Shown here: one piece after another, positions 1-64,000 of the stretch
Numbering within the stretch: the first letter of the stretch is position 1
How the letters are laid out: each line of letters starts with the position of its first letter
Assembly (NCBI GenBank): GCA_964486045.1
Contig: CAZALK010000012.1
Coordinates: 32,001-96,000 of the forward strand
DNA from: an uncultured archaeon
GTDB lineage: Archaea > Asgardarchaeota > Lokiarchaeia > Sigyniarchaeales > SOKP01
Direction: 5' to 3'
Length of the DNA stretch: 64,000 nt
The notes under the pieces: model-generated
Database searches by the model: none
What the model saw: the letters and a program-made list of their open reading frames with translations, nothing else
What the model was told of the DNA's origin: nothing
Translations under genes and position numbers: made by a program

Positions 1-135
1 ATAGTGTTTGTATTCTGAGGAGTCTATGCTACCGCGTAAAATATCGGCTGCGGTCCATAAAAATGATTCTAACTTATCGAGGGCTAATTTCGGCATTTTT
101 CGACCCGACCATTTGTCTAATTCTTTTTGAGGCAT
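1..135 (-). CDS. hsdM: Type I restriction-modification methyltransferase subunit M, N-terminal 45 codons (runs off window start; not in ORF track)
   Basis: Manual translation from ATG at 135: MPQKELDKWSGRKMPKLALDKLESFLWTAADILRGSIDSSEYKHY. LESFLW-AADILRG-D-SEYK is the HsdM N-terminal motif. Confidence 0.88.
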   Translation of the reverse strand, partial: MPQKELDKWSGRKMPKLALDKLESFLWTAADILRGSIDSSEYKHY

Positions 136-489
136 TTTTCTACATTCACTCTAAATATAAAAATCATTATATTATTTACAATTTTCAGTTTTTTTATTAG
201 TTTCTCTTAGTGAATTAATAACTGGGGTCTTAATCTTAAAATTAATTGGATAATAGGAAAAACAAAATCAGATATTATCTTCTTTAGATGGATTTTCAAT
301 TATCAAGAAGTGTTAATCTCTTATCCCCCATCCATTTTATATTAGTAAGAAGTAATAATTAAGTAGAATAAGTCAACAATTTTGGATTAAATATAGTAAA
401 TTCTAAATTTTTTGAGAAAAATGAATATTAAGTCTAGATTAGCATTATTTAGCTTGATTAAAAAATTTCCAAATTAAAGAGGAGAGTTA

Positions 490-2883
490 ATGGAATATGT
501 AAACTATAATGGTAAAAAATATCTAGTTAACAACTTTAAGTTAGATTTAAGTGGAGAAGGCATCAAGGATATAGCTCAAATTAAGAATTTAAAAAATCTT
601 ACAACTGTTAAATCATTAGATCTTTGGAACAATTCTATTTCAAATATCAGCGGGTTTGGAGAAATACCACAATTACAAGAATTAAATTTACGAGATAACA
701 ATATAGTTGAAGTCTGCGGTTTAGATAACCTTGAGAATCTTGAGGTACTAAATATTGCAAATAATAAGATTAAAAACCTTTCAGGTTTAAAAACCTTAAA
801 AAAATTGAAAAACCTAGAAATACACGGCAATCAAATTGAAGATATAAATGGCTTAAACAAATTAACTAATCTTGAAAAATTAGGACTAAGTAGTAATAAA
901 ATAAGTAAGATATCAGGATTAGATTCATTAGAAAAATTAAAAGATTTATATTTAAACAATAATCAGATTGAAAAAATAGAAAATATTAATCATTTATCAT
1001 CTCTTTCTTACATAGATCTTAGCTCAAATCCAATTGACGAAATCGCTGGTTTTGAAAACCTAACAAACTTAAAAAACATCAAGTTAAATAACACGTTAAT
1101 TAAAGAGGAATTGTTCACAAAGTTAGGAGGTCTTAAAGCTGATTTATCCAGCAGCTATACAGTTAAGGAGCCACAGAACCTTGTGAAATATTGTCGAGGG
1201 GATTATGTTGAGTATCAAGATAAGTATTTTTTCTTGAATGGCAAAACGCTTGAATTGAACAAACTAAGAATTAAAGATATCAGTGATATTAAACGGTTAA
1301 AGGAATTAGATTTTTTGGAACATTTAAAATTAGCTAACAATCAAATAAAAGAAATTAAAAATCTAAACGCTCTTGTCAATTTGAAAAGTCTAGCCCTTAG
1401 TAGTAATCAAATAGAGAAAATTAAAAATCTTGATTCCTTAAGTAACTTAGAAATACTCGCACTTAATGATAATCAAATACTGGAAATCAATGGACTCGAT
1501 AAATTAGAAAAACTCCAAAAACTAAATATGAGTAATAATAATATCACTAAAATTAAGGGTCTTAAAAATCTACAACATCTAAAACAATTAATATTATCTG
1601 GAAATAGCATTAATTCAATTGAAGACCTACAAATGCTTAAAAATTTGGAGTATTTGCATATAGCAAGTAATAATATCAATAAATTTCAAGGACTAGATAT
1701 ACAAATAAATTTAAAATGGTTATATTTAGAAAATAATAATTTAACTTCCGTAAAGGGGATTGAAAAGTTAAGTCGTTTAGAGATTTTGAATTTAAATAAT
1801 AATTCAATTAATGACATTGAATACATTACTGAGTGTATAACTTTAAAAAAATTATATCTGGGGAATAATAAAATAGCCAAATTTGAGGATTTAGGAAATT
1901 TGGTTAATTTAATCTTTCTTAACATCGAAAACAATAAGATTGATGCCAATTTATATGAAATTTTAAAATTAACAGACAACAGCCCTCGATTGTTTGTGAG
2001 TTATTGCCTTCTAAGGCAATTAATAGAAAATATGGAAAAGAAAATTATATGGTCTGATTCTATAAGGAAATATCCTTACTTAAAAGGTATAAATTATGAT
2101 GAACTTAGAAAAATTTCGTCTAGATTTAGATATGTGGAAATTCTAATAAATAATAATTATGAGATTCAGGCTATTGTGACTCCTGAATGTTTAGTAGTCG
2201 AACTTGATACAATATTAGAACCTTTCCCTGAAAATGAAGATTTAAGTTATACTTTTTTAAGAGAAAAATTAAAATTAATAACTGATAAGGCTGCTAAAGA
2301 ATTTAGTCTATATATAAAAGAAAAAAGATTATCAAAGTATCCCATATATGAAACTGAAAAAGGAATAAGAAAATTAGGAAAAGAACAATTAACACATCAA
2401 CTAGTTATTTATGATGCACCAAATCAAAGATTTTTTCTCAACAGAAGTCAATTTGAGTTTAGACTAAAGCAGATTGACAAATTTCTTACATTTAATAAGA
2501 AACAATCTTCCCAAATTTATAAATATGCATTTATCACTGATGAGATAATTAAAAATAATAGTGCAGCAATTAACTTTTTAGAACAAAAATTAAATTGGCA
2601 TTTGATCTATGTCTCTAAAGATGAAAAAACCACAGATATCGATGCTAAGATTACAACTTTTGTTAACGATCTAAATAACCTTTATTCAAGAAGATGGGAT
2701 ACAATTCATCTAATAACAGCTGACCACCAATTAATAAATTTCTTTTTAAATACTTTTAAAACCACTCCTTTAACGAATCTCTTCTTTATTACTAATCCTG
2801 ATGAAGATCTCCTTACATCTATAGGTGAACTGAAAAAATATGATAATGACAACCTAAATTTAAATATTTATCATAGAGCTTGA
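490..2883 (+). CDS. Leucine-rich-repeat protein (two SDS22-like LRR blocks) with C-terminal NYN/PIN-like domain
   Basis: About 20 LxxLxLxxNxI repeats of 22 aa. C-terminal motifs VIYDAPN...KTTDIDAKI...DTIHLITADHQL resemble NYN/LabA. GGAG upstream of the ATG. Confidence 0.85.
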   Translation: MEYVNYNGKKYLVNNFKLDLSGEGIKDIAQIKNLKNLTTVKSLDLWNNSISNISGFGEIPQLQELNLRDNNIVEVCGLDNLENLEVLNIANNKIKNLSGLKTLKKLKNLEIHGNQIEDINGLNKLTNLEKLGLSSNKISKISGLDSLEKLKDLYLNNNQIEKIENINHLSSLSYIDLSSNPIDEIAGFENLTNLKNIKLNNTLIKEELFTKLGGLKADLSSSYTVKEPQNLVKYCRGDYVEYQDKYFFLNGKTLELNKLRIKDISDIKRLKELDFLEHLKLANNQIKEIKNLNALVNLKSLALSSNQIEKIKNLDSLSNLEILALNDNQILEINGLDKLEKLQKLNMSNNNITKIKGLKNLQHLKQLILSGNSINSIEDLQMLKNLEYLHIASNNINKFQGLDIQINLKWLYLENNNLTSVKGIEKLSRLEILNLNNNSINDIEYITECITLKKLYLGNNKIAKFEDLGNLVNLIFLNIENNKIDANLYEILKLTDNSPRLFVSYCLLRQLIENMEKKIIWSDSIRKYPYLKGINYDELRKISSRFRYVEILINNNYEIQAIVTPECLVVELDTILEPFPENEDLSYTFLREKLKLITDKAAKEFSLYIKEKRLSKYPIYETEKGIRKLGKEQLTHQLVIYDAPNQRFFLNRSQFEFRLKQIDKFLTFNKKQSSQIYKYAFITDEIIKNNSAAINFLEQKLNWHLIYVSKDEKTTDIDAKITTFVNDLNNLYSRRWDTIHLITADHQLINFFLNTFKTTPLTNLFFITNPDEDLLTSIGELKKYDNDNLNLNIYHRA

Positions 2884-3021
2884 AAATATTGATATGTATT
2901 AAGCCTTTTAGTCGCTGTAAATATTAAACTCTAGATAATTTTCTATTCATAATTTAAATAAGAAAAGACAATTTCGTATAATATCATCAATTGATTTATC
3001 CCCATAAGAAAACTCAAAAAA

Positions 3022-4020
3022 ATGATTGATAAAATCGAGAAAATTGGACAAAAGTTATTAGGAGATATGTATTCTCATGGTTTTTCGACATCTTATGATA
3101 AAGACTTAATACAATTATTTCCAGAACAGAAAGAAAGGGACATTAAAGATGCTGTGAAGTTTCTTTCCAAAAAAGGATTTATTAAAGTTATAGGTATGGA
3201 TTATATTTCCCATAACTTTTTCCTTAAAGATTTTTCTGGTAACATTACTGATATAGGTGTTTTAAACATAGAAGACAATGATTTTAATGATCAGGATAAA
3301 TATAGTGTTGAAATAATTAGATTTTTACAAATAATTGATGACTCAAATGAAGAATCTTTATTTATTGATAAAATAATCCCAAGAATAATACAGAAAGGTT
3401 CAAAAAAAACAGAGGAGGATTTAAGGTTTTTCATTTGTACTTGTATAGAATATTCTTGTAATGTACAAAAAACATGGTCTGGAAGTGGTATAATTAGTCA
3501 ATTATATGTAAATAACAATACTTCTCCAATTACAGATATAGGTATGAATATCCTACAAGATTTTATCAACAAAACTGAAATTTTAACAAGTCCTTTAATA
3601 ACAAATAGAGATATGATAATAGAAGAATACAATTCTCTTGTATTTTTAATAAAAAACAAGTTATGGAAAGATGCATGCATTAAAATGGGTTCAATTTTAG
3701 AGTATCTTTTAACAAAATGGTTAGAATCTAAAAAAATTGCACAAATTAATCATATACAGGATAAGAAGCTAAAATCCTTGGATAAAGCCTGGTTTTATGA
3801 TAAAATAATGTATTACATTGAAACAGCTCGATATGATTATAACAATGAAATTGGGAATGGTCCTCAATGGGAAATTGTTAACAAAGTAATTCGGGGATAC
3901 AGAAATTACATTCATCTGCAAAAATATGAAAAAAGAATTGCAAAAGATGGATATTTAGAAAAAAATGATTATGAGTTATTAAACATACCATTTAATCAAA
4001 TTATAAACTATTTTAAGTAA
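3022..4020 (+). CDS. Hypothetical protein: winged-helix-like N-terminus and C-terminal HEPN-like (DUF4145-like) domain
   Basis: ACIKMGSILEYLL helix followed by IRGYRNYIH (R...H motif, RNYIH at 3901-3915); N-terminal VKFLSKKGFI...ITDIG wHTH-like pattern. Confidence 0.6.
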   Translation: MIDKIEKIGQKLLGDMYSHGFSTSYDKDLIQLFPEQKERDIKDAVKFLSKKGFIKVIGMDYISHNFFLKDFSGNITDIGVLNIEDNDFNDQDKYSVEIIRFLQIIDDSNEESLFIDKIIPRIIQKGSKKTEEDLRFFICTCIEYSCNVQKTWSGSGIISQLYVNNNTSPITDIGMNILQDFINKTEILTSPLITNRDMIIEEYNSLVFLIKNKLWKDACIKMGSILEYLLTKWLESKKIAQINHIQDKKLKSLDKAWFYDKIMYYIETARYDYNNEIGNGPQWEIVNKVIRGYRNYIHLQKYEKRIAKDGYLEKNDYELLNIPFNQIINYFK

Positions 4021-6028
4021 TCTCTTGAAGTGCACGATCAAGTTTATGGTTTAATGTTTTGATTAAGTATTTCTCACCTGTAGCACCATTGATTACCAAT
4101 GCAAGTCTATTTTCTAATTGCGTTAAAATTTGCCTTTCGACAGGATCTTCAGAAAAAAGGAGATTATTAGGATAATCCTCCCTGAATATAACCTTAATGC
4201 TTGGTTGGGACACCACATCATCAAATAAACGAGCTGGAGATTGGTCTGCAATAATAAATCCAACACCACGGCTTCGATATTCCTTTAATAATTCCGAAAA
4301 AATTTTAGCCATTTGTTCTTTCATAATAAAATCAGCGTCATCACTATTTGTAGTAATGGGTTTTTCTGTAATAGCATGGGCTTCATCAATAACAATTAGG
4401 TATTTTAACTCCTCTGCTTCGCTATCTTTTGTCACAGTTCTTACAAGCTGAAATATCGAATTTACAATTAACATCTTTATAAATTTACTACACATAGACA
4501 AATCAAGAAATATTTTACTGCCGTTCAACCAATCTTCAACCCATTTAGGCAGTGATTCTGTGATTTTTAATACATCTTGAACTTTGTTTTCGTCAAAAGT
4601 GTTCATTCGATTTCTGAAAACCTGCAATAAATTAGCCTGCTCTTCAGGACCGTAAGGATTATTTCTAATGTACGTTTCTACACCCCTTAGTAAACCTATA
4701 AAGAATTCTGGCAGCTGACCCTTTAACTCTAAGAAACCCACTTCAGTACGATAAATAATCTTTTCAAACACATTCTTTAACCCTAAAGATGCGCAAATAT
4801 AGGTGGCGGTTTCCTGCAACCTTTTTTTTAGAGTTTCTTTCTCAGCGTCTATAAAATAAGGGATACTAAAATCCTCATCAGAATATTTTACTTTGCTAAA
4901 GTCTCGATAAAATATCTCCTGAGATTCTTTCGCCACATTAAGAACAAGGATGCCAACATTTTTAGCTTTAGTAGTAAGTTCTGCTATAAAACGAGCAAGA
5001 AAATAGGTTTTCCCACTGCCAGATTTCCCAAATATCGCCAAGTCTTGAGGAAGCTTATTAATTGGTATAAATGTTTCATGATCCGTTATAACACCGTCTT
5101 TAATATGGTTTCCGACACTTATGGCTTTTCTCTTGAATTCATCGTGAATGTCGATGTATCTGACGTTTTCATTTTCTAAAATGGGCAATCTGGGCAACGG
5201 AAGAGTCTCTGGAAAATCGAAATTAACATCTTCTTGAACATAATTTCTCAACGATTCTTTATTGTTGTTAAACACATCCCCTTTTAGTATATCTAAGTGT
5301 GAAATTTCTGAAGGAGTAATAATCCTCGCCCGATCACCCAATTGATTTTCAATATCCATAGATAAAAATTGGAGTATGCCTTCCAACTTTAATTTATCCT
5401 CAACCTCCGAGTTTTTTAAATGAAATTCTACAAAAATTCTTAAGTTGAATAAGTTTGACTGCTCTTGAGATTTTTCAGAACGAGGTTCTCTGCGCCATAG
5501 AATGAATAGCTGGACCGTATGTTTTGTAGTGTAATAAAAGGCACTAATAAATCTCTCAATGATGTTAATTTTATTCTTGATAAAACCTTGTGGCAGGATT
5601 ATTTCTAGTAAATGACCTTCCTTCTGGGTTTCGTGGTCTTGTTTCAGAATAGATTTTGCCTTAACTGTTCCGTCTAATCCCCTAAATTTATATTTTAAGT
5701 TTGAAAGCCAGGCATATCCCTTTTTAATTGCATCAGATTTCGAGTCTGACTTTGTAAAAAATACTACCTCTACATTGTCTTTTGCTGTGAGTTCGAGACC
5801 ATAACTACCTGGAGGATTGTAGCCAAAAGGATCATACAGAAAAGACCTAATGTCCTCATGCCTTTGATAAAAAGGGACTGCAGTTTCTGGAATAATATCC
5901 GGGATAAAAAGTTCTGGGGCTTGCGTTATCTGAATCCGAGTCTGCCAAAATGACTCATCCTCTTCTTTATTGGCTATTTGTTTAGGGCTCTCCGCCACTC
6001 TCAACCCCTGCCTTAGGATATTCCTCAT
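4013..6028 (-). CDS. HerA/FtsK/VirB4-superfamily P-loop ATPase (DUF87-like); probable start GTG at 5998
   Basis: Walker A GKSGSGKT, Walker B IVIDEAH, arginine-finger region EYRSRG, ADQSP motif; overlaps the stop of the upstream GIY-YIG gene. Confidence 0.85.
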   Translation of the reverse strand: MRNILRQGLRVAESPKQIANKEEDESFWQTRIQITQAPELFIPDIIPETAVPFYQRHEDIRSFLYDPFGYNPPGSYGLELTAKDNVEVVFFTKSDSKSDAIKKGYAWLSNLKYKFRGLDGTVKAKSILKQDHETQKEGHLLEIILPQGFIKNKINIIERFISAFYYTTKHTVQLFILWRREPRSEKSQEQSNLFNLRIFVEFHLKNSEVEDKLKLEGILQFLSMDIENQLGDRARIITPSEISHLDILKGDVFNNNKESLRNYVQEDVNFDFPETLPLPRLPILENENVRYIDIHDEFKRKAISVGNHIKDGVITDHETFIPINKLPQDLAIFGKSGSGKTYFLARFIAELTTKAKNVGILVLNVAKESQEIFYRDFSKVKYSDEDFSIPYFIDAEKETLKKRLQETATYICASLGLKNVFEKIIYRTEVGFLELKGQLPEFFIGLLRGVETYIRNNPYGPEEQANLLQVFRNRMNTFDENKVQDVLKITESLPKWVEDWLNGSKIFLDLSMCSKFIKMLIVNSIFQLVRTVTKDSEAEELKYLIVIDEAHAITEKPITTNSDDADFIMKEQMAKIFSELLKEYRSRGVGFIIADQSPARLFDDVVSQPSIKVIFREDYPNNLLFSEDPVERQILTQLENRLALVINGATGEKYLIKTLNHKLDRALQEIT

Positions 6029-7886
6029 CTATATCATCATAATCCTTATCCCCTTTCTCTTGAGGACTGTCAATTCCATCGAAATCACTACCTTTTTCTG
6101 TGATAGTGTCATCTAATCCATGATAATCAATATGAGATTCACCGTCATACTTATCGATTCCCTTGAAATCCTCTCCCTTATCCCCCCTGGTTTGATCAAT
6201 ACCTTCATAATCGTTAGATTGTTTCTCACCAGAAGCATCATGTACATGTCCGGAAGTAAACTTAGGTTTTTCGTCTCTTTTATCTCTACTCTTATCCAAA
6301 TCTGTTCTCTCTTTCGACTTTTCTTCATCTGATGAGACGAGTTCAAGAGGACCAATAATTATCCCCTTAGGAGGTTTTCTAGAAAATTCATTTGAGAGAT
6401 TATCAGAAGACTTTTCAAACTGATTTTCTTGTTGATCATCCGACTCATCGGTTGGGGCAACCATAGGGGATTCTTCAACGTCAATAATCTCTTCCTCTGA
6501 TGGGTCATCACTCTTCTCATCTTTTTGTTCTTCTGTAGACTTTTCTTTTTCCCCCTCAACTTCCTCTTCTTGATCTTTCTCAACTATTTCATCATCTTTT
6601 TTTTTTCTTGAATTTTTATCATCTAAAGAACCTTTATCTGTGTTTTTCGGAGTTGAATCCTTCCCTTCTAACTTTTCCTCGCTTGTTGTGTCCTCAGATT
6701 TTTCAGAATTATCTATGGATTCCTCATTATTTCCTTGCTCTTCTGCCTGTTTTTCCTGGATATCCTTCAACACATCATTTATATCTTTTCCTTGTAAGTA
6801 ATCCTTCAATTCTGTATAATTTTTTGGTCCATTGGGTCCAAACATTTCCTTGATTCTTTTAGTAAATGCAGTTTTCCCAATATCATACTTTTCAAGCATC
6901 TCCTTCTTAGGCATATTGTTTTTGATATCATTCAAAAATTGTCGTTTGTCACTTATCTCCTTCTTAGTTTTTTTTCCAATTTCACGCATTTTATTGATAA
7001 AATTAGGATCTTTTGCTCTCTCTTTCCTCTCATCCTCCTGTTTTTTTCTATATTCCGAATCATTACCCCATTTTTTTGTTATAGTTTTACTCATTTTCTC
7101 ACTATACCCTGGCCTTTGGGTAATCTCACGATTAATTTTTGTAATCTTTTCTCTCCATTCTGGATTCTTAGCCCTTTCTTGATTTATTTTTGTCATCTTC
7201 TCTCTCCATTCTGGATCCTTAGCCCTTTCTTGATTTATTTTTGTCATCTTCTCTCTCCATTCTGGATCCTTAGCCCTTTCTTGATTTATTTTTGTCATTT
7301 TCTCTCTCCATTCTGGATTCTTAGCCCTTTCTTGATTTATTTTTGTCATTTTCTCTCTCCATTCTGGATCCTTAGCCCTTTCTTGATTTATTTTTGTCAT
7401 TTTTTCAAGAAAATCTTTATTTTGTGTCAATTCCTTTCTAGCATTCATTTGCTTTTCGATATATTGTGGATCTTTATGCCATTTTTCGGACGAAATATTA
7501 CTTAATTTTTCTCTTACTTCTTGACTTGGTCTACCCCCCATTCCACCTTCAGTCATATTATAGCCTTTAGGAACCATTGAGTCATAATCCTTAATGTACT
7601 GAGTTTCTTTTTTATCTAATTCTTCTTGATTAGAAGCTACATCTTGTTCTATCAATTTAAAATTCTCTGGACCGTATTTAATAATGGCACTTTCTATAGA
7701 ACGAAGATTTTCTCCTCTTCTTTGTTTCGCATAAGCTTCTCGGACTTCTTCGTTCCAATGTTCTTTAATTGGAATTTTGTCATCTCCCCAACGACTTGTA
7801 ACAGTCTGTCCTAGATAATTCTTTCCATTCTCGTCATTATTTGCTCGATAAATATAACCAAAAGGAGCTTTTTCACTCTTAACCAT
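5982..7886 (-). CDS. GIY-YIG nuclease with 17-aa helical tandem repeats and long acidic C-terminal tail
   Basis: GYIY...NGKNYLGQT, AIIKYGPENF, ELDKKE, GYNMTEGG motifs. Start re-assigned to ATG 7886 (MVKSEK). Confidence 0.85.
   Translation of the reverse strand: MVKSEKAPFGYIYRANNDENGKNYLGQTVTSRWGDDKIPIKEHWNEEVREAYAKQRRGENLRSIESAIIKYGPENFKLIEQDVASNQEELDKKETQYIKDYDSMVPKGYNMTEGGMGGRPSQEVREKLSNISSEKWHKDPQYIEKQMNARKELTQNKDFLEKMTKINQERAKDPEWREKMTKINQERAKNPEWREKMTKINQERAKDPEWREKMTKINQERAKDPEWREKMTKINQERAKNPEWREKITKINREITQRPGYSEKMSKTITKKWGNDSEYRKKQEDERKERAKDPNFINKMREIGKKTKKEISDKRQFLNDIKNNMPKKEMLEKYDIGKTAFTKRIKEMFGPNGPKNYTELKDYLQGKDINDVLKDIQEKQAEEQGNNEESIDNSEKSEDTTSEEKLEGKDSTPKNTDKGSLDDKNSRKKKDDEIVEKDQEEEVEGEKEKSTEEQKDEKSDDPSEEEIIDVEESPMVAPTDESDDQQENQFEKSSDNLSNEFSRKPPKGIIIGPLELVSSDEEKSKERTDLDKSRDKRDEKPKFTSGHVHDASGEKQSNDYEGIDQTRGDKGEDFKGIDKYDGESHIDYHGLDDTITEKGSDFDGIDSPQEKGDKDYDDIDEEYPKAGVESGGEP
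7150..7404. repeat. Five tandem near-identical 51-bp repeats (coding: K[M/I]TKINQERAK[D/N]PEWRE)
   Basis: Unit tctctccattctggat[c/t]cttagccctttcttgatttatttttgtcat[c/t]tt[c/t] starts at 7150, 7201, 7252, 7303 and 7354. Confidence 0.97.
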
Positions 7887-8262
7887 TTTTATATTTTTGT
7901 CTGTTTTCAATACTGTTTTAAAACAAGTATTTAAACTACAAACTTGGGAAGAGTAGGTAATTAACACATAGAAATGACATTTTTGATTCAATAGAACTCT
8001 CTGAAAAATAAGTTAGCTTTATTTTTCATTTAAAAATAATCAACACTAGTATATGTAAAAATATTATAGAATCCGAGAAATAATGAAAATGTCATTTCAA
8101 ATATTTAAACTGCTAAAATGAGAGAAAAAACCTAATGATGATGTGAATTGAAGAAGATTTTGTTTAAAAAGATATATCCACAAACAAGCTAAACAATAAT
8201 TAAAATTTAGGAATTTAATTTTCTTTAAATACCTCTATTTTAAATTTGCATAAAAAAAAGTT

Positions 8263-8667
8263 GTGAAACTTATGAAGGAAGAAGTATATGAGAAAATAAA
8301 AGATGATCTCCCAGAACAGTTAAGGCAAGATATAAAGAAATACGGATTAGAAAATTTTGATTTTGAGATATTAGACTCCGCTTCTAGCAAGGAAGAGCTA
8401 GATAGAAAACAAAAAGAGTATATTAAGAAATACAATTCACTTGAGCCCCAGGGATACAATTTACCTGAAGAAAAAAAAAAGTATGAAGATATGAGCATTG
8501 ATGAAATTATTGAATTGCTCGTAGAAGTTAGAGTAGATTTGGATTTATTAAAAAAATCAATCACCTCAAAAGAAATAATAGAACAGCTAAAATGGGCAAT
8601 GAATGGAATTGACATCGTTGGGTGCGAACTCTCTCAAAATATTGCTAAAAAACTAAAAGGAAAGTAA
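8263..8667 (+). CDS. Truncated GIY-YIG-like protein (C-terminal half of the nuclease domain only) plus helical tail
   Basis: IKKYGLENFDFEILDSASSKEELDRKQKEYIKKYNSLEPQGYNL aligns with the neighbouring GIY-YIG protein, but there are no GIY/YIG strands. Confidence 0.7.
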   Translation: MKLMKEEVYEKIKDDLPEQLRQDIKKYGLENFDFEILDSASSKEELDRKQKEYIKKYNSLEPQGYNLPEEKKKYEDMSIDEIIELLVEVRVDLDLLKKSITSKEIIEQLKWAMNGIDIVGCELSQNIAKKLKGK

Positions 8668-8824
8668 ATTTTTTATATTTTTTTTTTGAGAAATTTCTCA
8701 TTTGGTATAATTTACGAAATTCGAGAAAATAAAGTAGAACTCTTCATGGATCTAATCCAGATTTGCACTAAACGAAAAGATAAAAAAGAAAAATAAAAAA
8801 GTTTTGATAATATTTACATAATGC

Positions 8825-10534
8825 TTACATCATTCCCGGCATACCACCCATTCCACCTGGTGGCATACCGCCCATACCTCCCATCCCACCAGGGCCACCA
8901 GGGCCACCAGGGCCACCAGGGCCACCCATTCCAGGTGGAGGTCCAGCACTTCGTGCAGATGCAATTACGTCATCTATACGAAGAATCATTGAGGTTGCTT
9001 CGGTAGAGCTTTTAATAGCTTGAACTTTTACTGCAGTTGGTTCAACAACACCAACGGACATCATATCATTAATGACATCTCCAGTATCTAAATCAGTTCC
9101 AGCGAATTTATTGCCTTGTTGATGCGCAGCTCTCAGTTTCATGAGGGTATCAATTTGGTCTAATCCTGCATTTTCAGCTAAAGTTTTCGGGATGATATCA
9201 AGCGAGTCAGCAAAAATCTCTACAGCGAGTTGTTCACGACCCCCTAATGTAGAGGCATATTCTCGTAATTGAATCGCAGTCTCGATTTCTGGAGCCCCGC
9301 CACCGCCAACAATTTTTTGGTCTTCAACAACGTCTCTAACAACGCAAAGACCATCATGAATTGCCCTCTCCGCTTCATCTATGACAAGATCAGTACCGCC
9401 TCTTATAAGAATTACAACTGATTTTGGATCTTTACATTCTTCGATAAAAATCCAACTATCGTTCATAATTTTGCGTTCTTCTACTAAACCAGCAAATCCA
9501 AGTTTATCTTCAGTGATATCTTCGAGACCTGTAAAGATCCCTCCACCAGTAGCTTTCGCGAGTTTTTCGATGTCAGATTTTTTAACTCGTCGAATCGCCA
9601 TAATTCCTGCTCTTGAAATGAAATGTTGAGCAAGATCATCAATTCCTTTTTGGCATATGACCACGTTTGCTCCAGAATTTTTAATTTTCTCGACCATTGT
9701 TCTGATCATTTTTTCTTCTTCGTCGAGAAACTCTTGAATTTGCTCGGGTCTTGTAATTTGAAGTTTAGTATCAAATTCGGTTTTTTCAATTTCAATTGCG
9801 CTCTGTAAGAGTAAGATTTTAGCATTGTTGATAATTTTTGGCATACCTGGGCTTACAACTTCTTTATCTAGGATAATGCCTTTAATTAGTTTTGTATCGT
9901 CTATAGATTCTCCAGCTTTTTTCTGGATTTGAACCTTATCGATATCTGCTACCCAATTTCCCTCATCATTTTTTTCAGCAACAGCTTTAATTGCATCCAT
10001 ACATATAACAGCTAGACTCTCTTTTGATTCTGAAACGATTTTACTGGACATGCAAGTCATTGCACTATTTTTTAGACCTTCTTCATCATCGATGCCACTT
10101 TTAACTGACATTTTTTCAAGGATATCAATTGCTTTATCTGCAGCTTTACGAAAACCTTCAGTAATAACTGTTGGATGGATTTTTTGTTCAATCAATTTTT
10201 TCGCTCGTTTTAAAAGCTCACCTGCGAGAACAACTGAAGTTGTGGTACCATCTCCCACTTCAGAGTCTTGGGTTTTAGCGACTTCTACCATCATCTTAGC
10301 TGCAGGATGTTGTACGTCTATTTCTTTTAGAATAGTTGCTCCGTCGTTGGTTATGACAACATCACCAAACTGGTCTACAAGCATTTTATCCATGCCACGG
10401 GGACCTAATGAAGTCCTGACTGCTTCTGCGATAACGATTGCCGCAGCAATGTTATTCGACATTGCGTCTCTTCCCCTTGTTCTCTCAGTGCCTTCGCGCA
10501 TTATTAATACGGGTGTTCCGCCTAATTGTGCCAT
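8825..10534 (-). CDS. ths: Thermosome (group II chaperonin) subunit
   Basis: LGPRGMDKM, TNDGATIL, GDGTTT motifs; GGM-rich tail. Confidence 0.98.
   Translation of the reverse strand: MAQLGGTPVLIMREGTERTRGRDAMSNNIAAAIVIAEAVRTSLGPRGMDKMLVDQFGDVVITNDGATILKEIDVQHPAAKMMVEVAKTQDSEVGDGTTTSVVLAGELLKRAKKLIEQKIHPTVITEGFRKAADKAIDILEKMSVKSGIDDEEGLKNSAMTCMSSKIVSESKESLAVICMDAIKAVAEKNDEGNWVADIDKVQIQKKAGESIDDTKLIKGIILDKEVVSPGMPKIINNAKILLLQSAIEIEKTEFDTKLQITRPEQIQEFLDEEEKMIRTMVEKIKNSGANVVICQKGIDDLAQHFISRAGIMAIRRVKKSDIEKLAKATGGGIFTGLEDITEDKLGFAGLVEERKIMNDSWIFIEECKDPKSVVILIRGGTDLVIDEAERAIHDGLCVVRDVVEDQKIVGGGGAPEIETAIQLREYASTLGGREQLAVEIFADSLDIIPKTLAENAGLDQIDTLMKLRAAHQQGNKFAGTDLDTGDVINDMMSVGVVEPTAVKVQAIKSSTEATSMILRIDDVIASARSAGPPPGMGGPGGPGGPGGPGGMGGMGGMPPGGMGGMPGMM
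8886..8926. repeat. 9-bp tandem repeat (ccaccaggg x4.5) encoding the GGP tail of the thermosome
   Basis: Seen directly in the sequence. Confidence 0.9.
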
Positions 10535-10749
10535 TTTTTTTCACTTTTAGTTAATTTAATTATTGAGTAAATTTTTTGATAACTATTTTATTTATATAGA
10601 TCTCTAAGTCATAAAATTAAAAAAGTTTACGAATTTACATGAAAGATATTATGATTTAATAAATACCAGTAGAGATATAATAAAAATAACCCAAAAAATG
10701 GGAATTCTTTAACTATAGGCCAAGAATTAGGTAAGATTTAATGGTTGTT

Positions 10750-10911
10750 TTATTTAGTAAGTTCTTTTTTCTTAGGTCTTAGATCCTTACTATGGCATCT
10801 TCTACATTTCTTAGCTTTAGGAGGGTTTAAGGACCCACATTTACGGCACACACTTTTCTCCAATAAATGGTATCGGGCAATTCTTCGTTTCACTGGATCG
10901 TCAATCGGCAT
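10750..10911 (-). CDS. rpl40e: 50S ribosomal protein L40e (53 aa, not in ORF track)
   Basis: Manual translation [53 protein letters not shown]; CRKC..NP..A..CRRC....LRPKK signature. Confidence 0.95.
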
Positions 10912-11103
10912 TTTTTCTCAGTTTTACTTTTCTTTTAGCTCCTTAGGATCTAATGTAGAATAAATCACTATAAGGGTGATTTCAAAAAGGTGTGATTCAA
11001 AATAAAATTTTTGATTAAAATTAAGTGAAATATAATAAAATTAAAATTTTATGATGAATAGATCTATTTAATAATTACATAATGAATGCTTAGATGAATT
11101 ATT

Positions 11104-11298
11104 GTGCCTAGGGAAATATTTGATGAAGAGAAGTTTATCGAGTTAGCAGAATATGCGGTCCATTGTCGTGTTAAGCGTTTAAGAGACGTAGTAAAGCTAA
11201 AGTTAAGAACTAAAAAATTTCTTTACACTTATAAAGCTGATCCTGCTACTGCAGAAAGAATTTTGAGAAATATTACCTGTGATGTAATAGAATTATAG
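11104..11298 (+). CDS. rpl38e: 50S ribosomal protein L38e
   Basis: MPREI...KLKLRTKKFLYT signature; GTG start. Confidence 0.9.
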   Translation: MPREIFDEEKFIELAEYAVHCRVKRLRDVVKLKLRTKKFLYTYKADPATAERILRNITCDVIEL

Positions 11299-11482
11299 GT
11301 ATCGAGTATTTTAGGTCAACTAATTTGAATCCTTAGTTTTTATCAAAACACGATCTATTAATATACTTTTAAACTATTAATGAAAAGTATAATTATAAAT
11401 TTTGAAATTTCATTAATTAATAAAGCTGTATTCAATTATTTTGAATAGAAACTTTTGAATTTAACTAACTATCCGAAATAAG

Positions 11483-12403
11483 ATGATCCAATCATTATAC
11501 ATTTTTCAGAGTAATTCTAAGAATTTACTCTACAATAAAAAATTTCAAAGCGACGAAAAATTAGAGATGTTTAGTTCTTTTTTCTCTGCTCTTCAAACTT
11601 TTGTATCTGAATTAACAGCAAGTAACACGGAATCATTAAGTACAATTGAGTTGGGGGAATTTTTTGTTCTTATTTCAAGAATTTCAGAAGCTTCATCTGA
11701 TCTGGTAATAATAATTGACCGGGAAGATATAAAAGAAGCTGAGAAAATGATCCCAATGATAATTGAGACTATAATAAGTCATATTGATTTGTTTATAAAC
11801 TGGGATGGTGATCCAGAAAAGCTTGAAATGTTTGATCTAAAAATCATACAATTAATTTTATCTAATAAAAAATTAATTTCTGAATCATCTTTAACAGCTA
11901 ATCAGAGTTCTATTCTGAAATCAATTTGGGACCAAAAAGGTGCTTTATCTGAGCAGATAAGAGAGAATTTATTGACAGAAAGAGAGAATTTAATTAATGA
12001 GTATTTAGGAGAGGAAAACTATCTCAAAAAATATGGGATATCTAAGAAATTAATAGAAATCTCAGAAAAACTTCATGATGATGAGAAATTTATCGAATAT
12101 CAAACTGAGGCAAAATCTCTAAGAGATGAAATAAGGGATCGAAAACTTAGGTTACAATACTATTTAGATAGAGTTATTGAGTCTATTTCCTATTCGAAAT
12201 TTGCAGAAACATATTCATACCTCTATTCATTTTGCTTAAAACTTAAAAATTTTACTGAGTCTGAGATAATTGAAAAATATAAATCGCTTGCTAAAACAAT
12301 TTTGAATAGAAAAAAAGTATCTAAACAAGAATTTAGAGACGCAATAAAAGAGGCGTCTATGATTGAAGATGAAATTAACAGATATCTGACTTTAGATGCA
12401 TAA
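11483..12403 (+). CDS. Longin-like N-terminal domain protein with helical C-terminus
   Basis: MIQSLYIF..LLY...FSSFFSALQTFVSEL...LSTIELG pattern, typical of Asgard longin-like domains. Confidence 0.6.
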   Translation: MIQSLYIFQSNSKNLLYNKKFQSDEKLEMFSSFFSALQTFVSELTASNTESLSTIELGEFFVLISRISEASSDLVIIIDREDIKEAEKMIPMIIETIISHIDLFINWDGDPEKLEMFDLKIIQLILSNKKLISESSLTANQSSILKSIWDQKGALSEQIRENLLTERENLINEYLGEENYLKKYGISKKLIEISEKLHDDEKFIEYQTEAKSLRDEIRDRKLRLQYYLDRVIESISYSKFAETYSYLYSFCLKLKNFTESEIIEKYKSLAKTILNRKKVSKQEFRDAIKEASMIEDEINRYLTLDA

Positions 12404-12597
12404 TACTTTTAATTTTTTCTGAATGTAAAACTTCTGGCACAATCTATTGGGTAAAATCTTTTTTATAAAAACAAGTTATGAATCTTTATCATAAAATTAA
12501 TTAAATATTTTTAATAGATATCAATTACATTAGACTCTACTAAAACTATTTGATGGAATAATTATAAAATTAATTCGTTCAATTTTGTAAAAATATT

Positions 12598-13110
12598 ATG
12601 AAGGTTCTTCCTGCTGATAAAACATGTATAAATTCGGGATTCTTATGTAATAACTGTCAGGCTAGACTTGATGCGGGAGAAATATCAGAATTCGAGATTG
12701 ACTTAGCTAAAGATCTTATTAAGCTAGAGGAGGGAAATGAAGAATTTGCCTTTTTAAAAGGTATATCATTCCATAAAGCGATAGATTTTGAAGACGTTGT
12801 AATAATTGTTGTAGGGAAGAGAGATAAACTAAGATTTACTCCAAGTCTAAAGAATTGGATAAAAGAAACGTATGAAATAGATGAAATACTGCTGGTCCAA
12901 AATACTAAAAAACCACGACCAGTTGTGGAAGCATTAATCAATCCATATAAGATAAAATCTTTGAATGAGATTTTTTTAGCTACTGGAGATGTTCAATTTA
13001 GAGCAGTTCTTTGGGAAGATGATAAAGATAATTTATTATTTACTAAGGAAGAACTTGAAGATTTGATACTCGAGCTAACAGGAAACATTACAAGAATTGA
13101 ATTTCAATAA
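12598..13110 (+). CDS. Archaeal NusA-like KH-domain protein with N-terminal Cys cluster
   Basis: CINSGFLCNNC...GEISEFEIDLAK motif; sits upstream of pth2-truD, a familiar archaeal context. Confidence 0.65.
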   Translation: MKVLPADKTCINSGFLCNNCQARLDAGEISEFEIDLAKDLIKLEEGNEEFAFLKGISFHKAIDFEDVVIIVVGKRDKLRFTPSLKNWIKETYEIDEILLVQNTKKPRPVVEALINPYKIKSLNEIFLATGDVQFRAVLWEDDKDNLLFTKEELEDLILELTGNITRIEFQ

Positions 13111-13157
13111 TCAATAAGATTTAATTTACCTCTTTCTTAATATTAAATAGATTTACT

Positions 13158-13514
13158 GTGGAAGAATTCAAACAAGTTATTTTAATTAGAAAGGATTTAA
13201 GTATGGGCACTGGGAAGAAATGTGTTCAATCATGTCATGCAAGTGTTTCGGCTTCAGATTTAGTTCGAGTACAAAATAAAAATGCTTGGAAAATATGGAA
13301 GAATACTGGACAGAAGAAAGTAGTGATTAAATTAAAAGATATGGAAGAATTGATAGAAATAACAAGGAAATTAGAATCTAAAAATATCCTGTTTTTTATT
13401 GTAAAAGATGCCGGGCTTACTCAACTACCTCCTGGTACTACAACGGCTGTGGGTATTGGACCAGTAGAATCCGCAAAAATAGATAAAATTACAGGAAATC
13501 TTAAATTATTGTAA
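13158..13514 (+). CDS. pth2: Peptidyl-tRNA hydrolase Pth2
   Basis: [38 protein letters not shown]. Confidence 0.96.
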
Positions 13515-13538
13515 GATTAATAGCAAGGGACATAGAAA

Positions 13539-14924
13539 TTGCTCGATCGAGATACAGATCTTTATATTTTTAAAGAAAATAGTGAAAAAGAAGTAGAAGA
13601 ATTTGTAGGGATTCAAAATTACGCTACAGATGGGCTTGATGGAATTGGGGGAGTGTATAAAACTCATCTTAAAGATTTTATTGTGAAAGAAATTGTGGAA
13701 AATGGAAGAATTCTAGACATAAAAGAAGATTATCCGAACCCAAATTTTTCAGAAGAATTGAATGATAGATTTACTACATTTAATTTAACAAAAGTCAATA
13801 TGGATACATTTGAAGCTGTAAATAAAATTAGTAAATCTCTGAAAATCTCAAATAAGTCAATTTCTTATTCTGGTTTAAAGGATAAGCGATCAATTTCCGT
13901 TCAGAGAATCTCAATTAAGGGTAATTATATCGAAAAATTACGGAATCTAAAATTACATGATATTTTTATTAGAAATGTCAATCCCACAAGAAAACCAGCT
14001 AAATTGGGAAGCCACTTGGGTAATAATTTCACAGTAATAATTAGAAATATCAAAAATACAAAAAATTTGAGATCAAATTCTCAAAAAATCTTAAAATTTT
14101 TGAAAGATTACGGTTTTCCTAACTATTTCGGGCTTCAGAGGTTTGGTAATGTTAGGCCTAATTCACATATAGTTGGATATTTTCTCTTAAATCACGATTA
14201 TGAGAATGCCTTTATGCAGTATGTATTAAAAACTTATTCTACTGAACCTGATCAATCAAGGAAAGCTAGAAATTATTTGAAAAGTGGGGTAGATTTCAAG
14301 GAGGTGTTGAAAAAATTTCCAGCAGGGCTATATTATGAACGAAAGATGATTGAATTTTTAATAGACAATCCTGGAGATTATCGTGGTGCCATATATACCT
14401 TATCCCATGATTTAAGGAGATTATTAATTAGTTCATTCCAATCATACATCTTTAATAAAATGCTCTCAACTCGAATACAAAAAGGTATATCTCTATTTAA
14501 ACCAATCTCGGGGGATGTTATTAATATTCTAGATGATTTTAATGGAAATAAATCATCGGTTACCTATATTTATGGTGGTTCATATGATAAATATCTGGAA
14601 CAAGCGCTTGAACTGAATCGAGCATCTATAGTTATACCGATTATTGGTAAGTTTACTAATTTAGATGAGTTTCCTTTGATGAGTGCAATTTTTAAAGAAA
14701 TAGCCAAGAAAGAAAAGATTAAGGATAATATTTTTAAATCGGGATTTGTAAATGAAGACGAATTTAAAGGTTCGATTAGGGCAATAACAGCTAAACCTCA
14801 GGATTTAGAAATGATAGAATTAACTGAGGATGATTTAAACAATGATGGGATGAAGATTAAAATTGAGTTTTCGCTTCAAAAAGGAAGTTATGCTACAATG
14901 TTAATTCGAGAATTGATCAAATAA
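13539..14924 (+). CDS. truD: tRNA pseudouridine(13) synthase TruD/Pus7
   Basis: DFIVKE, SGLKDKRSIS.Q, GNNF, FPNYFGLQRFG, GSYATMLIRE. Confidence 0.96.
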   Translation: MLDRDTDLYIFKENSEKEVEEFVGIQNYATDGLDGIGGVYKTHLKDFIVKEIVENGRILDIKEDYPNPNFSEELNDRFTTFNLTKVNMDTFEAVNKISKSLKISNKSISYSGLKDKRSISVQRISIKGNYIEKLRNLKLHDIFIRNVNPTRKPAKLGSHLGNNFTVIIRNIKNTKNLRSNSQKILKFLKDYGFPNYFGLQRFGNVRPNSHIVGYFLLNHDYENAFMQYVLKTYSTEPDQSRKARNYLKSGVDFKEVLKKFPAGLYYERKMIEFLIDNPGDYRGAIYTLSHDLRRLLISSFQSYIFNKMLSTRIQKGISLFKPISGDVINILDDFNGNKSSVTYIYGGSYDKYLEQALELNRASIVIPIIGKFTNLDEFPLMSAIFKEIAKKEKIKDNIFKSGFVNEDEFKGSIRAITAKPQDLEMIELTEDDLNNDGMKIKIEFSLQKGSYATMLIRELIK

Positions 14925-14926
14925 AA

Positions 14927-16354
14927 TTAAACCTTAATTTTACATGATTTTACTATCTGTGTTCCAAAAATGTCAATCATTTTGACTGACAAATTAAAAA
15001 TTCCTGGTTTTTGATATACGTGTGGTTCAGATGTTAACTTCAATCTCCTTTTCTTCGGAGTCCTAAAGGAAATCCACATATTAGTAAAATAACGATCTTT
15101 TCTATCATAATCAATAGCCCAATAGTCTATCCAATCTGAAAAAGTTATGATTTTTTCTTTTATTTTTAGAGGAGTAATTTTATTTTTAGGAACTACGTAG
15201 TTTGACAACTGAACAGTTACAACATTACCATCCTGTTGAATATCTAATATTAGGTTTGAAGACTTTTGATTCTGGTCTGAATTTCCATTCATTACAGAAA
15301 TCTGAAAAGAATGAGGATGTTTATTATATTCTTGTTTCCAATTCAATATATCATTACTTGCTTTTATATTAAGAACTCGCTTTTTGGACATGTGGATAGC
15401 TTGATAATTTGAATCACATCCCATCCATCGTCTACCAAGTTTTTCTGCAACTGATAAAGTTGTACCAGAACCGCAAAAGAAATCTGCTAAAAGATCTCCC
15501 TCATTAGTTGATGCTAAAATAATTCTCTTTAAAAGTCGTTCTGGTTTTTGAGTAGAAAAACCTTGATACTCATTGACATTTGCCCTAATATAAGGAATAT
15601 CATTCCAGACATCCCTTGGGAAAATTCCCTCATGTTTTATATAAACCTTCCGAGATAATTTTTTTCCATTATGGCTACCTCCTCGATAGTAGAATATTCC
15701 ATGCTCATCTTTTTTTAAAGCATTCTTTACTCGATTTGAGTACTCCATATATATATTTGGATCATCATTAAAAACAAAATCATCTGATTTAGTATAGAAA
15801 AGGATAGTATCATAGGATCTAATAAAAAATCGTCTAGTTTTAGCTGAAGCAGCGGGATAAGCCCATACTATCTCATTTCTGAAATTGTCAATGCCAAATA
15901 TTTCATCCATTATCAATTTTATGTAATGAGAGATATGCCAGTCTAAATGAACATAAATAGATCCATTAGTAGTTAGAAGTTTTTTCATTAGAACTAATCT
16001 TTCTTGTAAAAATCTTAAGTAAGAGTCTATTCCCTTTTCCCATTTATCTATATAGGCAATTTCATTAATAAATTCTCCATTTTCACCTATTTGAATCTTA
16101 AGGTTGAAGTCTCCACCAGTTGCAAAGGGAGGATCGATGTAAATAAGAGCTATTTTATCGTTAAATTTACTCAGTAGAGAACTCATTACAGCTTTATTTT
16201 CTCCCCAAATCAATAAATTTTTCCATTTTTCTTCTGAATTGAGGTCAGTTCTAATTGAAGGGAAAAGATCAAGAATATGGAATGGTTTTTTATCATATTT
16301 TTTTGAATAAATTTCTTCTTTTTCCACTTTTCCATTCCATTTCAAATTTACCAT
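14927..16354 (-). CDS. Orphan beta-class N6/N4 DNA methyltransferase (Mod-like)
   Basis: IYIDPPF precedes TQKPE and DFFCGSGTT. Start re-assigned to ATG 16354 (MVNLKW). Confidence 0.92.
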   Translation of the reverse strand: MVNLKWNGKVEKEEIYSKKYDKKPFHILDLFPSIRTDLNSEEKWKNLLIWGENKAVMSSLLSKFNDKIALIYIDPPFATGGDFNLKIQIGENGEFINEIAYIDKWEKGIDSYLRFLQERLVLMKKLLTTNGSIYVHLDWHISHYIKLIMDEIFGIDNFRNEIVWAYPAASAKTRRFFIRSYDTILFYTKSDDFVFNDDPNIYMEYSNRVKNALKKDEHGIFYYRGGSHNGKKLSRKVYIKHEGIFPRDVWNDIPYIRANVNEYQGFSTQKPERLLKRIILASTNEGDLLADFFCGSGTTLSVAEKLGRRWMGCDSNYQAIHMSKKRVLNIKASNDILNWKQEYNKHPHSFQISVMNGNSDQNQKSSNLILDIQQDGNVVTVQLSNYVVPKNKITPLKIKEKIITFSDWIDYWAIDYDRKDRYFTNMWISFRTPKKRRLKLTSEPHVYQKPGIFNLSVKMIDIFGTQIVKSCKIKV

Positions 16355-16445
16355 AAATATAAGATAAGAAGGCAAAAATTTTATTTTTACTTTAACTATA
16401 AAAATTATATTTTTTTTTAAAAATAAGACAAGTTGATTCAAATTT

Positions 16446-17765
16446 ATGCTTAATGAATTAGGAGATTGGAGAAAGACTCATTTTACTAAGGATGTAACTG
16501 AAGAATTAGTTGGTGAAGTAGTTACATTAGGAGGTTGGGTTCGAAATTATAGAGATCTGGGAGGCTTAAAGTTTATCAGCCTTCAGGATATTTACGGAGA
16601 ACGTCAGATCACACTGAAAAAAGGTGTAGTTTCTGATGAAATATTTGAAACTACAAAAGTTGGATACCAATATTGTATTATGATACGAGGTAAAGTTGAG
16701 AAGTTTGAAAAGGCACCCGGTGGAATTGAAATCATCCCTTCAGAAATAAAAATTTTGAACAAAACTCCAGAAAAGCTTCCAATCGATATGACCGGTGAAA
16801 CAACTTCTGAGTTAGATTTAAGGTTAAATAATCGAGCGTTAGACTTGAGATCTGTAAGAAATCAAGCAGTTTTTTCAATTAGGGGAGAAATCTTAAAATC
16901 TACAAGAGATTTTTTGTTTAAACATGATTTTAAAGAGATCTACACTCCAAAAATAATTGGATCAGCAACAGAAGGAGGAACCGAACTTTTTCCAATAATG
17001 TATTTTGATAGAGAAGCATTTCTTACACAATCTGCGCAACTATATAAGGAGCAATTGAGCGGGGTATTTGAGAGGGTTTTTGAGATCGGTCCGAGTTTTC
17101 GAGCTGAAAAATCCCATACAAAAAGGCATCTATGTGAAATTGTTCAGTTAGATATTGAAATGGCATTCGTAACGATGGGTGACGTACTTAAATTATTAGA
17201 AGAACTTGTACATTATGTAATTACTATCATCAGAAAAAATCAATTCAATGCTATGAAGATCTTAAGAGTGGAAGAAAAAACAGTAATTCCTGAACTCCCT
17301 TTCCCGAGATATACCTATAGCGAGATCATTGATATTCTCAAATCAAAATGTAGGATTGATCTTGAATGGGGGGAAGATCTATCCACAGAAGCTAACCGAA
17401 AGCTTGGTGAAGAATTACCTGGATATTATTATATTACTCATTGGCCAATGATAATAAAACCTTTTTATATTATGCCATCAAAAGACCCAAAGTATAGCGA
17501 ATCCTTTGACTTACAAAAGGGATGGTTGGAACTAACTTCGGGAGGAACTAGAGTACATAATAAGAATCAGTTAACGGCAGCCATTGAGAGTAAGGGGTTA
17601 AACCCAATCTCATTTGAATCTCATCTTAAAACTTTTGATTATGGAATGCCCCCGCATGCAGGACTTGGTTTAGGAATAGCTCGTTGGTTAACAATATTAT
17701 GTGATCTAGATGATATTAGAGAAGCAGTCATGTATCCTCGAACACCTGAACGATTAACACCTTAG
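16446..17765 (+). CDS. aspS: Aspartate-tRNA ligase (archaeal type)
   Basis: OB-fold N-terminus, EGGTELF, QSAQLYKE, FRAEKS, GMPPHAGLGLG. Confidence 0.95.
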   Translation: MLNELGDWRKTHFTKDVTEELVGEVVTLGGWVRNYRDLGGLKFISLQDIYGERQITLKKGVVSDEIFETTKVGYQYCIMIRGKVEKFEKAPGGIEIIPSEIKILNKTPEKLPIDMTGETTSELDLRLNNRALDLRSVRNQAVFSIRGEILKSTRDFLFKHDFKEIYTPKIIGSATEGGTELFPIMYFDREAFLTQSAQLYKEQLSGVFERVFEIGPSFRAEKSHTKRHLCEIVQLDIEMAFVTMGDVLKLLEELVHYVITIIRKNQFNAMKILRVEEKTVIPELPFPRYTYSEIIDILKSKCRIDLEWGEDLSTEANRKLGEELPGYYYITHWPMIIKPFYIMPSKDPKYSESFDLQKGWLELTSGGTRVHNKNQLTAAIESKGLNPISFESHLKTFDYGMPPHAGLGLGIARWLTILCDLDDIREAVMYPRTPERLTP

Positions 17766-17798
17766 TAAGATATTAATGATGTTGAAAACTATTTAAAA

Positions 17799-18716
17799 AT
17801 GAATGACTCAAATATTCAAGACTATATTAAAGCCGGAAAAGGAGTTATTGCTGCTAAAAAACTAGCAAAAAAGATTATTAAGCCAGGAGTAACTTTATTA
17901 GAAATTGCTAATAGATGCGAAGCAGAAGTCATCAAAAATGGGTGCGAATTATCATTTCCTATTAATTTATCATTAAATGAAATTGCTGCTCATTATAGTC
18001 CACCAATAGGAGATCGAACGATTGTTCCTGAAAATGGACTTTTAAAAATTGATATTGGCTCTCATTTTAATGGTTATATTGCGGATTCAGCTTTTACTAT
18101 TAATATTGATGAAGATCCGATCTTACAAAACTATGTTGATGCTGCAAAGGAAGCTCTTGATGCTGCTATAGAATTATTTACCCCCGGAATCAAATTATAC
18201 GAACTGGGAGAAAGAATTGCTCAAAAAATTATTAATCGTGGACTTAGGCCTATCACAAATCTTGGTGGTCATGAATTGAAGCAGTTTACTTTACATGCTG
18301 GACCTTTTATTCCAAATTATAAAGAGAGATTACATAATCAGTTATTAAAACCAGGAGATGCTTATGCGTGTGAACCATTTGCTACCTCTGGTGTTGGTAA
18401 AGTTGAAAATGGAAACATATCTTATATTTTCCGATTTGTAAGAAAAGTTAAGAGAAATGTGTCCTATGAGCATCAAGGATATATGAATAAAATTCAAAAA
18501 AATTTTGGTAATCTCCCCTTTTCTCCACGCTGGATAAATAATAACAAGATTATACCAAATGATAAAATCACTAGAACGATTGAATCATTTATTGGAAAGA
18601 AAATTTTGGATAAATATCCTATCTTACTAGAAAGAGCTAGAGAACCTGTAGCTCAAGAAGAACATACAATTATATTGGATAAAGATGGAAATAAAATTGT
18701 CACTACTAAAGAGTAA
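17799..18716 (+). CDS. map: Methionine aminopeptidase type II
   Basis: AAHYSP, KIDIG, IADSA, GH...LHAG, ACEPF, AQEEHT. Confidence 0.96.
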   Translation: MNDSNIQDYIKAGKGVIAAKKLAKKIIKPGVTLLEIANRCEAEVIKNGCELSFPINLSLNEIAAHYSPPIGDRTIVPENGLLKIDIGSHFNGYIADSAFTINIDEDPILQNYVDAAKEALDAAIELFTPGIKLYELGERIAQKIINRGLRPITNLGGHELKQFTLHAGPFIPNYKERLHNQLLKPGDAYACEPFATSGVGKVENGNISYIFRFVRKVKRNVSYEHQGYMNKIQKNFGNLPFSPRWINNNKIIPNDKITRTIESFIGKKILDKYPILLERAREPVAQEEHTIILDKDGNKIVTTKE

Positions 18717-19539
18717 TTTTATAGATACCATAAAAACTATAATTCTTTGTGCTGGAGAAGGAACCCGCATTAGGAATTTTTTTCCTAATATACCAAAACC
18801 ATTAATAAAAATAAATCATGAACCAATTCTTTGGTCCTTGATCTCCAATTTAATAAAATCATACATTACTTCAATTATAGTAGTAACTGGGCATTTAAAT
18901 GAACAAATTGAAAGCTATTTAAAACTAATCATACAAAAAGACGAGTCACTTAAAAGCAAGATTTTGATCATTAATTCAGGAGATGATTATAAAAAAGGAC
19001 CATTATATTCCTTCCTATCAACTACAAGAGAAAAAGGAATTCTAAAAAAAGATTTAATATATCTCGTTTTTCCAGGTGACACTTATTTTGAATCCAATTT
19101 AATTAAAGAATTAATCACATCCATTGATAATGACTCTAATTTTATCAAAAACAACTCGGTTATCTTCTATCAGGAATTACCGGGAAAGAGCCTAAAAAAT
19201 ACCACTAATTTGAATAAATCAATCTCAATTATTAAAACTGAAGAACTAGATTCATTGGAAATAGTAAAAGAAATCAGTCAATTAGATGTTACTTCAATTA
19301 GTGAAAGTGCATATTATAAACAGATCATACCTTTATTTGTATTTAATTATAAATTCATTGAAAAGATAATTGAAACCGAAACTAAAGCTTCTGTAAAAAC
19401 TATAAGAGAAATTATCAATATATTAATCCAAGGAAAACAGATACTTTATACATACTGCCTAAAATCAGACAATAGATTTTTTGATATTGATACTAGATCC
19501 GATTATTTAAGGATAAATCAAGAAAAAAGAGGACAATAG
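18685..19539 (+). CDS. NTP-transferase family (sugar-phosphate nucleotidyltransferase-like) protein
   Basis: LCAGEGTR...PKPL, PGD, FFDIDT motifs. Confidence 0.8.
   Translation: MEIKLSLLKSNFIDTIKTIILCAGEGTRIRNFFPNIPKPLIKINHEPILWSLISNLIKSYITSIIVVTGHLNEQIESYLKLIIQKDESLKSKILIINSGDDYKKGPLYSFLSTTREKGILKKDLIYLVFPGDTYFESNLIKELITSIDNDSNFIKNNSVIFYQELPGKSLKNTTNLNKSISIIKTEELDSLEIVKEISQLDVTSISESAYYKQIIPLFVFNYKFIEKIIETETKASVKTIREIINILIQGKQILYTYCLKSDNRFFDIDTRSDYLRINQEKRGQ
19519..19528 (-). terminator. Oligo-T terminator of the putative ncRNA
   Basis: TTTTTTCTT on the minus strand directly at the end of the terminal helix. Confidence 0.5.
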
Positions 19540-19974
19540 GTGCCCCGATTATTCCAGAGTAACTTTGATTCAATGGAAAACTATAAATATTTATCCTATG
19601 AAGCAACGAGGTAATCAAAGCTCCTATCTTAAATTTTAAATTCGTCAGAGTTCTTGGTGATTGGGGGTCTCGAGTATCAAGAAGAACCTGCCATCAACAG
19701 CATTCAATTTTTCAGTTGACTATAAGCCGAATACGAATTCAAAAACAAACTCATGTACTAATTGAAAAACTTATCATTTTTCTCCAAAGTGCTAATTCTA
19801 GGGATTCTATAACAGAATTATTGTAAAAAATCAAATATTAATATTCCGTATTTTTGTATCAAAAACAAATTTCCGCTAATAAGGAATAAGTAAATGTTAA
19901 TTATGTGATTAAATCGGTGCTAAACCCGTAGTTTAGTATAAAAATCCAATGCTAAACTAACCTATTGTTCCTCT
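19528..19974 (-). ncRNA. Putative ~447-nt structured non-coding RNA of unrecognised family
   Basis: 14-bp terminal helix (19528-19541 with 19960-19974), several nested hairpins, upstream TATA box, downstream U-tract, no ORF of 60 aa or more. Confidence 0.7.
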
Positions 19975-19983
19975 AACTAATAG

Positions 19984-20010
19984 ATACCAATTTTGGTATT
20001 TAAATCTTGC
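19984..20010 (-). promoter_or_regulatory. Archaeal BRE-TATA promoter (gcaaga-TTTAAATA) overlapped by palindrome ATACCAA-TT-TTGGTAT
   Basis: TATA at 20004-19997 lies 22 nt upstream of the RNA terminal helix; perfect 7-bp inverted repeat at 19984-19999. Confidence 0.6.
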
Positions 20011-20109
20011 TATATTAAAATTTTTATTACGGCAGAGTGTTTCTTTGAAAAAAGATTTATGAGGTTTTCAAAATAATATAAATATCTGCATTTATATTAT
20101 TTATAAGAC

Positions 20110-20502
20110 ATGAATAGTGATGCTGGTTTAGTCACAATCAGAATAAATTTATTCGGAATAGGTATATTAGAAGCATATCTCATTAGACATATTGCCCCAC
20201 TAACCACAGATGCGATAATTGATAAAATCCCATTTTCTATGAGAGGTAGATTCAGTTTTGGATCAAAAAAATATTGGATTCTTCCCGGATTAGGAATATA
20301 TAAAGGAACTAATAGTAAATCCGTTAAGGATGTAGATAAAGGTGATATTGTTTATAACCCAAAGACAGACGAGATGATAATAATTATAGAACGTCTTCAG
20401 ATGCCAAATAAAGTGAACAAGGTGGGCAAAGTGAATTCAAACTTAGAATTAGTACTAAATGCTAGGAATGGATTAAAGACGAAAATATCTAAGATATCCT
20501 AA
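20110..20502 (+). CDS. Cyclophilin-like fold protein (DUF369/UPF0288-like)
   Basis: RHIAPLTTDAIIDKIPF...KGDIVYNP...VNKVGKV pattern. Confidence 0.65.
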   Translation: MNSDAGLVTIRINLFGIGILEAYLIRHIAPLTTDAIIDKIPFSMRGRFSFGSKKYWILPGLGIYKGTNSKSVKDVDKGDIVYNPKTDEMIIIIERLQMPNKVNKVGKVNSNLELVLNARNGLKTKISKIS

Positions 20503-20508
20503 TATAAA

Positions 20509-21345
20509 ATGGTAGTTTCGAAGAAATTAACTGTAATTTTTGCTAGTTTTTATATATGTGTTATTATTTATATCCTATTATTTTTATTTGTACCCAATAT
20601 TCAAAATGCTATCATTCAGTCGAGAGAGAATTTAACTGTTTTTACTGAAGGATCTAATTATTTATGGGCTCTACTAGTCTCTCTTGGGATATGTTTTTTA
20701 GGTTCTGCATCAATAGGGTTTCCAATTCCTTTTCCATTTGTATTGTTTTCTCTTTCAAACTCAATAATTCTTAGATATTCAAATTCTGGATTAAACATTA
20801 ACCAAATATTACAAATTGGAAGTTTTTGGGGAGAAATTATTGGTATTACATTGATAGGTGGTTTAGGGAGTGCTCTGGGGGAGTTTACTGGCTATGCTGT
20901 GGGGTACGGAACTAATAAAATTACTGAAGAGTGGAATTCTGAATTACTTAGTAATGTAGATAGATTTGGAAGGATAATTTTAGAAAATAAGAAACGGACT
21001 CCATTATATATTTTTTTATTTGCTCTAACTCCACTACCGGATGATATTTTATTCTTACCCTTAGGAATGATAAAGTACAGTTTTTGGAAATGTATTATTC
21101 CTGGTTGGTTAGGTAAGAATTTTACTACACTTTTTTATTGTTGCTGGCCTATCTTAATCGCGCTAGGATTTACTTCTCAGGGCATTCAATCCAATAGTAA
21201 ATCAAGTATAATAACAGAAGCGATATTATTATTAGTAACAATTACTGTAATGTTTTTTATTATGTCTTTTGATTGGACTAAATATCTTGAAAAACGAAAG
21301 CTAAAAAAGTTAAAAAGAGATGGAGATGAAACAATTTTCCAATAA
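20509..21345 (+). CDS. DedA/VTT-domain (SNARE-associated Golgi family) membrane protein
   Basis: GLGSALGEFTGYAVG and FALTPLPDD..F.PLG motifs; multiple TM segments. Confidence 0.85.
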   Translation: MVVSKKLTVIFASFYICVIIYILLFLFVPNIQNAIIQSRENLTVFTEGSNYLWALLVSLGICFLGSASIGFPIPFPFVLFSLSNSIILRYSNSGLNINQILQIGSFWGEIIGITLIGGLGSALGEFTGYAVGYGTNKITEEWNSELLSNVDRFGRIILENKKRTPLYIFLFALTPLPDDILFLPLGMIKYSFWKCIIPGWLGKNFTTLFYCCWPILIALGFTSQGIQSNSKSSIITEAILLLVTITVMFFIMSFDWTKYLEKRKLKKLKRDGDETIFQ

Positions 21346-21526
21346 ATCAATTTTAAGGATTATTTTTTAAACAATTTTTACAAACAAAAACAATTTTTTG
21401 TTTCTCATTAGAATTTTCATCATAATAGACACGCTTATATATAAAATTGTTACAGAGAACACAAACTTCAGCAGTTCGAGTTTCATTTAATAATGGACCT
21501 AAATTTTTAAAATTAGACTTCATAAA

Positions 21527-21877
21527 TTACTGAAATGATTTCGTTTGTAGCGTAATTTCTATATTAGAAATAAGATTTTTTTTGTTTCCGTTATTATTTC
21601 TTGAATTTCTGTTATTATATCTTCCATTTCTATTATTATATCGTCGATTTTTATTCTCAAAAAAAGGACGGCTACCTAGAGAGACGTTTCCGATCTCTAA
21701 TCGAGGATACATACGGTTCTTTATGATCTCAGCAACTTCCACGGCCGTACTTATCTCTTCCCCCTCTCCGCGAATAAGCAAACTTTTCTTTCCGCCGCTA
21801 ATAGCAAATATTGCGTCTTTGATAGATTTTTCTTTGTCACTTCTATTTTTAATTACAATAGTGGTTTCATAAACCAT
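21527..21877 (-). CDS. Alba-family nucleic-acid-binding protein with Arg/Asn-rich insertion
   Basis: LIRGEGEEISTAVEVAEII, V.LGS and ISNIEITL match the Alba core. Confidence 0.8.
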   Translation of the reverse strand: MVYETTIVIKNRSDKEKSIKDAIFAISGGKKSLLIRGEGEEISTAVEVAEIIKNRMYPRLEIGNVSLGSRPFFENKNRRYNNRNGRYNNRNSRNNNGNKKNLISNIEITLQTKSFQ

Positions 21878-22050
21878 GAAAGAACCTCTTTCGAAGAAAA
21901 AACTTACGTTTTACTTACGTTTTAATAAAAAGTAGCTTTATTCTTAGTTTTTAATAATTTAGTATCTTTATAAAATTTTTCTATACTTCTTAAGTGTAAA
22001 TATTTTCTCATATTTTTAAACTTTAATAAAAATATATTTGAATTTTTATG

Positions 22051-23178
22051 CTAAATATTTTCTATGTTTAATACTGCCCGGTCATTAAGGTTATCTAAAA
22101 CCCTACAATACTCAGAAATCCGTTCTTCAAAATGTTCAATAACTTTTCTTTCATTTGTGTCTAAATATATGAAAAAAGAACTTATAATCTCAATTCTTTT
22201 TGAGAAATCAACCATAATTTTATCATACCACTCATTTGGTTTCTTTAAAATAGATTGAATTTTTTTAGCTAGCTTTTTTCTTTTAATTTCATAACCTCCA
22301 GTTGTTTTTTCCTCTGGGAATTTATCTAGCTCATCATAGGCTTCAGAAATAGCCTTCTCGATTTTTTCTCTAAACTTAGGTATTCGGTATGTTTTTTTGT
22401 AAATATCAGGATCCCATTCATATAGAAACCTCTCATCCTCTTCAGCTTCTTCTTCATTTTCTGTTATTACGATGTCCTCTTTTGGTACAAGGATTAATCC
22501 GTAATTTCTCTGTAATTGAGCGAGGTTTTTTTTCCTTAGAACTTCATCTATGTATTCAATTTCTTTCAATATCTTACTCATGTTTTTGCTAACTTTTTTA
22601 ACTACCTTATTAGCATTTTTCATCATTGTTTCTTGATCAAATTCAAACTCCAAATCAATTAATGTAAATGGTGATCTCATGCCAAAATCAGGATCTTTTA
22701 ACCTTAATCCTGCAATCCCTAAATATTTATCTTCTGATTCTCTTTTACAATGATCGAAAATTAACCCCACAGCATAAGGATTTGGAATTTGGTATCCCAG
22801 TTGAGTCATACGATCCACAATACTATAGAAGAAACCCATATTTGGATGTGTGTGCCACCAACCTATAATAAAATCATTTTTCTTATCTTGAATAGAATGT
22901 TCAAAAATTGAGGTGTCAATTTGTGCCGTATCTACGTATTGTTTATTTTCAAATGCAACCCCCGCACGTTCTCCTGCCATAATTGGTATTGCATCCTTTA
23001 TTATCACTCTAGCACTATTTTCCACGGTTCCAATTAAGATACCATAAACTTCACGCCATTTTCCCGCATCTATTATGTCACTAGCATATCTAATAGCATA
23101 ACCAATGATTCTTTCATACGCTTTTAATGAAAGCAAAACCGGTGCATATGAAGGATTCACACTTTTTTTTTTCTTCAT
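22051..23178 (-). CDS. MPN+/JAMM metalloisopeptidase (Rpn11/Csn5-like) with helical C-terminus
   Basis: EVYGILIG...GWWHTHP....YS..D, a complete JAMM motif. Confidence 0.88.
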   Translation of the reverse strand: MKKKKSVNPSYAPVLLSLKAYERIIGYAIRYASDIIDAGKWREVYGILIGTVENSARVIIKDAIPIMAGERAGVAFENKQYVDTAQIDTSIFEHSIQDKKNDFIIGWWHTHPNMGFFYSIVDRMTQLGYQIPNPYAVGLIFDHCKRESEDKYLGIAGLRLKDPDFGMRSPFTLIDLEFEFDQETMMKNANKVVKKVSKNMSKILKEIEYIDEVLRKKNLAQLQRNYGLILVPKEDIVITENEEEAEEDERFLYEWDPDIYKKTYRIPKFREKIEKAISEAYDELDKFPEEKTTGGYEIKRKKLAKKIQSILKKPNEWYDKIMVDFSKRIEIISSFFIYLDTNERKVIEHFEERISEYCRVLDNLNDRAVLNIENI

Positions 23179-23288
23179 TTTTTCGTTAGCTATGCCTTTT
23201 ACATGTATATTTTAAAAACTTAATTTCTTATTCTATATAGAATCTAAACAAATTCTAGATATTTAAATTATATTAGAAAAATAATCAT

Positions 23289-23831
23289 ATGAAAATACTA
23301 GCAATAGTGGGACTTCCCGGTTCTGGAAAAACTACAGCAATAGAGGCAATACGTGACCTAGGGATTGTTGTCACAATGGGTGATGTTGTTCGGAATGAAG
23401 CTAAAAGAAGGAACATCGAACCTTCTGGAAATAATCTTGGAAAAATAGCAAAAGAATTGCGAGAGAATCAAGGTCCGGGAATTATTGCAAAAAAATGCAT
23501 GGATCTAATCATGAAAAAGAAGAATGAAGTGATTATTGTAGATGGTATAAGATCCCTAGTAGAAGTTAGGATTTTTAGAACAAATTGGAAATTTCCTATT
23601 ATTGCCATTATTGTTGATGAAAAAAATAGACTAAAAAGACTTTTCAACAGATTTCGAAGTGATGATCCAAAAGACTTAGAGGAATTAAAAGAAAGAGATC
23701 GAAGAGAGCTTAAATTTGGACTTGATAAAGTAATAGAAAAAGCTGATTATAATATTAGTAATAATTCCACGATAGATGACTTAAAAATAACGACGAAAGA
23801 TGTAGTCTTGAAGATAATTCAAAATTATTAG
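23289..23831 (+). CDS. P-loop kinase, UPF0200 / dephospho-CoA kinase-like
   Basis: GLPGSGKT, MGDVVR, VDGIRS, R.RSDD, RDRRE..FG. Confidence 0.85.
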   Translation: MKILAIVGLPGSGKTTAIEAIRDLGIVVTMGDVVRNEAKRRNIEPSGNNLGKIAKELRENQGPGIIAKKCMDLIMKKKNEVIIVDGIRSLVEVRIFRTNWKFPIIAIIVDEKNRLKRLFNRFRSDDPKDLEELKERDRRELKFGLDKVIEKADYNISNNSTIDDLKITTKDVVLKIIQNY

Positions 23832-23846
23832 GTTTTACAACGCAAT

Positions 23847-24749
23847 CTATTTTAAATAGTCTGCAATTATTTTTGCTAGTGAAACTTTACATGCTTCATT
23901 ATCAATTGAATCTGTACCAATTATTTCATCTGCTCCAGCTTTTAATATTCGATATTTTGCTTGATCCAACAATAGAGCGTGAGTTGCGACGGCATAAATT
24001 TTATTCGCTCCACTTTCTCTTGCAAGTTTTATTGCTGTTGCCATTGTTCCTCCTGTGGCAATAATATCATCTGCAATCACGACATCTTTGTCTTTTAAGC
24101 TTAATTCTCCTACCATTATTATTTTCCCTGTTTTAACATCTCGTTGTTTATCAAAAACATCAACAGGAACATTTTCACCAAAATATCTAGCAAAGGCTTT
24201 GGATCTATCGATCGCTCCTTTATCTGGGGACACGACAACTATATCTTTTGCTCCTAAAGTTTTAATGTAATCCGCTAACAGTTTCATCGAGTCAATATTT
24301 ACCGTTTTACATGTAAATTCTTTCAATACTTGTTGAGCATGAATGTCTACGGTATAAAATTCATCTATTCCTAATAAATTAATAAAACTAAATACTAAAT
24401 TAGAAACTAGACTTTCTCCTGGCCTAAATACTTTATCTTGTCGAGCATAAGCGATGTAAGGGGCAACTACTATCACATAGGCAGCTCCCATCCTTTTAAC
24501 TGAATCAATCATCATGAAAAGCTCCATTAAACGGCTATTTTGGTTTCCATTCGAACTTGGCCCCGTCGATTGCACTATAATAACTTTTTTATCCGCTATT
24601 AGGGTCTCATCTTCAATATTAATTCTTAAATAATTTTCCCCATCTGGGAACAATTTTGTGTCCGTGTTTATCGATTCAATTCCTAACTCATCTGCAATCC
24701 TTACACCCAGTATTTGGGAGGAAGGTCCTGCTATAAGTATTTTTTTCAT
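23847..24749 (-). CDS. prs: Ribose-phosphate pyrophosphokinase
   Basis: FPDGE, PYIAYARQD, SPDKG, DDIIATGGT, ATH. Confidence 0.96.
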   Translation of the reverse strand: MKKILIAGPSSQILGVRIADELGIESINTDTKLFPDGENYLRINIEDETLIADKKVIIVQSTGPSSNGNQNSRLMELFMMIDSVKRMGAAYVIVVAPYIAYARQDKVFRPGESLVSNLVFSFINLLGIDEFYTVDIHAQQVLKEFTCKTVNIDSMKLLADYIKTLGAKDIVVVSPDKGAIDRSKAFARYFGENVPVDVFDKQRDVKTGKIIMVGELSLKDKDVVIADDIIATGGTMATAIKLARESGANKIYAVATHALLLDQAKYRILKAGADEIIGTDSIDNEACKVSLAKIIADYLK

Positions 24750-24793
24750 TATGATTCCACTAAATAATAATAATTCATAATAATTTTTCTTTT

Positions 24794-25543
24794 CTAAAAT
24801 GTATTTAACTTTTCTAAAAATTTAAGTGAGCTCTTAAAAATCTCCTCTCTATGCCCAGAAAAAGTGTGCCCTCCAGTATCAAACTCTATAGTATTTTCAT
24901 CATTTAATCCAAGATTCTTCTGAATATGAGTTAAATTTTCAAACGGGACTCTATCATCATCTTTACAATGTGCAATTAAGATTCTTTCATTGTTTATTGG
25001 ATCATTTTTAAGGAAATATTTAGGACTTATTTTTTTTATAATATCTTCTCCACCATGTTCTTCGACTGTTTGATATCTTCCTCTAATTGTATAATAGTCA
25101 TATCTTGCACTGAGTGCTATTAGTAATTTTGCCCTTTTATCTATAAATCCATGAGATAATATAATAGCACCTCCTAAACTCCTTCCAAATAACACAACCT
25201 TATTTTCTAAAAGGTTATCATCTCGATTTTGAATGATCCAATCGATAACAATATGTATGTCCGAAAATATTTGCGATATCATCTTATCCCATCTAGAACC
25301 AGTTTGTTTTTGGGTTTCTCCATGACCACGATAATCATAAGACAGGACATAATACCCAGCATTTGCAAATTTTTCAGAGAAGAATTTTACAAGATAATTT
25401 TCCCTGTGATTCATAAATCCAGGTAAATTTATTATAAAAGGGGCTTTAACGGGTGTTTTTGAGGTGTAATAGATAGATCCTTTGAGATCTATGTTGTCTG
25501 ATTTTATATGAATATCAATATTTTCTGTAATTAAATCTGTCAT
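24794..25543 (-). CDS. Alpha/beta hydrolase
   Basis: YDYRGHG, GRSLGG nucleophile elbow, DDRVP, GGH. Confidence 0.9.
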   Translation of the reverse strand: MTDLITENIDIHIKSDNIDLKGSIYYTSKTPVKAPFIINLPGFMNHRENYLVKFFSEKFANAGYYVLSYDYRGHGETQKQTGSRWDKMISQIFSDIHIVIDWIIQNRDDNLLENKVVLFGRSLGGAIILSHGFIDKRAKLLIALSARYDYYTIRGRYQTVEEHGGEDIIKKISPKYFLKNDPINNERILIAHCKDDDRVPFENLTHIQKNLGLNDENTIEFDTGGHTFSGHREEIFKSSLKFLEKLNTF

Positions 25544-25550
25544 TATAAAT

Positions 25551-26024
25551 TTAATTTAATATTTTTGTTTTATATTTTTCAATTGCACTTCTGAGTGTTT
25601 TAATAGCCAAATCTAAGCAATGTTTCTCATTTTCAGGTAAATCCATTAGAGCTTTATCAATATCTTCAGCCTTTAAATTTTCAGCGAATTCTATTGTTGT
25701 ACCTTCAATCAAGATTGTAGTTTGACTCCCTGTGGCAATCATCACTCCGCAACCATCAGTTAAGAAGCTAATTTTTTTTATAATATTATTTTCAATATTT
25801 AGATAAAACCCTAAAAAATAGTTTTTAGGACCTCCTTTGCACTCCCCAAAGCATGTAATTTCATTTTTGAAGAGTTTCCCCCAATTTTGTGGATTATAGC
25901 ATAAAGATACAATTTTTTCATTATAATCTTTAATTTCCAACTTTATGATTTCTTTTTGAAGGTTTTCAACAAATTCATCAAAGATTTCAGGCATTTTATC
26001 CCCTTTGAAAGGTTCATACATCAT
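25551..26024 (-). CDS. IscU/NifU N-terminal-like Fe-S scaffold protein (divergent)
   Basis: NPQNWG, F.TDGCG...A.GS, KHC..LA motifs; the usual first CGD motif is absent. Confidence 0.8.
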   Translation of the reverse strand: MMYEPFKGDKMPEIFDEFVENLQKEIIKLEIKDYNEKIVSLCYNPQNWGKLFKNEITCFGECKGGPKNYFLGFYLNIENNIIKKISFLTDGCGVMIATGSQTTILIEGTTIEFAENLKAEDIDKALMDLPENEKHCLDLAIKTLRSAIEKYKTKILN

Positions 26025-26283
26025 TTTGTTTTAATACGTGTGATGCTAATCCTGCTAAATTCTTTGGTGATCTTTGATATTTTTTTAAAATTTCTGTTAT
26101 CTTTTGGTTTAGGTGGTTATTTTCAGCGGAAGAGGATGTTTTATTAAGGAATTCTTCACCATGACGAATAATAGCAGTGTTTTCTGTTACTTTTATTAAC
26201 TGTGTTGCCACTATTCCATTGATATAAATTAAATCTGCTAGCATATTTTTAATGTAAACCAAAATTTTAATTTGTTCAGACAT
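26014..26283 (-). CDS. Small hypothetical protein
   Basis: ORF with plausible ATG at 26283 (MSEQIK); overlaps the start of the IscU-like gene. Confidence 0.6.
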   Translation of the reverse strand: MSEQIKILVYIKNMLADLIYINGIVATQLIKVTENTAIIRHGEEFLNKTSSSAENNHLNQKITEILKKYQRSPKNLAGLASHVLKQNDV

Positions 26284-26455
26284 AATTAAGAAAAGATTGC
26301 TATGAATAAAAATGACAATAATTTTTATATAGGATTCATAAAAAACAATCAAATTAATTTTAAATCTATATTTTATTTAGATTATTTAGATTTTGTTGAA
26401 ATCAAAACAGCAAAGGTGAAAAACCTTAGATTATAGAGATTTTCATGATGGACTT

Positions 26456-26929
26456 TTGTCTACATTGTTAATTTTATTTATTTTTTCATTTACTTTTATG
26501 CTCGGGTCAATTTTTTTAAATTCTTATATCGCACTTACTATCCAAGAGAGAAATTATATTGTAGCTTTATGTGTAGTTAATCTTCTATTCTGTGCATATT
26601 ATTTGCTGGAAGTGTTAAAGTTAGAATATACATTCAGATTGGAAAAGAAAAGTACTTTCAAATTTGGGAAAAGAATTGGTGTTATTACTCTCTTGTATCT
26701 TCCCCATTTATTCTTGTTTGCAACTCTTTTTTTATGGGAACTTCATAACTTAGAATTAATAATGGTCGGTTTAATAATTATTGTTGAGCTTACCCTAATC
26801 GTTCTTGTGTTAAAAGAGGTTTATGATTTGTTATTTTTGGAAGAAGTTCGTAAAAATTTTGAAATAAATGAAAATCGCAAAAAATATCTTGAGAAAGAGA
26901 AGAGAGGTTTACAAGAGGAAATATTTTAG
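26456..26929 (+). CDS. Hypothetical 4-TM membrane protein
   Basis: Four hydrophobic segments; fills the gap between flanking genes. Confidence 0.65.
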   Translation: MSTLLILFIFSFTFMLGSIFLNSYIALTIQERNYIVALCVVNLLFCAYYLLEVLKLEYTFRLEKKSTFKFGKRIGVITLLYLPHLFLFATLFLWELHNLELIMVGLIIIVELTLIVLVLKEVYDLLFLEEVRKNFEINENRKKYLEKEKRGLQEEIF

Positions 26930-26946
26930 GGTTATTAACGAAATAT

Positions 26947-28182
26947 TTATTTTATTTTTGCTAATTTCTCAATAGCAGAGTCAATCATCTTTAATTTAGT
27001 TGAGTATTTTTCCATTAGCTCTGCGAATTTTTCGACTTCGATTTCATTATTTTCTTTTAATAATTTTAATTCATTTATAGTTCGAATAACACCTGCTTTT
27101 TGATCTATTAATCTTTCTTTTTTACTGTAAGGTATTTTTTCTTCCAGTTTCCTTCTTTGATAAACTTTAAATCTTTTAACGTTTAAGTCCTTAGGCACAA
27201 ATTTTGTTAAATATATAATATTTTTGGGTACAAAAGGAGCCAAATTTTCAGGTATAATAATGATTGGTTCTGGATCTTGAATTTTTTTTATTTCTTCATA
27301 ATTTAATTGTTCAAATTCATTTTCTTTAATATCTTCTCCTACTATGGATAAATTTAGATCAACATGTTCTATCTCTTCTTTTGAAAGGGTAAGAGTTCCA
27401 TGCATTTCCTCCCAAATGTCTTTTGCTTTAATATAATACCAAAGAGCTTTTTGGTTTAGCTTTTGGACCTTCTCTTTGTTTATATTTGTTATCGATGATT
27501 CTAAAGAGGCTCGAGCCTTAAGAGAGCAAGATTTTCCCATATCATAATGAAATTGAGCTCTTATTTGCTGTTTCTTTTTCTCTTCATGCTGTCTTAAATA
27601 GAATAATCTTTTTGATAATACACTAAGCCCTGCATACAATTTCGAGGCAAAATATATATTATTATTTGTTTCTTCACGTAGTGCAGCAATACTTTGAGCT
27701 AAAATCCTTGATTCTTCCGAGTTTAATTCTAAATTTTCAGACTTAAATGTATTTCCTAAATTATTTTGATTTATCGCAGCTGCACTAAAATACGCAGATG
27801 TTTTATAAATTTTGCTGCATTCCGTCATTGATATAATTGCATTTTCCCATTCATTATCTTCCTCATATTTCTCGGAAAGCTGAGCATAAGCTCTTGCCAT
27901 AACCCAAAGTACTCTAGCACATTCAAACATTATATCAGAAACTTCGATTTCTTTATCAGATTTAGGATCAAGGAAAATACTCGTAATGTCTAAATCTTCT
28001 AAGATTTCTTTATGATTTTCTAGCTGATAATTTCTGTTCAAGATTTTAGTATACTCTAAAATAAGATTTAGGTCATCGAGGTTAAAATGTTCATCATCTT
28101 TTTCAAGAGCATCTTCAATTTTTTTAATTTTGTAATGAAGATACCTAATTCGTTGCATTACTTCTTCGGTAAAAAAGGTCAT
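26947..28182 (-). CDS. Hypothetical alpha-helical (TPR-like) protein
   Basis: 411-aa ORF with Ala/Tyr-rich helical repeats. Confidence 0.7.
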   Translation of the reverse strand: MTFFTEEVMQRIRYLHYKIKKIEDALEKDDEHFNLDDLNLILEYTKILNRNYQLENHKEILEDLDITSIFLDPKSDKEIEVSDIMFECARVLWVMARAYAQLSEKYEEDNEWENAIISMTECSKIYKTSAYFSAAAINQNNLGNTFKSENLELNSEESRILAQSIAALREETNNNIYFASKLYAGLSVLSKRLFYLRQHEEKKKQQIRAQFHYDMGKSCSLKARASLESSITNINKEKVQKLNQKALWYYIKAKDIWEEMHGTLTLSKEEIEHVDLNLSIVGEDIKENEFEQLNYEEIKKIQDPEPIIIIPENLAPFVPKNIIYLTKFVPKDLNVKRFKVYQRRKLEEKIPYSKKERLIDQKAGVIRTINELKLLKENNEIEVEKFAELMEKYSTKLKMIDSAIEKLAKIK

Positions 28183-28315
28183 AATCAGATCTTAACGTTT
28201 TTCGTTAAATTTAAGTTAATTAAAATTATTTATCCATCATTTTAAAACTAATCTATAATAATATTTTATGAACAAGTATTCCAAACAAATCTGATTACAC
28301 AGATTATAAGCTAAA

Positions 28316-29620
28316 ATGATGAAGAAAAGAATTTTTATTTTTGAGTTTGTTTCAGGTGGGGGTTTTAATAAAATAAAAATACCCATTTCACTTTTTTGCG
28401 AAGGTTATGGAATGTTAAGATCTATTATTATGGATTTTAAATCTCTTAATTTTGAGATTAGCACCATGTTAGACTATCGGATTCTCCAGCTTTCTAATTT
28501 TTTACATGCTGATGAATTAGGTATCGTACGGAAAATGGATAGCTTTCTAAGGAAATTCAAAACTAAGGTTAAGGAATGCAAATATGTCTTCATAATTGCT
28601 CCAGAATCTTCAAATCTGTTATATAAATTAACAAAAATAGTTAAAAAATCTAATTGTATTCTATTAAGTACCAATTTAGAAGGAATTAGATTAGGCATGT
28701 CAAAGTTCAACACATATTGCTTTTTTAAAGGCAATAAAACCACAGCACCAAGAACTTATTTAATACCTAGAAGAAAAAAACAATTAGATATAGATTTCAT
28801 ACTTCAAAAGTTTAAAATTTTGAAACAACCAATAGTTATTAAACCTGAGGATGGAGTAGGTGCTGAGTCAATCTATTACTTCGAGACTCAACATCAAATA
28901 AAGCATTTTTTTCAAGAATTTAGCTATAAAGTTGCATCTGGGAGAAATTTTATAATGCAGGAATTTATAGAGGGAAAAGATTTAAGTGTCTCAATGATTG
29001 GTACACCTTACTTTACAGATTCTCAAAATGAGAATCCCTTTCTATTAGGTATAAATGTTCAAGATGTCGACATTAAAAATTCAAATTATTCTTCTGAATA
29101 TCATGGTGGATACACTCCCATAGAGAATTATCAGAAAATACAGAATAATTTAAAGTCAGTGTTGGACAAAATTAATTTTTCAGAATTTTCGGGATATTTT
29201 GGAATTGATATAATTCGAACTACTGATTCAAAATTTTACTTTATTGAGATAAATCCTCGATTAACAACTTCATATATCGGTTTAAGAAATGTAATTAATC
29301 AAAATCCTGCCAAATTAATTTTTAATTCGAAATTAAATTGTTTGGAGTACTATGAAGTCAAACACGTATATCACTCTCTTTTTTCTAGGATAGAAATGGA
29401 TTTTAACGGGAAGATAAATAATGAAGAGATTAGTGAGGAATTAATAAAAAACTTAGTAGAGAAAAATCCAGAATTTGTTACTCCTCCTATTTCACTTAAT
29501 AGATCAAATCATTTTACGTGTTTTATCGCAACTAAATCAAGAAATTTATCTGAATCTAAAGAAAGAATGGTCGAAATAAAAAGGGCGTTAAAAAAACTTG
29601 GTTTTGAGAATATTAAATGA
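28316..29620 (+). CDS. ATP-grasp ligase (tyramine-glutamate ligase MfnD-like family)
   Basis: FEF..GGG, EGYGML, IIAPE, IKPEDGVG, QEFIEG, GYFGID, IEINPRLTTSY. Confidence 0.85.
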   Translation: MMKKRIFIFEFVSGGGFNKIKIPISLFCEGYGMLRSIIMDFKSLNFEISTMLDYRILQLSNFLHADELGIVRKMDSFLRKFKTKVKECKYVFIIAPESSNLLYKLTKIVKKSNCILLSTNLEGIRLGMSKFNTYCFFKGNKTTAPRTYLIPRRKKQLDIDFILQKFKILKQPIVIKPEDGVGAESIYYFETQHQIKHFFQEFSYKVASGRNFIMQEFIEGKDLSVSMIGTPYFTDSQNENPFLLGINVQDVDIKNSNYSSEYHGGYTPIENYQKIQNNLKSVLDKINFSEFSGYFGIDIIRTTDSKFYFIEINPRLTTSYIGLRNVINQNPAKLIFNSKLNCLEYYEVKHVYHSLFSRIEMDFNGKINNEEISEELIKNLVEKNPEFVTPPISLNRSNHFTCFIATKSRNLSESKERMVEIKRALKKLGFENIK

Positions 29621-30497
29621 ATGTAAGTAATATTAAGGTAAAACCACCATAATGTAGCAAGAGTGATATTATCAAACTATTCTCAATTTTTAATCCCTTC
29701 TTTACGCTCAAACTATAGGAAAGTAACCATAATGACCATACCTGGAAACTGATCATTAAAATTTGATCTATGAAATTCACAATGTTTATGCTGATGACTG
29801 CAGTATAATTAAAAATTGAATGAAGTACAAGATAAAAAATCATAGGAAATTGAATTAACGCAAAGGATGCAAGAAAATTTAAGGTATTTTCGGTCTTTTT
29901 GTAAAAAATACGAGATATCATTTCTATTATGACAAAAAAAGCAAAGAAGTTTAAAACAAAACTTGAATTTAATAGAATCTGAACTATTAAATCCAAATTC
30001 TCTGAATTAATTTCATTAAAAAATAAAAAAAAAGATGTAAAACCATTTAGAATACAAAAAATCGTACCAAGTACGATAATTCCAATTGATATGAAAATAG
30101 TATAGATCCTATCTTTCTTATTAAAAATTATGAACCTTTTTGAAGTTAATACCATCAGTTTATTTAAAAATAAAGATTTGAATTCCCTTTGAGGAGCTTT
30201 GATTGTTTCAATATTATCTTTTAAAGAATTATAAGCAAAAGTTCCCAATTCTTTTAAATAGTACTTTTTATCTTGTTTTTGCGCAATTAAATCTGACAAT
30301 GTATCTAAGTGATGATATATCGTCCCGGTACTTACTCCTAATTCGTTTTTAAGGTGAGTAAAGGAGGTAAATTTATTATCTCCAATAATCTTAATAATTT
30401 TTCTTCTGATTTCATGACTTAATGCATAATAGAAGCTTGATTCCAAATCTATATCTTTCTCTTTGAACTTCTGTTTTTTTTCCTTACTGATAATCAA
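29613..30497 (-). CDS. ArsR-type winged-helix regulator fused to a multi-TM (Yip1-like) domain
   Basis: ALSHEIRRKII...SFTHLKNELGVSTGTIYHHL, then about 5 TM helices. Confidence 0.8.
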   Translation of the reverse strand: MIISKEKKQKFKEKDIDLESSFYYALSHEIRRKIIKIIGDNKFTSFTHLKNELGVSTGTIYHHLDTLSDLIAQKQDKKYYLKELGTFAYNSLKDNIETIKAPQREFKSLFLNKLMVLTSKRFIIFNKKDRIYTIFISIGIIVLGTIFCILNGFTSFFLFFNEINSENLDLIVQILLNSSFVLNFFAFFVIIEMISRIFYKKTENTLNFLASFALIQFPMIFYLVLHSIFNYTAVISINIVNFIDQILMISFQVWSLWLLSYSLSVKKGLKIENSLIISLLLHYGGFTLILLTFI

Positions 30498-30929
30498 TTA
30501 ACCTCCTGAATCTTTTACAACTCTAGTTAATATATTTATAATATTAATGATAATCAGTAAAAAACCAAATATCCCTAAATAAATCCCAACGCCAGGATTA
30601 GTGAGAAATTCTAGCTCATGGGAAATGTAGTCTATAAAAAAGATTAGTTGAAACCCCAACCCTACTAAAGATAAGATGACAGTTTTGATCCTAAATTCAA
30701 CATTATATAATACTAACATATTTGCTATCAAACATACAATCCCGCTTATTAATGGAAATAGGAATAGAAAGGAATTTTCAATTTCGGCAAAGGTTGTAAT
30801 TATAAATAACTCAACTAAATTATAACTTGAGAACCATGGAAAAAATTCAGATAATATAAGGAGAATAGGACCAATTAATCCTAATAATAAAAAACTAACA
30901 TTAATTTTGTTTAGTTTCATAAAAATCAA
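30498..30929 (-). CDS. Hypothetical membrane protein
   Basis: Four hydrophobic segments; abuts the downstream regulator gene. Confidence 0.7.
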   Translation of the reverse strand: MIFMKLNKINVSFLLLGLIGPILLILSEFFPWFSSYNLVELFIITTFAEIENSFLFLFPLISGIVCLIANMLVLYNVEFRIKTVILSLVGLGFQLIFFIDYISHELEFLTNPGVGIYLGIFGFLLIIINIINILTRVVKDSGG

Positions 30930-31050
30930 TTTATTTTTAACGTTATTTTTAAAAAACTATAAAAATTCAAAAAGAATAATAGTTAAATAAATTTTGATAA
31001 ATATTAATTTTTCTTAGATTTTAAATAACAAACAATAAAATAAAATTGAT

Positions 31051-32406
31051 ATGGCTTCTCAAATTGATACAGAAATAGATACGGAATCACCATCTCTCTT
31101 TAATTATTTAAAACAAGAGATTCCTCTAGAAGATATTAAAGATTATGCTTCACCTAGACGTATTCAATCAATAGATTTTGTAAAAGGGTTCGCAATCGTT
31201 TTCATTATATTAGCTCATACCGCAATGAGTTGGTTAGATTCTGAATCTAAATATATATATGGAATTCTTTTTGCATTTCTGGATATTCTAGGTCCATCCT
31301 TATTTGTATTCCTTTCGGCGTTAAGTGTAATATTTAGTATTAAAAGGAAGGAAGGAATATTACCTCAAAAAATTATCCGGAATCGAATTTTTACTCGTGG
31401 GCTCGTAATGATTATTATAGGAATTCTAACTAATGTTGATGTAACAACAGGAAACATCTTTGGTTGGAATATTATTACATTCTTAGGGTTTTCACAAATT
31501 TTCTCATTTTATATTTTAAAGCTTAGTAAATCTAGAAGAATAATAATTGGAATGTTAATTATCATTTTATCCCCAGTTTTGAGAGGTTTACTTTTTGAAG
31601 GAAAAAAATTAGGAATTTTAGTATTAAGCTTTTTTCATTACTTAGTAACCTCCCCAACGCCTCATTTAACTCTTTTACCATGGATTTCGATAAGTTTCAT
31701 TTCTACAATATTTGGTGAATATATTTTTGAAGCTATGAACAAGGGAACGAAAGATGCATACGTGGGTTTATTCAGAATATTTTTCATTTGGGGTTTAGTT
31801 CTTATTTTGTCAGGGATTTTTCTTATTTTTCCAATCGGATTAAATCTTACTGATTGGCAACCTGGTTGGGCTTTACAAACTTTAGAAACCATGGAAATAT
31901 CTGAATATCCACATCTCGAATTATTATCAATTGCTCAGACCGGGATACCAATAATTCCTGGTATGCCAACCTTCTTGATAAGGGGAACAAGTGCTAATAT
32001 GCTTTATAATCAAGGTACTGCATTACTTATTATATCTATATTTTTCTATATTATTGACATTAAGAATAAATCTAATAATTTTTCAAATATGTTGATCTAT
32101 TACGGAAAAGTTTCACTAAGTTTATTCTTACTACACTTTGTTTTTATCCCGATATTTAATGCTCAATTTGGTATTATAATTTTCTTAATTTTCGGTCTTT
32201 CCTATATTGGTTATATGGGGCTGTTCATGTATCTCTGGATGGAGTTTGCCAAGGGAGTAGGTTCACCCGAATGGTTAATGGTGCAACTAGGACGAATAGG
32301 ACAAAAATCTGGGGAAACTGTTAAGAAGACAACTCAAAAAGTTTATAATAGGATTAAGAAGAAGGAGAAAGTTAAAAAGATGGAAGATTTTATGAGAAAA
32401 TTATAA
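31051..32406 (+). CDS. HGSNAT-like (DUF1624) transmembrane acyltransferase, paralogue 1
   Basis: RIQSIDFVKGFAIVFIILAH, PSLFVFLSALS, R.FTRG, YYGKVSL. Confidence 0.8.
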   Translation: MASQIDTEIDTESPSLFNYLKQEIPLEDIKDYASPRRIQSIDFVKGFAIVFIILAHTAMSWLDSESKYIYGILFAFLDILGPSLFVFLSALSVIFSIKRKEGILPQKIIRNRIFTRGLVMIIIGILTNVDVTTGNIFGWNIITFLGFSQIFSFYILKLSKSRRIIIGMLIIILSPVLRGLLFEGKKLGILVLSFFHYLVTSPTPHLTLLPWISISFISTIFGEYIFEAMNKGTKDAYVGLFRIFFIWGLVLILSGIFLIFPIGLNLTDWQPGWALQTLETMEISEYPHLELLSIAQTGIPIIPGMPTFLIRGTSANMLYNQGTALLIISIFFYIIDIKNKSNNFSNMLIYYGKVSLSLFLLHFVFIPIFNAQFGIIIFLIFGLSYIGYMGLFMYLWMEFAKGVGSPEWLMVQLGRIGQKSGETVKKTTQKVYNRIKKKEKVKKMEDFMRKL

Positions 32407-32487
32407 TGAGACACATCTTTTTTAATTTTTAACATAAATTAAACAAATGGTCCAAACAATTTCTCGATAGAGAACTTTTGATTATCA

Positions 32488-33771
32488 ATGAACAAAACTA
32501 AAATATTTTTTCTTGGAGCTATCGCCATAAATGGAGTTTATCTGCTAATAACCTTTATTTTTTTCTATTTTTTGGATAGTTTCCTGATGAATATTGATAA
32601 TAACGACTTTCTATCGTTTTTTAATGCAGGTAAATTTGTTATTGAAGATTTACCTAATTTGTATAATTCGGATCTCTATCTTTTTCCGTTTAGATATCTA
32701 CCCCTTTCAGCCTATTTTTTTACACCCTTTTACCTACTCGGGTTAGAATTAGGTTATTTTGTATTTCAAATATTTAATTTTATCCTAAACATCCTCATTG
32801 TTTATCTGATCTATAAAATAATTCAACTGTATAAGAATTTAAATAGACCCTCGACTCCTTTCTATGATTTGGAGAATATTAAAAACGTTTTCTCTAAACC
32901 GGAAAATAAATCTATATTGCACCAGAGTGTTATTTTTTTAGTTATGGTACCTCAATTTATGAACTATTTCTTAGGACAGATTAATGTAATAGTAACAGTA
33001 TTCATCATTTCTTCGCTTTATTGTTTTTTGAAAGGTGGTAACAAAAATGATTTATTAGGTGGATTTCTAATAGGAGTGGGGATTCTCTTAAAACCAACAT
33101 TAATTCTTATTCTACCGTTTCTCCTTTATTTAAACTATAGTAAAGAAACTAAGAAATTTTCTTTCAAATTTAAAAAAACAGTGATTAGATTGATAGGATC
33201 TATAATTTTAGTAGGAATTTCAGTATTATACTTCTTAATTTTTCCACAAATGTTAGAAGATTTTATTGACGTCAATCTCGCAGGAGAATATACCTATACC
33301 ATTGAGGGTAGTTTGGAAATTAATCCGTCATTTAGTTTAACCAGAATAATTTTAATTCTTTTGAGCATTATTAACATTGATGTTAACGGATTTCTGATTT
33401 TTATAATAATTACCTTACTAATTTTGATCCCCATGTATTTTATCTCCTATAAAAACTCGATACAACCTATTACATTAATTGATGGGTATTTAGTAGGAAT
33501 ATTGGTAATGTTAATTGTCTACTTTGATACATGGCCTCATCATCTTGTAGTATTGGCGCCATTCCTAATTTTCTTCATTCTAATTCATAGAGACTTTGAG
33601 TTTAATAAGTTGTTAAAATATTGCCATTATTTCCTTGCGACGCTAACAGTGTTATTTTGGGGAATCTTTTATTTAACTTATGAAATATTTCCATTTAATG
33701 TTGGTGGATTAATATTGTTAATGCTTACATACTTTCTAATAGCAATTTTTTATAATAAAAACCTAAGGTAA
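32488..33771 (+). CDS. GT87/DUF2029-like polytopic glycosyltransferase (GT-C fold)
   Basis: DF..F.NAG, LY....FRYLP, GQIN, LLKP, WPHH motifs. Confidence 0.85.
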   Translation: MNKTKIFFLGAIAINGVYLLITFIFFYFLDSFLMNIDNNDFLSFFNAGKFVIEDLPNLYNSDLYLFPFRYLPLSAYFFTPFYLLGLELGYFVFQIFNFILNILIVYLIYKIIQLYKNLNRPSTPFYDLENIKNVFSKPENKSILHQSVIFLVMVPQFMNYFLGQINVIVTVFIISSLYCFLKGGNKNDLLGGFLIGVGILLKPTLILILPFLLYLNYSKETKKFSFKFKKTVIRLIGSIILVGISVLYFLIFPQMLEDFIDVNLAGEYTYTIEGSLEINPSFSLTRIILILLSIINIDVNGFLIFIIITLLILIPMYFISYKNSIQPITLIDGYLVGILVMLIVYFDTWPHHLVVLAPFLIFFILIHRDFEFNKLLKYCHYFLATLTVLFWGIFYLTYEIFPFNVGGLILLMLTYFLIAIFYNKNLR

Positions 33772-33849
33772 ATCTAAAATATTACAATGGGAAGATTTTT
33801 TATATTTTAAAGCTTCAAATAAATAATATGTGCCAGAGTCAGATCAAAT

Positions 33850-35112
33850 ATGTCAACTATGAACGAGAGATATACAAATAATGAAGAGGAAGTAACTTCT
33901 ACCCGAAGAATTGCTTCAATAGATTTCGTAAAAGGACTTGCTTTAGGTTTTATAATTTTTGCTCATGCAGCCTTAAGTTGGTTTGATAGTGATTGGGTAT
34001 TTATATATGGATTTGCTTTTGCTTTATTAGATATACTAGGCCCTTCATTATTCGTTTTTCTTTCTGCTCTTAGTGTAATTTTTAGTATTAAAAGAAAAAA
34101 AATTGCATCATCAAATAAAGCGATACGTAACCGAATTTTTACTAGAGGTTTTGTTATTATTGTAATCGGTGTACTTTTTAATCCAATGTCATTGTTGACA
34201 GCTGGTGAATCTGTACCGTTCCCTGCAAATTTATGGGGTTGGAATATCCTCATGTTTATTGGATTTTCTCAAATTTTTTCATATTATGCATTAAAATTTA
34301 GTAAAATTACGCGTGCAATCGCTGGTTTCATTATAATTTTTATTTCACCTTGGATCAGACAAATTCTCTTTCAATTCAAAAATTCAAATTTCGGAGTGAA
34401 TATCCTACACTTTATTATTACATCACCCCTCCCACAAGTACCATTTCTCCCTTGGATAGCAGTGTGCTTTATATCTACAATATTTGGGGAATACCTTTTT
34501 GAAACAATGCAGAAAGGAACAAAAGAGGCTTATTACAGATTACTTCGGATGTTTGTAACTTATGGTGTTGCTTTAGTGCTAATTGGGCTTTTTATGTGGA
34601 TTCCAAGAATGGGATTAGCTTTAGATCAATGGGAACCTGGATGGGCAATATTAAATCCTACACCAGGGGGAACAATTGAGTATTCCGAGTATTTACATAT
34701 CGATCTTCTACGACTTGCTAATAATAACGTACTAAATTTACCATGGCCAGGAATGCCACTATTCATGATAAGGAGCTCCGCACATAATATGTTTTATAAT
34801 CTCGGTGCCGCTCTTTTAATAATTGCAATAAGTTTTTATTATATTGATATTAAAGAGAGAAAAAATATGTTTATAAAAATGCTAATTTTCTACGGGAAAG
34901 TCTCCTTAAGTCTATTCCTTATTCAATTTTTATTTCTTCCCCTTTTCGGCAGTCAGTTTCCAATTACTTTCGGACCTTTCGTTTTTGCCGCTTATTCTGG
35001 ATTTCTAGGACTATTACTATATATATGGTTGAAATTCTTTAAGGGTGTTGGAACGCCGGAATGGATTATGGGTAAACTCGGAAGTGGAGGGAAAAAGAAG
35101 AATGACATTTGA
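33850..35112 (+). CDS. HGSNAT-like (DUF1624) transmembrane acyltransferase, paralogue 2
   Basis: RIASIDFVKGLALGFIIFAH; shares LDILGPSLFVFLSALSVIFSIKRK with paralogue 1. Confidence 0.8.
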   Translation: MSTMNERYTNNEEEVTSTRRIASIDFVKGLALGFIIFAHAALSWFDSDWVFIYGFAFALLDILGPSLFVFLSALSVIFSIKRKKIASSNKAIRNRIFTRGFVIIVIGVLFNPMSLLTAGESVPFPANLWGWNILMFIGFSQIFSYYALKFSKITRAIAGFIIIFISPWIRQILFQFKNSNFGVNILHFIITSPLPQVPFLPWIAVCFISTIFGEYLFETMQKGTKEAYYRLLRMFVTYGVALVLIGLFMWIPRMGLALDQWEPGWAILNPTPGGTIEYSEYLHIDLLRLANNNVLNLPWPGMPLFMIRSSAHNMFYNLGAALLIIAISFYYIDIKERKNMFIKMLIFYGKVSLSLFLIQFLFLPLFGSQFPITFGPFVFAAYSGFLGLLLYIWLKFFKGVGTPEWIMGKLGSGGKKKNDI

Positions 35113-35310
35113 AAAAGATTTCACTAATTGGAATAAAAAAAATAGAAAAGCTTTATTATAAAGATATAAATATCTTAAAAAGATAATTAAGATTATAATT
35201 AAAGAATTAAATGATATTTAAATTCATTTTACCTTAATGAAATGAAGTATAAATAAAACTAAACTATTAAAAAATTACACCAATTATTTAAAATATCAAG
35301 GAGAATAAAG

Positions 35311-35835
35311 ATGTCAGGGATTGGACAATACAAATTCAAGATAACACTTTTTGGGCCTGGGGGTGTAGGGAAAACAAGTCTATTATTGCGTTATATTAAA
35401 GATTATTTTCGAGAAAGTTTAAAAAAAACAATTGGTAGTACATTTTTAATTAAAGATGTTGATATTGATGGAAAAGGCGTACGCCTTCTACTTTGGGATA
35501 TAGGAGGGCAACCACAGTTTCATAAACTCCGCACTATCTATTTTAAAGGTAGTAATGGCGCGCTTGGGGTGTTTGATGTATCCTCTAGCCAAACTCTATT
35601 AAAAATTCCTGGTTGGATAAGCTCAATTAAGAAAACTGTAAAAAGAACTATACCTATGCTACTTTTAGGTAATAAAGTTGATTTAGAAAGAGAAGTTGAT
35701 AAAATAGAGGCAGAAGATTTAGCTAAGAGATTAGGTTGTGAATACCTTGAGACTTCTGCTAAAACAGGGGTAAATGTAGAAAAGGCATTTGAAATTGTTG
35801 CTAGAGCTTGCCTTCAAGATTCAGGGGAATTATAA
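35311..35835 (+). CDS. Rab/Ras-like small GTPase
   Basis: G1 GPGGVGKTS, G2 TIG, G3 WDIGGQ, G4 NKVD, G5 ETSAK. Confidence 0.95.
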   Translation: MSGIGQYKFKITLFGPGGVGKTSLLLRYIKDYFRESLKKTIGSTFLIKDVDIDGKGVRLLLWDIGGQPQFHKLRTIYFKGSNGALGVFDVSSSQTLLKIPGWISSIKKTVKRTIPMLLLGNKVDLEREVDKIEAEDLAKRLGCEYLETSAKTGVNVEKAFEIVARACLQDSGEL

Positions 35836-35838
35836 ATA

Positions 35839-36477
35839 TCAAAAAAAATTATCAACATCGAAAATGTGTAATTTTTTAAGTTCCTCAATCAGTTCTTCCT
35901 TATTTATGAATTTTATACCTATTATGCCCAATTCTATAGCTGAACGGATATTTTTTAAGCTATCATCAATAAATACAATCTCTTCAGGAAGGCACCCCAC
36001 CTTTTGGATAACGTATTGAAATATCTTTTTCGTGGGTTTAGTCATATGGATTTCATGAGATAGGATAATTTCATCGAAGTAATCAAAAAAGTCCCACTTT
36101 TTATTTAAAAGATATTTCCAATGACTAGAGTTTATATTTGACAAACAAACAAGTTTTAAATTGTTATTATCTTTTATCTCCTTTATTAATTCAATGATTT
36201 CAGGATTATATCCTGAAATTATGCTATTAAAAGCAGAAAAGAAGTTTTTTTGATTGAGCTCGCAAACTTGAAGTGTAGTAAATGCCAATTGATAAAATTC
36301 CTTATCGCTCATTAGCCCTTGGTGATAAATATCTGATTGGCGAAAAAATTCAAGAATAATTGGAGTTTGAGGTTTGTTTAACGGAGATTGAGTAATAATA
36401 CTACCAAAAAAATTAGAAAAATCAAGATTTACGATAACTCCACCTAAATCAAAAATAATACATTTAATTTTAATCAT
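35839..36477 (-). CDS. HAD-superfamily phosphatase
   Basis: FDLGGV, LSN, KP, FIDD. Confidence 0.9.
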   Translation of the reverse strand: MIKIKCIIFDLGGVIVNLDFSNFFGSIITQSPLNKPQTPIILEFFRQSDIYHQGLMSDKEFYQLAFTTLQVCELNQKNFFSAFNSIISGYNPEIIELIKEIKDNNNLKLVCLSNINSSHWKYLLNKKWDFFDYFDEIILSHEIHMTKPTKKIFQYVIQKVGCLPEEIVFIDDSLKNIRSAIELGIIGIKFINKEELIEELKKLHIFDVDNFF

Positions 36478-38534
36478 TTTCTGAAATAAACCTTTGTAGA
36501 GAATTTCCTAAACGGTTTAGGGAGTTTATATTTAGGAAAATTTCGTGTATCATCTTCAAGCATTTCTAATAATTTATCTAGGTTGACATCATTTGTTTGT
36601 TTGGATGTTTGCTTTTTTGGGCCAATAGGCTCATCAATCAACCTTTTTCTTATTGATATTGTTTGGCTATCTTGTTCTTTCTTACCAAGTATAACTGTAT
36701 AAGGTATCCATTCAATTTCAGATTGTCTTATTTTTTTACCAACGGTTTCTTCTCGGTCATCCCAGTCACATCTATACGATTGCCCATTTATTATATTAAG
36801 AATTCTTGTGGCATAATCACTTTGTTCGTTCGAAACTGTAATAATCCTTACTTGAATAGGAGATAGCCATGTTTTAAACCCAGGTACTAAAGTTTCTTTA
36901 TTTCGGATGGCTGATTCGATTAAGCCCCATAAAACCCTTTCCAACCCTCCTGTAGGAGAATTGTGGAGAATAATTGGATTTTTTATCTGACCGTCGGAAT
37001 CAGTGAAGGATATGTTATACTTTTGTCTTTTTTCTCCATCTGTATCAATCATAAATTCTAATGAACTTTCAACATCAATTTGATTTGTAGCTAATGTAGC
37101 ACTTTTATTCTCAGCAGATAGCACACTCCTTTCAAATTTTAAAATATAATAAGCATATCTTTCTTCCCATAATTCTAATAAGGCTGGCTCTTTCTCAGTT
37201 TTAATTAAATCTATAATCCAGTCTTTATTTTCTTTATAAAAATCTTTGGTAACTCTAAAAATAACATAACTCTTTATTCCCAAATCATTTTCTAAATTTT
37301 TAATCAAGCTATATTGCTTTTTAAACTCTTCAATCGAAGATCCGATATCTTTGCAGAGTGTGTGCATATCGGGCATTATAAATCCCCGCAATCTTCTTAT
37401 GCCTGAGAGCTCTCCCTCTTGTTCACGCCTGAAATCATATTGTTCAAACTCATATACTCTTAGAGGGAAATATTGGGGTTTTAAATTCATTTGAGAGAAT
37501 AGGTCAAATAAAAGGAAATCACTGGCATACCTTAAAATAAACCTATCCTTTCCAGATTCAAGCCAATAACTTCTTGCTGGAAATCGAGCTGTTTGAGCAG
37601 TTAATTTTTTATTTTTAACACTATACATTATTGGGGTATCAATGAGGATTGCCCCATACTCTATTATTCTATCCTCCACAAAATTTTTAATTAGATTTTT
37701 CATGATTACTCCTTTTGTATACCAGCGAAGATTGCCTTTATCACTGTTTTCGTCAAAATCGAGAAGCTCAAACTCTTTCATTACCTTTATGTGAGCAGGC
37801 TCAACTGCTTTATCTACCACCCTAGAACCTAATTCGGATTTTAGAAATAGATTAAAATCTTCATCCTTAATTTCTTTGATGGGTAAAAATTTCTTTAGTT
37901 CATCAAAAATTAAATCAATCTCTTGCCCTGATTGAGTAATCACCTTAAATTTTGAGCTTTTAACTTGTTCTTCAGGTTTAATAGCCAGTTTGATGTCTCT
38001 ATACATCTCAGCTAATTCATGACCTAAACAATTTATTTTGAATGATTTATACCAACCAAAGGGTGAAAATTTTGCTTCAATTCCTTTATCTTGTAAAAAA
38101 CTTGCTATTTTAGGACAGACATCCATTGCATTAACATCCTTACTTAAAAACTTACTTAAGTGAGCCCATGGATAAACTAAGACCTTATCTACTCGGTACA
38201 TACTTTGATCCATGATTAGTTCTATTATTTTTCTTGGCTTTCCCTTTATTACACCGTTCTCAACCTTTTTGTTATAATCTCTAATAAACTCATTCTTCTC
38301 CCTAATAGTATCTGGAAATCCCGAGATTTGTAATATTGCTGTCTCAATTTCCTCAGCCCCCTGTTTTGCAATTAAATTTACATCATAAGTATCTTGATCT
38401 TCAACGGATACATAACAAACCAAGATTAAACCCTGCATTTTTATAAATTTTTCAGAAAACTCTTGAGGATTGGAAGTAGCTTCTTTATTTTTGATAACTT
38501 CGGCATCTTGGGAGTGTATTAACAAGATTTTCAT
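36474..38534 (-). CDS. thrS: Threonine-tRNA ligase (archaeal editing domain)
   Basis: MKILLIHS, YPWAHLS, PFGWYK.F...C.GH, FRREQ.GEL, MPDMH, HNSPTG..ER. Confidence 0.96.
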   Translation of the reverse strand: MKILLIHSQDAEVIKNKEATSNPQEFSEKFIKMQGLILVCYVSVEDQDTYDVNLIAKQGAEEIETAILQISGFPDTIREKNEFIRDYNKKVENGVIKGKPRKIIELIMDQSMYRVDKVLVYPWAHLSKFLSKDVNAMDVCPKIASFLQDKGIEAKFSPFGWYKSFKINCLGHELAEMYRDIKLAIKPEEQVKSSKFKVITQSGQEIDLIFDELKKFLPIKEIKDEDFNLFLKSELGSRVVDKAVEPAHIKVMKEFELLDFDENSDKGNLRWYTKGVIMKNLIKNFVEDRIIEYGAILIDTPIMYSVKNKKLTAQTARFPARSYWLESGKDRFILRYASDFLLFDLFSQMNLKPQYFPLRVYEFEQYDFRREQEGELSGIRRLRGFIMPDMHTLCKDIGSSIEEFKKQYSLIKNLENDLGIKSYVIFRVTKDFYKENKDWIIDLIKTEKEPALLELWEERYAYYILKFERSVLSAENKSATLATNQIDVESSLEFMIDTDGEKRQKYNISFTDSDGQIKNPIILHNSPTGGLERVLWGLIESAIRNKETLVPGFKTWLSPIQVRIITVSNEQSDYATRILNIINGQSYRCDWDDREETVGKKIRQSEIEWIPYTVILGKKEQDSQTISIRKRLIDEPIGPKKQTSKQTNDVNLDKLLEMLEDDTRNFPKYKLPKPFRKFSTKVYFRK

Positions 38535-38658
38535 ATGAAATCACTTTTTTTGTTTGTTTAATAGTAGTTTTTAATAAATTCTAAATATTTTCCTTCCTTC
38601 TGATATATATTATATACAAAGTTCAAATTAATTGTTACTAAAATTATTCCCGATTATC

Positions 38659-39279
38659 ATGAACCTCAAAAAAGCTTTTGCAGAAATATCTAATTTATTT
38701 GACTCTCTTTATAATAATAGAGAAAAAATTTTACGATTATCTCGTAATATCGTTCGAAATTGTAGTATAGGTATTAAACATATTCATCGGAAAGAATTCA
38801 GTATGTTTCAAGAGAAAAGAAATAGTATTAAACTAGATCTTGAGACTTTAGGAAACCTTGTCAATGTGAATCCTGGTGTGTTTTCAAAATACCTAAAAAC
38901 ACCAGAACAAGAATATACAGAATTAACTGTGTTTTACGCAATTATTAACAGTAAGGAAATCCCCCTACCATCAGATTTGAAAATTAGCCCTATTAATTTT
39001 GCTTTGGGATTAGCAGATGTCATAGGAGAATTAAGAAGATATGCATTAGATAATATTAGAAACTCTCAAACAAATGATTTGAACAAAATTTTAGAAAGTA
39101 TGGACGAAATTTATACTTATTTATTTTCTGTTGATTATCCTGTGGGAGTGACTCAAGATTTAAGACGAAAGGTTGATGTGGCAAGAAATATTATTGAAAA
39201 AACTAGGGGAGATGTCTCTCTTGCCATTCAAATGAATGAGTTAAAGCAATGTTTTGAAAATGAGGAGAAACAGAAGTGA
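38659..39279 (+). CDS. Translin-family protein
   Basis: REKILRLSR, EQEYTE, LGLADVIGELRR, LRRKVDVAR..IEKT. Confidence 0.9.
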   Translation: MNLKKAFAEISNLFDSLYNNREKILRLSRNIVRNCSIGIKHIHRKEFSMFQEKRNSIKLDLETLGNLVNVNPGVFSKYLKTPEQEYTELTVFYAIINSKEIPLPSDLKISPINFALGLADVIGELRRYALDNIRNSQTNDLNKILESMDEIYTYLFSVDYPVGVTQDLRRKVDVARNIIEKTRGDVSLAIQMNELKQCFENEEKQK

Positions 39280-39722
39280 AAAAACGCGTTCTGATTGCAG
39301 GTTGCTTTGATCTTCTTCATCCAGGGCATGTTTTTTTAATCAGTGAGGCTGCAAAATTAGGGGAAGTTTATGTTATTGTGGCTACTGACAAGAATAGGAA
39401 ATTATATTCTGGAACTTCTCCTATTATACCCCAAGAACAAAGATTGGAGATGATAAAAAGTCTAAAAAATGTAAAGGATGGTAGACTAGGAAGAAGTGAT
39501 AATGATACTCTTAAAACTGTGGAAGAAATATCTCCTGACATTATTCTTTTAGGACCTGACCAAGAATATAGTGTTGAGTTATTACAAAAAGGACTTCAAA
39601 AGAAAGAATTAGATCATATCGAAGTAAGAAGACTTGAAACCTATTATAAAAAATATAAGTTGCATAGCTCAAGTTTAATAAAAAGCAAAATTATTGAAAA
39701 GGGTAAAAATAAATTCAGGTAA
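39276..39722 (+). CDS. ribL: FAD synthase (cytidylyltransferase family)
   Basis: GCFDLLHPGH, PDIILLGPDQ, SSS.IK; directly upstream of ribK. Confidence 0.85.
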   Translation: MKKRVLIAGCFDLLHPGHVFLISEAAKLGEVYVIVATDKNRKLYSGTSPIIPQEQRLEMIKSLKNVKDGRLGRSDNDTLKTVEEISPDIILLGPDQEYSVELLQKGLQKKELDHIEVRRLETYYKKYKLHSSSLIKSKIIEKGKNKFR

Positions 39723-39731
39723 TTTGAAATC

Positions 39732-40442
39732 ATGAAATTTAATACAGAAGTTTCTCAGGAAAATTATGCTAATTGGTTTGCACTTTATCATCTTTGTCAG
39801 AATATAGGAAGCCAGAAAGCTATACATATCAGCAGCACAGAGTTTGGCAAGATTCTAGATTTATCCCAACAAACTGCATCTAGAAGAATAAATAGTTTAG
39901 AAGAAGTCGGCTGGATTCAGAGGAAAATAATCGGAAAAGAGCAAGTAATAAGAATTAAAAAAAAAGGAGCTGACGTAATCCTTGCAATGTATAAAAATTT
40001 AAAGCAAATCTTAGAAGAAATTCTAATCGTTGGGGAAGTTACTGAAGGAATGGGAGAAGGTGGATATTATGTTAGAATCCCAGGTTATTTGGCACAATTC
40101 CAGAAAAATCTTGGGTTTAAACCATATTATGGCACATTAAATATTCAGTTAACTGATCTCAATAAAGAATTATTAGAAGAAAACCAAAAAAATCGAATAC
40201 CCGTTAGAATTGAAGGATTTGAGGATGAGGAAGCAGGACGTACTTATGGAGCTGTAGATTGCTTTAATTGTCTGGTCTCTCGATTAGATAATCAAGATAT
40301 TAAGGTCAATTCTGCAATATTAAAAATTAAAAGAACTCATCATAAAAAGAATATTGTTGAGATCTTAGCAAAAGAATACTTAAGAGATGAGTTACAATTA
40401 AAAGATGGGGATCGATTGAGGATAGAATTTTCTAAGATTTAA
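39732..40442 (+). CDS. ribK: CTP-dependent riboflavin kinase with N-terminal HTH
   Basis: SQQTASRR HTH, GMGEGGYY, GFKPYYGTLN, RTYG, RTHH, LKDGD. Confidence 0.93.
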   Translation: MKFNTEVSQENYANWFALYHLCQNIGSQKAIHISSTEFGKILDLSQQTASRRINSLEEVGWIQRKIIGKEQVIRIKKKGADVILAMYKNLKQILEEILIVGEVTEGMGEGGYYVRIPGYLAQFQKNLGFKPYYGTLNIQLTDLNKELLEENQKNRIPVRIEGFEDEEAGRTYGAVDCFNCLVSRLDNQDIKVNSAILKIKRTHHKKNIVEILAKEYLRDELQLKDGDRLRIEFSKI

Positions 40443-40465
40443 TCAATATCGTCTCTTTAAGTTGT

Positions 40466-41089
40466 CTAATGGCCAATCCCTATTTTCTGAATTAAATGAT
40501 AAATTTTTATCACTCTAAAAATAAATGTACCTACTACAAGCCACATAAATAGGAATAGTAATTCATTTACAAAATTCCAATAAAAAGAAATAATCATTGT
40601 AATAACTAGATAAAATAATCTCTCCGACCGTGCCATCAGCCCAATATCAAAATCTCCTTTAAAAAAATTTTCTGCTCGTGCTCTTGTATAACTGATCATC
40701 ATTGAAGCTAAGAGTATGATGAATATTATCAATTTCATATCAATGATATTCCAGAGGAATTTGTTTTGGATATAAATGTACAAACCTATATATATAAATA
40801 ACTCTGAAATTCTGTCCATGACAGAATCAAAAAAACCTCCGAATTTTGTAGATTTCTTAGTCAATCGAGCAATTGCCCCATCACATCCATCCATTATTCC
40901 TGTAATAAACACTAAAATAGAAAATAATAAAAGATTTCCATAAACTCCAATTGAAATACAACTTAAAATCGAAAAACAGAGCATAATAACAGTGGCTAGA
41001 TTTGGTGAAACTCTAAGTTTAACCAAACCCTTTGCAACCATCTTTACAACTGGCTTAAAAATATATCTTACTCGATATTTTGATGACAT
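40466..41089 (-). CDS. CDP-alcohol phosphatidyltransferase (archaetidylinositol-phosphate synthase-like)
   Basis: SPN..T, DGCDGAIAR...GGFFDSVMDR, SYTRARAE, G...R.ER. Confidence 0.9.
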   Translation of the reverse strand: MSSKYRVRYIFKPVVKMVAKGLVKLRVSPNLATVIMLCFSILSCISIGVYGNLLLFSILVFITGIMDGCDGAIARLTKKSTKFGGFFDSVMDRISELFIYIGLYIYIQNKFLWNIIDMKLIIFIILLASMMISYTRARAENFFKGDFDIGLMARSERLFYLVITMIISFYWNFVNELLFLFMWLVVGTFIFRVIKIYHLIQKIGIGH

Positions 41090-41242
41090 TTTCTGTAATT
41101 AAAATGGTTATTTCTTACTCTTGAATGAGTTAAATTAAAATATCTTTCACTTTATAAAATAACATAGTTTTTTTATTTTAATTATTTTAAATATATAAAC
41201 AATTCACTTAAACAAGATATATAACAAAGAGATTGAAAATCG

Positions 41243-41548
41243 TTGAAGTTAAGATTAATTTTAAAAACAAAAACTAAGAAAAATAAAGACGTGTGCATTA
41301 AATTCCCAATTAGCCCAAGTAAGCATATTGGCTTTATTAACTTTATAAACTTAGCCTTGAAACAAGAATTATCAGTCGATCTATCTTTTGAAAAAATCTC
41401 AAAAGCAGGTGAACGTGAAGAAAGTAAAATTTTTGGACGATTTAAACTAGAAGGTAAAGAGAATTCCCAATTAAGTGGATTAGAAGAGGAAATTCAAGAA
41501 TCAGGGCGTAAAAGAAAAAAAATCCAGCAAAAACGGAAGCAAAAATAA
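41243..41548 (+). CDS. Small basic hypothetical protein
   Basis: 101-aa ORF with TTG start in an otherwise empty gap. Confidence 0.6.
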   Translation: MKLRLILKTKTKKNKDVCIKFPISPSKHIGFINFINLALKQELSVDLSFEKISKAGEREESKIFGRFKLEGKENSQLSGLEEEIQESGRKRKKIQQKRKQK

Positions 41549-41621
41549 AAAGGCTTTTTTCTAATACATCCTGGATTGTTAAACTTATAATTCTCATGTT
41601 TTTTATCGAGGTTCATTTAGA

Positions 41622-42566
41622 GTGAAACGGAAAGTTACAGTAAAGGTTCCAGGTCGGATCTGTCTCATGGGGGACAAGGTTGACTTATTGGGCAAGCCTG
41701 TTATTGGAATGGCTATTAACCTAATGATGACCGTTAGATATGAAGAAAGAGGTGATAACATGATTGAATTCTATAGTCATAACACAAATGAGAGAACTCA
41801 ATTTAAATTAAGTGAAAATCCTCCTCGAAATATTGATCTCTCCTACTGGAGTGTTCTTTATGAGAGATTAAAGGAGTATATTAAAAAAGGATTTTGTATG
41901 GAAGTAGATTCTGATATTCCAATTGGTGCAGGATTATCTACATCAGCAGCACTATCTATTGGCTTTATTAAGGCTATAAATCAAGCGTATAATTTGAGGT
42001 TTAATAACAAAGAAATCGCAGAATTGGCGTATTTAGGAGAGAATTATGATCTAAATATCCAATGTGGTCGTCTTGATCAGTATACCGAAGTATATGGTGG
42101 CATAGTATTCATCCAAACCGACGAAAATCCTAGTGTTGAATATTTGGATGTAGAAGAATTACCTGTAGTAGTTGGAGATTCCATGGAGGAAAGGAAAGCT
42201 TTCTCGATATTAAATAGAGTTAAAAAACAAATTAAAGAGAAAGACGTCATTACTTTAAATGCATTTGAAGTTATAGAAAATTGCGTTTATAAAGCTAGGG
42301 ATGCATTATTAAAAGGAGATTTTAAGCAATTAGGAAAATTAATGAATATTCAACAAGAACAAGAAAGAATTATCAAAACTGACACACAAAAAATTGTAGA
42401 ATTATGCAATGCTTCAATCAATGCTGGAGCTTTAGGAGCAAAACAAATGGGTGCCGGAGGAGGAGGTTGCATAGTTGCCATAGCACCTGGGAAGCAAAAA
42501 GAAGTTGCCTCTGCAATCAGTAAAGCAGGAGGAAAGGCTTGGATCTTTGACATTTATAGGTATTAA
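41622..42566 (+). CDS. GHMP-family kinase (mevalonate/galactokinase-like)
   Basis: PGRICLMG, PIGAGLSTSAA, G.LDQ, GAGGGGC. Confidence 0.9.
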   Translation: MKRKVTVKVPGRICLMGDKVDLLGKPVIGMAINLMMTVRYEERGDNMIEFYSHNTNERTQFKLSENPPRNIDLSYWSVLYERLKEYIKKGFCMEVDSDIPIGAGLSTSAALSIGFIKAINQAYNLRFNNKEIAELAYLGENYDLNIQCGRLDQYTEVYGGIVFIQTDENPSVEYLDVEELPVVVGDSMEERKAFSILNRVKKQIKEKDVITLNAFEVIENCVYKARDALLKGDFKQLGKLMNIQQEQERIIKTDTQKIVELCNASINAGALGAKQMGAGGGGCIVAIAPGKQKEVASAISKAGGKAWIFDIYRY

Positions 42567-42615
42567 CATTTATAACATTATTATTAATTCTTTGAGGAAA
42601 TATTCTAAGAAACCA

Positions 42616-44700
42616 TTAGATGATTTTACGATACTCAAATTCCCATGACTTCTTAACAAATAGAGAATCATTAATTGTATCATAAATTATTTCTCTTTCA
42701 CTCAAACCTCCCAGATCTTCAGCTTCTATCTTAATTTCTAATAGTTGTAATTCATTTTTTACCGTATCAATATTTTCTTGATAAGTCATGTCATAATCTA
42801 AAAATAACTTAGCTCCACCGATGATTAATGCCTTTATATCATCTCTATTCGCACCATTGTACAGTAAGTTATTAAATAAATCTTTGACAGACGTATCAAC
42901 AAAGGTGTGAGGAAAAATTAAGTGATATCCTTGCTTTGAAGCTGATGAACTCGGTAATGATATGTGAGAGATAGCAAAAACATTATTTTTGGGATCTCTT
43001 AAAATTAAACCAATACCAGAACCTAAACCTTTTATTCTAAATTTTGTTGCTGTATTGCTTTTATCGAAGGAATGTATTAAGCTATAATAACCCCTCTGGA
43101 TAGTTAATTCTTTTTTGTCTGAAGACTTTTCTACTCTATCGATTCTTTTTTCTTCATATAGGGAAAAATCTTCTTCCTCCTGGTTAGAACTCTCTAATTT
43201 CTTCGAGCTATTTTTTATACGAAGCTCTTGTTGAAGCTTTTTCTTAGAATACTGCTCCATTTTCGATAAACGTTTTTCTAATTGTTCTTCCCTCTGATTT
43301 AGATTTCTCTCTCTTTGCTCAATTTGCCTTGTGATGCGTTCTAATACTAACAAACGATTCGTGACTTCTTGTTCTTTCTCTTTTGTCTGAAAAATGAGAT
43401 TCTTTACGGCTATTTTTTCACTTTCCAAAATTTTACATTGTTCTTCTAAATATTTTAACTTCTCATCGATCCCATTTTCTCTTTGATTTAAAAGTATTTC
43501 TCGTTGAATTAATTTGTTCTTTTGTTTTTTAACTGGATCTCCTTCAACTTCTAAATGATGAATAAGATTGACTTTAGGTGTTTTATCCTTAATTCCGTTA
43601 TTAACTACTATTCCGGTGATCCTAACTTCTGCAGGTTCAATATGTGGTTTTATTTCTAAGTCTTCTAATTTCTTCCTATTTTTTAGTTCTTCATTATCTA
43701 ATATGATTTCGGTCGGTTTAATGGATTTAAATGTACTTTTAGGCTTCTTCCTTACTTTCCGTACAGTGCGATTTTTGGAAATTGTATCTTTTTTAGTTGT
43801 TCCCTTTATTTTCTGTTTTTTAAATAATGAAATTATTAAATTTTTATAAGATTCTGTCGTATCAGATAAGTTTTTAATATAAAAATGATCTCTAATACTG
43901 ACAGATTTAAAACTAAAATTTTTCTTTGGTATATTCTCAGAACCTCCTAAAACTAATAAGCCCCCATCATGCATTCGCTTATTTATATTTCTAAGTAAGT
44001 TTTCACGAGCAAAGCTATTAATATAAATAAAGAAATTCCTACAAAAAATTGAGTCATATACGTTATTTTTTTTATGCCCTTTAATAATATCTTCTTGAAT
44101 TAGTTCAACTTTGCTCATAACATCTTTGCTAAGCGTGTATTTTGGACCAAATTCAGTAATCTCCTTTGAAAAATAAGTGTTTAAATAATGCTCTGGCATT
44201 TCATGTACTGCATATTCCCCATAAAATCCATCTTCCGCAATTTTAAGAGCATTTACATCAATATCAGATGCGTATATTTTAAAATCAGGAAAATTCTTAC
44301 TATTTTTTACCAAATTGTCTAATATCATCGCGAGGGTATAGGGTTCATCGCCTGTAGCGCACGGACAAGACCAAATCTTAAGAAATTTCGTTTTATTTTC
44401 TTTTACATAAAATTTAATAAACTTCTCAAAATTCTGAAACACATTTAGATTTCTGAAAAAATAAGTATAATTAATTGTAAATTTATCTAAGAATAAATCA
44501 CCCTCTATTGGGTTTTTATAAATGTAATCAATGTAATCTTGATAGCATTCAAGGTGAAGATAATTCATACGAAAACTAATTCGCTTCTCGATGAATTGCC
44601 TCTGATATTGATCAAATTTCAGCCCCGTGGCTTCTTTTAGTTTCTCAATCAGAGCGTCAATAGAAGTCGACTTGAATGCTGATGGGTTAGTTAGAGAAAT
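42616..44700 (-). CDS. CheR methyltransferase - coiled coil - CheD-like fusion; probable non-canonical ATT start at 44700
   Basis: CheR motifs TINYTYFFR, IWSCPCATGDEPYTLAM, ASDID, IFCRN; CheD motifs GLGSG, H.SLP, FVDT, GGAKLF, AEDLGG. The frame stays open and CheR-like for 44 codons upstream of ATG 44568. Confidence 0.88.
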   Translation of the reverse strand: MSLTNPSAFKSTSIDALIEKLKEATGLKFDQYQRQFIEKRISFRMNYLHLECYQDYIDYIYKNPIEGDLFLDKFTINYTYFFRNLNVFQNFEKFIKFYVKENKTKFLKIWSCPCATGDEPYTLAMILDNLVKNSKNFPDFKIYASDIDVNALKIAEDGFYGEYAVHEMPEHYLNTYFSKEITEFGPKYTLSKDVMSKVELIQEDIIKGHKKNNVYDSIFCRNFFIYINSFARENLLRNINKRMHDGGLLVLGGSENIPKKNFSFKSVSIRDHFYIKNLSDTTESYKNLIISLFKKQKIKGTTKKDTISKNRTVRKVRKKPKSTFKSIKPTEIILDNEELKNRKKLEDLEIKPHIEPAEVRITGIVVNNGIKDKTPKVNLIHHLEVEGDPVKKQKNKLIQREILLNQRENGIDEKLKYLEEQCKILESEKIAVKNLIFQTKEKEQEVTNRLLVLERITRQIEQRERNLNQREEQLEKRLSKMEQYSKKKLQQELRIKNSSKKLESSNQEEEDFSLYEEKRIDRVEKSSDKKELTIQRGYYSLIHSFDKSNTATKFRIKGLGSGIGLILRDPKNNVFAISHISLPSSSASKQGYHLIFPHTFVDTSVKDLFNNLLYNGANRDDIKALIIGGAKLFLDYDMTYQENIDTVKNELQLLEIKIEAEDLGGLSEREIIYDTINDSLFVKKSWEFEYRKII

Positions 44701-44843
44701 TTTTTTACACCAAAACTCTTATGATTGTAATTTTTTACTCTAGGATAATAAGATTTTAATTATTTTTAATTTTTTGTAATAAAAAAATGTGTTATCAGAT
44801 GTTACGTAATAAAAAAACTAAGATTTGTGGTAAAAATTAGAAG

Positions 44844-45587
44844 TTAATTAAAAGAGATAAATCCCATTTTTACAAGATTTTTGCATATATTATAGACTTT
44901 CCTTTGCTCTATATTTAATTTTTTTGTAAGAATATCGATGGTCCTCTTTCCATCAATATTTTCAAATATCCTAATTGAAGTATCTCCTGTTAAGTAATTT
45001 TTTGCATTAATAGAACTAGATCCTACGAAGCTTGGTATAATATTATAATATTCTGGATTTGGTTTATTTTCTTCTGTGCTTTCTCTTATTTTTACTCTAT
45101 TGTCTGTTTCAAAACTCGTTAGCCAATCAAATGCTTTTTCGTCATCATGATTCTGGTTTTTTATCTCTTCTTCATTGATTTGTTGTTCGATTATACTTTC
45201 AAATGATTTAAAGTTATCTAATTTCCCATTCCAAGTTGCAATTTGATTTAAATTAAAAGTTCCTAAAAAGAGTGCTGAAATTTGTTTTAAAAATCTCTGG
45301 ACACTCTTCAGATCTGAATCTTTATCAAATGTGGCAAGGAAAATTAAATCAGAAATGTTTGAATCTTTTAAAAAAGACAATTTTAAATTATTATTTGAAA
45401 GTTTTAACTCACTAATCGTTCCTAAATCTTCAAATGAATCCGAAAACGAATTTAAAGCTGAAAAAAAACCAGAAATCATTATTAAGTTATCTAATTCTGA
45501 GAACATACTTTTGACTTTAGAAGAATTAGAAAAGCTCTTAGATAATAAAGGTAATCCGTCTTTTATAATCAAAACATCGCAAATCAT
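44844..45587 (-). CDS. Longin-like domain fused to C-terminal winged helix
   Basis: IIKDGLPLL...ISGFFSALNSFS...ISELKL; C-terminal IDGKRTI..L...L......VYNICKNLVKMGFI. Confidence 0.65.
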   Translation of the reverse strand: MICDVLIIKDGLPLLSKSFSNSSKVKSMFSELDNLIMISGFFSALNSFSDSFEDLGTISELKLSNNNLKLSFLKDSNISDLIFLATFDKDSDLKSVQRFLKQISALFLGTFNLNQIATWNGKLDNFKSFESIIEQQINEEEIKNQNHDDEKAFDWLTSFETDNRVKIRESTEENKPNPEYYNIIPSFVGSSSINAKNYLTGDTSIRIFENIDGKRTIDILTKKLNIEQRKVYNICKNLVKMGFISFN

Positions 45588-45795
45588 TAATCTCAGCCAA
45601 ATCGGTTGGGTCTAATCAGTCCAGTTGAAACTGCTCTACAATATTAATATAATCTAATTAAATTGAAAAAAAAAGAATTATAATACTTCAGTGATACTCA
45701 AATAATATAATTGTTACCACGGATAGAAAAAGTTCTCAAAAAATCGATTAAAGTTCCTAGTGAAGAAGCTTTGGTAAGAATAACAAATAAAGGAG

Positions 45796-46542
45796 TTGTA
45801 TGTTGTGAAAGCAATTATTCTATGCGCGGGTTTTGGAAAACGTTTAAAGCCTTATACTGATGAATACCAAAAAACAATGATTCCTGTTCATGGTAAGCCA
45901 CTAATGGAATACATTGTAAATGGTTTAATCATAGCAGGTTTTAAAAAATTAATTATTGTCGTGGGTTACTTAAAGGAGCAAATTATTGATTACTTTCAAA
46001 GTGGAAATAAATGGGGAATTAATATTGAATATGTTGAGCAAATAGAAACGAATGGTACCGGAGGAGCTTTACTATTATGTAAGGATTTGATAAAGGACAG
46101 TCATTTTTTTTTAACTTGGGGAGATATTCTAGTTCCATATAATGTTTATAAAGAAGTTATTGAGATATTCAAAAAAGAAAATCAAGATTACGTATTGGTA
46201 ACAAATTATACAGATGATCCTTATAAAGGTGGAGCAGTTGATTGTAAAGGAAAATATTGTATCGAGGTAAAAGAAAAACCAACTAAAGGTAAATCAAGTT
46301 CTAATCTTAATAATTGTGGAATTTTCATTTTTTCAAAAAAAGTATTTGATGTGTTAATACAGTTAAAACCATCAGTAAGAGGGGAAATTGAAATAACAGA
46401 AGCAATTAATTATGGTATCCTTAAGCAAAACTGGAAGGTCCGTGTTATTAAAATGGATAGAGATCAATTTCGGGGAGATTTCGGGGATAAAAACGTATAT
46501 GAGCTATTGAATAAAGATTCCAATTGGTTAAAAAAGCTATAA
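45796..46542 (+). CDS. Sugar-phosphate nucleotidyltransferase
   Basis: LCAGFGKRLKPYT, EQ...GTGGA, WGD, EKP, RGE.EITEA. Confidence 0.9.
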   Translation: MYVVKAIILCAGFGKRLKPYTDEYQKTMIPVHGKPLMEYIVNGLIIAGFKKLIIVVGYLKEQIIDYFQSGNKWGINIEYVEQIETNGTGGALLLCKDLIKDSHFFLTWGDILVPYNVYKEVIEIFKKENQDYVLVTNYTDDPYKGGAVDCKGKYCIEVKEKPTKGKSSSNLNNCGIFIFSKKVFDVLIQLKPSVRGEIEITEAINYGILKQNWKVRVIKMDRDQFRGDFGDKNVYELLNKDSNWLKKL

Positions 46543-46761
46543 CGTTCTATTTCATAGTTGTTAATAATTAAACTTTAATTTATTATATCAATAAGATTTT
46601 TTTTTTCTAACTTATTTTTATTTCTTTTAAAAATTTTTTTTACATATCCATTACTTAGTTATTTTAAGCTAAAGGTTGATAATTTTAGGTGATAAACCAT
46701 TACAACACACGAGAACCGGAATAAAGATTTTATTTCAGAATCTGAAATTAAGGAAAAAAAT

Positions 46762-48201
46762 GTGCCTTTTGAAAGAAAAAACATCCCTTTTGATTATTTA
46801 TTTGAGCCTCGAGCTATAATAGTAGTTGGTGTAAGTACAAAAAGGGGTTGGGGAGGAAGTCATTATTTGGAACTTCTTAAAGAATATGAATATTCTGGGG
46901 CAGTTTATCCAGTAAATCCAAAGTATGAGGGCGAAGAAATTCAGGGGTACAAAGTTTCCGGGTCTATTTCTTCTTTACCAGTTGATCCACCGATTGATCT
47001 TGGAATTATAGCAGTTCCTGCAAGAGCAACTCCCCAAATAGTCGAGGATTTAGGACAAAAAGGAGTTTTATTTGCTCATATTTTTTCGAGTGGTTTTTCA
47101 GAACTTGGTGATGAAGGAAAAAAGCTTGAACAAGAACTTATAGAAAGAGCAAAAAAGGGCCACATTAGGATTCTCGGACCAAACTGTATGGGTATTTATA
47201 GTCCAAAAGGGAGGATCGCCTTTACACATAGGCTTCCACTGACGGCAGGACCCGTGGCATTTATAAGTCAATCAGGGGGACTAGCAAGTAGACATTCCCA
47301 TATTGGAATGATTAATGGATATAGATTTTCAAAAATAGTCTCCGTTGGTAATCAAATTGACATTGATTTATACGATTTATTAAATTACTTTAGAACTGAT
47401 CCAGAAACTAAAATTATCTCAATGTATATAGAAAATTTAAAAAGAAGTGGAAATGCTTTCGTTCAACTTTTAAAAAAAACCACTAAAGAAAAACCAGTTA
47501 TTATATGGAAAGGTGGCAAATTAAAAGCAGGTCATGGTGCAGTAATGAGCCATACTGGTGGCTTAGCAGGTAGTATAAAACTATGGAGGGCAATGGCAAA
47601 ACAAACTGGGGCTATTCTTGTAAATACTTTCGAGGAATTAACTGAGATGATTCAAGCTTGCTTACACTTTAAGATCCCTAAAACTCTTGGTACTGCTATT
47701 CTAACCGGAGGTGGTGGTCCCGCGGTGGAAATGACCGATGAATGTGAAGCTTATGGACTTGAAGTACCGAAAATAACCATAAAAGCCCAAAGGTTGATAA
47801 GTGAGTTTATTCCAGAAGTAAATTCAAATTTATCTAACCCATTAGAATTTGGGGCAAATGGTGGACATCAAAATTCAATTAAAGTTATAAAAATTCTTGA
47901 TAATGAACCTCAAATCTCTTCAATAATGACCACAAACAATCCTGAAAGGTATACCGCTCGAGGATTAAGTATAGATGAGGTTGTAAATAGTCTTGCTGAT
48001 GCATTATCACCAAATTCAGATAAAAACCTCATTAGTATACATACGTCATTTGGGCAACGAAAAGAAACTATTGATGCAGTAAATGAGTTTTATTCAAAAG
48101 CTAAAAAAAAAGGAATAATGATCTATAAATCTGTTGGTGCCGCAGCGAAATGCATCTATCGTTTATGGACTTATGGAAAATTTTTAAATAACAAAAATTA
48201 A
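46762..48201 (+). CDS. Acyl-CoA synthetase (NDP-forming), alpha-subunit-like
   Basis: YPVNP, SGFSE, GPNCMG, SQSGG, SHTG (phospho-His), NPLE. Confidence 0.9.
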   Translation: MPFERKNIPFDYLFEPRAIIVVGVSTKRGWGGSHYLELLKEYEYSGAVYPVNPKYEGEEIQGYKVSGSISSLPVDPPIDLGIIAVPARATPQIVEDLGQKGVLFAHIFSSGFSELGDEGKKLEQELIERAKKGHIRILGPNCMGIYSPKGRIAFTHRLPLTAGPVAFISQSGGLASRHSHIGMINGYRFSKIVSVGNQIDIDLYDLLNYFRTDPETKIISMYIENLKRSGNAFVQLLKKTTKEKPVIIWKGGKLKAGHGAVMSHTGGLAGSIKLWRAMAKQTGAILVNTFEELTEMIQACLHFKIPKTLGTAILTGGGGPAVEMTDECEAYGLEVPKITIKAQRLISEFIPEVNSNLSNPLEFGANGGHQNSIKVIKILDNEPQISSIMTTNNPERYTARGLSIDEVVNSLADALSPNSDKNLISIHTSFGQRKETIDAVNEFYSKAKKKGIMIYKSVGAAAKCIYRLWTYGKFLNNKN

Positions 48202-48512
48202 CTTTAAGCTAAAAGTTGCGTATCCTTTTATTTGTCGAATTTTTACAGATTTTAACTCATCTTTTTGTTAGTGCAATATTCTATTTCTAATGGTATTTTT
48301 CCATAACCTTTTTATATTATTGAAAAATTCCACATCGCTACCTAGGAATTAATATATTCTCAAAATTGTATAAATCAAACGTATTATTTTTTAATATGTT
48401 CTCCCCAGTATTATACAAATGTTCCTCATTCCCACTAAATTACGAGAGGCTCTTTTTATAAATACTTACTTAATTTCAATTAGATCAAATTTAAATTTCT
48501 CCGAGATGAGGC

Positions 48513-48887
48513 ATAATTTCAAAGGGATTTATTGATAAAGAACTCACTGAAATAGGGATAGAGAAGTATACCCCGAAATCAAGACTCCTCAACGATGACG
48601 CTCAGGCCAAAAATATAAATATAAAATTAGAAACAGTCTCTAATAAAATTAAACAGTTAGATTCGAATGATTTCCCTATCGAAAGTGATAATTTTCCATT
48701 CATATCTTTTAAACTAAATCCTAATGAAGCAGAAGAAGAATATCTTTCAATATCAAATGATATCCATTCAATTTTATCAAATTTTCCTGATCTTACTAAT
48801 AATCAGAAGTTAGATTATTGTAATAACCAAAGATATTTCATGAAGTTGTATCTGAAGGAAATCCTAATAAAAATCAATAAAAACTAA
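48513..48887 (+). pseudogene. 5'-truncated reading frame of 124 sense codons with no canonical start for the full frame
   Basis: Open frame IISKGFIDKELTEIGIEKY...LIKINKN*; upstream codons are blocked by TGA at 48507 and by an apparent frameshift. Confidence 0.5.
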
Positions 48888-48985
48888 TGGTGTAGAAGGA
48901 ATTTCTTTTGAAGTTTCTTTTAAAACGCAATTCAATTGAGATTTTTAAAAATAAGAGAAGAAAAAATAAATAAATTAATTATTAT

Positions 48986-49699
48986 TTATGTTTTAAGACC
49001 TAACCACATCCATAAACTGAATGTTGCCATCAATACTCTCACAAAACCAATAGCTAAAGGTATAGTAAGTATTGAATCTAGTGCACCGCAGACTACAAAA
49101 AGTATAAACCCTATCGATAAATATGTAAACTTTCTCCTCAATTGTCCTGTGGATTGTTTCGCTTTTATTGCAAATCCAATCCCTAAGAAAAATAATGCGG
49201 CAATTAAGAATATTCCAACCATTATAAATGTCGGATGAAGACGAACAAAACTTGCATCAATTAAATCTTCACCGGGCAAAAATCCAGGGTCTGTATCCAC
49301 GTTCCAAGTAAATGAATCGGTTGTTTGAAACCATAAAAAGTATTCAAATATTACACCCAATACTACAAAAATCCCCACTAAAATCCATTTTCTTTTTGGA
49401 AAAATAAGTTCACCACCAAGATAAATCGCAAAGATTAAAGCGGGAGCAACCCACAGATAGCTTAATAAGGAATATACTGGGTGAGGAGTAATATTTGCAC
49501 CCGTCAATAAAACCGTAAACAAATCAACTGTTGGACCAAGCCATAAAAAGCCAACGAAAATCATTGCGATGCCTGCAACAGAAAGAAGCTTTGCTTTCAA
49601 TTTTATTGATTTATATAATGATATTAACCCAAAACTTACTGAAGAAAGAATAATAAGAGTTGCGGTTAACCCATCTATCCAGCCAGTAATAGAGACCAT
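48986..49699 (-). CDS. 7-TM membrane protein (HisKA_7TM-like, stand-alone)
   Basis: Seven hydrophobic segments; GGTG upstream of the ATG. Confidence 0.75.
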   Translation of the reverse strand: MVSITGWIDGLTATLIILSSVSFGLISLYKSIKLKAKLLSVAGIAMIFVGFLWLGPTVDLFTVLLTGANITPHPVYSLLSYLWVAPALIFAIYLGGELIFPKRKWILVGIFVVLGVIFEYFLWFQTTDSFTWNVDTDPGFLPGEDLIDASFVRLHPTFIMVGIFLIAALFFLGIGFAIKAKQSTGQLRRKFTYLSIGFILFVVCGALDSILTIPLAIGFVRVLMATFSLWMWLGLKT

Positions 49700-49975
49700 T
49701 CTTTTTTACACCTAATTTAAAGTTTAAATTTCTAATTTTTAAAATTATATAATTATTTATTTTATTTTTATTTATAAATATAGTTTTTGAAGTAAAAGAG
49801 TTTAAAATATTTAGGTATTGCAATAAATTTCTATGATTGGGTGCGATTTTTGCTCTAGTTATTTTTGTATAGATAAATGATGCCCATCCTTGATTTTTGT
49901 CTTCATTTTCTATCCATAGCATGTATACTAACAAAATGCTAATATATTTGAGGGATATATGTGAAAGGATTTAGT

Positions 49976-51793
49976 CTATTGAGTGCGTTTTGATTGGATT
50001 TCTTGCAGAAACTCATAAGAATGATGTCTAAAATATGTATTATATAACCTGGCATAATAACCATTTTTTTGCAAAAGGTTTTCATGATTACCTTCCTCCA
50101 CGATCCTTCCATGATCCAGAACAATAATCCTATCAACATTCCTTACTGTTGTAAGTCTATGAGCAATAACTATTGTTGTTCTCCCCTCCATTACTTTTTC
50201 CATTGCTTCTTGAATCTGAACCTCAGTAAAAGGATCTACCATAGCTGTAGCTTCATCTAATATTAGGATTGACGGATTTTGCATTAAAACTCTAGCAAAT
50301 ACAACTAATTGCCGTTGTCCCATAGATAATACTTTTCCTCTCTCCAAAATAAAGGTATCTATACCATCATCAAGATTTTTAACCCATTCAATACCTCCTG
50401 ATTGTTTTAATGCCCAAATTACGTCTTCTTTCTTAGCATTTGGAGATCCGTATGTAATATTATTGGTAATAGTGTCTGCCCATAGAAAAGGAGTTTGAGG
50501 TATGAATCCTATACTTTGACGAAACTCTCTAAGGGAAATATCTCGAATACTATGGTCATCAATTCGAACATCGCCATCTTGAAACTCATATAAGCGTAGT
50601 AAAATCTTTGTTAAACTAGATTTACCTGCTCCCGTATGACCTACGATAGCAACTTTTTCACCAGGTTGTATTACCAAATTAAAATTTTTAAATATAGGTT
50701 TATCCGCTACATATTCAAATCCTAAATTATCAAATTCAATTTTACCTTTAATCTCATTTAAAACGAAATTTCCTTGTTTTATATAAGATTCAGAATCTTG
50801 AAGAGCGAAAATTCTTTCCGCTGCAGACAATCCTTCTTGAAACTGGGGCCAGAAGCCGGCAATTTGAAGCAACGGTTGGAATAAAACTAAAGAGCTTTGA
50901 AGAAATAAGTATATATCTGAACCACTTAGAACTCCTTGAATTATAAAATTACCCCCAAAAAAGACGAGTAAAGCATATAGAATAGCGATGAGAATGTCTA
51001 GGCTAGGGAAGAGTATTGATAAAAATAGAGCTCTACTCATATTTACTCGAAAGGATTGCTTATTTATAGCTTGAAAATTCTCAAATTGAGCATTTTCTTT
51101 TCGAAAACTCTTAATTATTTGAATACCTGCCATAGATTCTTGTACAAAAGCATTAACTTGTGCTAGGGAACGTTGGCCTAACAGAGACTTTCTTCTAGCA
51201 ACTTTACGAAAAGCTAGTGTAAATGTAAACACTAAGGGTACCATTAACATGAATATTCCAGTTAACAAAGGGTTTATAATAAGCATGGGGATGATAACAA
51301 TTATTAACACGAAAAATGAAGATATTAATTCAGTAAACATAGTAACTGAACCGCCAAATTTCTGTCCATCTGAATTTATCCTACTGACAATTCTTCCCGT
51401 CGGATATTTATCAAAAAAAGATAAATCTTGTTCCAGCACTCGCAAGTTTGTTTGCCTACGTAAATTGTAACATACTCTATAAACCATACGATTCCCTTGG
51501 CGTCTGTTAACATAGTTAAACACATATCCTAAAGAATTTAAGATAAAAATATTTATTAAGAAGATTAGAAGGAGGAAGGGATTCGATTCTAATTCTAATT
51601 GCTTAATAATTAAACTCATTAGGAAGGGAGTTAATCCATATGTCACTGATGAAAGACAAATAAAGGTAATTACAATTATCATAGAACGTCGATGAGGTTT
51701 AAACAATTTAATAACTCTTGTAAACAATTCTCTATCTGAGTAGACTCTATCATAGCCTTCTTCACCTAGTCCAAAAAACCCCATTTTAGACAT
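49976..51793 (-). CDS. ABC exporter half-transporter (consensus Walker B, degenerate signature)
   Basis: 6 TM segments, GHTGAGKS, LSMGQRQ, ILILDEAT, AHR. Confidence 0.95.
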   Translation of the reverse strand: MSKMGFFGLGEEGYDRVYSDRELFTRVIKLFKPHRRSMIIVITFICLSSVTYGLTPFLMSLIIKQLELESNPFLLLIFLINIFILNSLGYVFNYVNRRQGNRMVYRVCYNLRRQTNLRVLEQDLSFFDKYPTGRIVSRINSDGQKFGGSVTMFTELISSFFVLIIVIIPMLIINPLLTGIFMLMVPLVFTFTLAFRKVARRKSLLGQRSLAQVNAFVQESMAGIQIIKSFRKENAQFENFQAINKQSFRVNMSRALFLSILFPSLDILIAILYALLVFFGGNFIIQGVLSGSDIYLFLQSSLVLFQPLLQIAGFWPQFQEGLSAAERIFALQDSESYIKQGNFVLNEIKGKIEFDNLGFEYVADKPIFKNFNLVIQPGEKVAIVGHTGAGKSSLTKILLRLYEFQDGDVRIDDHSIRDISLREFRQSIGFIPQTPFLWADTITNNITYGSPNAKKEDVIWALKQSGGIEWVKNLDDGIDTFILERGKVLSMGQRQLVVFARVLMQNPSILILDEATAMVDPFTEVQIQEAMEKVMEGRTTIVIAHRLTTVRNVDRIIVLDHGRIVEEGNHENLLQKNGYYARLYNTYFRHHSYEFLQEIQSKRTQ

Positions 51794-51798
51794 TCTAA

Positions 51799-53640
51799 TT
51801 AATCTCCTCCTAAAAGTTCAGTTAACGTTTTATCAAAACGCTTAATAAAGATCTTTTGATATTCTCTTGAGTTTTTTAGTAAGTACTCATGCGATCCTTG
51901 ATTGACAATCTCACCTTGACTTAGTACGATAATTAAATCTGCCCATCTAATCTGAGAAAGCCTATGAGTTATGATAAATGTAGTTCTTCCACTTAAAATC
52001 TTGAAAATAGCCTCCTGAATTCTTTCTTCAGTTTCAGAATCTATTGAGGAGCTAGAATCATCCAATATTAATATTTTTGGATCTGTAAGGAAAGCACGGG
52101 CAATTGCAATTCGTTGACGTTCTCCTCCACTTAACTGTACTCCTCTTTCCCCAACCTCTGTATTATATTGGTCTGGCAGATTTTGTATAAATTCATGGGC
52201 TTGTGCTTCTTGAGCAACAGAAATTACTTGTTTCTCAGAGGAATCCCTCCCAAAAGCAATATTGTCGAAAATTGAATTTGAAAAAATAAAAATATCTTGC
52301 TCAATATATGCAATTTGGTCACGAAGAGATTTTAGAGAAAAATTTTTGACATCAGTCCCATCAATTAAAATTCGACCGTTATTAACATCATATAACCTTG
52401 ATATCAATTTAGTAAGTGTTGTTTTTCCAGAACCTGTTGTTCCTACTATTGCTACAGTCTGTCCCGCTGATACTTCAAAATTTATATTTTTTAGAACTTT
52501 ATTTTGAGTACCGGGATAAGAAAAGGAAAGATTCTCAAATTTTATATTCCCTTTTATTTTCTTAGATATTGCCCCATCAATATCATAAATCTCTGATTTC
52601 TTATTCATTAGTTCTAACAGTCTTCCTGCTCCTACAATTGCTTCTTGTACCATTAAAAATGACCTAATTGAAGCATTAACAGGGAAGCGTAAACGCAGTA
52701 ATAACCCTATAAAGCCTAATACATCACCAATAGACATAACACCAGATCTGTTATAAAAAATGCTGATAGTTAAACCCAATGTTATTGTGATTGAAAGAAA
52801 TAATATAGGAAGATATTTTGCTTGTATATCTCCCTGTTCTATACCCGCATCTCTATAATTAACAGCACTATCTTTATATTTTTCTACACTTTGCTCTTCC
52901 TGAGCCATAGATTTTACGACTTCTATTCCAGATAATGATTCATTTAATACAGTATTCATACTTCCAAAAGCAAGCCGTCTTTTAATTGTGGGTGGAGTTA
53001 ACTTCTTCAAAAACTTTCTTAGATATAATATGAATATGATGCTAAAAATAACAGGGATAAATACTAGTTCTATAGGATAATTAAAACCAATTAAATAAAC
53101 AGGAACAATTAAATTAATACTAGCATCTAAAATCATACCTAATGCAGGAGAAATTAAAAAGTTTAAAAATCTTACATCATTAGTTGCCCGAGCCATTAAA
53201 TCTCCAATACGTTGGGAATCATGGAACGATTGACTTTTGCCTAGCAAATTGAGGTAAAATTCTTTACGTACATCTCTTTCTATTCTTTGAGCAATAATTT
53301 CTCGAAAAGTTCTTCCTAACAATCCTGAAATTGGGCTTCCTAACCCTATAAATAAAACCAAAAGTGTATAATTAACCACCAAATGTGAGTTCCCTGGAGT
53401 AGCAAATATGTCTATTGCTTTTCCGATTATAACATAAAGGATAGACCCAAAATATGATGTTAATACGATAAAAGTAAAAAATAGAATAATGAGATATTTA
53501 TTAGACTTATTCACCATATGTTTAAGTATCCAAATTCTAACTCCCTTATGCCGAGAATTAAAAAAGTCATCTTTATCTAAATGAAATTCCGATTTATTTT
53601 TCAAAATAGAGTTCTGATTTTTTGTTTTCTGACTTTTCAA
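51799..53640 (-). CDS. ABC exporter half-transporter (degenerate Walker B); heterodimer partner
   Basis: 6 TM segments, GTTGSGKT, LSGGERQ, ILILDDSS, THR. Confidence 0.95.
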   Translation of the reverse strand: MKSQKTKNQNSILKNKSEFHLDKDDFFNSRHKGVRIWILKHMVNKSNKYLIILFFTFIVLTSYFGSILYVIIGKAIDIFATPGNSHLVVNYTLLVLFIGLGSPISGLLGRTFREIIAQRIERDVRKEFYLNLLGKSQSFHDSQRIGDLMARATNDVRFLNFLISPALGMILDASINLIVPVYLIGFNYPIELVFIPVIFSIIFILYLRKFLKKLTPPTIKRRLAFGSMNTVLNESLSGIEVVKSMAQEEQSVEKYKDSAVNYRDAGIEQGDIQAKYLPILFLSITITLGLTISIFYNRSGVMSIGDVLGFIGLLLRLRFPVNASIRSFLMVQEAIVGAGRLLELMNKKSEIYDIDGAISKKIKGNIKFENLSFSYPGTQNKVLKNINFEVSAGQTVAIVGTTGSGKTTLTKLISRLYDVNNGRILIDGTDVKNFSLKSLRDQIAYIEQDIFIFSNSIFDNIAFGRDSSEKQVISVAQEAQAHEFIQNLPDQYNTEVGERGVQLSGGERQRIAIARAFLTDPKILILDDSSSSIDSETEERIQEAIFKILSGRTTFIITHRLSQIRWADLIIVLSQGEIVNQGSHEYLLKNSREYQKIFIKRFDKTLTELLGGD

Positions 53641-53832
53641 AAAGTAATATCCTCGTTTTAGTTTCCTTTTTGCACTTTTTAATATAAGAAAAGAAAAGAA
53701 GAAATTAAGTTTTTCTATTATTTTACTTTATGACTATCTTGGATATTAAGAAAGCAGAGATATTCACAAGATTTAACATTAGATGCTATTTTATCTTAAT
53801 AAGTTCAATTCTATTATCCATGTATTTTTCTC

Positions 53833-53985
53833 ATTGCAAATATATTGGTCATAGATGATACGGATTTTATAGGTATCTTATTAGTAAACGAGTATCAAAG
53901 GTTAGGATATAGTCTAAAATTAGTAATTAGAGAGAGTTGTTATATCATTCCATTTGAAGAAATAAAAAAGATCGAATTGCTATAG
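53833..53985 (+). pseudogene. Decayed remnant of an NAD(P)-binding epimerase/SDR N-terminus
   Basis: Translates as IANILVIDDTDFIGILLVNEYQRLGYSLKLVIRE...IELL*, resembling ILVTGGTGFIG..LV..L...GY.V..LVR with Gly-to-Asp changes. Confidence 0.4.
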
Positions 53986-54028
53986 GATTAACTCACAATC
54001 TATGAGATTAAAAATAATTAATTAATTT

Positions 54029-54781
54029 CTAGACTAATTCAATTAACTCCGTTAAACTCTCAATTTTTTTAGCGTGCTTCCAATTTTCTTCTGATTTTTT
54101 TTGATTTGAAGAAAACTGTCTTAAATTGTAATCATCAATTAATTCCGTAGCCAAATGAGTTCTGCGTTGAATTAAAATGGGGTATATTCTAGCACTATAA
54201 GCTGCGTCCATATCTTCTTTTGAATCACCTATATAACAAACTTGTTCCGGGTGTAGCTTAGTTTTTTTTAATGCAAAGGAAAAAATCATGGGATCTGGTT
54301 TTTTAAAACCTACCTCACTTGATATTGTAATCGAATCAAAAAAATTCGTTAGTTTCTCTTCATTTAACAAAGAATAGACATAAGGAGGATGGTCAAAATT
54401 CGTTATTAAAGCCAATGTTTTACTTTTCTTTAGCACTTCTAACACTGGTAACGCATCAGGATCTAAAGGTACATATGTTCTCCAAGCATTTATCGTGTTA
54501 TTTACCATTTTTCTTACAGTTTCTATTTCTAATTGCAAATCTAATTCAAGTCCTAAAGAATAAATTCTTTTTTCATATATTGTTAGTCTATGATTATTAA
54601 TTGCAGGCTCCTTCTTTGCCAGAAATCCATCACACTTTAATTCAAATGATTTTTGTGTCATATCTAGTCCAAATTCCTCAAATTCCTCAAAAAGTGCTTG
54701 TAACCACCTTTCCCAAGCTTTCTGCATATCACTATATATCATTAGCGTTCCGAAAAGATCAAAAAAAACTCCTTTTATCAT
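54029..54781 (-). CDS. HAD-superfamily hydrolase
   Basis: FDLFGTL, ITN, KKPDP, IGDS..D. Confidence 0.9.
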   Translation of the reverse strand: MIKGVFFDLFGTLMIYSDMQKAWERWLQALFEEFEEFGLDMTQKSFELKCDGFLAKKEPAINNHRLTIYEKRIYSLGLELDLQLEIETVRKMVNNTINAWRTYVPLDPDALPVLEVLKKSKTLALITNFDHPPYVYSLLNEEKLTNFFDSITISSEVGFKKPDPMIFSFALKKTKLHPEQVCYIGDSKEDMDAAYSARIYPILIQRRTHLATELIDDYNLRQFSSNQKKSEENWKHAKKIESLTELIELV

Positions 54782-54916
54782 TTTCTCCCAGTTTTTTTTT
54801 TTAATTTTAATCAGATAGTGTTAAAAATTTAAATGTAATTTGTATATTCCAAAATAAGCAATTATTTATATTTTCTCTTATCACATTGTATTTTAATAAA
54901 ATCAAAAAAAACATAA

Positions 54917-56356
54917 TTGGTTAGAATGAATAAAGAAGATATTTGTTTTATGTCAGCAATCGACATGGGAGTTAAAATAAAATCTCAGGAATTGTCATCC
55001 TTGGAGATAACTGAAGCTATAATAGAAAGAATTGAGAAAGTTAACCCTCTCATTAATGCATTTTGTACTCCAACCTTTGAAATAGCAAGAGACATGGCTA
55101 AGAAAGCAGATGAGATGGTAAGAAAAGGAGAAGAAATCGGACCTTTACATGGTATTCCTACTTCAATTAAAGATTTAATGCAAACCAAAGGGATCAAAAC
55201 AACTTATGGGTCAAAATTATACGAAGACTTTATCCCTGATATAGATGACATTGCTGTACAAAGGCTAAAAAAGGCTGGTTGCGTTTTATTGGGAAAAACT
55301 AATACTCCCGACTTCGGGCATATAGCTCTAACAATAAATAAACTATTTGGAGAAACCAAAAATCCTTGGAATATCGAAAAAAATTCGGGAGGTTCCAGTG
55401 GTGGTGCTGCAGCGGCTGTTGCAAGTGGATTAGGACCATTAGCTTTAGGTTCTGATGGTGGTGGTTCAATCAGAGTCCCCAGTAGTTGCTGTGGTGTATA
55501 TGGTCTAAAAACTACATATGGTCGTATTCCAAGTTATCCCCGTATTGGCATAGGTTTTACTTCTATGGATCATTACGGACCAATTGTAAACTATGTAAAA
55601 GATGCTGCTTTAATGTTGAATGTTGTGAAAGGGCATCATCCTGCAGATAACAATTCTTTTCCTGATGATGGTATAGATTATATCAAAATCATTGAAGATA
55701 AACCGAAAAAACTAAAAATTGGTTACTCTTTAAGCTTAGGTTTTTTTAAAGCACTTGATGAAGAAATCGAGAATAATATACTTACTAATATTCAGAATTT
55801 TGAAAAACTTGATTGGGATGTAGAAGAAGCAAATTTAAAATTAAGAAATCCGGAATTATCATTCAAGACTTTAGTTGCTACTGGCTATGCATATGATTTT
55901 AAAAAAGAATTCACTAAAAGAATTGAAGATCTAGGTCCAGATTTAGCTAGTACTATTAGATTTGGCTTAGATTGTAGCATGATGAGTATTGGAAAAGCGA
56001 AAGACCAACGAAAAAAGCTTTATGAAGCACTATATAGATATTTTAAGGACTACGATCTCTTGATTACACCAACTACCCCTTGTCCCGCATTTAAAGTAGA
56101 GCAAAGGGAATCAGGGACAATATTTCCTATGGTAAATAAGAAATCATTAAATATAGTTAGTTGGATGGCTTATACTTATCCCTTTAATATGAGTGGGTTA
56201 CCCGCTGCATCGATTCCATCTGGTTGGACAAAATCGGGTCTACCTATTGGAATGCAGATTATTGGAAGACGGTATGATGAAAAAACAGTTCTTCAAGTTT
56301 CTCAAGCTCTTGAAGAAATTGCTCCTTGGCAAAAAGTCAGACCGAATTTTAATTGA
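54917..56356 (+). CDS. Amidase-signature family enzyme
   Basis: IKD, GKTN, GGSSGGAAAAVA, GSDGGGSIR.P, GLPIGMQ. Confidence 0.95.
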   Translation: MVRMNKEDICFMSAIDMGVKIKSQELSSLEITEAIIERIEKVNPLINAFCTPTFEIARDMAKKADEMVRKGEEIGPLHGIPTSIKDLMQTKGIKTTYGSKLYEDFIPDIDDIAVQRLKKAGCVLLGKTNTPDFGHIALTINKLFGETKNPWNIEKNSGGSSGGAAAAVASGLGPLALGSDGGGSIRVPSSCCGVYGLKTTYGRIPSYPRIGIGFTSMDHYGPIVNYVKDAALMLNVVKGHHPADNNSFPDDGIDYIKIIEDKPKKLKIGYSLSLGFFKALDEEIENNILTNIQNFEKLDWDVEEANLKLRNPELSFKTLVATGYAYDFKKEFTKRIEDLGPDLASTIRFGLDCSMMSIGKAKDQRKKLYEALYRYFKDYDLLITPTTPCPAFKVEQRESGTIFPMVNKKSLNIVSWMAYTYPFNMSGLPAASIPSGWTKSGLPIGMQIIGRRYDEKTVLQVSQALEEIAPWQKVRPNFN

Positions 56357-56397
56357 AATTTAAATCTAGATTATTTTCTTTTTTTTTACAATATTTA

Positions 56398-57483
56398 TTA
56401 AGATTTGATTTTAGATGTTGTAATGTATGAAGAATCTCCGACCGTAATGCTTTTTTTAATTAAGTCTTCTAAAATTGAATAATCACCAATAATACTCTCT
56501 GAGGATATTATTTTTTTTAACCTCCCGCCATCACCTATTACAGAATCCGATAGTATACATTTTTTGAGACTGACGTTATCACCAATAGATACATTAGGAC
56601 CAATAACAGAGTCAGAAATTTCAACATTACTCCCAATAAAAACAGGAGGTACTATTTTTGAATCAATTATATTACCAGATTTGATTAGTTTCTCATATGT
56701 TGGATCTTGTATTTTTATTTCCGAAAGCAATAAGCGATTACCAGCTAACAAGCTTTCTGGTCTTCCAAAATCTAAGATTTCTCTTTTCATTTCATTTATT
56801 TTAAACTTAAATCCTTCTTCGATGAGTTGTTGTATAATGGGAGATATTTCATGCTCTTGACCATTTTCTAGATGAAGTTTGTTTTGTTCTTCTAATAATT
56901 TAAATAATCTGGGGGTTGCATTCATCCCAAATAGATATGAACCAGAAACGGCAAAATTAGACTTTGGTTTTACTGGTTTTTCGACAATTTTTCTAATAAT
57001 CCCAGTTTCGTCTATTTCGACGACTCCATAAAACTCTGGATTAGTTACTTGTCTTACATTTATAATTCCATCACATATATCATCATGAAAATTCAATAAA
57101 ACCTGGGAATAGTCTTCCATGGGTAATCTATCACTGAAAAATACAAAAATGTCATCATTTTCAGCATAATCTTTAGCTAGTAATATTGCATCTCCAATAC
57201 CACTAAAAAAAGGGGTGTCCGCTTCATACCCTAATGGTTTTTGTTCTACAAAATGAAGCCTAAAATAATCTGAGTGAGTTTTCTTAAGATAGTCTGTTAT
57301 TTGTCTCTTCTTATAGCCAACAATGAAACATATATTAGTGTCTTTTGGAAAAGTATTCTTCAATTTTTTGAGAATATGATCAATTAACCGTTTCCCTGCA
57401 ATTTTTAAAAAAGCTTTTGGCTTAGAATATGTAAACGGTTGTAATCTTTTCCCAACACTAGCGATAGGACAAATTAGCCACAT
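56398..57483 (-). CDS. Glucose-1-phosphate thymidylyltransferase-like nucleotidyltransferase with C-terminal beta-helix
   Basis: GKRLQPFT..KPK, YGVVE, VEKP, DFGRPE.LL.GN, hexapeptide repeats. Confidence 0.88.
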   Translation of the reverse strand: MWLICPIASVGKRLQPFTYSKPKAFLKIAGKRLIDHILKKLKNTFPKDTNICFIVGYKKRQITDYLKKTHSDYFRLHFVEQKPLGYEADTPFFSGIGDAILLAKDYAENDDIFVFFSDRLPMEDYSQVLLNFHDDICDGIINVRQVTNPEFYGVVEIDETGIIRKIVEKPVKPKSNFAVSGSYLFGMNATPRLFKLLEEQNKLHLENGQEHEISPIIQQLIEEGFKFKINEMKREILDFGRPESLLAGNRLLLSEIKIQDPTYEKLIKSGNIIDSKIVPPVFIGSNVEISDSVIGPNVSIGDNVSLKKCILSDSVIGDGGRLKKIISSESIIGDYSILEDLIKKSITVGDSSYITTSKIKS

Positions 57484-57564
57484 TTACGTTTAAAGCGTGT
57501 AGTATTTCTTGTAACATTATAAAAATGGATAAAATATAAAGTATTTTGAATTTTTCTTGAATGA

Positions 57565-58098
57565 TTAAAATGTTCCCAATATTTTATCTAAGATCTCGTA
57601 ATATGTTGCTTCATTTAATTTTACTTGAATAATATTTTTTAATTTTCTGATATAATAATTATCTGAATTCGTTCTTTTTGTTCCATAAATTAATTTATTT
57701 AGAGCAATTCTAGTTTTCTCATCTAAAAGTTTAGGTGGAATTTTTTTGTAATCTTCCACCAATTCCTTTTTGTCAGAGATTTTTATTGATTTTTGTTTTT
57801 GCTTAGTTACATTTTTAATTCTTGAGTAAAGGTTATTTATCCATGTTTCAATTTTTTCAATATCTCCTTTTAGATATGTCCTCTGATTAAGCCAATTTTT
57901 GAATTCAATGATATCTTGTAAGAATGTATTAACTTCAGAAATCTCAACCTTCTGAGTGTGGTCTTTTTGTACCATCTTACGAATCTTTTTTTTTTTTAAA
58001 ATCTGAACTTCATTACTCGTAAGACGCCTAAAAGCATCTTCTCGTTTCTTTTCTTCATCTTTTGATTTCTTTTTTGTGACCCATTTTTCAATTGACAT
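57565..58098 (-). CDS. Hypothetical basic protein
   Basis: 177-aa ORF with AGGAGG upstream. Confidence 0.75.
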   Translation of the reverse strand: MSIEKWVTKKKSKDEEKKREDAFRRLTSNEVQILKKKKIRKMVQKDHTQKVEISEVNTFLQDIIEFKNWLNQRTYLKGDIEKIETWINNLYSRIKNVTKQKQKSIKISDKKELVEDYKKIPPKLLDEKTRIALNKLIYGTKRTNSDNYYIRKLKNIIQVKLNEATYYEILDKILGTF

Positions 58099-58233
58099 CT
58101 AATTCCTCCTAAGGAAAAAAAAATATCAACTAATTATTTCTTTGTTATTAACCATCTGACAAATACTCAAGATCATGTTAATTTTACTATACATAAATTA
58201 AAATTCCCAGTATTTTCTATTATTATTAGTACC

Positions 58234-58974
58234 ATGAAGATAAAAGCAATAATTTTTGATTTTGGTTTTACTTTGTTTTATTTTGATAATCCTTCAGTTG
58301 AAAGATATAACGAATGCTTTAAAAAAGGACTCTTAAAATCCATTGAATCTTTAAAAGAGAAGCAAGTTTGGGACGAGCATCTTTCAGATGAGTCATTCAT
58401 TAAGAAGTTTTTTGAAAAACGGGCAGAATGTTTCCGCGAAAGTTTTAAAACGAAAACAGAGTTTCCAACCTCTCAAATATACCAAGATGTGTTGGAAAAA
58501 AGTTTAGATAAGGAAACCTATGAAAGATTAGCAGAAATCTATCATTCATATGAGGGGAAAGAATGGAAACCGTTTCCTACAACAAAGGAAACATTAGATA
58601 AATTATCAAAATATGATGATCTTAAATTAGCTGTTCTTTCTAATCACCCTAATCATAAAATGGTTGAGAATTCATTAAAAGAATATAGTCTTTTTAGTTA
58701 CTTCGATGTGGTCGTTACTTCCGATGAATTCGGGAGAAGAAAGCCAGATCCTAACATTTTTGTTTACACTCTCAATAAGATGGGTTTAAAGGATGAGACT
58801 GATTCTGTTATTGTATGCGGGGATGATTATGCTGACATTATAGGTGCTCAACGTGCTAACTTACAATCAGTTCTTGTCGAAAGAAAATACAAATTTCCCT
58901 ATGAAAGAGAGCTTAATGTCCCTAATTTAAGGAGAATTGATAATATTAGTGAAATACTAAACTTTATTGAATAA
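58234..58974 (+). CDS. HAD-superfamily hydrolase
   Basis: FDFGFTL, LSN, RKPDP, GDD..ADI.GA. Confidence 0.9.
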   Translation: MKIKAIIFDFGFTLFYFDNPSVERYNECFKKGLLKSIESLKEKQVWDEHLSDESFIKKFFEKRAECFRESFKTKTEFPTSQIYQDVLEKSLDKETYERLAEIYHSYEGKEWKPFPTTKETLDKLSKYDDLKLAVLSNHPNHKMVENSLKEYSLFSYFDVVVTSDEFGRRKPDPNIFVYTLNKMGLKDETDSVIVCGDDYADIIGAQRANLQSVLVERKYKFPYERELNVPNLRRIDNISEILNFIE

Positions 58975-59012
58975 AAACTGATTTAAAAGCGGTGGTATTA
59001 CTCAAAAAGTAA

Positions 59013-59139
59013 TGGCCCGAGGGGGATTTATTCTCGTGAAGAGATTTTCTGCACATATTGAACCCTCGATTACCTGGTTCGCAACCAGGTGCCTTCAACC
59101 TTATTTTTTGTAAGTCTATCCAGGCTGGACTATCGGGCC
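59013..59139 (-). tRNA. tRNA-Arg(GCG) with two non-canonical introns (D-arm and T-loop)
   Basis: After removing 59094-59115 and 59028-59057 the sequence reads GGCCCGA TA GTCC AGCCTGGATA GGGC A CCTGG TTGCGAA CCAGG TAATC GAGGG TTCAAAT CCCCC TCGGGCC A. Confidence 0.92.
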
Positions 59140-59424
59140 ACTTTTATACATGTTTTTCTATTTTTTATAGTTAATAATTCTCTAAAATACTTACGTAATC
59201 ATTTTTAATAGAAATGTGACTTTAATATTGGTGGATTATAAAATTTTTATGACTTAAGATCAACTTCAATATTGTTCTTCTTGAAGTAAAATTAATTGAT
59301 AACTATAAAAGTCTATTTAAAATTAAATGATTGAATGAAAATTTAAAATATTGGCTAAGAATAGCTTTTCGGTAGTAAGATTTATAATAGTAATGATTTT
59401 TTTAAATGTTAATTAATTTAAATT

Positions 59425-59889
59425 TTGATTATTAAAGATTTAATGCATTTTTTAAAAGATAGAATAACGACTCGTATAATTTTATATTTCCTTATTCCTT
59501 TAATATTTGTAGTTCTTATTGCTAAACCATTGTATTTTTTATTTACATTTTTAATGCATTTTTGGTTTGTGTCTTTCCCATTATTTTTCATAATTATTAT
59601 TGCTCTAAGAATATTTTCCCGAAAACGGGATTATAAGAAGATGTACCTTTCTCGTGATAATAAGTCAAATCAGAAAGATTTCGAAACTACTACAAGGAAA
59701 AGTGCTTTTAATAATGAAAAACTTTCAAAACCATATATTTCATGGCTGAAGAAAGGTATCCTAAAAAAATTCTACAAGACCAAAGATAATTCTTTTAATG
59801 ATGTTTTTGCAGTTATTATAGCCTTAATTCTATTAATTCTTGGTTTTTTTCTGGTTTTAGCATTCAATAACGGAGTACCTCTTTTCTGA
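59425..59889 (+). CDS. Hypothetical membrane protein
   Basis: Three hydrophobic segments; located next to the tRNA. Confidence 0.55.
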   Translation: MIIKDLMHFLKDRITTRIILYFLIPLIFVVLIAKPLYFLFTFLMHFWFVSFPLFFIIIIALRIFSRKRDYKKMYLSRDNKSNQKDFETTTRKSAFNNEKLSKPYISWLKKGILKKFYKTKDNSFNDVFAVIIALILLILGFFLVLAFNNGVPLF

Positions 59890-60068
59890 TGAGCTCCTCG
59901 TATTATATAGAAGACTTTTAATTAGGATCAGATGAACTTTTTTACTACTTTCATGATACTAATATTTTATCAAACTACCCCACATATGTAGTAAAGAGAC
60001 TAAATAAAAAATAAGAGAACAAGAAAAAAGTAATAAATATCTCTACATAATTTAATACAAGAATTCTC

Positions 60069-61829
60069 ATGGATAAGGAAGAAATTAAAAAAATTCTCTG
60101 GAAAATTGGTTTGAAAAATGCTGTAGATTTTGGTGGAAAACCAAATAAAAAAGCAGTAATGGGTAAACTAATGGCTGAAAGAGGAGATCTAAAGTCTCAA
60201 GCCCGAGATATTATTCCTATATTAGATCAAATGATAGAAGAAATTAATAATCTAAGCTTAGAGGAACAAAATAATAAATTATTAATGTTAGATCCACAAG
60301 CTTTAGACAAAAAAGAAACTCAAGAAGAAACTAGAGAATTACCCCCTTTGCCTAACATTGATGATTACCAAGGGGTTGTCATGCGCTTAGCTCCTTATCC
60401 AAGTGGTGCATTACACATCGGAAATGCAAGGATGATTGTGCTAAACGATGAATATGCGAAAAAATATAATGGCGAGCTTATATTATTTTTTGATGATACA
60501 ATAGGAAGCCCTCAATCGTTAAGAGAAAATCCAAAAGCGAAATATGTTTTGCCAGAAGCATACGGTTTGATAAAAGACGGATTGAAATGGTTAGGTGTAA
60601 AATATTCTAAGACACTATATAAAAGTGATCGGTTAGATATTTTCTACAAATATTGTGAAAAATTGATAGATGATCATATGGCATATGTATGCTTTTGCAC
60701 TGCTAATGAATTTAGAGAAAAATATAAAAATCAGGGAGTCAACTGCCCACATAGAAAATTCTCAATAGAGGAGAATATAGGTGAGTGGAAAGCTATGCTT
60801 CAAGGACAATACCATGAGGGAGAAGCGGTAGTAAGATTAAAAACTGGTATGGATCAAAAAGATCCTGCTTTGAGAGACCAAATTATCTTGAGAATCTCTG
60901 ATGCAGAACATCCCAGAGTGGGTAAAAAATACACTGTTTGGCCAATGCTTGAATTTTCCTGGGCTATTGATGATCATTTGATCGGAGCTTCACATATTAT
61001 TAGAGGTATAGATTTAGTTAAAGAGGGAATTATTGAAGAATTTATTTGGGATCATTTTGGTTGGAAAAAAGCAAAATTGCTCTATTATGGCAGATTAAGA
61101 TTTCCTAACTTGAAATTAAGCAAAACTAAGACACGTAACTCCATTCAAAATGGTGTTTATAAAGGATGGGATGATCCCAGGACTTGGAGTTTGCAATCTC
61201 TTGAAAAAAGAGGTATAAAACCAGAAGCTCTTAGAAGAACACTATTAGATCTTGGAATGTCTCAATCTGGAATAGAATTTTCGGTGAATTGGTTATATTC
61301 AAAAAATCGAGATATTATTGATGAGATTTCAGACCGATATTTTTATATAGAAAATCCCATAACTGTAATTATTCAAGATGTACCTTCTGGTGAATATCTT
61401 GCTGAGCCTTTACTACTTCCTACTAACCCAGCTAAAGGGAGAAGGAAAATTTACTGTGATGTTGAGGATAACCAATTGAAATTAATTATTAATTTTTCAG
61501 ATGCAAAGAAAATTATTGACAACGAAATCCTAAGGCTGAAAGATTTGATAAATATCCAAATTAAATCTATAGATCTTGATAAAAAAGTTATTAATTCCTC
61601 CTTTCATAGTAAGGAACTAAATAGAGAATTTGCAATTATTCACTGGTTACCAAAAGATGATAACATAAAGGTTTTAATTGTTAAACTTGATGGTTCCATT
61701 TCAAGTGGTCTAGGAGAAACAAATCTTTTAAATATCCCCATGAATAAAACGATACAATTTGAGCGATTCGGATTTGTAAATCCCATTGAATTAAGTGAAA
61801 ACCGTCTTTTCTGTTATTTTTCTCATTAA
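60069..61829 (+). CDS. gltX: Glutamate-tRNA ligase (archaeal)
   Basis: RLAPYPSGALHIGNAR, DPALRD, IDDH, KLSKT, GWDDPR, QFERFGF. Confidence 0.96.
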   Translation: MDKEEIKKILWKIGLKNAVDFGGKPNKKAVMGKLMAERGDLKSQARDIIPILDQMIEEINNLSLEEQNNKLLMLDPQALDKKETQEETRELPPLPNIDDYQGVVMRLAPYPSGALHIGNARMIVLNDEYAKKYNGELILFFDDTIGSPQSLRENPKAKYVLPEAYGLIKDGLKWLGVKYSKTLYKSDRLDIFYKYCEKLIDDHMAYVCFCTANEFREKYKNQGVNCPHRKFSIEENIGEWKAMLQGQYHEGEAVVRLKTGMDQKDPALRDQIILRISDAEHPRVGKKYTVWPMLEFSWAIDDHLIGASHIIRGIDLVKEGIIEEFIWDHFGWKKAKLLYYGRLRFPNLKLSKTKTRNSIQNGVYKGWDDPRTWSLQSLEKRGIKPEALRRTLLDLGMSQSGIEFSVNWLYSKNRDIIDEISDRYFYIENPITVIIQDVPSGEYLAEPLLLPTNPAKGRRKIYCDVEDNQLKLIINFSDAKKIIDNEILRLKDLINIQIKSIDLDKKVINSSFHSKELNREFAIIHWLPKDDNIKVLIVKLDGSISSGLGETNLLNIPMNKTIQFERFGFVNPIELSENRLFCYFSH

Positions 61830-61980
61830 ATCTTACTAACGGTATCTTACAAATGACCCATCAAAATATTGTGAAGTTTATCCAGTTAACGAAAAATTTA
61901 TAAAAATCAAGAATAAGTTTATATCAATACAAGAATAATTTATTTTAGTTCGTATAAATTTAGAGGATGCTATACCAGCC

Positions 61981-63864
61981 ATGAATAATCACCTCCCGTG
62001 TAAGAAATGTGGTAGTAGTTTACCCGGAGTAAAAGGATCGGTAGTGCAGTGTCCTTATTGTGGAGCAAAAAATTTCTATATGGAATCTTTTTACACGTTT
62101 AAGTATTACGCATCAGATATATTAAATTTATCTTCTCTAAGAAAAGAAAAAAAAGTTAAAAATAGTGAAATCGAGAGGAGAAAATTATTAATACATTCTT
62201 ATTTCAACAATATCATTTCAAGTTTTAATGAGTACAGACATTTTGTAATAACAAAACTAGATACGATTGACGTTGACCCTGTAAAATTATTCTATCTTAT
62301 TCGCGCGTCAGGGAATTTCGAGATTATTATAGAAAGATTCTTACTGCCTTTTATAGAAGAAGAGACCTCTAAAATGAAGTATAGAGAATTTAGAGATCAA
62401 GCATTTATCATTAATAAATCGTTATTAGCGTTTTATTATAGCTATTTAGCAAAGGTTTCAACTCGTTCAGAAAATTGCATAAAATATTACCAAATTTCAG
62501 AAAAGAATTATCAAAATATAGTAGATTATTACAACATTACTGAGTTTGAAAATGGGGGGGCCTTTCTTTCGAGTAAAGGTGAGATCTACTCTATTCTCGT
62601 TGAATTTATAAGTATTTTAAGAAACATAGTAGATGAAAACCCAAGATACTATTCAGAAAAACTCGAAAGTCTACTTCAAAAATTGAATAAGATTAAAACA
62701 AGAAATATCAAGATATATAATTTATACATCCAGATTGAACTCATTTATCAACTAGAACGAAATACATGCATTTTGTTAGAAAATATCCGGATAGAAAACC
62801 CCTTCTTACTAACTGAACCTTTGAATGAAGTGAAATTACTTTCTTCAGAGGAAAATCTTGATAATTTAAATCGAGTAAGGAACTGGATTAACAATGTTAC
62901 CCAAAAGTATCAAAGATATCAAAATTGCTTGTTAAAATTGCATTCTGGGCGAATAATTAAATATTTAGGCTCAATTCGAACAGAATTTATTAATTATAAG
63001 AATAAAAACGCTGAAAAATTTGATGCTGTGCTTGGAAAAATGATTAACAAGGCTTTGGATTCTTATAATTCTGAAACTGTAGAAGCTCTTGAAACATTAA
63101 ATAATCTAATGCAAAAAAACATATACAGTGAAAACCTAATTGAAAGGTTTCAAATAAGTCATAACGACTTAATAAAGATGGATGATGTTTTAAAAAATTT
63201 TACTGATAATTTATTTAAAATTCCACTCCTAAGAAATTTGGAGTCCGAATATTATAAGCAGTTAATCTCTTTAATATCTGGTAAGCATTCTGTGTTCGAT
63301 AAATCTATTTTAAAGTATATTATTAAAATGTTAAAAGATTTTGAAGATTTAAGAAGCAAAAACGATTTATCACTTAAAGAACAACGAAAAAAGTTTATCT
63401 CAGAAATAAAACCAAATCTTCAGAAACTAATTGATTTAAGCTTTACATTAAATGAAGAAATACTACCTTATCCACTTTTTATTGATATAGAAATTCAAAA
63501 TCAAACGTTAAAAGTAGACAATCCTGAATCTATAACCCTTATTATTGAAAATCCTAATTCTAGCGACATAAAGAACATCAAGATATATTTTTTCATACCA
63601 GAATCATTTCAGAGTAAATTATGTTTTACAAGTATTAAAAAATTAAAAGCAAATGAAACGAGAAAGATCAAAACTAGAGTTATTCCTAAGCATAAGGGTA
63701 CATTTCTTTCAATGGTTATGATTGAATACCAACATTTTAACAAAACTTTTTGGATGCCTTCATTAAAATTCAAATTAGAAGTCAAAGAAACAAAAATCAT
63801 TATAAATTATCCAGTGATCAATAACCAAATTTATAGAAATGACTTCAGGCTAATTGTATTTTGA
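61981..63864 (+). CDS. Hypothetical protein: N-terminal Zn ribbon, helical middle, C-terminal Ig-like domain
   Basis: CKKCG...CPYCG at the N-terminus; ITLIIENP..SDIKNIKI...IKKLKANET Ig/CARDB-like pattern at the C-terminus. Confidence 0.7.
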   Translation: MNNHLPCKKCGSSLPGVKGSVVQCPYCGAKNFYMESFYTFKYYASDILNLSSLRKEKKVKNSEIERRKLLIHSYFNNIISSFNEYRHFVITKLDTIDVDPVKLFYLIRASGNFEIIIERFLLPFIEEETSKMKYREFRDQAFIINKSLLAFYYSYLAKVSTRSENCIKYYQISEKNYQNIVDYYNITEFENGGAFLSSKGEIYSILVEFISILRNIVDENPRYYSEKLESLLQKLNKIKTRNIKIYNLYIQIELIYQLERNTCILLENIRIENPFLLTEPLNEVKLLSSEENLDNLNRVRNWINNVTQKYQRYQNCLLKLHSGRIIKYLGSIRTEFINYKNKNAEKFDAVLGKMINKALDSYNSETVEALETLNNLMQKNIYSENLIERFQISHNDLIKMDDVLKNFTDNLFKIPLLRNLESEYYKQLISLISGKHSVFDKSILKYIIKMLKDFEDLRSKNDLSLKEQRKKFISEIKPNLQKLIDLSFTLNEEILPYPLFIDIEIQNQTLKVDNPESITLIIENPNSSDIKNIKIYFFIPESFQSKLCFTSIKKLKANETRKIKTRVIPKHKGTFLSMVMIEYQHFNKTFWMPSLKFKLEVKETKIIINYPVINNQIYRNDFRLIVF

Positions 63865-63938
63865 ATTGAAATCTCTATACTTTGTATTACTTTGAAATGT
63901 AAACTTTTTTTAATTTGTTTACTTCTTCTACTTAAAGT

Positions 63939-64000
63939 ATGAATGATGAAGAACTTCACAAGACAAATAATAGTCAAGAATCCATAAATTTTGATTGGAA
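63939..64000 (+). CDS. Start of a CDS running off the window end
   Basis: ATG at 63939, open frame MNDEELHKTNNSQESINFDW... Confidence 0.45.
   Translation, partial: MNDEELHKTNNSQESINFDW

Follow-up and report, generated by a model that had tools for sequence, protein, structure and literature searches.

An open reading frame of an archaeal genome (5.18 Mb in 45 contigs, G000 in our comparison) encodes a protein in which two cassettes of leucine-rich repeats (LRRs) are followed by two winged-helix (wH) domains and a divergent C-terminal NYN nuclease domain, an LRR-wH-wH-NYN architecture that is real and apparently undescribed. In full-text literature covering few subscription journals, no paper combines Asgard, leucine-rich repeat and NYN and none describes an LRR-NYN fusion, which agrees with the original prediction that this is not a described system. 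We propose that the protein is a stand-alone cytoplasmic defence or conflict RNase of the Promethearchaeota (Lokiarchaeia) whose LRRs recognise a trigger, a reading to which we give an even chance. Features of the locus are collected in Table 1, where the window is the whole 64,000-nucleotide stretch of DNA that was analysed. The frame was judged to be a real gene on the strength of its homologues, three of which are full-length at 57% identity, and of purifying selection, with dN/dS at ~0.2-0.3 over the whole gene (C-terminal domain, Table 1). A sigma-70 promoter scan came out near chance level with a bacterial-type consensus that is ill-suited to an archaeon.

Table 1. Features of the LRR-NYN locus, numbered from the first nucleotide of the window.
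Feature	Position	Strand	Description or basis
hsdM, 5' end	1..135	-	Context, not partner; complete type I RM operon extending beyond the window
Shine-Dalgarno-like GAGGAG	479..484	+	Sequence; 5 nt ahead of the ATG
LRR-LRR-wH-wH-NYN gene	490..2883	+	797 aa, soluble; highest 19-residue hydropathy (Kyte-Doolittle mean) 1.13
LRR cassette 1 (aa 1-237)	490..1200	+	N-cap, 8 canonical 22-aa repeats and 1 degenerate, C-cap
LRR cassette 2 (aa 238-498)	1201..1983	+	Duplicate of cassette 1; 10 canonical repeats and 1 degenerate
Winged-helix domain 1 (aa ~499-563)	1984..2178	+	Helix-strand-helix-helix-strand-strand order in AlphaFold2 model; basic, pI 9.4
Winged-helix domain 2, PCI/wH type (aa ~564-632)	2179..2385	+	VIA structural matches
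Divergent NYN (PIN-like) nuclease domain (aa 633-797)	2386..2880	+	VIA, Atlas NYN clusters, dN/dS 0.12-0.23
Predicted active-site codons	2413..2724	+	D642 (2413), N645 (2422), D684 (2539), D716 (2635), D718 (2641), T743 (2716), D745 (2722)
332-aa gene with HEPN-like RNYIH motif	3022..4020	+	Context, not fixed partner; patchy separate family

In the LRR part, 18 repeats match the motif and are spaced 22 aa apart; two further, degenerate cap repeats can be made out in the sequence, in keeping with the figure of about 20 LRRs given earlier, and Pfam LRR_4 is matched with E=5e-65. Its two cassettes are 38% identical to each other (E=1e-45), each with its own caps. The AlphaFold2 model of aa 470-797 (mean pLDDT 86.8) places two winged-helix domains between the LRRs and the NYN domain, so that the region formerly read as a linker (aa ~499-632) consists, by this model and by VIA structure comparison, of two domains. 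The second of these, searched as part of the larger model, matches PCI, NiaR and Z-alpha winged helices at Z 7-9, including a COP9 signalosome subunit (VIA Z 9.2, rmsd 1.7, 61 residues) and NiaR (VIA Z 8.3); Pfam gives no LOTUS/OST-HTH domain in the winged helices. The first, which is basic, is a candidate RNA-binding part. Neither a transmembrane segment nor a signal peptide was found by hydropathy in the 797-aa protein, and no NTPase/GTPase switch family is matched in Pfam, the LRR, wH and NYN regions filling all 797 residues. A complex prediction of the LRR part with the wH-NYN part scored 0.02.

The C-terminal domain almost certainly has the NYN fold. In a VIA comparison covering 48,161 solved chains, the modelled C-terminal domain matched best to mouse MARF1 NYN (5YAA; Z 13.2-13.4, rmsd 2.7, 138-139 residues aligned), human MARF1 (6FDL; Z 12.7) and VPA0982 (2QIP; Z 10.9), the next alpha/beta folds following at Z 9.0 or less. 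A second family member, modelled independently, again had MARF1 NYN on top (Z 13.9), so that two models each bear out the NYN/PIN fold of the original prediction, and both Atlas searches with the C-terminal domain led to NYN clusters. Two other assignments were rejected: Foldseek on multi-domain models placed methyltransferases on top, mostly at rmsd ~20 Å and TM ~0.2, which is generic Rossmann noise, and the CARF fold reached Z 8-9.5, well under NYN, and would leave the invariant acids unexplained. The domain is only 9-13% identical to solved NYN domains and matched nothing in Pfam or PADLOC, while across the family three of 22 members match Pfam NYN (PF01936) weakly (E=0.005-0.13), under its gathering cut-off of 24.2 bits. 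A PDB sequence search returned designed proteins only, with weak E-values, and no RNA holder was listed. Two ordinary NYN/LabA genes lie elsewhere in the source genome, whose two PF01936 matches do not include the 797-aa protein, and a profile-profile comparison with these canonical NYNs gave a probability of 4% with a template of two sequences. By structure the domain belongs to the NYN group, but it lies outside Pfam PF01936 in its curated form; its family has motifs of its own, DxxNQ and KxDxD, as well as one additional invariant Asp, and SGDxDF is cut down to (S/T)xD.

In MARF1 the essential aspartates are D178, D215 and D272, which end strands 1, 2 and 4, and D246, which starts helix 3, N181 and S270 being likewise conserved (PMC6217404); in the NYN group of PIN-like domains one Asp follows strand 1, another opens the core helix and a third follows strand 4, while a fourth acid comes after strand 2 (PMC5499597; PMC6217404). 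The NYN group also lacks a large helical cap behind strand 2, its active site being exposed. In our model D642, D684 and D745 lie at or just past the ends of strands 1, 2 and 4, a short helix (aa 684-689) after strand 2 running into a further one (aa 691-699) ahead of strand 3, and D716/D718 lie at the start of the helix following strand 3. By secondary-structure position and alignment register, D642, N645, D684, D716-D718, T743 and D745 correspond to MARF1 D178, N181, D215, D246, S270 and D272, and the motifs singled out earlier are all there: YDAPN (D642/N645), KTTDIDAKI (D716/D718) and DTIHLITAD (T743/D745). Where relatives cover these positions, D642 and N645 are conserved in 20/20, D716 and D718 in 22/22 and D745 in 21/21 sequences; the beta-2 acid at position 684, Asp in the query, is Asp or Glu in 16 of 22 members. 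The last Asp of the site had been called replaced, which is right for the +2 position of SGDxD, Q747 here and Asp in 12 of 21 relatives; a degenerate site is not supported, D745 being invariant and the +2 Asp lying outside MARF1's essential four (PMC6217404). Because four MARF1-equivalent aspartates are in place and the Q747 position is not essential in MARF1, the predicted active site appears competent, with the catalytic residues apparently intact in the model and alignment.

By analogy, then, the C-terminal domain is probably an active RNase. That this NYN-fold domain instead binds without catalysis, or has DNA as its substrate, we consider very unlikely. The sub-threshold Pfam matches (best member E=0.005), the 9-13% identity to solved NYN domains, the Gln at the +2 position and the varying beta-2 acid all speak for such a domain, and winged helices are often DNA-binding; however, four acidic positions and the Asn are invariant even in the least similar family members, at 26% identity to the query, the protein offers five candidate acids (D642, D684, D716, D718, D745) where PIN-like domains require about four (PMC5499597), and characterised NYN domains cleave RNA (PMC6217404; 10.1101/2024.04.08.588522).

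Among 1.84 billion representatives searched there were 20 relatives, and eight of these share the LRR-wH-wH-NYN order (P0001-4, P0006 (partial), P0008, P0011 and P0014). At least four kinds of N-terminus precede NYN domains of this subfamily, namely LRR-wH, a non-LRR domain with one wH (P0007), and two mutually unrelated domains of ~280 aa and ~370 aa; searches with the non-LRR N-termini, including that of a ~440-aa family, gave no identifying match. The close alleles P0002-P0004 are mosaic, their wH and NYN regions grouping differently (chi-square p=1e-14): in the wH region 73 informative sites unite P0003 and P0004, the alternative groupings having 29 and 16, while in the NYN region 71 unite P0003 and P0002, the alternatives having 21 and 22, a pattern that, at the level of these alignments, indicates recombination between modules. 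The family is present in 4 of 161 genomes at class level and 4 of 400 across the phylum (Asgard), many of these genomes being incomplete, and all four carriers belong to one Lokiarchaeia family. A partial family record on a 3.6-kb contig is labelled Ca. Thorarchaeota. Viral contigs contained no relatives when searched with the LRR-NYN query. Three of the four genomic copies are broken: the G025 copy, from the same genus as the source and 55-56% identical, has two internal stops, that of G123 is a fragment, and that of G022 is frameshifted towards the end of the LRRs, the wH-NYN part remaining as an intact frame that has a start of its own.

This patchy, island-borne and recombining distribution would also suit a selfish, self-neutralised toxin, in which the LRRs would form a built-in antitoxin clamping the RNase, loss or cleavage of the LRRs would free the toxin, and the gene would persist on mobile islands as addiction cargo and not as the sensor of one particular invader. 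The PIN fold is well known from toxic RNases (PMC5499597), and HerA-like and GIY-YIG-like genes lie close by in G000 and, as fragments, in L002. Against this, the wH-NYN frame left in G022 would, if expressed, release a strongly toxic domain that should not be tolerated, and twenty repeats in two cassettes provide far more surface than a clamp requires, so we regard a toxin as decidedly unlikely.

The neighbours of the family suggest an association with defence genes, which we claim only qualitatively because a control set from the same genome (99 proteins, 124 kb) held RM-type matches too, among the 25 families listed on each side. In G000 the gene is indeed divergent from hsdM, as first described; hsdM belongs to a complete type I RM operon (hsdM-hsdS-hsdR and YgjP) that lies head-to-head with the LRR-NYN gene, with 354 bp between the start codons, and this operon is the strongest of nine N6-methylase loci in the genome. 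In G025 a CD-NTase-like (CBASS-like) cyclase gene (E=5e-16) is head-to-head at 361 bp, and the LRR-NYN gene lies upstream of a TcA-like gene. In G022 a DUF4209 gene with a HEPN-like motif adjoins the LRR-NYN gene and a TIR-like gene, a single weak domain match, is 2 kb off, and the G123 fragment has a complete Pycsar pair at a distance of 2.4 kb. Each of the four genomes thus has a different defence-library gene within ~2.5 kb, three of these four neighbours being complete or strong matches, a coincidence that is suggestive because Lokiarchaeales carry a mean of 5.8 known defence systems per genome (10.1101/2023.09.13.557551). Elsewhere, a PIN_4 gene and a C5 methylase accompany the family member in L003, and non-LRR forms lie beside SIR2, AlbA_2 and PDC-M11A in L051 and beside GmrSD-HNH in L046, so that the expected tie of homologues to defence neighbourhoods is seen in both forms; the available DNA of three metagenomic loci (L008, L025, L049) has no firm defence match. 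A PDC-S45 match was also seen, without a link to a single gene.

No adjacent gene is conserved across the loci, no tRNA was found near the loci checked and no cas genes in the flanks read, and PADLOC 2.0 returned no match for the LRR-NYN protein. With no conserved neighbour, a two-gene system with hsdM or with the downstream HEPN-like gene was rejected; the family of the latter occurs in 11 of 161 genomes, mostly without LRR-NYN, and a homologue lies near LRR-NYN in just one other locus (L025). The label "HEPN-like" itself holds as far as the RNYIH motif goes and finds no Pfam or PADLOC match. A dedicated pairing with the CBASS-like cyclase was likewise rejected, G000, G022 and G123 having no match to the cyclase model.

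LRR proteins are enriched in Asgard archaea, their function being unresolved according to a 2026 preprint (10.64898/2026.10.28.762692). The source genome has 43 LRR ORFs, and in Pfam no enzyme domain is recognisable in its other LRR proteins, bar one PCI domain. One concave-face repeat position of the present array, picked post hoc, is hypervariable, with an identity of 0.20 against ~0.5 at other surface positions, and its dN is close to the gene-wide dS; taken together, the concave positions show no significant excess of variation (p=0.11). We find it equally easy to believe and to doubt that the LRRs act as the trigger sensor.

The LRRs might instead be an address label that attaches a constitutive RNA-turnover nuclease to a partner in the host, such as a ribosome, an RNP or a decay complex, much as eukaryotic CCR4/CNOT6 docks on CAF1 through its LRR, in which case the protein would regulate transcripts of the host or of resident elements in the manner of MARF1. 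The nearest structure is that of MARF1, an mRNA-decay nuclease with winged-helix RNA-binding domains (PMC6217404), NYN + OST-HTH proteins are common in bacteria, an NTPase switch is lacking, and the abundance of LRR ORFs would make LRRs general adaptors in this genome. A housekeeping factor should, however, be widespread and syntenic, whereas this gene is rare, often broken and set among varying neighbours, and the genome already has its two canonical NYN/LabA genes; a docked nuclease therefore seems to us unlikely.

A role in defence or conflict is the reading that we favour with some confidence, and rarity, decay, module swapping and neighbours, as read from genome sequences, lend it moderate support. 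Counted for a defence RNase were MARF1 NYN as the top fold, the conserved catalytic positions, purifying selection, modularity, patchiness, the defence neighbours and the hypervariable concave position; counted against it were the siting in defence islands, which is common to many accessory genes, the RM-type matches in the control set, the three metagenomic loci with no firm defence match, the unremarkable variation of the concave face as a whole, and the beta-2 acid D684, Asp or Glu in just 16 of 22 members. Judging by its family, the NYN domain would act as an endonuclease on single-stranded RNA with Mg2+ or Mn2+ as the required metal, and the winged helices would help to grip RNA like the winged-helix LOTUS domain of MARF1, whose cleavage needs that domain as well as the four Asp (PMC6217404). 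The architecture and genomics suggest that the concave LRR faces would bind a protein trigger, which may come from a virus or mobile element or be a guarded host protein, and that binding would bring the nuclease to RNA or turn it on; invader transcripts or bulk RNA would then be destroyed, with dormancy or death as the outcome. Siting in a defence locus does not by itself make an NYN domain a triggered effector: the CRISPR-associated NYN of Bacteroides fragilis cuts RNA alone in vitro, and immunity in E. coli does not require it (10.1101/2024.04.08.588522).

More tentatively, and with doubts outweighing our confidence, we raise the possibility that archaea have immune receptors of an undescribed class that do without a switch: their variable LRR array would directly gate an NYN ribonuclease, and one Lokiarchaeia-specific NYN effector would be shuffled among at least four sensor modules. 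If true, this would give a function to part of the unexplained Asgard LRR expansion and provide a prokaryotic parallel, ancestry not implied, to the eukaryotic antiviral and anti-transposon NYN/PIN RNases (MARF1, MCPIP1, N4BP1). The finding carries limited weight, since the gene is rare (4 of 400 genomes) and nothing marks it as ancestral to eukaryotic receptors. The divergent NYN subfamily, missed by Pfam and PADLOC, seems to be a swappable effector near defence genes, and, with an LRR array coupled to an enzyme whose activity would be easy to read out, what Asgard LRRs recognise becomes directly testable.

Among known proteins, the CCR4/CNOT6 deadenylase, a conserved housekeeping gene product, likewise has LRRs and then an RNA nuclease in one soluble chain; its EEP fold is unrelated to NYN, and it has few LRRs, docking on CAF1, against the 20 found here. 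The LRR-AP-GTPase(Roc)-COR-effector proteins and the NLR/Avs STAND receptors resemble the LRR-NYN protein (PMC8195603) in having N-terminal LRRs and a C-terminal enzymatic effector in one chain and in swapping sensor and effector modules among relatives. They differ in their NTPase/GTPase switch, in whose place two winged helices stand here between sensor and effector, and the passages of PMC8195603 on such proteins list no NYN behind LRRs. Because it has no NTPase switch the LRR-NYN protein is not an NLR, nor is it an Avs, Roco or TLR protein, and kinship to the eukaryotic LRR immune receptors, which the original prediction saw it as resembling, is not supported, since there is neither an NTPase nor a membrane part and LRRs are abundant in the genome.

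On the nuclease side, the prokaryotic NYN/LabA/DUF88 proteins (PF01936; VPA0982, 2QIP; NYN + OST-HTH) share the fold (Z 10.9) and the DxxN, KxxD and S/TxD motifs, whereas the present domain falls under the Pfam cut-off, has its own DxxNQ/KxDxD motifs, sits behind large variable N-termini and is confined to one Lokiarchaeia family among the genomes searched. The NYN of the Bacteroides fragilis CRISPR type III-B locus also belongs to a defence locus and has three core Asp equivalent to D642, D716 and D745; it is a Mn2+-dependent ssRNase, an activity that is predicted here, and stands alone in a CRISPR operon with a proposed role in crRNA trimming, whereas ours is fused to LRRs (10.1101/2024.04.08.588522). 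Closest in structure is MARF1/limkain-b1 (NYN + RRM + LOTUS; 5YAA, 6FDL), which restrains retrotransposons (PMC6217404) and which shares the NYN fold (Z 12.7-13.4), the pairing of the nuclease with winged helices, and four Asp, an Asn and a Ser/Thr that match by position; at 9-10% identity, the archaeal protein is an accessory gene product that carries its NYN domain at the C-terminus behind 20 LRRs and no RRM, and its winged helices match PCI/wH structures.

The subfamily of predicted PIN-like NYN ribonuclease domains found in the LRR-NYN protein is also fused to two conserved N-terminal domains of ~280 and ~370 residues (P0009, P0010, P0015, P0016, P0019-P0022 and P0024-P0027, and P0012, P0013, P0017 and P0023, respectively), which are candidates for new sensor domains. 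The fold of the ~280-residue domain was predicted with good confidence (pLDDT 82), and the folded model had no clear match. In the genome that carries the window, the cap type of the LRR-NYN protein recurs in two other LRR proteins (table), and the combination of LRR and winged helix likewise occurs again.

The gene island upstream of the LRR-NYN gene comprises the type I restriction-modification genes hsdM, hsdS and hsdR, a YgjP peptidase gene, several orphans and a gene whose product combines a dsRNA-binding motif with PD-(D/E)xK-like residues. Homologues of one orphan (L001:5845-6705) lie close to the NYN gene in two other loci, L003 and L021. Within the window, the HerA/DUF87-like and GIY-YIG-like genes may make up an integrated element's core; fragments related to them likewise flank the homologue in locus L002. 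The product of one of the two GIY-YIG-like genes is internally repetitive and carries a long acidic tail. The methyltransferase-like ORF lies 12 kb from the LRR-NYN gene.

Features of the window, its genome and the homologous loci
Feature	Location	Strand	Details
Co-oriented island genes	L001:3727-16135, directly upstream of window	-	about 12.4 kb
Multi-cassette LRR protein	L038:1-2787	-	929+ aa; cap type as in LRR-NYN protein
LRR-PCI protein	L040:5045-6391	-	cap type as in LRR-NYN protein
HerA/DUF87-like ATPase and two GIY-YIG-like genes	window 4013-8667		adjoin thermosome gene
Stand-alone DNA methyltransferase-like ORF	window 14930-16441	-	DPPF motif
TcA-like gene	L019:10755-16508 (G025, contig C2)	-	1917 aa; Pfam TcA_TcB_BD E=6e-115, ABC_toxin_N, neuraminidase-like
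CD-NTase-like cyclase gene	L019:6346-7230	-	PADLOC cyclase model, E=5e-16
Complete Pycsar system	L021:6996-8276 (G123)	-	PycC E=1e-56, PycTM E=5e-27

In the Promethearchaeota genome G025, the TcA-like gene is located directly downstream of the broken LRR-NYN homologue. The Pycsar system of G123 sits in a Lokiarchaeia defence island, separated from the NYN fragment by a PIN_4 gene. The cyclase gene of G025 is followed by a 208-aa gene, with which it may constitute a CBASS variant.

Follow-up and report, generated by a model that had tools for sequence, protein, structure and literature searches.

A probable large structured RNA gene with paired ends, conserved beside aspS, map and an NTP_transferase gene in one family of Lokiarchaeia

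The window, a 64,000-nucleotide stretch of DNA from an uncultured Lokiarchaeial genome, carries the genes aspS, map and NTP_transferase, and after these, on the opposite strand, a region (19974-19523, minus strand) that is very probably a stand-alone non-coding RNA gene. Transcription is predicted to start at about 19974-19976 and to end within a U-tract, both ends being deduced from the sequence. An archaeal promoter (19997-20008, minus strand) consists of a BRE-like purine-rich AAGA and then a TATA box TTTAAATA (20004-19997), with 22 nt separating the TATA box from 19974. The first nucleotides of the predicted transcript form the 5' arm, AGAGGAACAAUAGGU (19960-19974), of a terminal helix of 10-15 bp, here P1, which pairs with the 3' arm ACCUAUUGUCCUCU (19528-19541) and so joins the 5' and 3' ends of the RNA. 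The 3' arm shares its DNA with the final codons and TAG stop of the convergent NTP_transferase gene, and with it comes the U-tract UUUUUU (19523-19528), the likely transcription terminator; every homologue has a T-run after its 3' arm. The start and end are assigned from the coincidence of promoter spacing and helix onset and from the U-run that comes after the helix in all homologues. The RNA so defined is about 450 nt long in the window copy and 350-560 nt among homologues. In the 72 homologues collected first the TATA box is TTTAAATA in 64 and TTTATATA in 8, and the GGAYAAUAG core follows it at 22-24 nt, or, in homologues with a helix lengthened at its 5' side, at 25-28 nt (mostly 26-28).

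A reading as a small-protein gene was rejected, since no open reading frame is conserved within the RNA, the longest ATG-initiated one having a median of 33 amino acids among homologues. Likewise no conserved internal promoter was found among them, and internal runs of at least five T occur on average 3.3 times per homologue. In the 5.18-Mb genome the sequence gives one full-length match, so is single-copy.

About 90 homologues are now known, placed in common synteny behind aspS, map and NTP_transferase and on the strand opposite to these, and they span at least ten genera of a single Promethearchaeia (Lokiarchaeia) family. Blastn matches are found in 23 of the 24 genomes of the window's own genus. 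A covariance model of the 3' domain (R1) matches 91 of 151 genomes, all within this family (f1), and at those aspS loci whose fetched stretch reaches so far the R1 match lies on the strand opposite to aspS and at an equal distance from it. Related loci were collected with an AspRS query, the NTP_transferase protein query having returned none, and the more diverged homologues were recovered by a scan for promoter, terminal inverted repeat and T-run. A looser promoter and arm pattern applied across the class matched as often as its reversed control, and only those of its matches with a confirming 3' arm were kept. In sister families no homologue was found with the queries used, which does not by itself prove absence. 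The R1 model gave an unconvincing best E of 2.5 in five sister-family genomes (four of f2, including three single-contig ones, and one of f6), and beside the best NTP_transferase match in f2, f6 and f7, of doubtful orthology at 26-34% identity, no candidate with promoter and inverted repeat was seen. Three DNA sequencing runs place the organism and its relatives in marine sediment. In metatranscriptome data a single contig, which comes from a close relative and is 96% identical over 19826-19929, contains RNA sequence only and no flanking genes; of low depth, and from a library that could contain DNA, it gives a weak hint of expression. Parts of the stretch left uncovered in the RNA run do not indicate silence.

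The existence of the RNA gene rests on comparative and not on thermodynamic evidence, the single-sequence fold being unremarkable (z = -0.98 for the minus strand and -2.56 for the plus strand). When a 72-sequence MAFFT alignment was scanned globally for covariation, by column pair and by stacked helix, U-rich and purine-rich noise and misaligned 5' arms dominated the outcome, and anchored and domain-wise analyses were used instead. Across 35 diverse homologues eleven consensus pairs are predicted in P1, and five of these show double compensatory changes; one pair reads UA in 16 sequences, GC in 10, AU in 3, UG in 2 and GU in 1. Variant arms in homologues include AGAC../..GUCU, GGACAUUAG/CUAAUGUCC and GGAGAAUAG/CUAUUCUCC. 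Strong covariation is limited to P1, most of the other conserved internal helices being nearly invariant. The strand, which the initial annotation had left uncertain, is now assigned as minus, because of the orientation of promoter and U-tract and because the U.G and G.U pairs in P1 and in the helix GCUUUGAUU/AAUCGGAGC are valid only there and would become A.C mismatches on the plus strand.

The promoter, the closing helix, the U-tract and a hairpin at 19929-19959 had all been correctly placed from the outset, and promoter, terminal helix and a number of sequence blocks turn out to be conserved in the approximately 90 homologues. The hairpin has the stem UAGUUUAG/CUAAACUA (19959-19952/19936-19929) and presents the loop motif GCAUUGG at 19952-19946, which is CAUUGGUUU in most genera; the motif recurs shortly 3' of P1 in nearly all homologues, and the stems flanking it differ. 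Next comes a small hairpin, ACGG..CACCGA (19914-19929), with a CGG/CCG stem that is conserved in the window's genus and appears in the RNAalifold consensus as pairs 56-67, 57-66 and 58-65.

Further 3', alignments with relatives place a U-rich loop element, of which the window copy keeps a reduced remnant AAAUUUGUUUUUGAUAC (19856-19872), its genome being without about 85 nt that relatives have here. A U-run of at least six, often as A-U7-GG, stands at RNA position ~90-105 in 77-79 of 89 homologues and is absent or reduced in about ten, the window copy included. The run of 7-12 U usually lies inside a hairpin with clade-specific stems; those flanking stems are short, and individually no better than shuffled controls. 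A variable arm read by eye follows with moderate support (ACGGAAU/AUUCUGU, 19812-19849), its counterparts in relatives being ACAGA/UCUGU, CAGAAG/CUUCUG and AGGAA/UUCCU. The conserved block AGCACUUUGGAG (19782-19793) was recognised by RNAalifold on the window's genus and on genus g14; in relatives it pairs, as 3' strand, with UGUUCC..AGUGCU to form a central helix, for which compensatory variants (AGUGUU/AACACU, AAUGCU/AGCAU) are seen, and the 5' strand is missing from the window genome. As the window copy thus has neither the U-loop hairpin nor one strand of the central helix, either these elements are dispensable or the copy is impaired. The proposed UUUUUCA..UGAAAAA arm sits in a variable region.

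The hairpin at 19646-19690, with stem CAGGUUCUU (19690-19682)/AAGAACUCUG (19655-19646), encloses the conserved loop UGAUACUCGAGACC (19679-19666). In this UGAUAC..GAGACA loop GAGAC is invariant, and the arm recurs in relatives, its stem sequences differing by lineage (UUGUUGUUUU/AAAACAGCAA, GCGUGUAUUUUUU/AAAAAAUGUGUGC, or a U-run with an A-run). The 3' domain (19536-19627) is a long hairpin of about 100 nt defined by RNAalifold, pair counts and the covariance model R1. Its closing stem pairs AUAGGAGCUUUGAUU (19627-19613) with AAUCGGGGCACCUAU (19550-19536) and its inner stem is UUG.UUCA..GGA/UCC..UGAA.CAA (19606-19565). All the sequence features listed originally do lie where they had been placed, the arms CAGGUUCUU..AAGAACUCUG and CUUUGAUU..AAUCAAAG among them, but not all of the pairings hold, and for CUUUGAUU the better and more consistent partner is AAUCGGAGC, not AAUCAAAG. 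Similarly the letters of two proposed long-range helices, CCGAUU/AAUCGG and UUAUUCC/GGAAUAA, are present but lack comparative support for long-range pairing, their nucleotides being taken up by the local CGG/CCG hairpin and the 3' hairpin. GC-UUU-GA facing GA-GC fits a K-turn core, and GAUU/AAUC with UUU/GGA is also fully complementary, giving a plain 9-bp helix. A variant CGAAGC retains the helix and breaks the K-turn G.A pair, and the plain helix, which fits better, is preferred to an L7Ae K-turn. The last five pairs of the 3' hairpin draw on nucleotides that also form the inner half of P1, and a competition between the two helices may constitute a conformational switch.

As far as the tools used show, this appears to be a new large RNA that matches no described family, in line with the proposal of a novel large Asgard non-coding RNA, which its single copy, its synteny across genera and its covarying terminal helix also favour. 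Rfam 15 gave no match in the window at gathering score and none at E <= 10 beyond chance snoRNA hits (best E ~0.7), nor did 13 homologue loci, drawn from several genera, give any at E <= 1; the comparison took in U3, U6, RNase MRP, 7SK, Y RNA, vault, OLE, GOLLD, HEARO and group II intron. The searched literature holds no description of the 19974-19523 RNA. A weak SNORD24-like hit at 19641-19702 reaches 21.6 bits, where the gathering score is 41, and its UGAUGG is not conserved (UUGAAU in relatives), and so a box C/D sRNA was rejected. ARAGORN finds no tRNA or tmRNA in the window. A Y-RNA-like partner of Ro60 was set aside, PF05731 (TROVE) being absent from the 99%-complete genome by a search that detected it in control genomes, and so was a U3-like rRNA-processing guide, the longest complementarity to pre-16S or pre-23S being 10-11 nt, no longer than for shuffled RNA. 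Look-alikes of U6 ACAGAGA/AGC and U2 GUAGUA (UGAUACAUGAGACA, AGC and GUAGUG) were noticed by eye, have no model support and are put down to coincidence.

An extremely diverged RNase P or SRP RNA, the other identity first entertained, a MITE, or chance folding of an AT-rich spacer have virtually no probability left. A terminal inverted repeat, a size like that of RNase P or SRP RNA and an AT-rich spacer could each have suggested them, but the archaeal RNase P RNA (RF00373) model has no window match at gathering score or E <= 10 and the archaeal SRP RNA (RF01857) model none in the window, the RNA has neither the P4 nor the helix-8 signature, as noted early on, and the genome has its canonical archaeal RNase P RNA (C18:75104-75427, 147 bits) and an SRP RNA S-domain (C9:155907-156055, 47.6 bits, E = 2e-9) on other contigs. 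Against a mobile element or chance folding stand the one full-length match in the genome, where a MITE might be multi-copy, the one syntenic position in all sufficiently long related loci, and a structure that covaries across genera.

What the RNA does is most likely to act as a stable ribonucleoprotein scaffold, and perhaps to bind Sm-like proteins at the U-rich loop. The gene product would be a stable, trans-acting, multi-domain non-coding RNA of which the full-length transcript is presumably the functional unit, scaffolding a ribonucleoprotein particle. Sm-like (SmAP/LSm) proteins would most probably bind it at the conserved U-rich loop and at the 3' U-tail, and the competing internal arm could let it change between an 'ends-paired' and a '3'-hairpin' form. 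Binding to U-rich RNA is a known property of archaeal Sm proteins, and three LSm-domain genes are encoded in the genome as SmAP/LSm candidates. U-rich tracts are common in the AT-rich genome of the window, and Sm binding is read here from a motif by itself, both of which tell against Sm sites. Taken whole, with RNA gene, scaffold, Sm-like sites and switch together, this explanation is judged on balance probable, and the Sm-bound mechanism taken by itself doubtful though possible.

A strain on any single-transcript model comes from the internal U-runs of 7-12, which should act as archaeal terminators. It could be, and this seems rather improbable, that two products arise by attenuation, most transcription stopping at the internal U-run to leave a 5' RNA of about 100 nt carrying the CAUUGGUUU loop, with regulated read-through giving the long form and the competing helices taking part in the choice. 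The recurrence of a U-run of at least six at position ~90-105 in most homologues fits this, as do the mutually exclusive helices at the 3' end and the use of U-tracts as archaeal terminators (PMC8716108). Yet the blocks with the highest conservation come after the U-run and lack a separate promoter, covariation ties the 5' arm to the distant 3' arm, the run in many lineages lies within a hairpin loop and not after one, the RNA-library contig reads through the T5 tract here in the G000-like lineage, and homologues have an average of 3.3 internal runs of at least five T. Regulation in cis is very unlikely; an antisense effect on the convergent NTP_transferase gene (ORF 18685-19539) would use the conserved arrangement in which 3' arm and U-tract overlap its last codons and stop, but the overlap is merely ~12-20 nt, about half of the homologues have a reading frame that stops before reaching the arm, and some 430 nt of conserved structured sequence lie outside any gene.

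Two further readings are both unlikely. One is an RNA that works without a protein of its own, whether as a ribozyme or through self-assembly or ligand binding, in the manner of OLE, GOLLD, ROOL or raiA. Orphan large RNAs are typically of such size, multi-domain with invariant loops, of narrow phylogenetic range and encoded by stand-alone genes, all of which would fit by analogy, and the gene neighbourhood points to no protein partner; against it, Rfam gives no match to the OLE, GOLLD, ROOL or raiA families and no motif resembling a catalytic core was identified. The other would make it the RNA subunit of a hitherto undescribed Sm-class ribonucleoprotein of Asgard archaea, with a SmAP/LSm ring on the A-U(7-12)-G loop and 3' U-tail and a helix competition, in which the 5' arm and an internal AAUAG arm would compete for one 3' strand, driving a switch, so that it would be an archaeal analogue, or even relative, of the snRNP design taken up later by eukaryotes.

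Among known systems, the bacterial orphan RNAs OLE, GOLLD, HEARO, ROOL and raiA are also several hundred nucleotides long with invariant loops between variable arms, and are stand-alone genes of narrow taxonomic range recognised by comparative genomics before their function; unlike them the present RNA is archaeal (Promethearchaeia), has no Rfam 15 sequence or structure match to them, and has its own terminal helix GGACAAUAG/CUAUUGUCC and CAUUGGUUU loop. With the Sm/LSm-class snRNAs (U1, U2, U4, U5; U6) it would share a conserved, presumably single-stranded A-U(6-12)-G/A tract between stems, along with a 3' oligo-U tail and a strong promoter of its own, and Sm-fold proteins are encoded in the window genome. 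In contrast to snRNAs it shows no similarity to snRNA models, exceeds most of them two- to fourfold in length, and usually has its U-run in a hairpin loop. The resemblance may serve as a lead; we know of no spliceosomal function in these archaea, nor would we expect one. Y RNAs and bacterial YrlA with Ro60 similarly pair their ends in a sequence-conserved terminal stem, with a U-tail and a variable module for the remainder, but the window RNA is three to four times longer, without an Rfam Y_RNA match or a TROVE/Ro60 gene in the genome. Archaeal RNase P and SRP (7S) RNAs are alike in being stable, a few hundred nucleotides long, paired at their ends and strongly promoted, and differ in the P4 and helix-8 signatures and in having their own genes elsewhere in this genome.

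To our knowledge large conserved structured RNAs of obscure function are rare, and archaea have yielded very few of them. Eukaryotic cells rely on many RNA-protein machines, and no known group is more closely related to eukaryotes than the Asgard archaea. That intergenic regions of Asgard MAGs contain stable-RNA genes without annotation, overlooked by Rfam-based pipelines, follows from the case described, and its ~90 sequences, the promoter and terminal-repeat scan and the 3'-domain model make a starting seed for an Rfam family. An RNA of 350-560 nt appears to have been retained through the whole history of one Lokiarchaeial family, and its strong promoter, paired ends, invariant loops and conserved U-rich element make it a concrete, testable candidate for a new ribonucleoprotein.

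The RNA locus sits within the 570 nt that separate two plus-strand genes, a convergent NTP_transferase gene (18685-19539), upstream of which lie aspS and a methionine aminopeptidase gene, and a small cyclophilin-like gene on the other flank (20110-20502). On the minus strand the promoter AAGATTTAAATA (20008-19997), a BRE-like AAGA with its TATA box, stands 22 nt before the 5' arm AGAGGAACAAUAGGU (19974-19960) of the terminal helix P1, whose 3' arm ACCUAUUGUCCUCU (19541-19528) is found at the far end of the RNA and is directly followed by six U (19528-19523). The promoter, closing helix, U-tract, hairpins and arms proposed in the initial annotation are all present on this strand, and its choice of strand, made there with some doubt, has proved right. 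U.G and G.U pairs in P1 (GGAUAAUAG with CUAUUGUCC) and in GCUUUGAUU/AAUCGGAGC would become A.C mismatches on the plus strand, and since these pairs agree with the promoter and the terminator the strand can be taken, on sequence grounds, as settled. Across the 72 homologues collected first the TATA box is TTTAAATA in 64 and TTTATATA in 8, and at the far end all homologues have the 3' arm and then a T-run. From the TATA box to the GGAYAAUAG core is 22-24 nt in most homologues and 25-28 nt (mostly 26-28) where P1 is extended 5', and because the spacing so tracks the start of P1, transcription is predicted to start at its first base pairs.

Between the RNA promoter and the cyclophilin-like ATG, a spacer (20040-20109; RNA-sense strand …TTATAAATAATGTAATTTCTGATATTTATATTATTTT…) is conserved almost like the RNA itself; it holds an imperfect palindrome of 20 nt (20064-20083 / 20090-20109) and probably serves the divergent gene as promoter or operator. 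As by-catch of the pattern search described below, genomes of genus g13 were seen to carry a string of 45 nt that opens with a TATA box (TTTAAATATTTTATCAGAAAATCCAAGAAACTGCTCAGAGAATAG), near-unchanged in four of them and present at two sites in one (examples are G065:C4:42177-42221 and G060:C59:8477-8521), which as far as seen is unrelated to the RNA.

Single-sequence folding is unimpressive (minus strand z = -0.98, plus strand z = -2.56), and so the case for the RNA rests on comparison and not on folding energy. By blastn, 23 of the 24 genomes sampled from the window's genus have the syntenic region, and in the alignment the promoter is invariant and conserved blocks alternate with variable stretches. 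R1, a covariance model built on the last 122 nt of the RNA, matches 91 of the 151 genomes of the order, every one in the single family f1 (47/52 in genus g1, 37/42 in g14, 5/8 in g16 and 1/1 in g23), the organisms being Promethearchaeota/Promethearchaeia MAGs of sediment origin. Among 80 loci fetched around AspRS, those whose stretch reaches far enough have the R1 match on the opposite strand at a constant distance after aspS-map-NTP_transferase, the place where the initial annotation had proposed to look for relatives. Some AspRS loci lack an R1 match; there, diverged homologues at the same place were recovered by requiring a TATA box, an inverted repeat of 9-10 bp with a span of 250-750 nt, and a T-run, a pattern that also confirmed candidates in genera g12, g17, g20, g21 and g22 and gave, at locus L123, the g18 homologue. 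The total is about 90 homologues of 350-560 nt. Nothing convincing was met in the sister families, closed 4.4- and 6.0-Mb assemblies included, either with R1 or beside the best NTP_transferase match, a result that means 'not found with these queries' and is no proof of absence.

P1 is the best-supported structural element and the only alignment-wide helix given by RNAalifold on 35 diverse homologues. Five of its 11 pairs have changed on both sides (GC34/AU1; CG27/UG5/GC2/UA1; AU34/UA1; UA16/GC10/AU3/UG2/GU1; AU14/UA5/UG4/GC1), the arms occurring as GGACAAUAGG/CCUAUUGUCC, GGACAAUAGU/ACUAUUGUCC, GGACAAUAGAAG/CUUCUAUUGUCC, AGACAAUAGU/ACUAUUGUCU, GGACAUUAGU/ACUAAUGUCC, GGAGAAUAGUG/CACUAUUCUCC and GGACAAUAGUAAAGU/ACUUUACUAUUGUCC, with 5' extensions AGAGG/CCUCU, GAAAAGG/CCUUUUC and GAUGG/CCAUC. 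The 3' arm and terminator (19528-19539) overlap the last NTP_transferase codons (…K R G Q stop), the TAG stop sitting inside the complement of the arm. However, only about one homologue in two has its ORF end exactly at this TAG, the others having it end a few codons upstream, and so coding cannot explain the invariance of CUAUUGUCC. The homologues themselves contain no conserved ORF, the longest ATG ORF having a median of 33 aa.

In nearly all members the loop motif CAUUGGUUU, which the window's genus has as GCAUUGGA, follows P1 after a few nucleotides and stands between stems that vary, and near position 90-105 a run of at least 6 and up to 12 U occurs in 77-79 of 89 members, enclosed in 48 of 77 by a stem, 4 bp or longer, whose sequence differs by clade (UGUGA/UCACA, UCUGG/CCAGA, UCCGA/UCGGG, UUGAUA/UAUCAG); taken singly, none of these stems outperforms shuffled controls. 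UGUUCC..AGUGCU and AGCACU..GGAGCA form a central helix, which has compensatory variants. Next comes a hairpin with the loop UGAUAC-NN-GAGACA and lineage-specific stems, one of which is the arm CAGGUUCUU/AAGAACUCUG of the initial annotation; its pairing CUUUGAUU/AAUCAAAG is perfect in the window's genome only, and its long-range helices find no comparative support. GCUUUGAUU/AAUCGGAGC closes a 3' hairpin some 100 nt long, with inner stem UUG.UUCA..GGA/UCC..UGAA.CAA, which offers few compensations because it is highly conserved. The 5'-arm sequence has an internal copy, (C)AAUAG and two further nucleotides, immediately 5' of GCUUUGAU; this copy pairs with ..CUAUU and lengthens the 3' hairpin, and in P1 those ..CUAUU nucleotides pair with the inner half of the 5' arm. 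This arrangement recurs in diverged members (genus g17, AUAGUAAUUCA/UGAAUUACUAU; locus L135, CAUUGUUUC/GAAACUAAUG; locus L197, GUGGUAAAGU/ACUUUACUAU) and suggests a folding intermediate or switch. At the one position varying among the major genera the P1 5' arm always compensates; for the internal arm this holds in g1 and g16 and fails in g14, and so P1 is the better supported of the competing helices. Compared with its nearest relative (L013), the window's copy lacks about 85 nt (window ~19790-19875), including the U-run hairpin and the central helix's 5' strand, GUUCCUG.AGUGU, a lack that points to dispensable modules or else to a partly degenerate copy.

Internal U-runs are expected to promote archaeal termination, and a short 5' product may be made beside the long form. 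However, the best-conserved blocks lie downstream of that run, and a separate downstream transcript is disfavoured by an internal TTTAWATA in only 12 of 72 homologues, at scattered positions. Runs of at least 5 T, at 3.3 per homologue on average, and the joining of the 5' and 3' ends by P1 likewise speak against two products, so that the full-length RNA is most economically taken as the functional unit. As to expression, the public runs that contain part of the stretch include one small marine metatranscriptome, in which the flanking protein genes are uncovered. It gave a single 156-nt contig, carrying neither strand nor transcript ends and possibly reflecting DNA carry-over, which over 104 nt is 96% identical to 19826-19929 and then runs on into the homologous, diverged central region. 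This is a weak hint that the RNA is abundant in a close relative.

The known RNA classes examined do not account for the locus. No Rfam 15 family matches anywhere in the window at gathering thresholds; the RNA region gives only chance-level snoRNA matches (best E ~0.7), and 13 homologue loci of several genera give none at E <= 1. The suggestion of a diverged RNase P or SRP RNA is excluded because the genome has both elsewhere, a canonical archaeal RNase P RNA on contig C18 (147 bits) and an SRP RNA S-domain with helix-8 motifs on contig C9 (E = 2e-9). The latter (G000 C9:155907-156055; locus L011:1501-1649) matches the archaeal SRP model over the S-domain only, at 47.6 bits against a gathering score of 96.5, and so standard annotation would miss that gene. 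ARAGORN finds no tRNA or tmRNA, and the 447 nt have no second copy in the 99%-complete genome of 5.18 Mb and are thus not a MITE. A C/D-box-like arrangement (UGAUGG … CUGA, 19641-19702; weak SNORD24 match, 21.6 bits) looks like chance, its boxes not being conserved in relatives, and for a putative K-turn GC-UUU-GA/GA-GC a plain helix is the better reading. Complementarity to pre-rRNA is no more than chance, the genome has no Ro60 gene, and literature searches found no description of the RNA.

That the RNA gene exists is held with high confidence. The novel large Asgard ncRNA first proposed stands, by its syntenic homologues, the two-sided changes of P1 and the lack of an Rfam match, as a new family of large structured ncRNA whose gene signals and P1 are well defined, whose internal structure is partly so, and which is confined so far as searched to one Promethearchaeia family. 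Its anatomy resembles that of a stable RNP RNA, with a strong promoter, conserved paired ends, a 3' U-tail, invariant loops and a U-rich element of A-U(n)-G type. Archaeal Sm proteins bind U-rich RNA and the genome encodes three LSm-domain proteins, and for these reasons the likeliest mechanism, put forward only tentatively, is that the RNA would act as the scaffold of an RNP, probably bound by an Sm-like protein.

Follow-up and report, generated by a model that had tools for sequence, protein, structure and literature searches.

A CheR–coiled coil–CheD-like fusion protein linked to chemosensory systems in one family of Loki-type Asgard archaea

CheR is the chemotaxis receptor glutamate methyltransferase and CheD a receptor glutamine deamidase. 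In a stretch of 64 kb from an uncultured Lokiarchaeial genome (here called the window), a single gene joins domains of both types, and its surroundings consist of housekeeping genes. This raises the question of whether the encoded protein is a repurposed glutamate-methylation device of its own, as had been proposed in a reading of the sequence alone (the sequence-only reading), or whether it serves a chemosensory system encoded elsewhere in the genome. A full-text literature search returned no publication describing either a fusion of CheR with CheD or the enzymes of chemotaxis adaptation in Asgard archaea. The principal features of the gene are as follows.

42616–44700, minus strand: whole gene, encoding CheR_N-CheR, a disordered linker, a coiled coil and a pseudo-CheD domain; 694 codons from ATT at 44700, stop codon at 42616–42618
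44509–44658, minus strand: all-alpha CheR_N domain, residues 15–64 (PF03705, 6.6e-9; AlphaFold2 helices 14–25, 34–47 and 53–62)
43891–44472, minus strand: SAM-dependent CheR methyltransferase domain, residues 77–270 (PF01739, 6.9e-43; invariant motifs)
43540–43815, minus strand: basic disordered linker, residues 296–387 (~90 residues; pLDDT < 50, poorly conserved)
43597–43638, minus strand: conserved island within the linker, residues 355–368, consensus E..EV.IT.I.VNN (conservation profile)
43195–43536, minus strand: coiled coil, a single helix of 114 residues, 389–502 (AlphaFold2 pLDDT ~90; length conserved)
42619–43140, minus strand: CheD-like pseudoenzyme domain, residues 521–694 (PF03975, 4.2e-15, Pfam match over residues 582–684; 2F9Z_C, 2.9e-14)

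Pfam and AlphaFold2 agreed with the sequence-only reading that a complete CheR, a basic linker, a coil and a CheD-like domain lie in one frame, and that the Q/E/R-rich segment is a coiled coil; its length, estimated there at ~130 residues, was corrected to 114 by the AlphaFold2 model. An assembly artefact, which had been considered as well, is excluded, as the same single frame occurs in ~100 protein clusters and in 39 independently assembled genomes.

The CheR part, the start of the gene and the coil

The scores of the CheR_N and CheR domains exceed the Pfam cut-offs (35.8 bits against 27 for PF03705; 146.8 bits against a gathering threshold of 27 for PF01739), and solved CheR structures are matched with 5.6e-30 (5FTW) and 3.9e-22 (1AF7). 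With 104.8 bits, the score stays far below the 435 bits demanded by the NCBIfam CheR equivalog NF007902. By these profiles, the N-terminal part is a member of the CheR family and not an enteric CheR equivalog. AlphaFold2, run on an alignment of 60 sequences, modelled residues 14–293 confidently. With CheR of B. subtilis (5FTW) and Salmonella (1AF7/1BC5) the fusion shares the two-domain core of an all-alpha N domain and a SAM domain with beta-subdomain. The SAM-binding and catalytic motifs are invariant here, too: the aligned motifs agree with 5FTW, and residues W110, S111, G117, E119, S145, D146, E203, D204, C220, R221 and N222 are the same across 60 homologues. Judged by these motifs, the CheR part looks functional. 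It is 43–44% identical to the CheR of the che cluster in its own genome. Different from the known enzymes are the ~400 additional C-terminal residues comprising linker, coil and CheD-like domain and, compared with ordinary CheR, the position of the gene, which in most genera is separate from the che cluster, and the probable AUU/AUA start described below. More distant matches (24–31% identity to the fusion CheR) are PAS-CheB-CheR proteins, which likewise carry, in one chain, CheR and a further domain for receptor modification or sensing. These, however, are bacterial, contain an active CheB and PAS sensors along with CheR, and none has a CheD-like domain or a long coil.

The ORF listing contains an ATG-initiated frame of 650 amino acids (42616..44568, minus strand), upstream of which the frame stays open as far as an in-frame TAA at 44721–44719. 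Homologues of 693–706 amino acids align over residues 1–694 of the fusion. Between this stop codon and the conserved CheR_N helix, there is no in-frame ATG, GTG or TTG, neither here nor in 10 of the 14 orthologous loci read, and a canonical start codon is missing in most orthologues, including the present gene. The gene end chosen in the sequence-only reading, position 44700, is an ATT codon, and the protein counted from there has 694 amino acids. Two elements were recognized at this site.

44698–44700, minus strand: putative non-canonical start codon ATT (ATT or ATA in orthologues, with an ATG nearby in a few)
44708–44711, minus strand: GGTG, Shine-Dalgarno-like motif 7 nt before the ATT, part of a conserved TTGGTGTAAAAAAT(T/A) element

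Across orthologues, GGTG sits 7–8 nt before the conserved ATT/ATA (same motif and spacing in loci L020, L022–L025, L027, L028, L035 and L037), and a methionine at or near the position of the ATT is the first residue of some database homologues. A complete CheR_N would require translation to begin before Met45, and ATT 44700 is probably the start of the fusion. If real, the conserved AUU/AUA start would explain why gene callers truncate this protein family, and it would be one of the rare documented cases of near-cognate initiation in archaea.

The hydrophobic periodicity of the coil is maximal at 3.5 residues (power 1.98, compared with ≤0.16 at other tested periods; 1.06 for the 7-residue harmonic), and its gap fraction in the alignment of homologues is ≤0.08. 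Because of this sharp peak, we rejected the interpretation as a single alpha-helix. The segment is a true heptad coiled coil, compatible with the dimerisation arm that had been suggested from the sequence. The second suggestion, that the coil is the methyltransferase's own substrate, was rejected because it lacks receptor-type methylation sites: the receptor methylation consensus has no site in the coil of this protein and is present in just 2 of 60 homologues, compared with 3–4 sites in one MCP of the same genome. With dN/dS ratios of 0.11–0.16, the CheR, coil and CheD-like regions are under purifying selection, compared with 0.66 for the linker. For the conserved island within the linker, AlphaFold2 gave no structure.

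The CheD-like domain

The C-terminal domain, modelled confidently by AlphaFold2 over residues 521–694, scores 56.3 bits with the Pfam CheD profile PF03975 (gathering threshold 25). It falls far short of the NCBIfam CheD equivalogs (NF041119 and others), for which the best score is 78.4 bits and the cut-off 240. In the HMMER alignment with T. maritima CheD (2F9Z_C), the segments GLGSG and AISHISLP of the fusion pair with LGLGSC and AMAHVMLP, respectively. At the position of the nucleophile Cys27 the fusion therefore has Gly562, and His44 has its counterpart in His579. The change from LGSC to LGSG next to a retained His had been noticed from the sequence and is borne out by this alignment.

43015–43029, minus strand: GLGSG motif with Gly562 at the nucleophile position (codon 43015–43017)
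42964–42966, minus strand: His579, corresponding to CheD His44

Among 94 homologues, the nucleophile column contains 73 Gly, 18 Ser, two Glu and one Asp, but not a single Cys, and the His column 75 His, ten Asn, eight Tyr and one Arg. The catalytic triad of T. maritima CheD consists of Cys27, His44 and Thr21; within the related deamidase fold, the Cys is invariant, whereas the third residue varies (PMC7022378). Six residues before the Cys position, where Thr21 would be expected, the fusion has Ile. We did not count this as a second lost triad residue because the active-looking, Cys-bearing CheD of the same genome, to which the domain is 39% identical, has Ile there as well.

Compared with CheD of T. 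maritima (2F9Z) and of the B. subtilis CheC/CheD adaptation system, the present fusion thus shares the fold and the catalytic His, but the nucleophile is missing from the whole fusion family; in addition, a conserved insertion of five residues follows the His motif, and the CheD-like domain is never free-standing but always located behind CheR. By its active-site residues, the domain is catalytically dead throughout the fusion family, as the sequence-only reading had supposed for this protein. That it is still an enzyme, e.g., a hydrolase using Ser or His with another nucleophile, and deamidates or demethylates receptors beside CheR, is very improbable: the frequent His, the occasional Ser and the conservation of the domain, which is highest around the former active site, would fit, but the majority, including the present protein, have at the decisive position a Gly, which has no side chain to act, in a fold that otherwise keeps its Cys.

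Genomic setting and loss across the family

On the contig that contains the window, profiles for MCPsignal, CheW (which also detects CheA), CheB, CheR and CheD matched the fusion only, and the ten ORFs nearest to it are housekeeping genes. The earlier statement that no MCP, CheA, CheW or CheB gene lies in the 64 kb was therefore accurate, and the fusion can be called an orphan with regard to local gene order. It is not an orphan in its genome, in which all other matches lie on other contigs: ten MCP, three CheB and, besides the fusion, two ordinary CheR matches, and on contig C10 a complete che cluster in the order CheW-CheY-CheA-...-CheW/CheC/CheX-CheR-CheB-CheD-CheC. Of the sequence-only reading's own test for refutation, one half thus speaks against it, a normal chemotaxis system being present, and the other half does not, as the homologues lack the Cys. 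For CheF and archaellin, there was no match in this genome. The chemotaxis cluster of these Loki-type Asgard archaea also includes a Ras-like GTPase.

A housekeeping neighborhood surrounds the fusion in four genera; in two genera it lies beside the che cluster, 3–7 kb from CheW, CheA or MCP genes (genomes G249, G272, G273 and G274). Its upstream neighbor is frequently the same gene.

44844–45587, minus strand: 247-amino-acid longin-fold and winged-helix protein, found in Asgard archaea only, adjoining the fusion in 16 of 20 orthologous loci

According to AlphaFold2 and Foldseek, this neighbor resembles VAMP7, Sec22b, AP sigma and NPRL-type longin proteins. An obligate functional pair of the two genes was rejected because the neighbor is intact in genomes from which the fusion has been deleted (G179, G183 and G200) and, in genera g12 and g13, is not found next to the fusion.

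To follow the gene across its GTDB family (f1), 135 genomes were compared. A full-length fusion is present in 39 of them, all MCP-positive and 34 also CheW-positive, and an intact copy in none of the 82 MCP-negative genomes. Instead, several genomes without an MCP match show its decay: a clean deletion at the conserved syntenic site in the three genomes named above, C-terminal stumps at this site in G228 and G188, and internally deleted or frameshifted remnants in G182 and G220. An internally deleted copy also occurs in G192, which has a single MCP match and no CheW. Hence, an intact fusion is found only together with MCPs and degenerates once these are lost, a co-occurrence that suits any MCP-dependent role rather than a particular mechanism such as tethering and is drawn from related genomes, which are not independent samples. 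The reverse does not hold: che systems without the fusion exist in genus g5, in G189 and G194 and probably in G184 (76% complete), so the fusion is dispensable. Among individual MCPs, orthologues of a 276-amino-acid protein encoded on contig C26 of this genome (≥77% identity) were found only in fusion-bearing genomes (18/18). We regard it as a lead and not as a dedicated partner, since nine fusion-bearing genomes lack it.

From this distribution, the fusion is a conserved chemosensory accessory of one Loki-type Asgard family and not a stand-alone device.

Possible roles of the fusion protein

In enteric bacteria, a pentapeptide tether recruits CheR: anchor and arm are located in the receptor C-terminus, and the anchor is bound by the CheR beta-subdomain. 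A C-terminus of the type xWxxF was found neither in the seven MCPs read from this genome nor in three from relatives. We lean towards the view that the fusion is a dimeric, low-abundance accessory receptor methyltransferase whose dead CheD domain either anchors it to MCPs or lets CheC gate it. Counting against this view are the two ordinary CheR that the genome already has and the dispensability of the fusion. The N-terminal CheR would be the catalytic part, methylating MCP glutamates in the Lokiarchaeial chemosensory system. The 114-residue heptad coil would bring about a dimer or higher oligomer, and the CheD-like domain, devoid of its nucleophile, would be a pure binding module for the MCP methylation-helix region to which active CheD binds. 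Through the flexible linker of ~90 residues, the tethered CheR could reach sites on the same or on neighboring receptors. The weak conserved AUU/AUA start behind GGTG probably keeps the protein at low abundance. The domain architecture, the dead CheD site, the intact CheR motifs, the heptad coil and the dependence on MCPs across genomes are shown by the data above; MCP binding by the CheD-like domain, dimerisation and the tether mechanism are what we infer. The proposed logic resembles that of NWETF on high-abundance receptors of E. coli and Salmonella, where a high-affinity anchor and a flexible arm raise the local concentration of CheR at the methylation sites; in the fusion, however, both would belong to the enzyme instead of the receptor. 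In B. subtilis, CheD binding outweighs the deamidase activity in importance (PMC3513319), and CheC has been described as mimicking the receptor substrate of CheD (PMC8960835).

In a variant that we consider unlikely, the partner of the dead CheD domain would be CheC or the cluster's CheW-CheC-CheX protein instead of receptors, and CheY-P would control via CheC the amount of free CheR. CheC is bound at the active-site face of CheD in B. subtilis, strengthened by CheY-P (PMC3513319), and Halobacterium CheD is a hub for CheC2, CheC3 and CheB (PMC3579733). The che cluster of the present genome encodes both a CheC and a CheW-CheC-CheX fusion. However, genomes G210 (97% complete) and G223 (95%) have no CheC match and still contain an intact fusion under purifying selection, although their che cluster may be unassembled, and the occurrence of the fusion follows MCPs more closely than CheW. 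If true, CheC gating would mean that the CheC/CheD adaptation loop has merged with the methylation loop.

The same two genomes are the origin of a more doubtful proposal, in which the fusion, an orphan CheB and short membrane MCPs (276–380 amino acids) form a module able to work without CheA and CheW, with another output. Both genomes have no CheW/CheA match, carry one orphan CheB and encode MCPs (four and nine matches; open frames ≤382 amino acids), and in G223 the break in synteny coincides exactly with the flank of the absent cluster. The restriction of the 276-amino-acid MCP to fusion-bearing genomes would also fit; its absence from nine of them speaks against the proposal. But both are draft MAGs that lack the cluster-flanking genes, too; in G223 a flank gene lies on a contig of 5.3 kb that is otherwise non-syntenic, and an unbinned contig fits as well as a deletion. 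Moreover, the orphan CheB occurs in che-positive genomes without the fusion. That such a set persists and works without CheA, CheW and CheC, with a non-kinase output in archaella-less archaea, seems to us slightly more doubtful still.

The starting proposal of a repurposed device outside chemotaxis with its own coil as substrate, for which the housekeeping surroundings and the combination of writer and reader domain in a single chain had spoken, is largely refuted and highly improbable, as the gene is never intact without MCPs, adjoins the che cluster in two genera and encodes a coil without the methylation consensus.

For the tethered accessory methyltransferase, the implications would reach beyond this family. 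To our knowledge, CheR targeting is understood almost solely through the enteric pentapeptide tether. A natural CheR that brings along a pseudoenzyme for reading receptors, together with a flexible arm and a rigid coil of fixed length, would, if the proposed role is true, be a second, independently evolved solution to targeting, and a clear example of a deamidase converted to a binding module.

The fusion gene and its probable start codon

Counted from its first ATG, the reading frame is 650 aa long (42616..44568, minus strand), and upstream of this ATG it stays open as far as an in-frame TAA at 44721-44719. The end at 44700 proposed by the sequence-only reading is an ATT codon, from which the product counts 694 aa. 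Pfam domains and an AlphaFold2 model (alignment of 60 homologues, mean pLDDT 76.9) confirmed that CheR, a coiled coil and a CheD-like domain are fused in one chain.

Features of the fusion and its upstream neighbour
Residues 15-64, minus strand: CheR_N (Pfam)
Residues 77-270, minus strand: CheR SAM domain (Pfam, 6.9e-43)
Residues 582-684, minus strand: CheD (Pfam, 4.2e-15)
Residues 14-293: CheR, confident (AlphaFold2)
Residues 296-387: basic stretch, disordered (AlphaFold2)
Residues 389-502: single 114-residue helix (AlphaFold2, pLDDT about 90)
Between helix and CheD-like domain: short disordered joint (AlphaFold2)
Residues 521-694: CheD-like domain, confident (AlphaFold2)
44698-44721, minus strand: probable start region, also read in loci L020, L022-L028, L032, L035 and L037
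44844-45587, minus strand: upstream neighbour, 247 aa, predicted fold of a longin domain and a C-terminal winged helix

The NCBIfam equivalog models for CheR and CheD match with scores far under their cut-offs. The CheR half aligns with 5FTW, 1AF7 and 1BC5 and keeps eleven invariant residues across the SAM-binding and catalytic motifs. Strong selection acts on CheR, coil and CheD (dN/dS 0.11-0.16) and weak selection on the linker (0.66), which fits three functional modules and a spacer joining them. Within this variable, disordered linker lies a conserved island, E..EV.IT.I.VNN (residues 355-368; window 43597-43638), that may be a short docking motif.

In the window, the frame contains none of ATG, GTG and TTG from the upstream stop to the conserved first helix of CheR_N, and the same holds for 10 of the 14 orthologous loci with a readable start motif. 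Most such loci show a GGTG 7-8 nt ahead of a conserved ATT or ATA, often with an in-frame TAA in between; a few orthologues have an ATG nearby instead. Because a canonical start codon is lacking and the protein sequence of the first 44 residues, part of the CheR_N domain, is conserved, initiation at AUU/AUA is the simplest explanation. Such a start would lead gene callers to cut the protein to Met45, accounting for the truncated database entries of 649-650 aa.

The CheD-like domain and the coiled coil

HMMER aligned the CheD-like domain to Thermotoga maritima CheD (2F9Z_C, 2.9e-14), pairing GLGSG with LGLGSC and AISHISLP with AMAHVMLP. Cys27 of the Cys27/His44/Thr21 triad (PMC7022378) therefore corresponds to Gly562 and His44 to His579, so the LGSG motif with a retained His had been read correctly. 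The loss of the nucleophile is conserved: among 94 full-length homologues, this column holds G in 73, S in 18, E in two, D in one and Cys in none, and the His column H in 75, N in ten, Y in eight and R in one. The genome's own free-standing CheD, 39% identical to the fusion domain, keeps both GLGSC and the His. Where Thr21 would lie, both proteins have Ile, which makes this position uninformative.

Hydrophobic periodicity of helix 389-502 peaks sharply at 3.5 residues (power 1.98), the other periods tested giving ≤0.16 except for the 7-residue harmonic (1.06). Together with a helix length conserved among homologues, this identifies a real heptad coiled coil and rules out a charged single helix.

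Chemotaxis genes, distribution and decay

The window's contig, C12, belongs to a 5.18-Mb archaeal genome of ~30% GC. The fusion had been called an orphan, but this genome holds on contig C10 a full che cluster of CheW, CheY, CheA, two unknown proteins, a CheW-CheC-CheX protein, a 184-aa protein, CheR, CheB, CheD, CheC and a Ras-family GTPase, with a second CheB nearby. Other contigs add ten matches to the domain of chemotaxis receptors (MCPs) and the third copy each of CheB and CheR; CheF and archaellin were not found in the genome. The cluster locus (L017, C10:62000-81500) also shows a 671-aa DUF11-like protein; its CheW-CheC-CheX protein is a triple fusion, its GTPase has 319 aa and its 184-aa protein matches gelsolin weakly (E 0.025). 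The cluster CheR (L017:7328-8359) carries an insertion of ~75 residues between N domain and SAM domain that is absent from the fusion CheR. None of the MCP C-termini examined has an xWxxF pentapeptide. A minimal 276-aa MCP (L007:1471-2301, contig C26) has 2-3 TM helices and a short signalling hairpin and is overlapped by an upstream 119-aa membrane ORF; its orthologues (≥77% identity) come from 18 congeneric genomes, each with the fusion. The third, orphan CheB (C5:236962-238134; also L051, L052) lies in a conserved non-che neighbourhood and is shared by most congeneric genomes that have MCPs.

The CheR + CheD architecture was found in about 100 clusters at 90% identity (610-742 aa), all from Asgard MAGs or metagenomes and with "CheR family methyltransferase" as sole protein name. 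The source names of homologues put the family in Promethearchaeota (Lokiarchaeia). About 25 more full-length representatives (at 50% identity) came from an exhaustive HMMER search, and the literature searched yielded no description of the protein. Among 400 genomes from the phylum, the fusion is full-length only in members of the window's own GTDB family, f1 (genera g1, g4, g7, g11, g12 and g13). Of the 135 genomes of f1, which are related and not independent samples, 53 are MCP-positive, 46 CheW-positive and 39 carry the full-length fusion; all 39 are MCP-positive and 34 CheW-positive, and none of the 82 MCP-negative genomes has an intact fusion. Since che systems without the fusion occur in genus g5 and in G189 and G194 of g1 (probably also in G184, 76% complete), the fusion is an accessory, not a core part of the che system.

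In g1, g4, g7 and g11, the fusion invariably lies in one housekeeping neighbourhood, flanked by ThrRS, translin, cytidylyltransferase, RibK, CDP-alcohol transferase, a 101-aa ORF and in some cases a GHMP kinase on one side, and by the 247-aa gene and an NTP-transferase on the other. In the window, the ThrRS is archaeal-type, the riboflavin kinase CTP-dependent and the GHMP-family kinase taken for a mevalonate kinase; the translin-family gene (38632-39279) adjoins the ThrRS in a block conserved across the family. The Asgard-specific 247-aa protein has Foldseek matches to VAMP7, Sec22b, AP sigma, TRAPP and GATOR1 (NPRL-type) subunits. Its gene, syntenic in four genera, is next to the fusion at 16 of 20 loci and persists where the fusion is deleted.

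State of the fusion at the syntenic site
G179, G183, G200 (99% complete; no MCP match): cleanly deleted, flanking two genes abut
G228 (no MCP match): only residues 574-693 left
G188 (no MCP match): only residues 592-693 left
G182 (no MCP match): residues 460-693, frame breaks
G220 (no MCP match): residues 7-298 and 586-693
G192 (one MCP match, no CheW): residues 15-96 and 444-693

The differing end points of these lesions argue for several independent losses. Decay of the orphan CheB runs parallel, with remnants in MCP-negative G226 and G228. In G249 (g12) and G272, G273 and G274 (g13), 3-7 kb separate the fusion from CheW, CheA and an MCP gene. Decay in receptor-less relatives and this adjacency, taken together, tie the protein to receptors and do not support the proposal of a repurposed device.

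Proposed role

In the main rival to an anchoring role, CheC would be the partner of the dead CheD, and CheY-P would thereby gate CheR. No match to CheC or to CheW/CheA was found in G210 and G223, where the fusion is intact, all MCPs are short and one orphan CheB is present. These genomes possibly represent a kinase-less remnant. The che-cluster flanking genes are absent as well, the nearest remaining one in G223 lying on a 5.3-kb contig that is otherwise non-syntenic; true deletion and an unbinned contig fit these data alike. Self-methylation of a receptor-like coil, suggested previously, seems unlikely because this coil has no site matching the methylation consensus of receptors, [ASTG]xx[EQ][EQ]xx[ASTG], and only two of 60 homologues have any, against 3-4 sites in the 276-aa MCP.

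In Bacillus subtilis, CheD serves chemotaxis mostly through its binding rather than its catalysis (PMC3513319), and CheC has been described as mimicking the receptor substrate of CheD (PMC8960835). The best-supported reading of the fusion is a dimeric accessory CheR, in which the dead CheD-like domain would anchor the enzyme on the methylation helices of MCPs and the flexible linker would set the reach of CheR.
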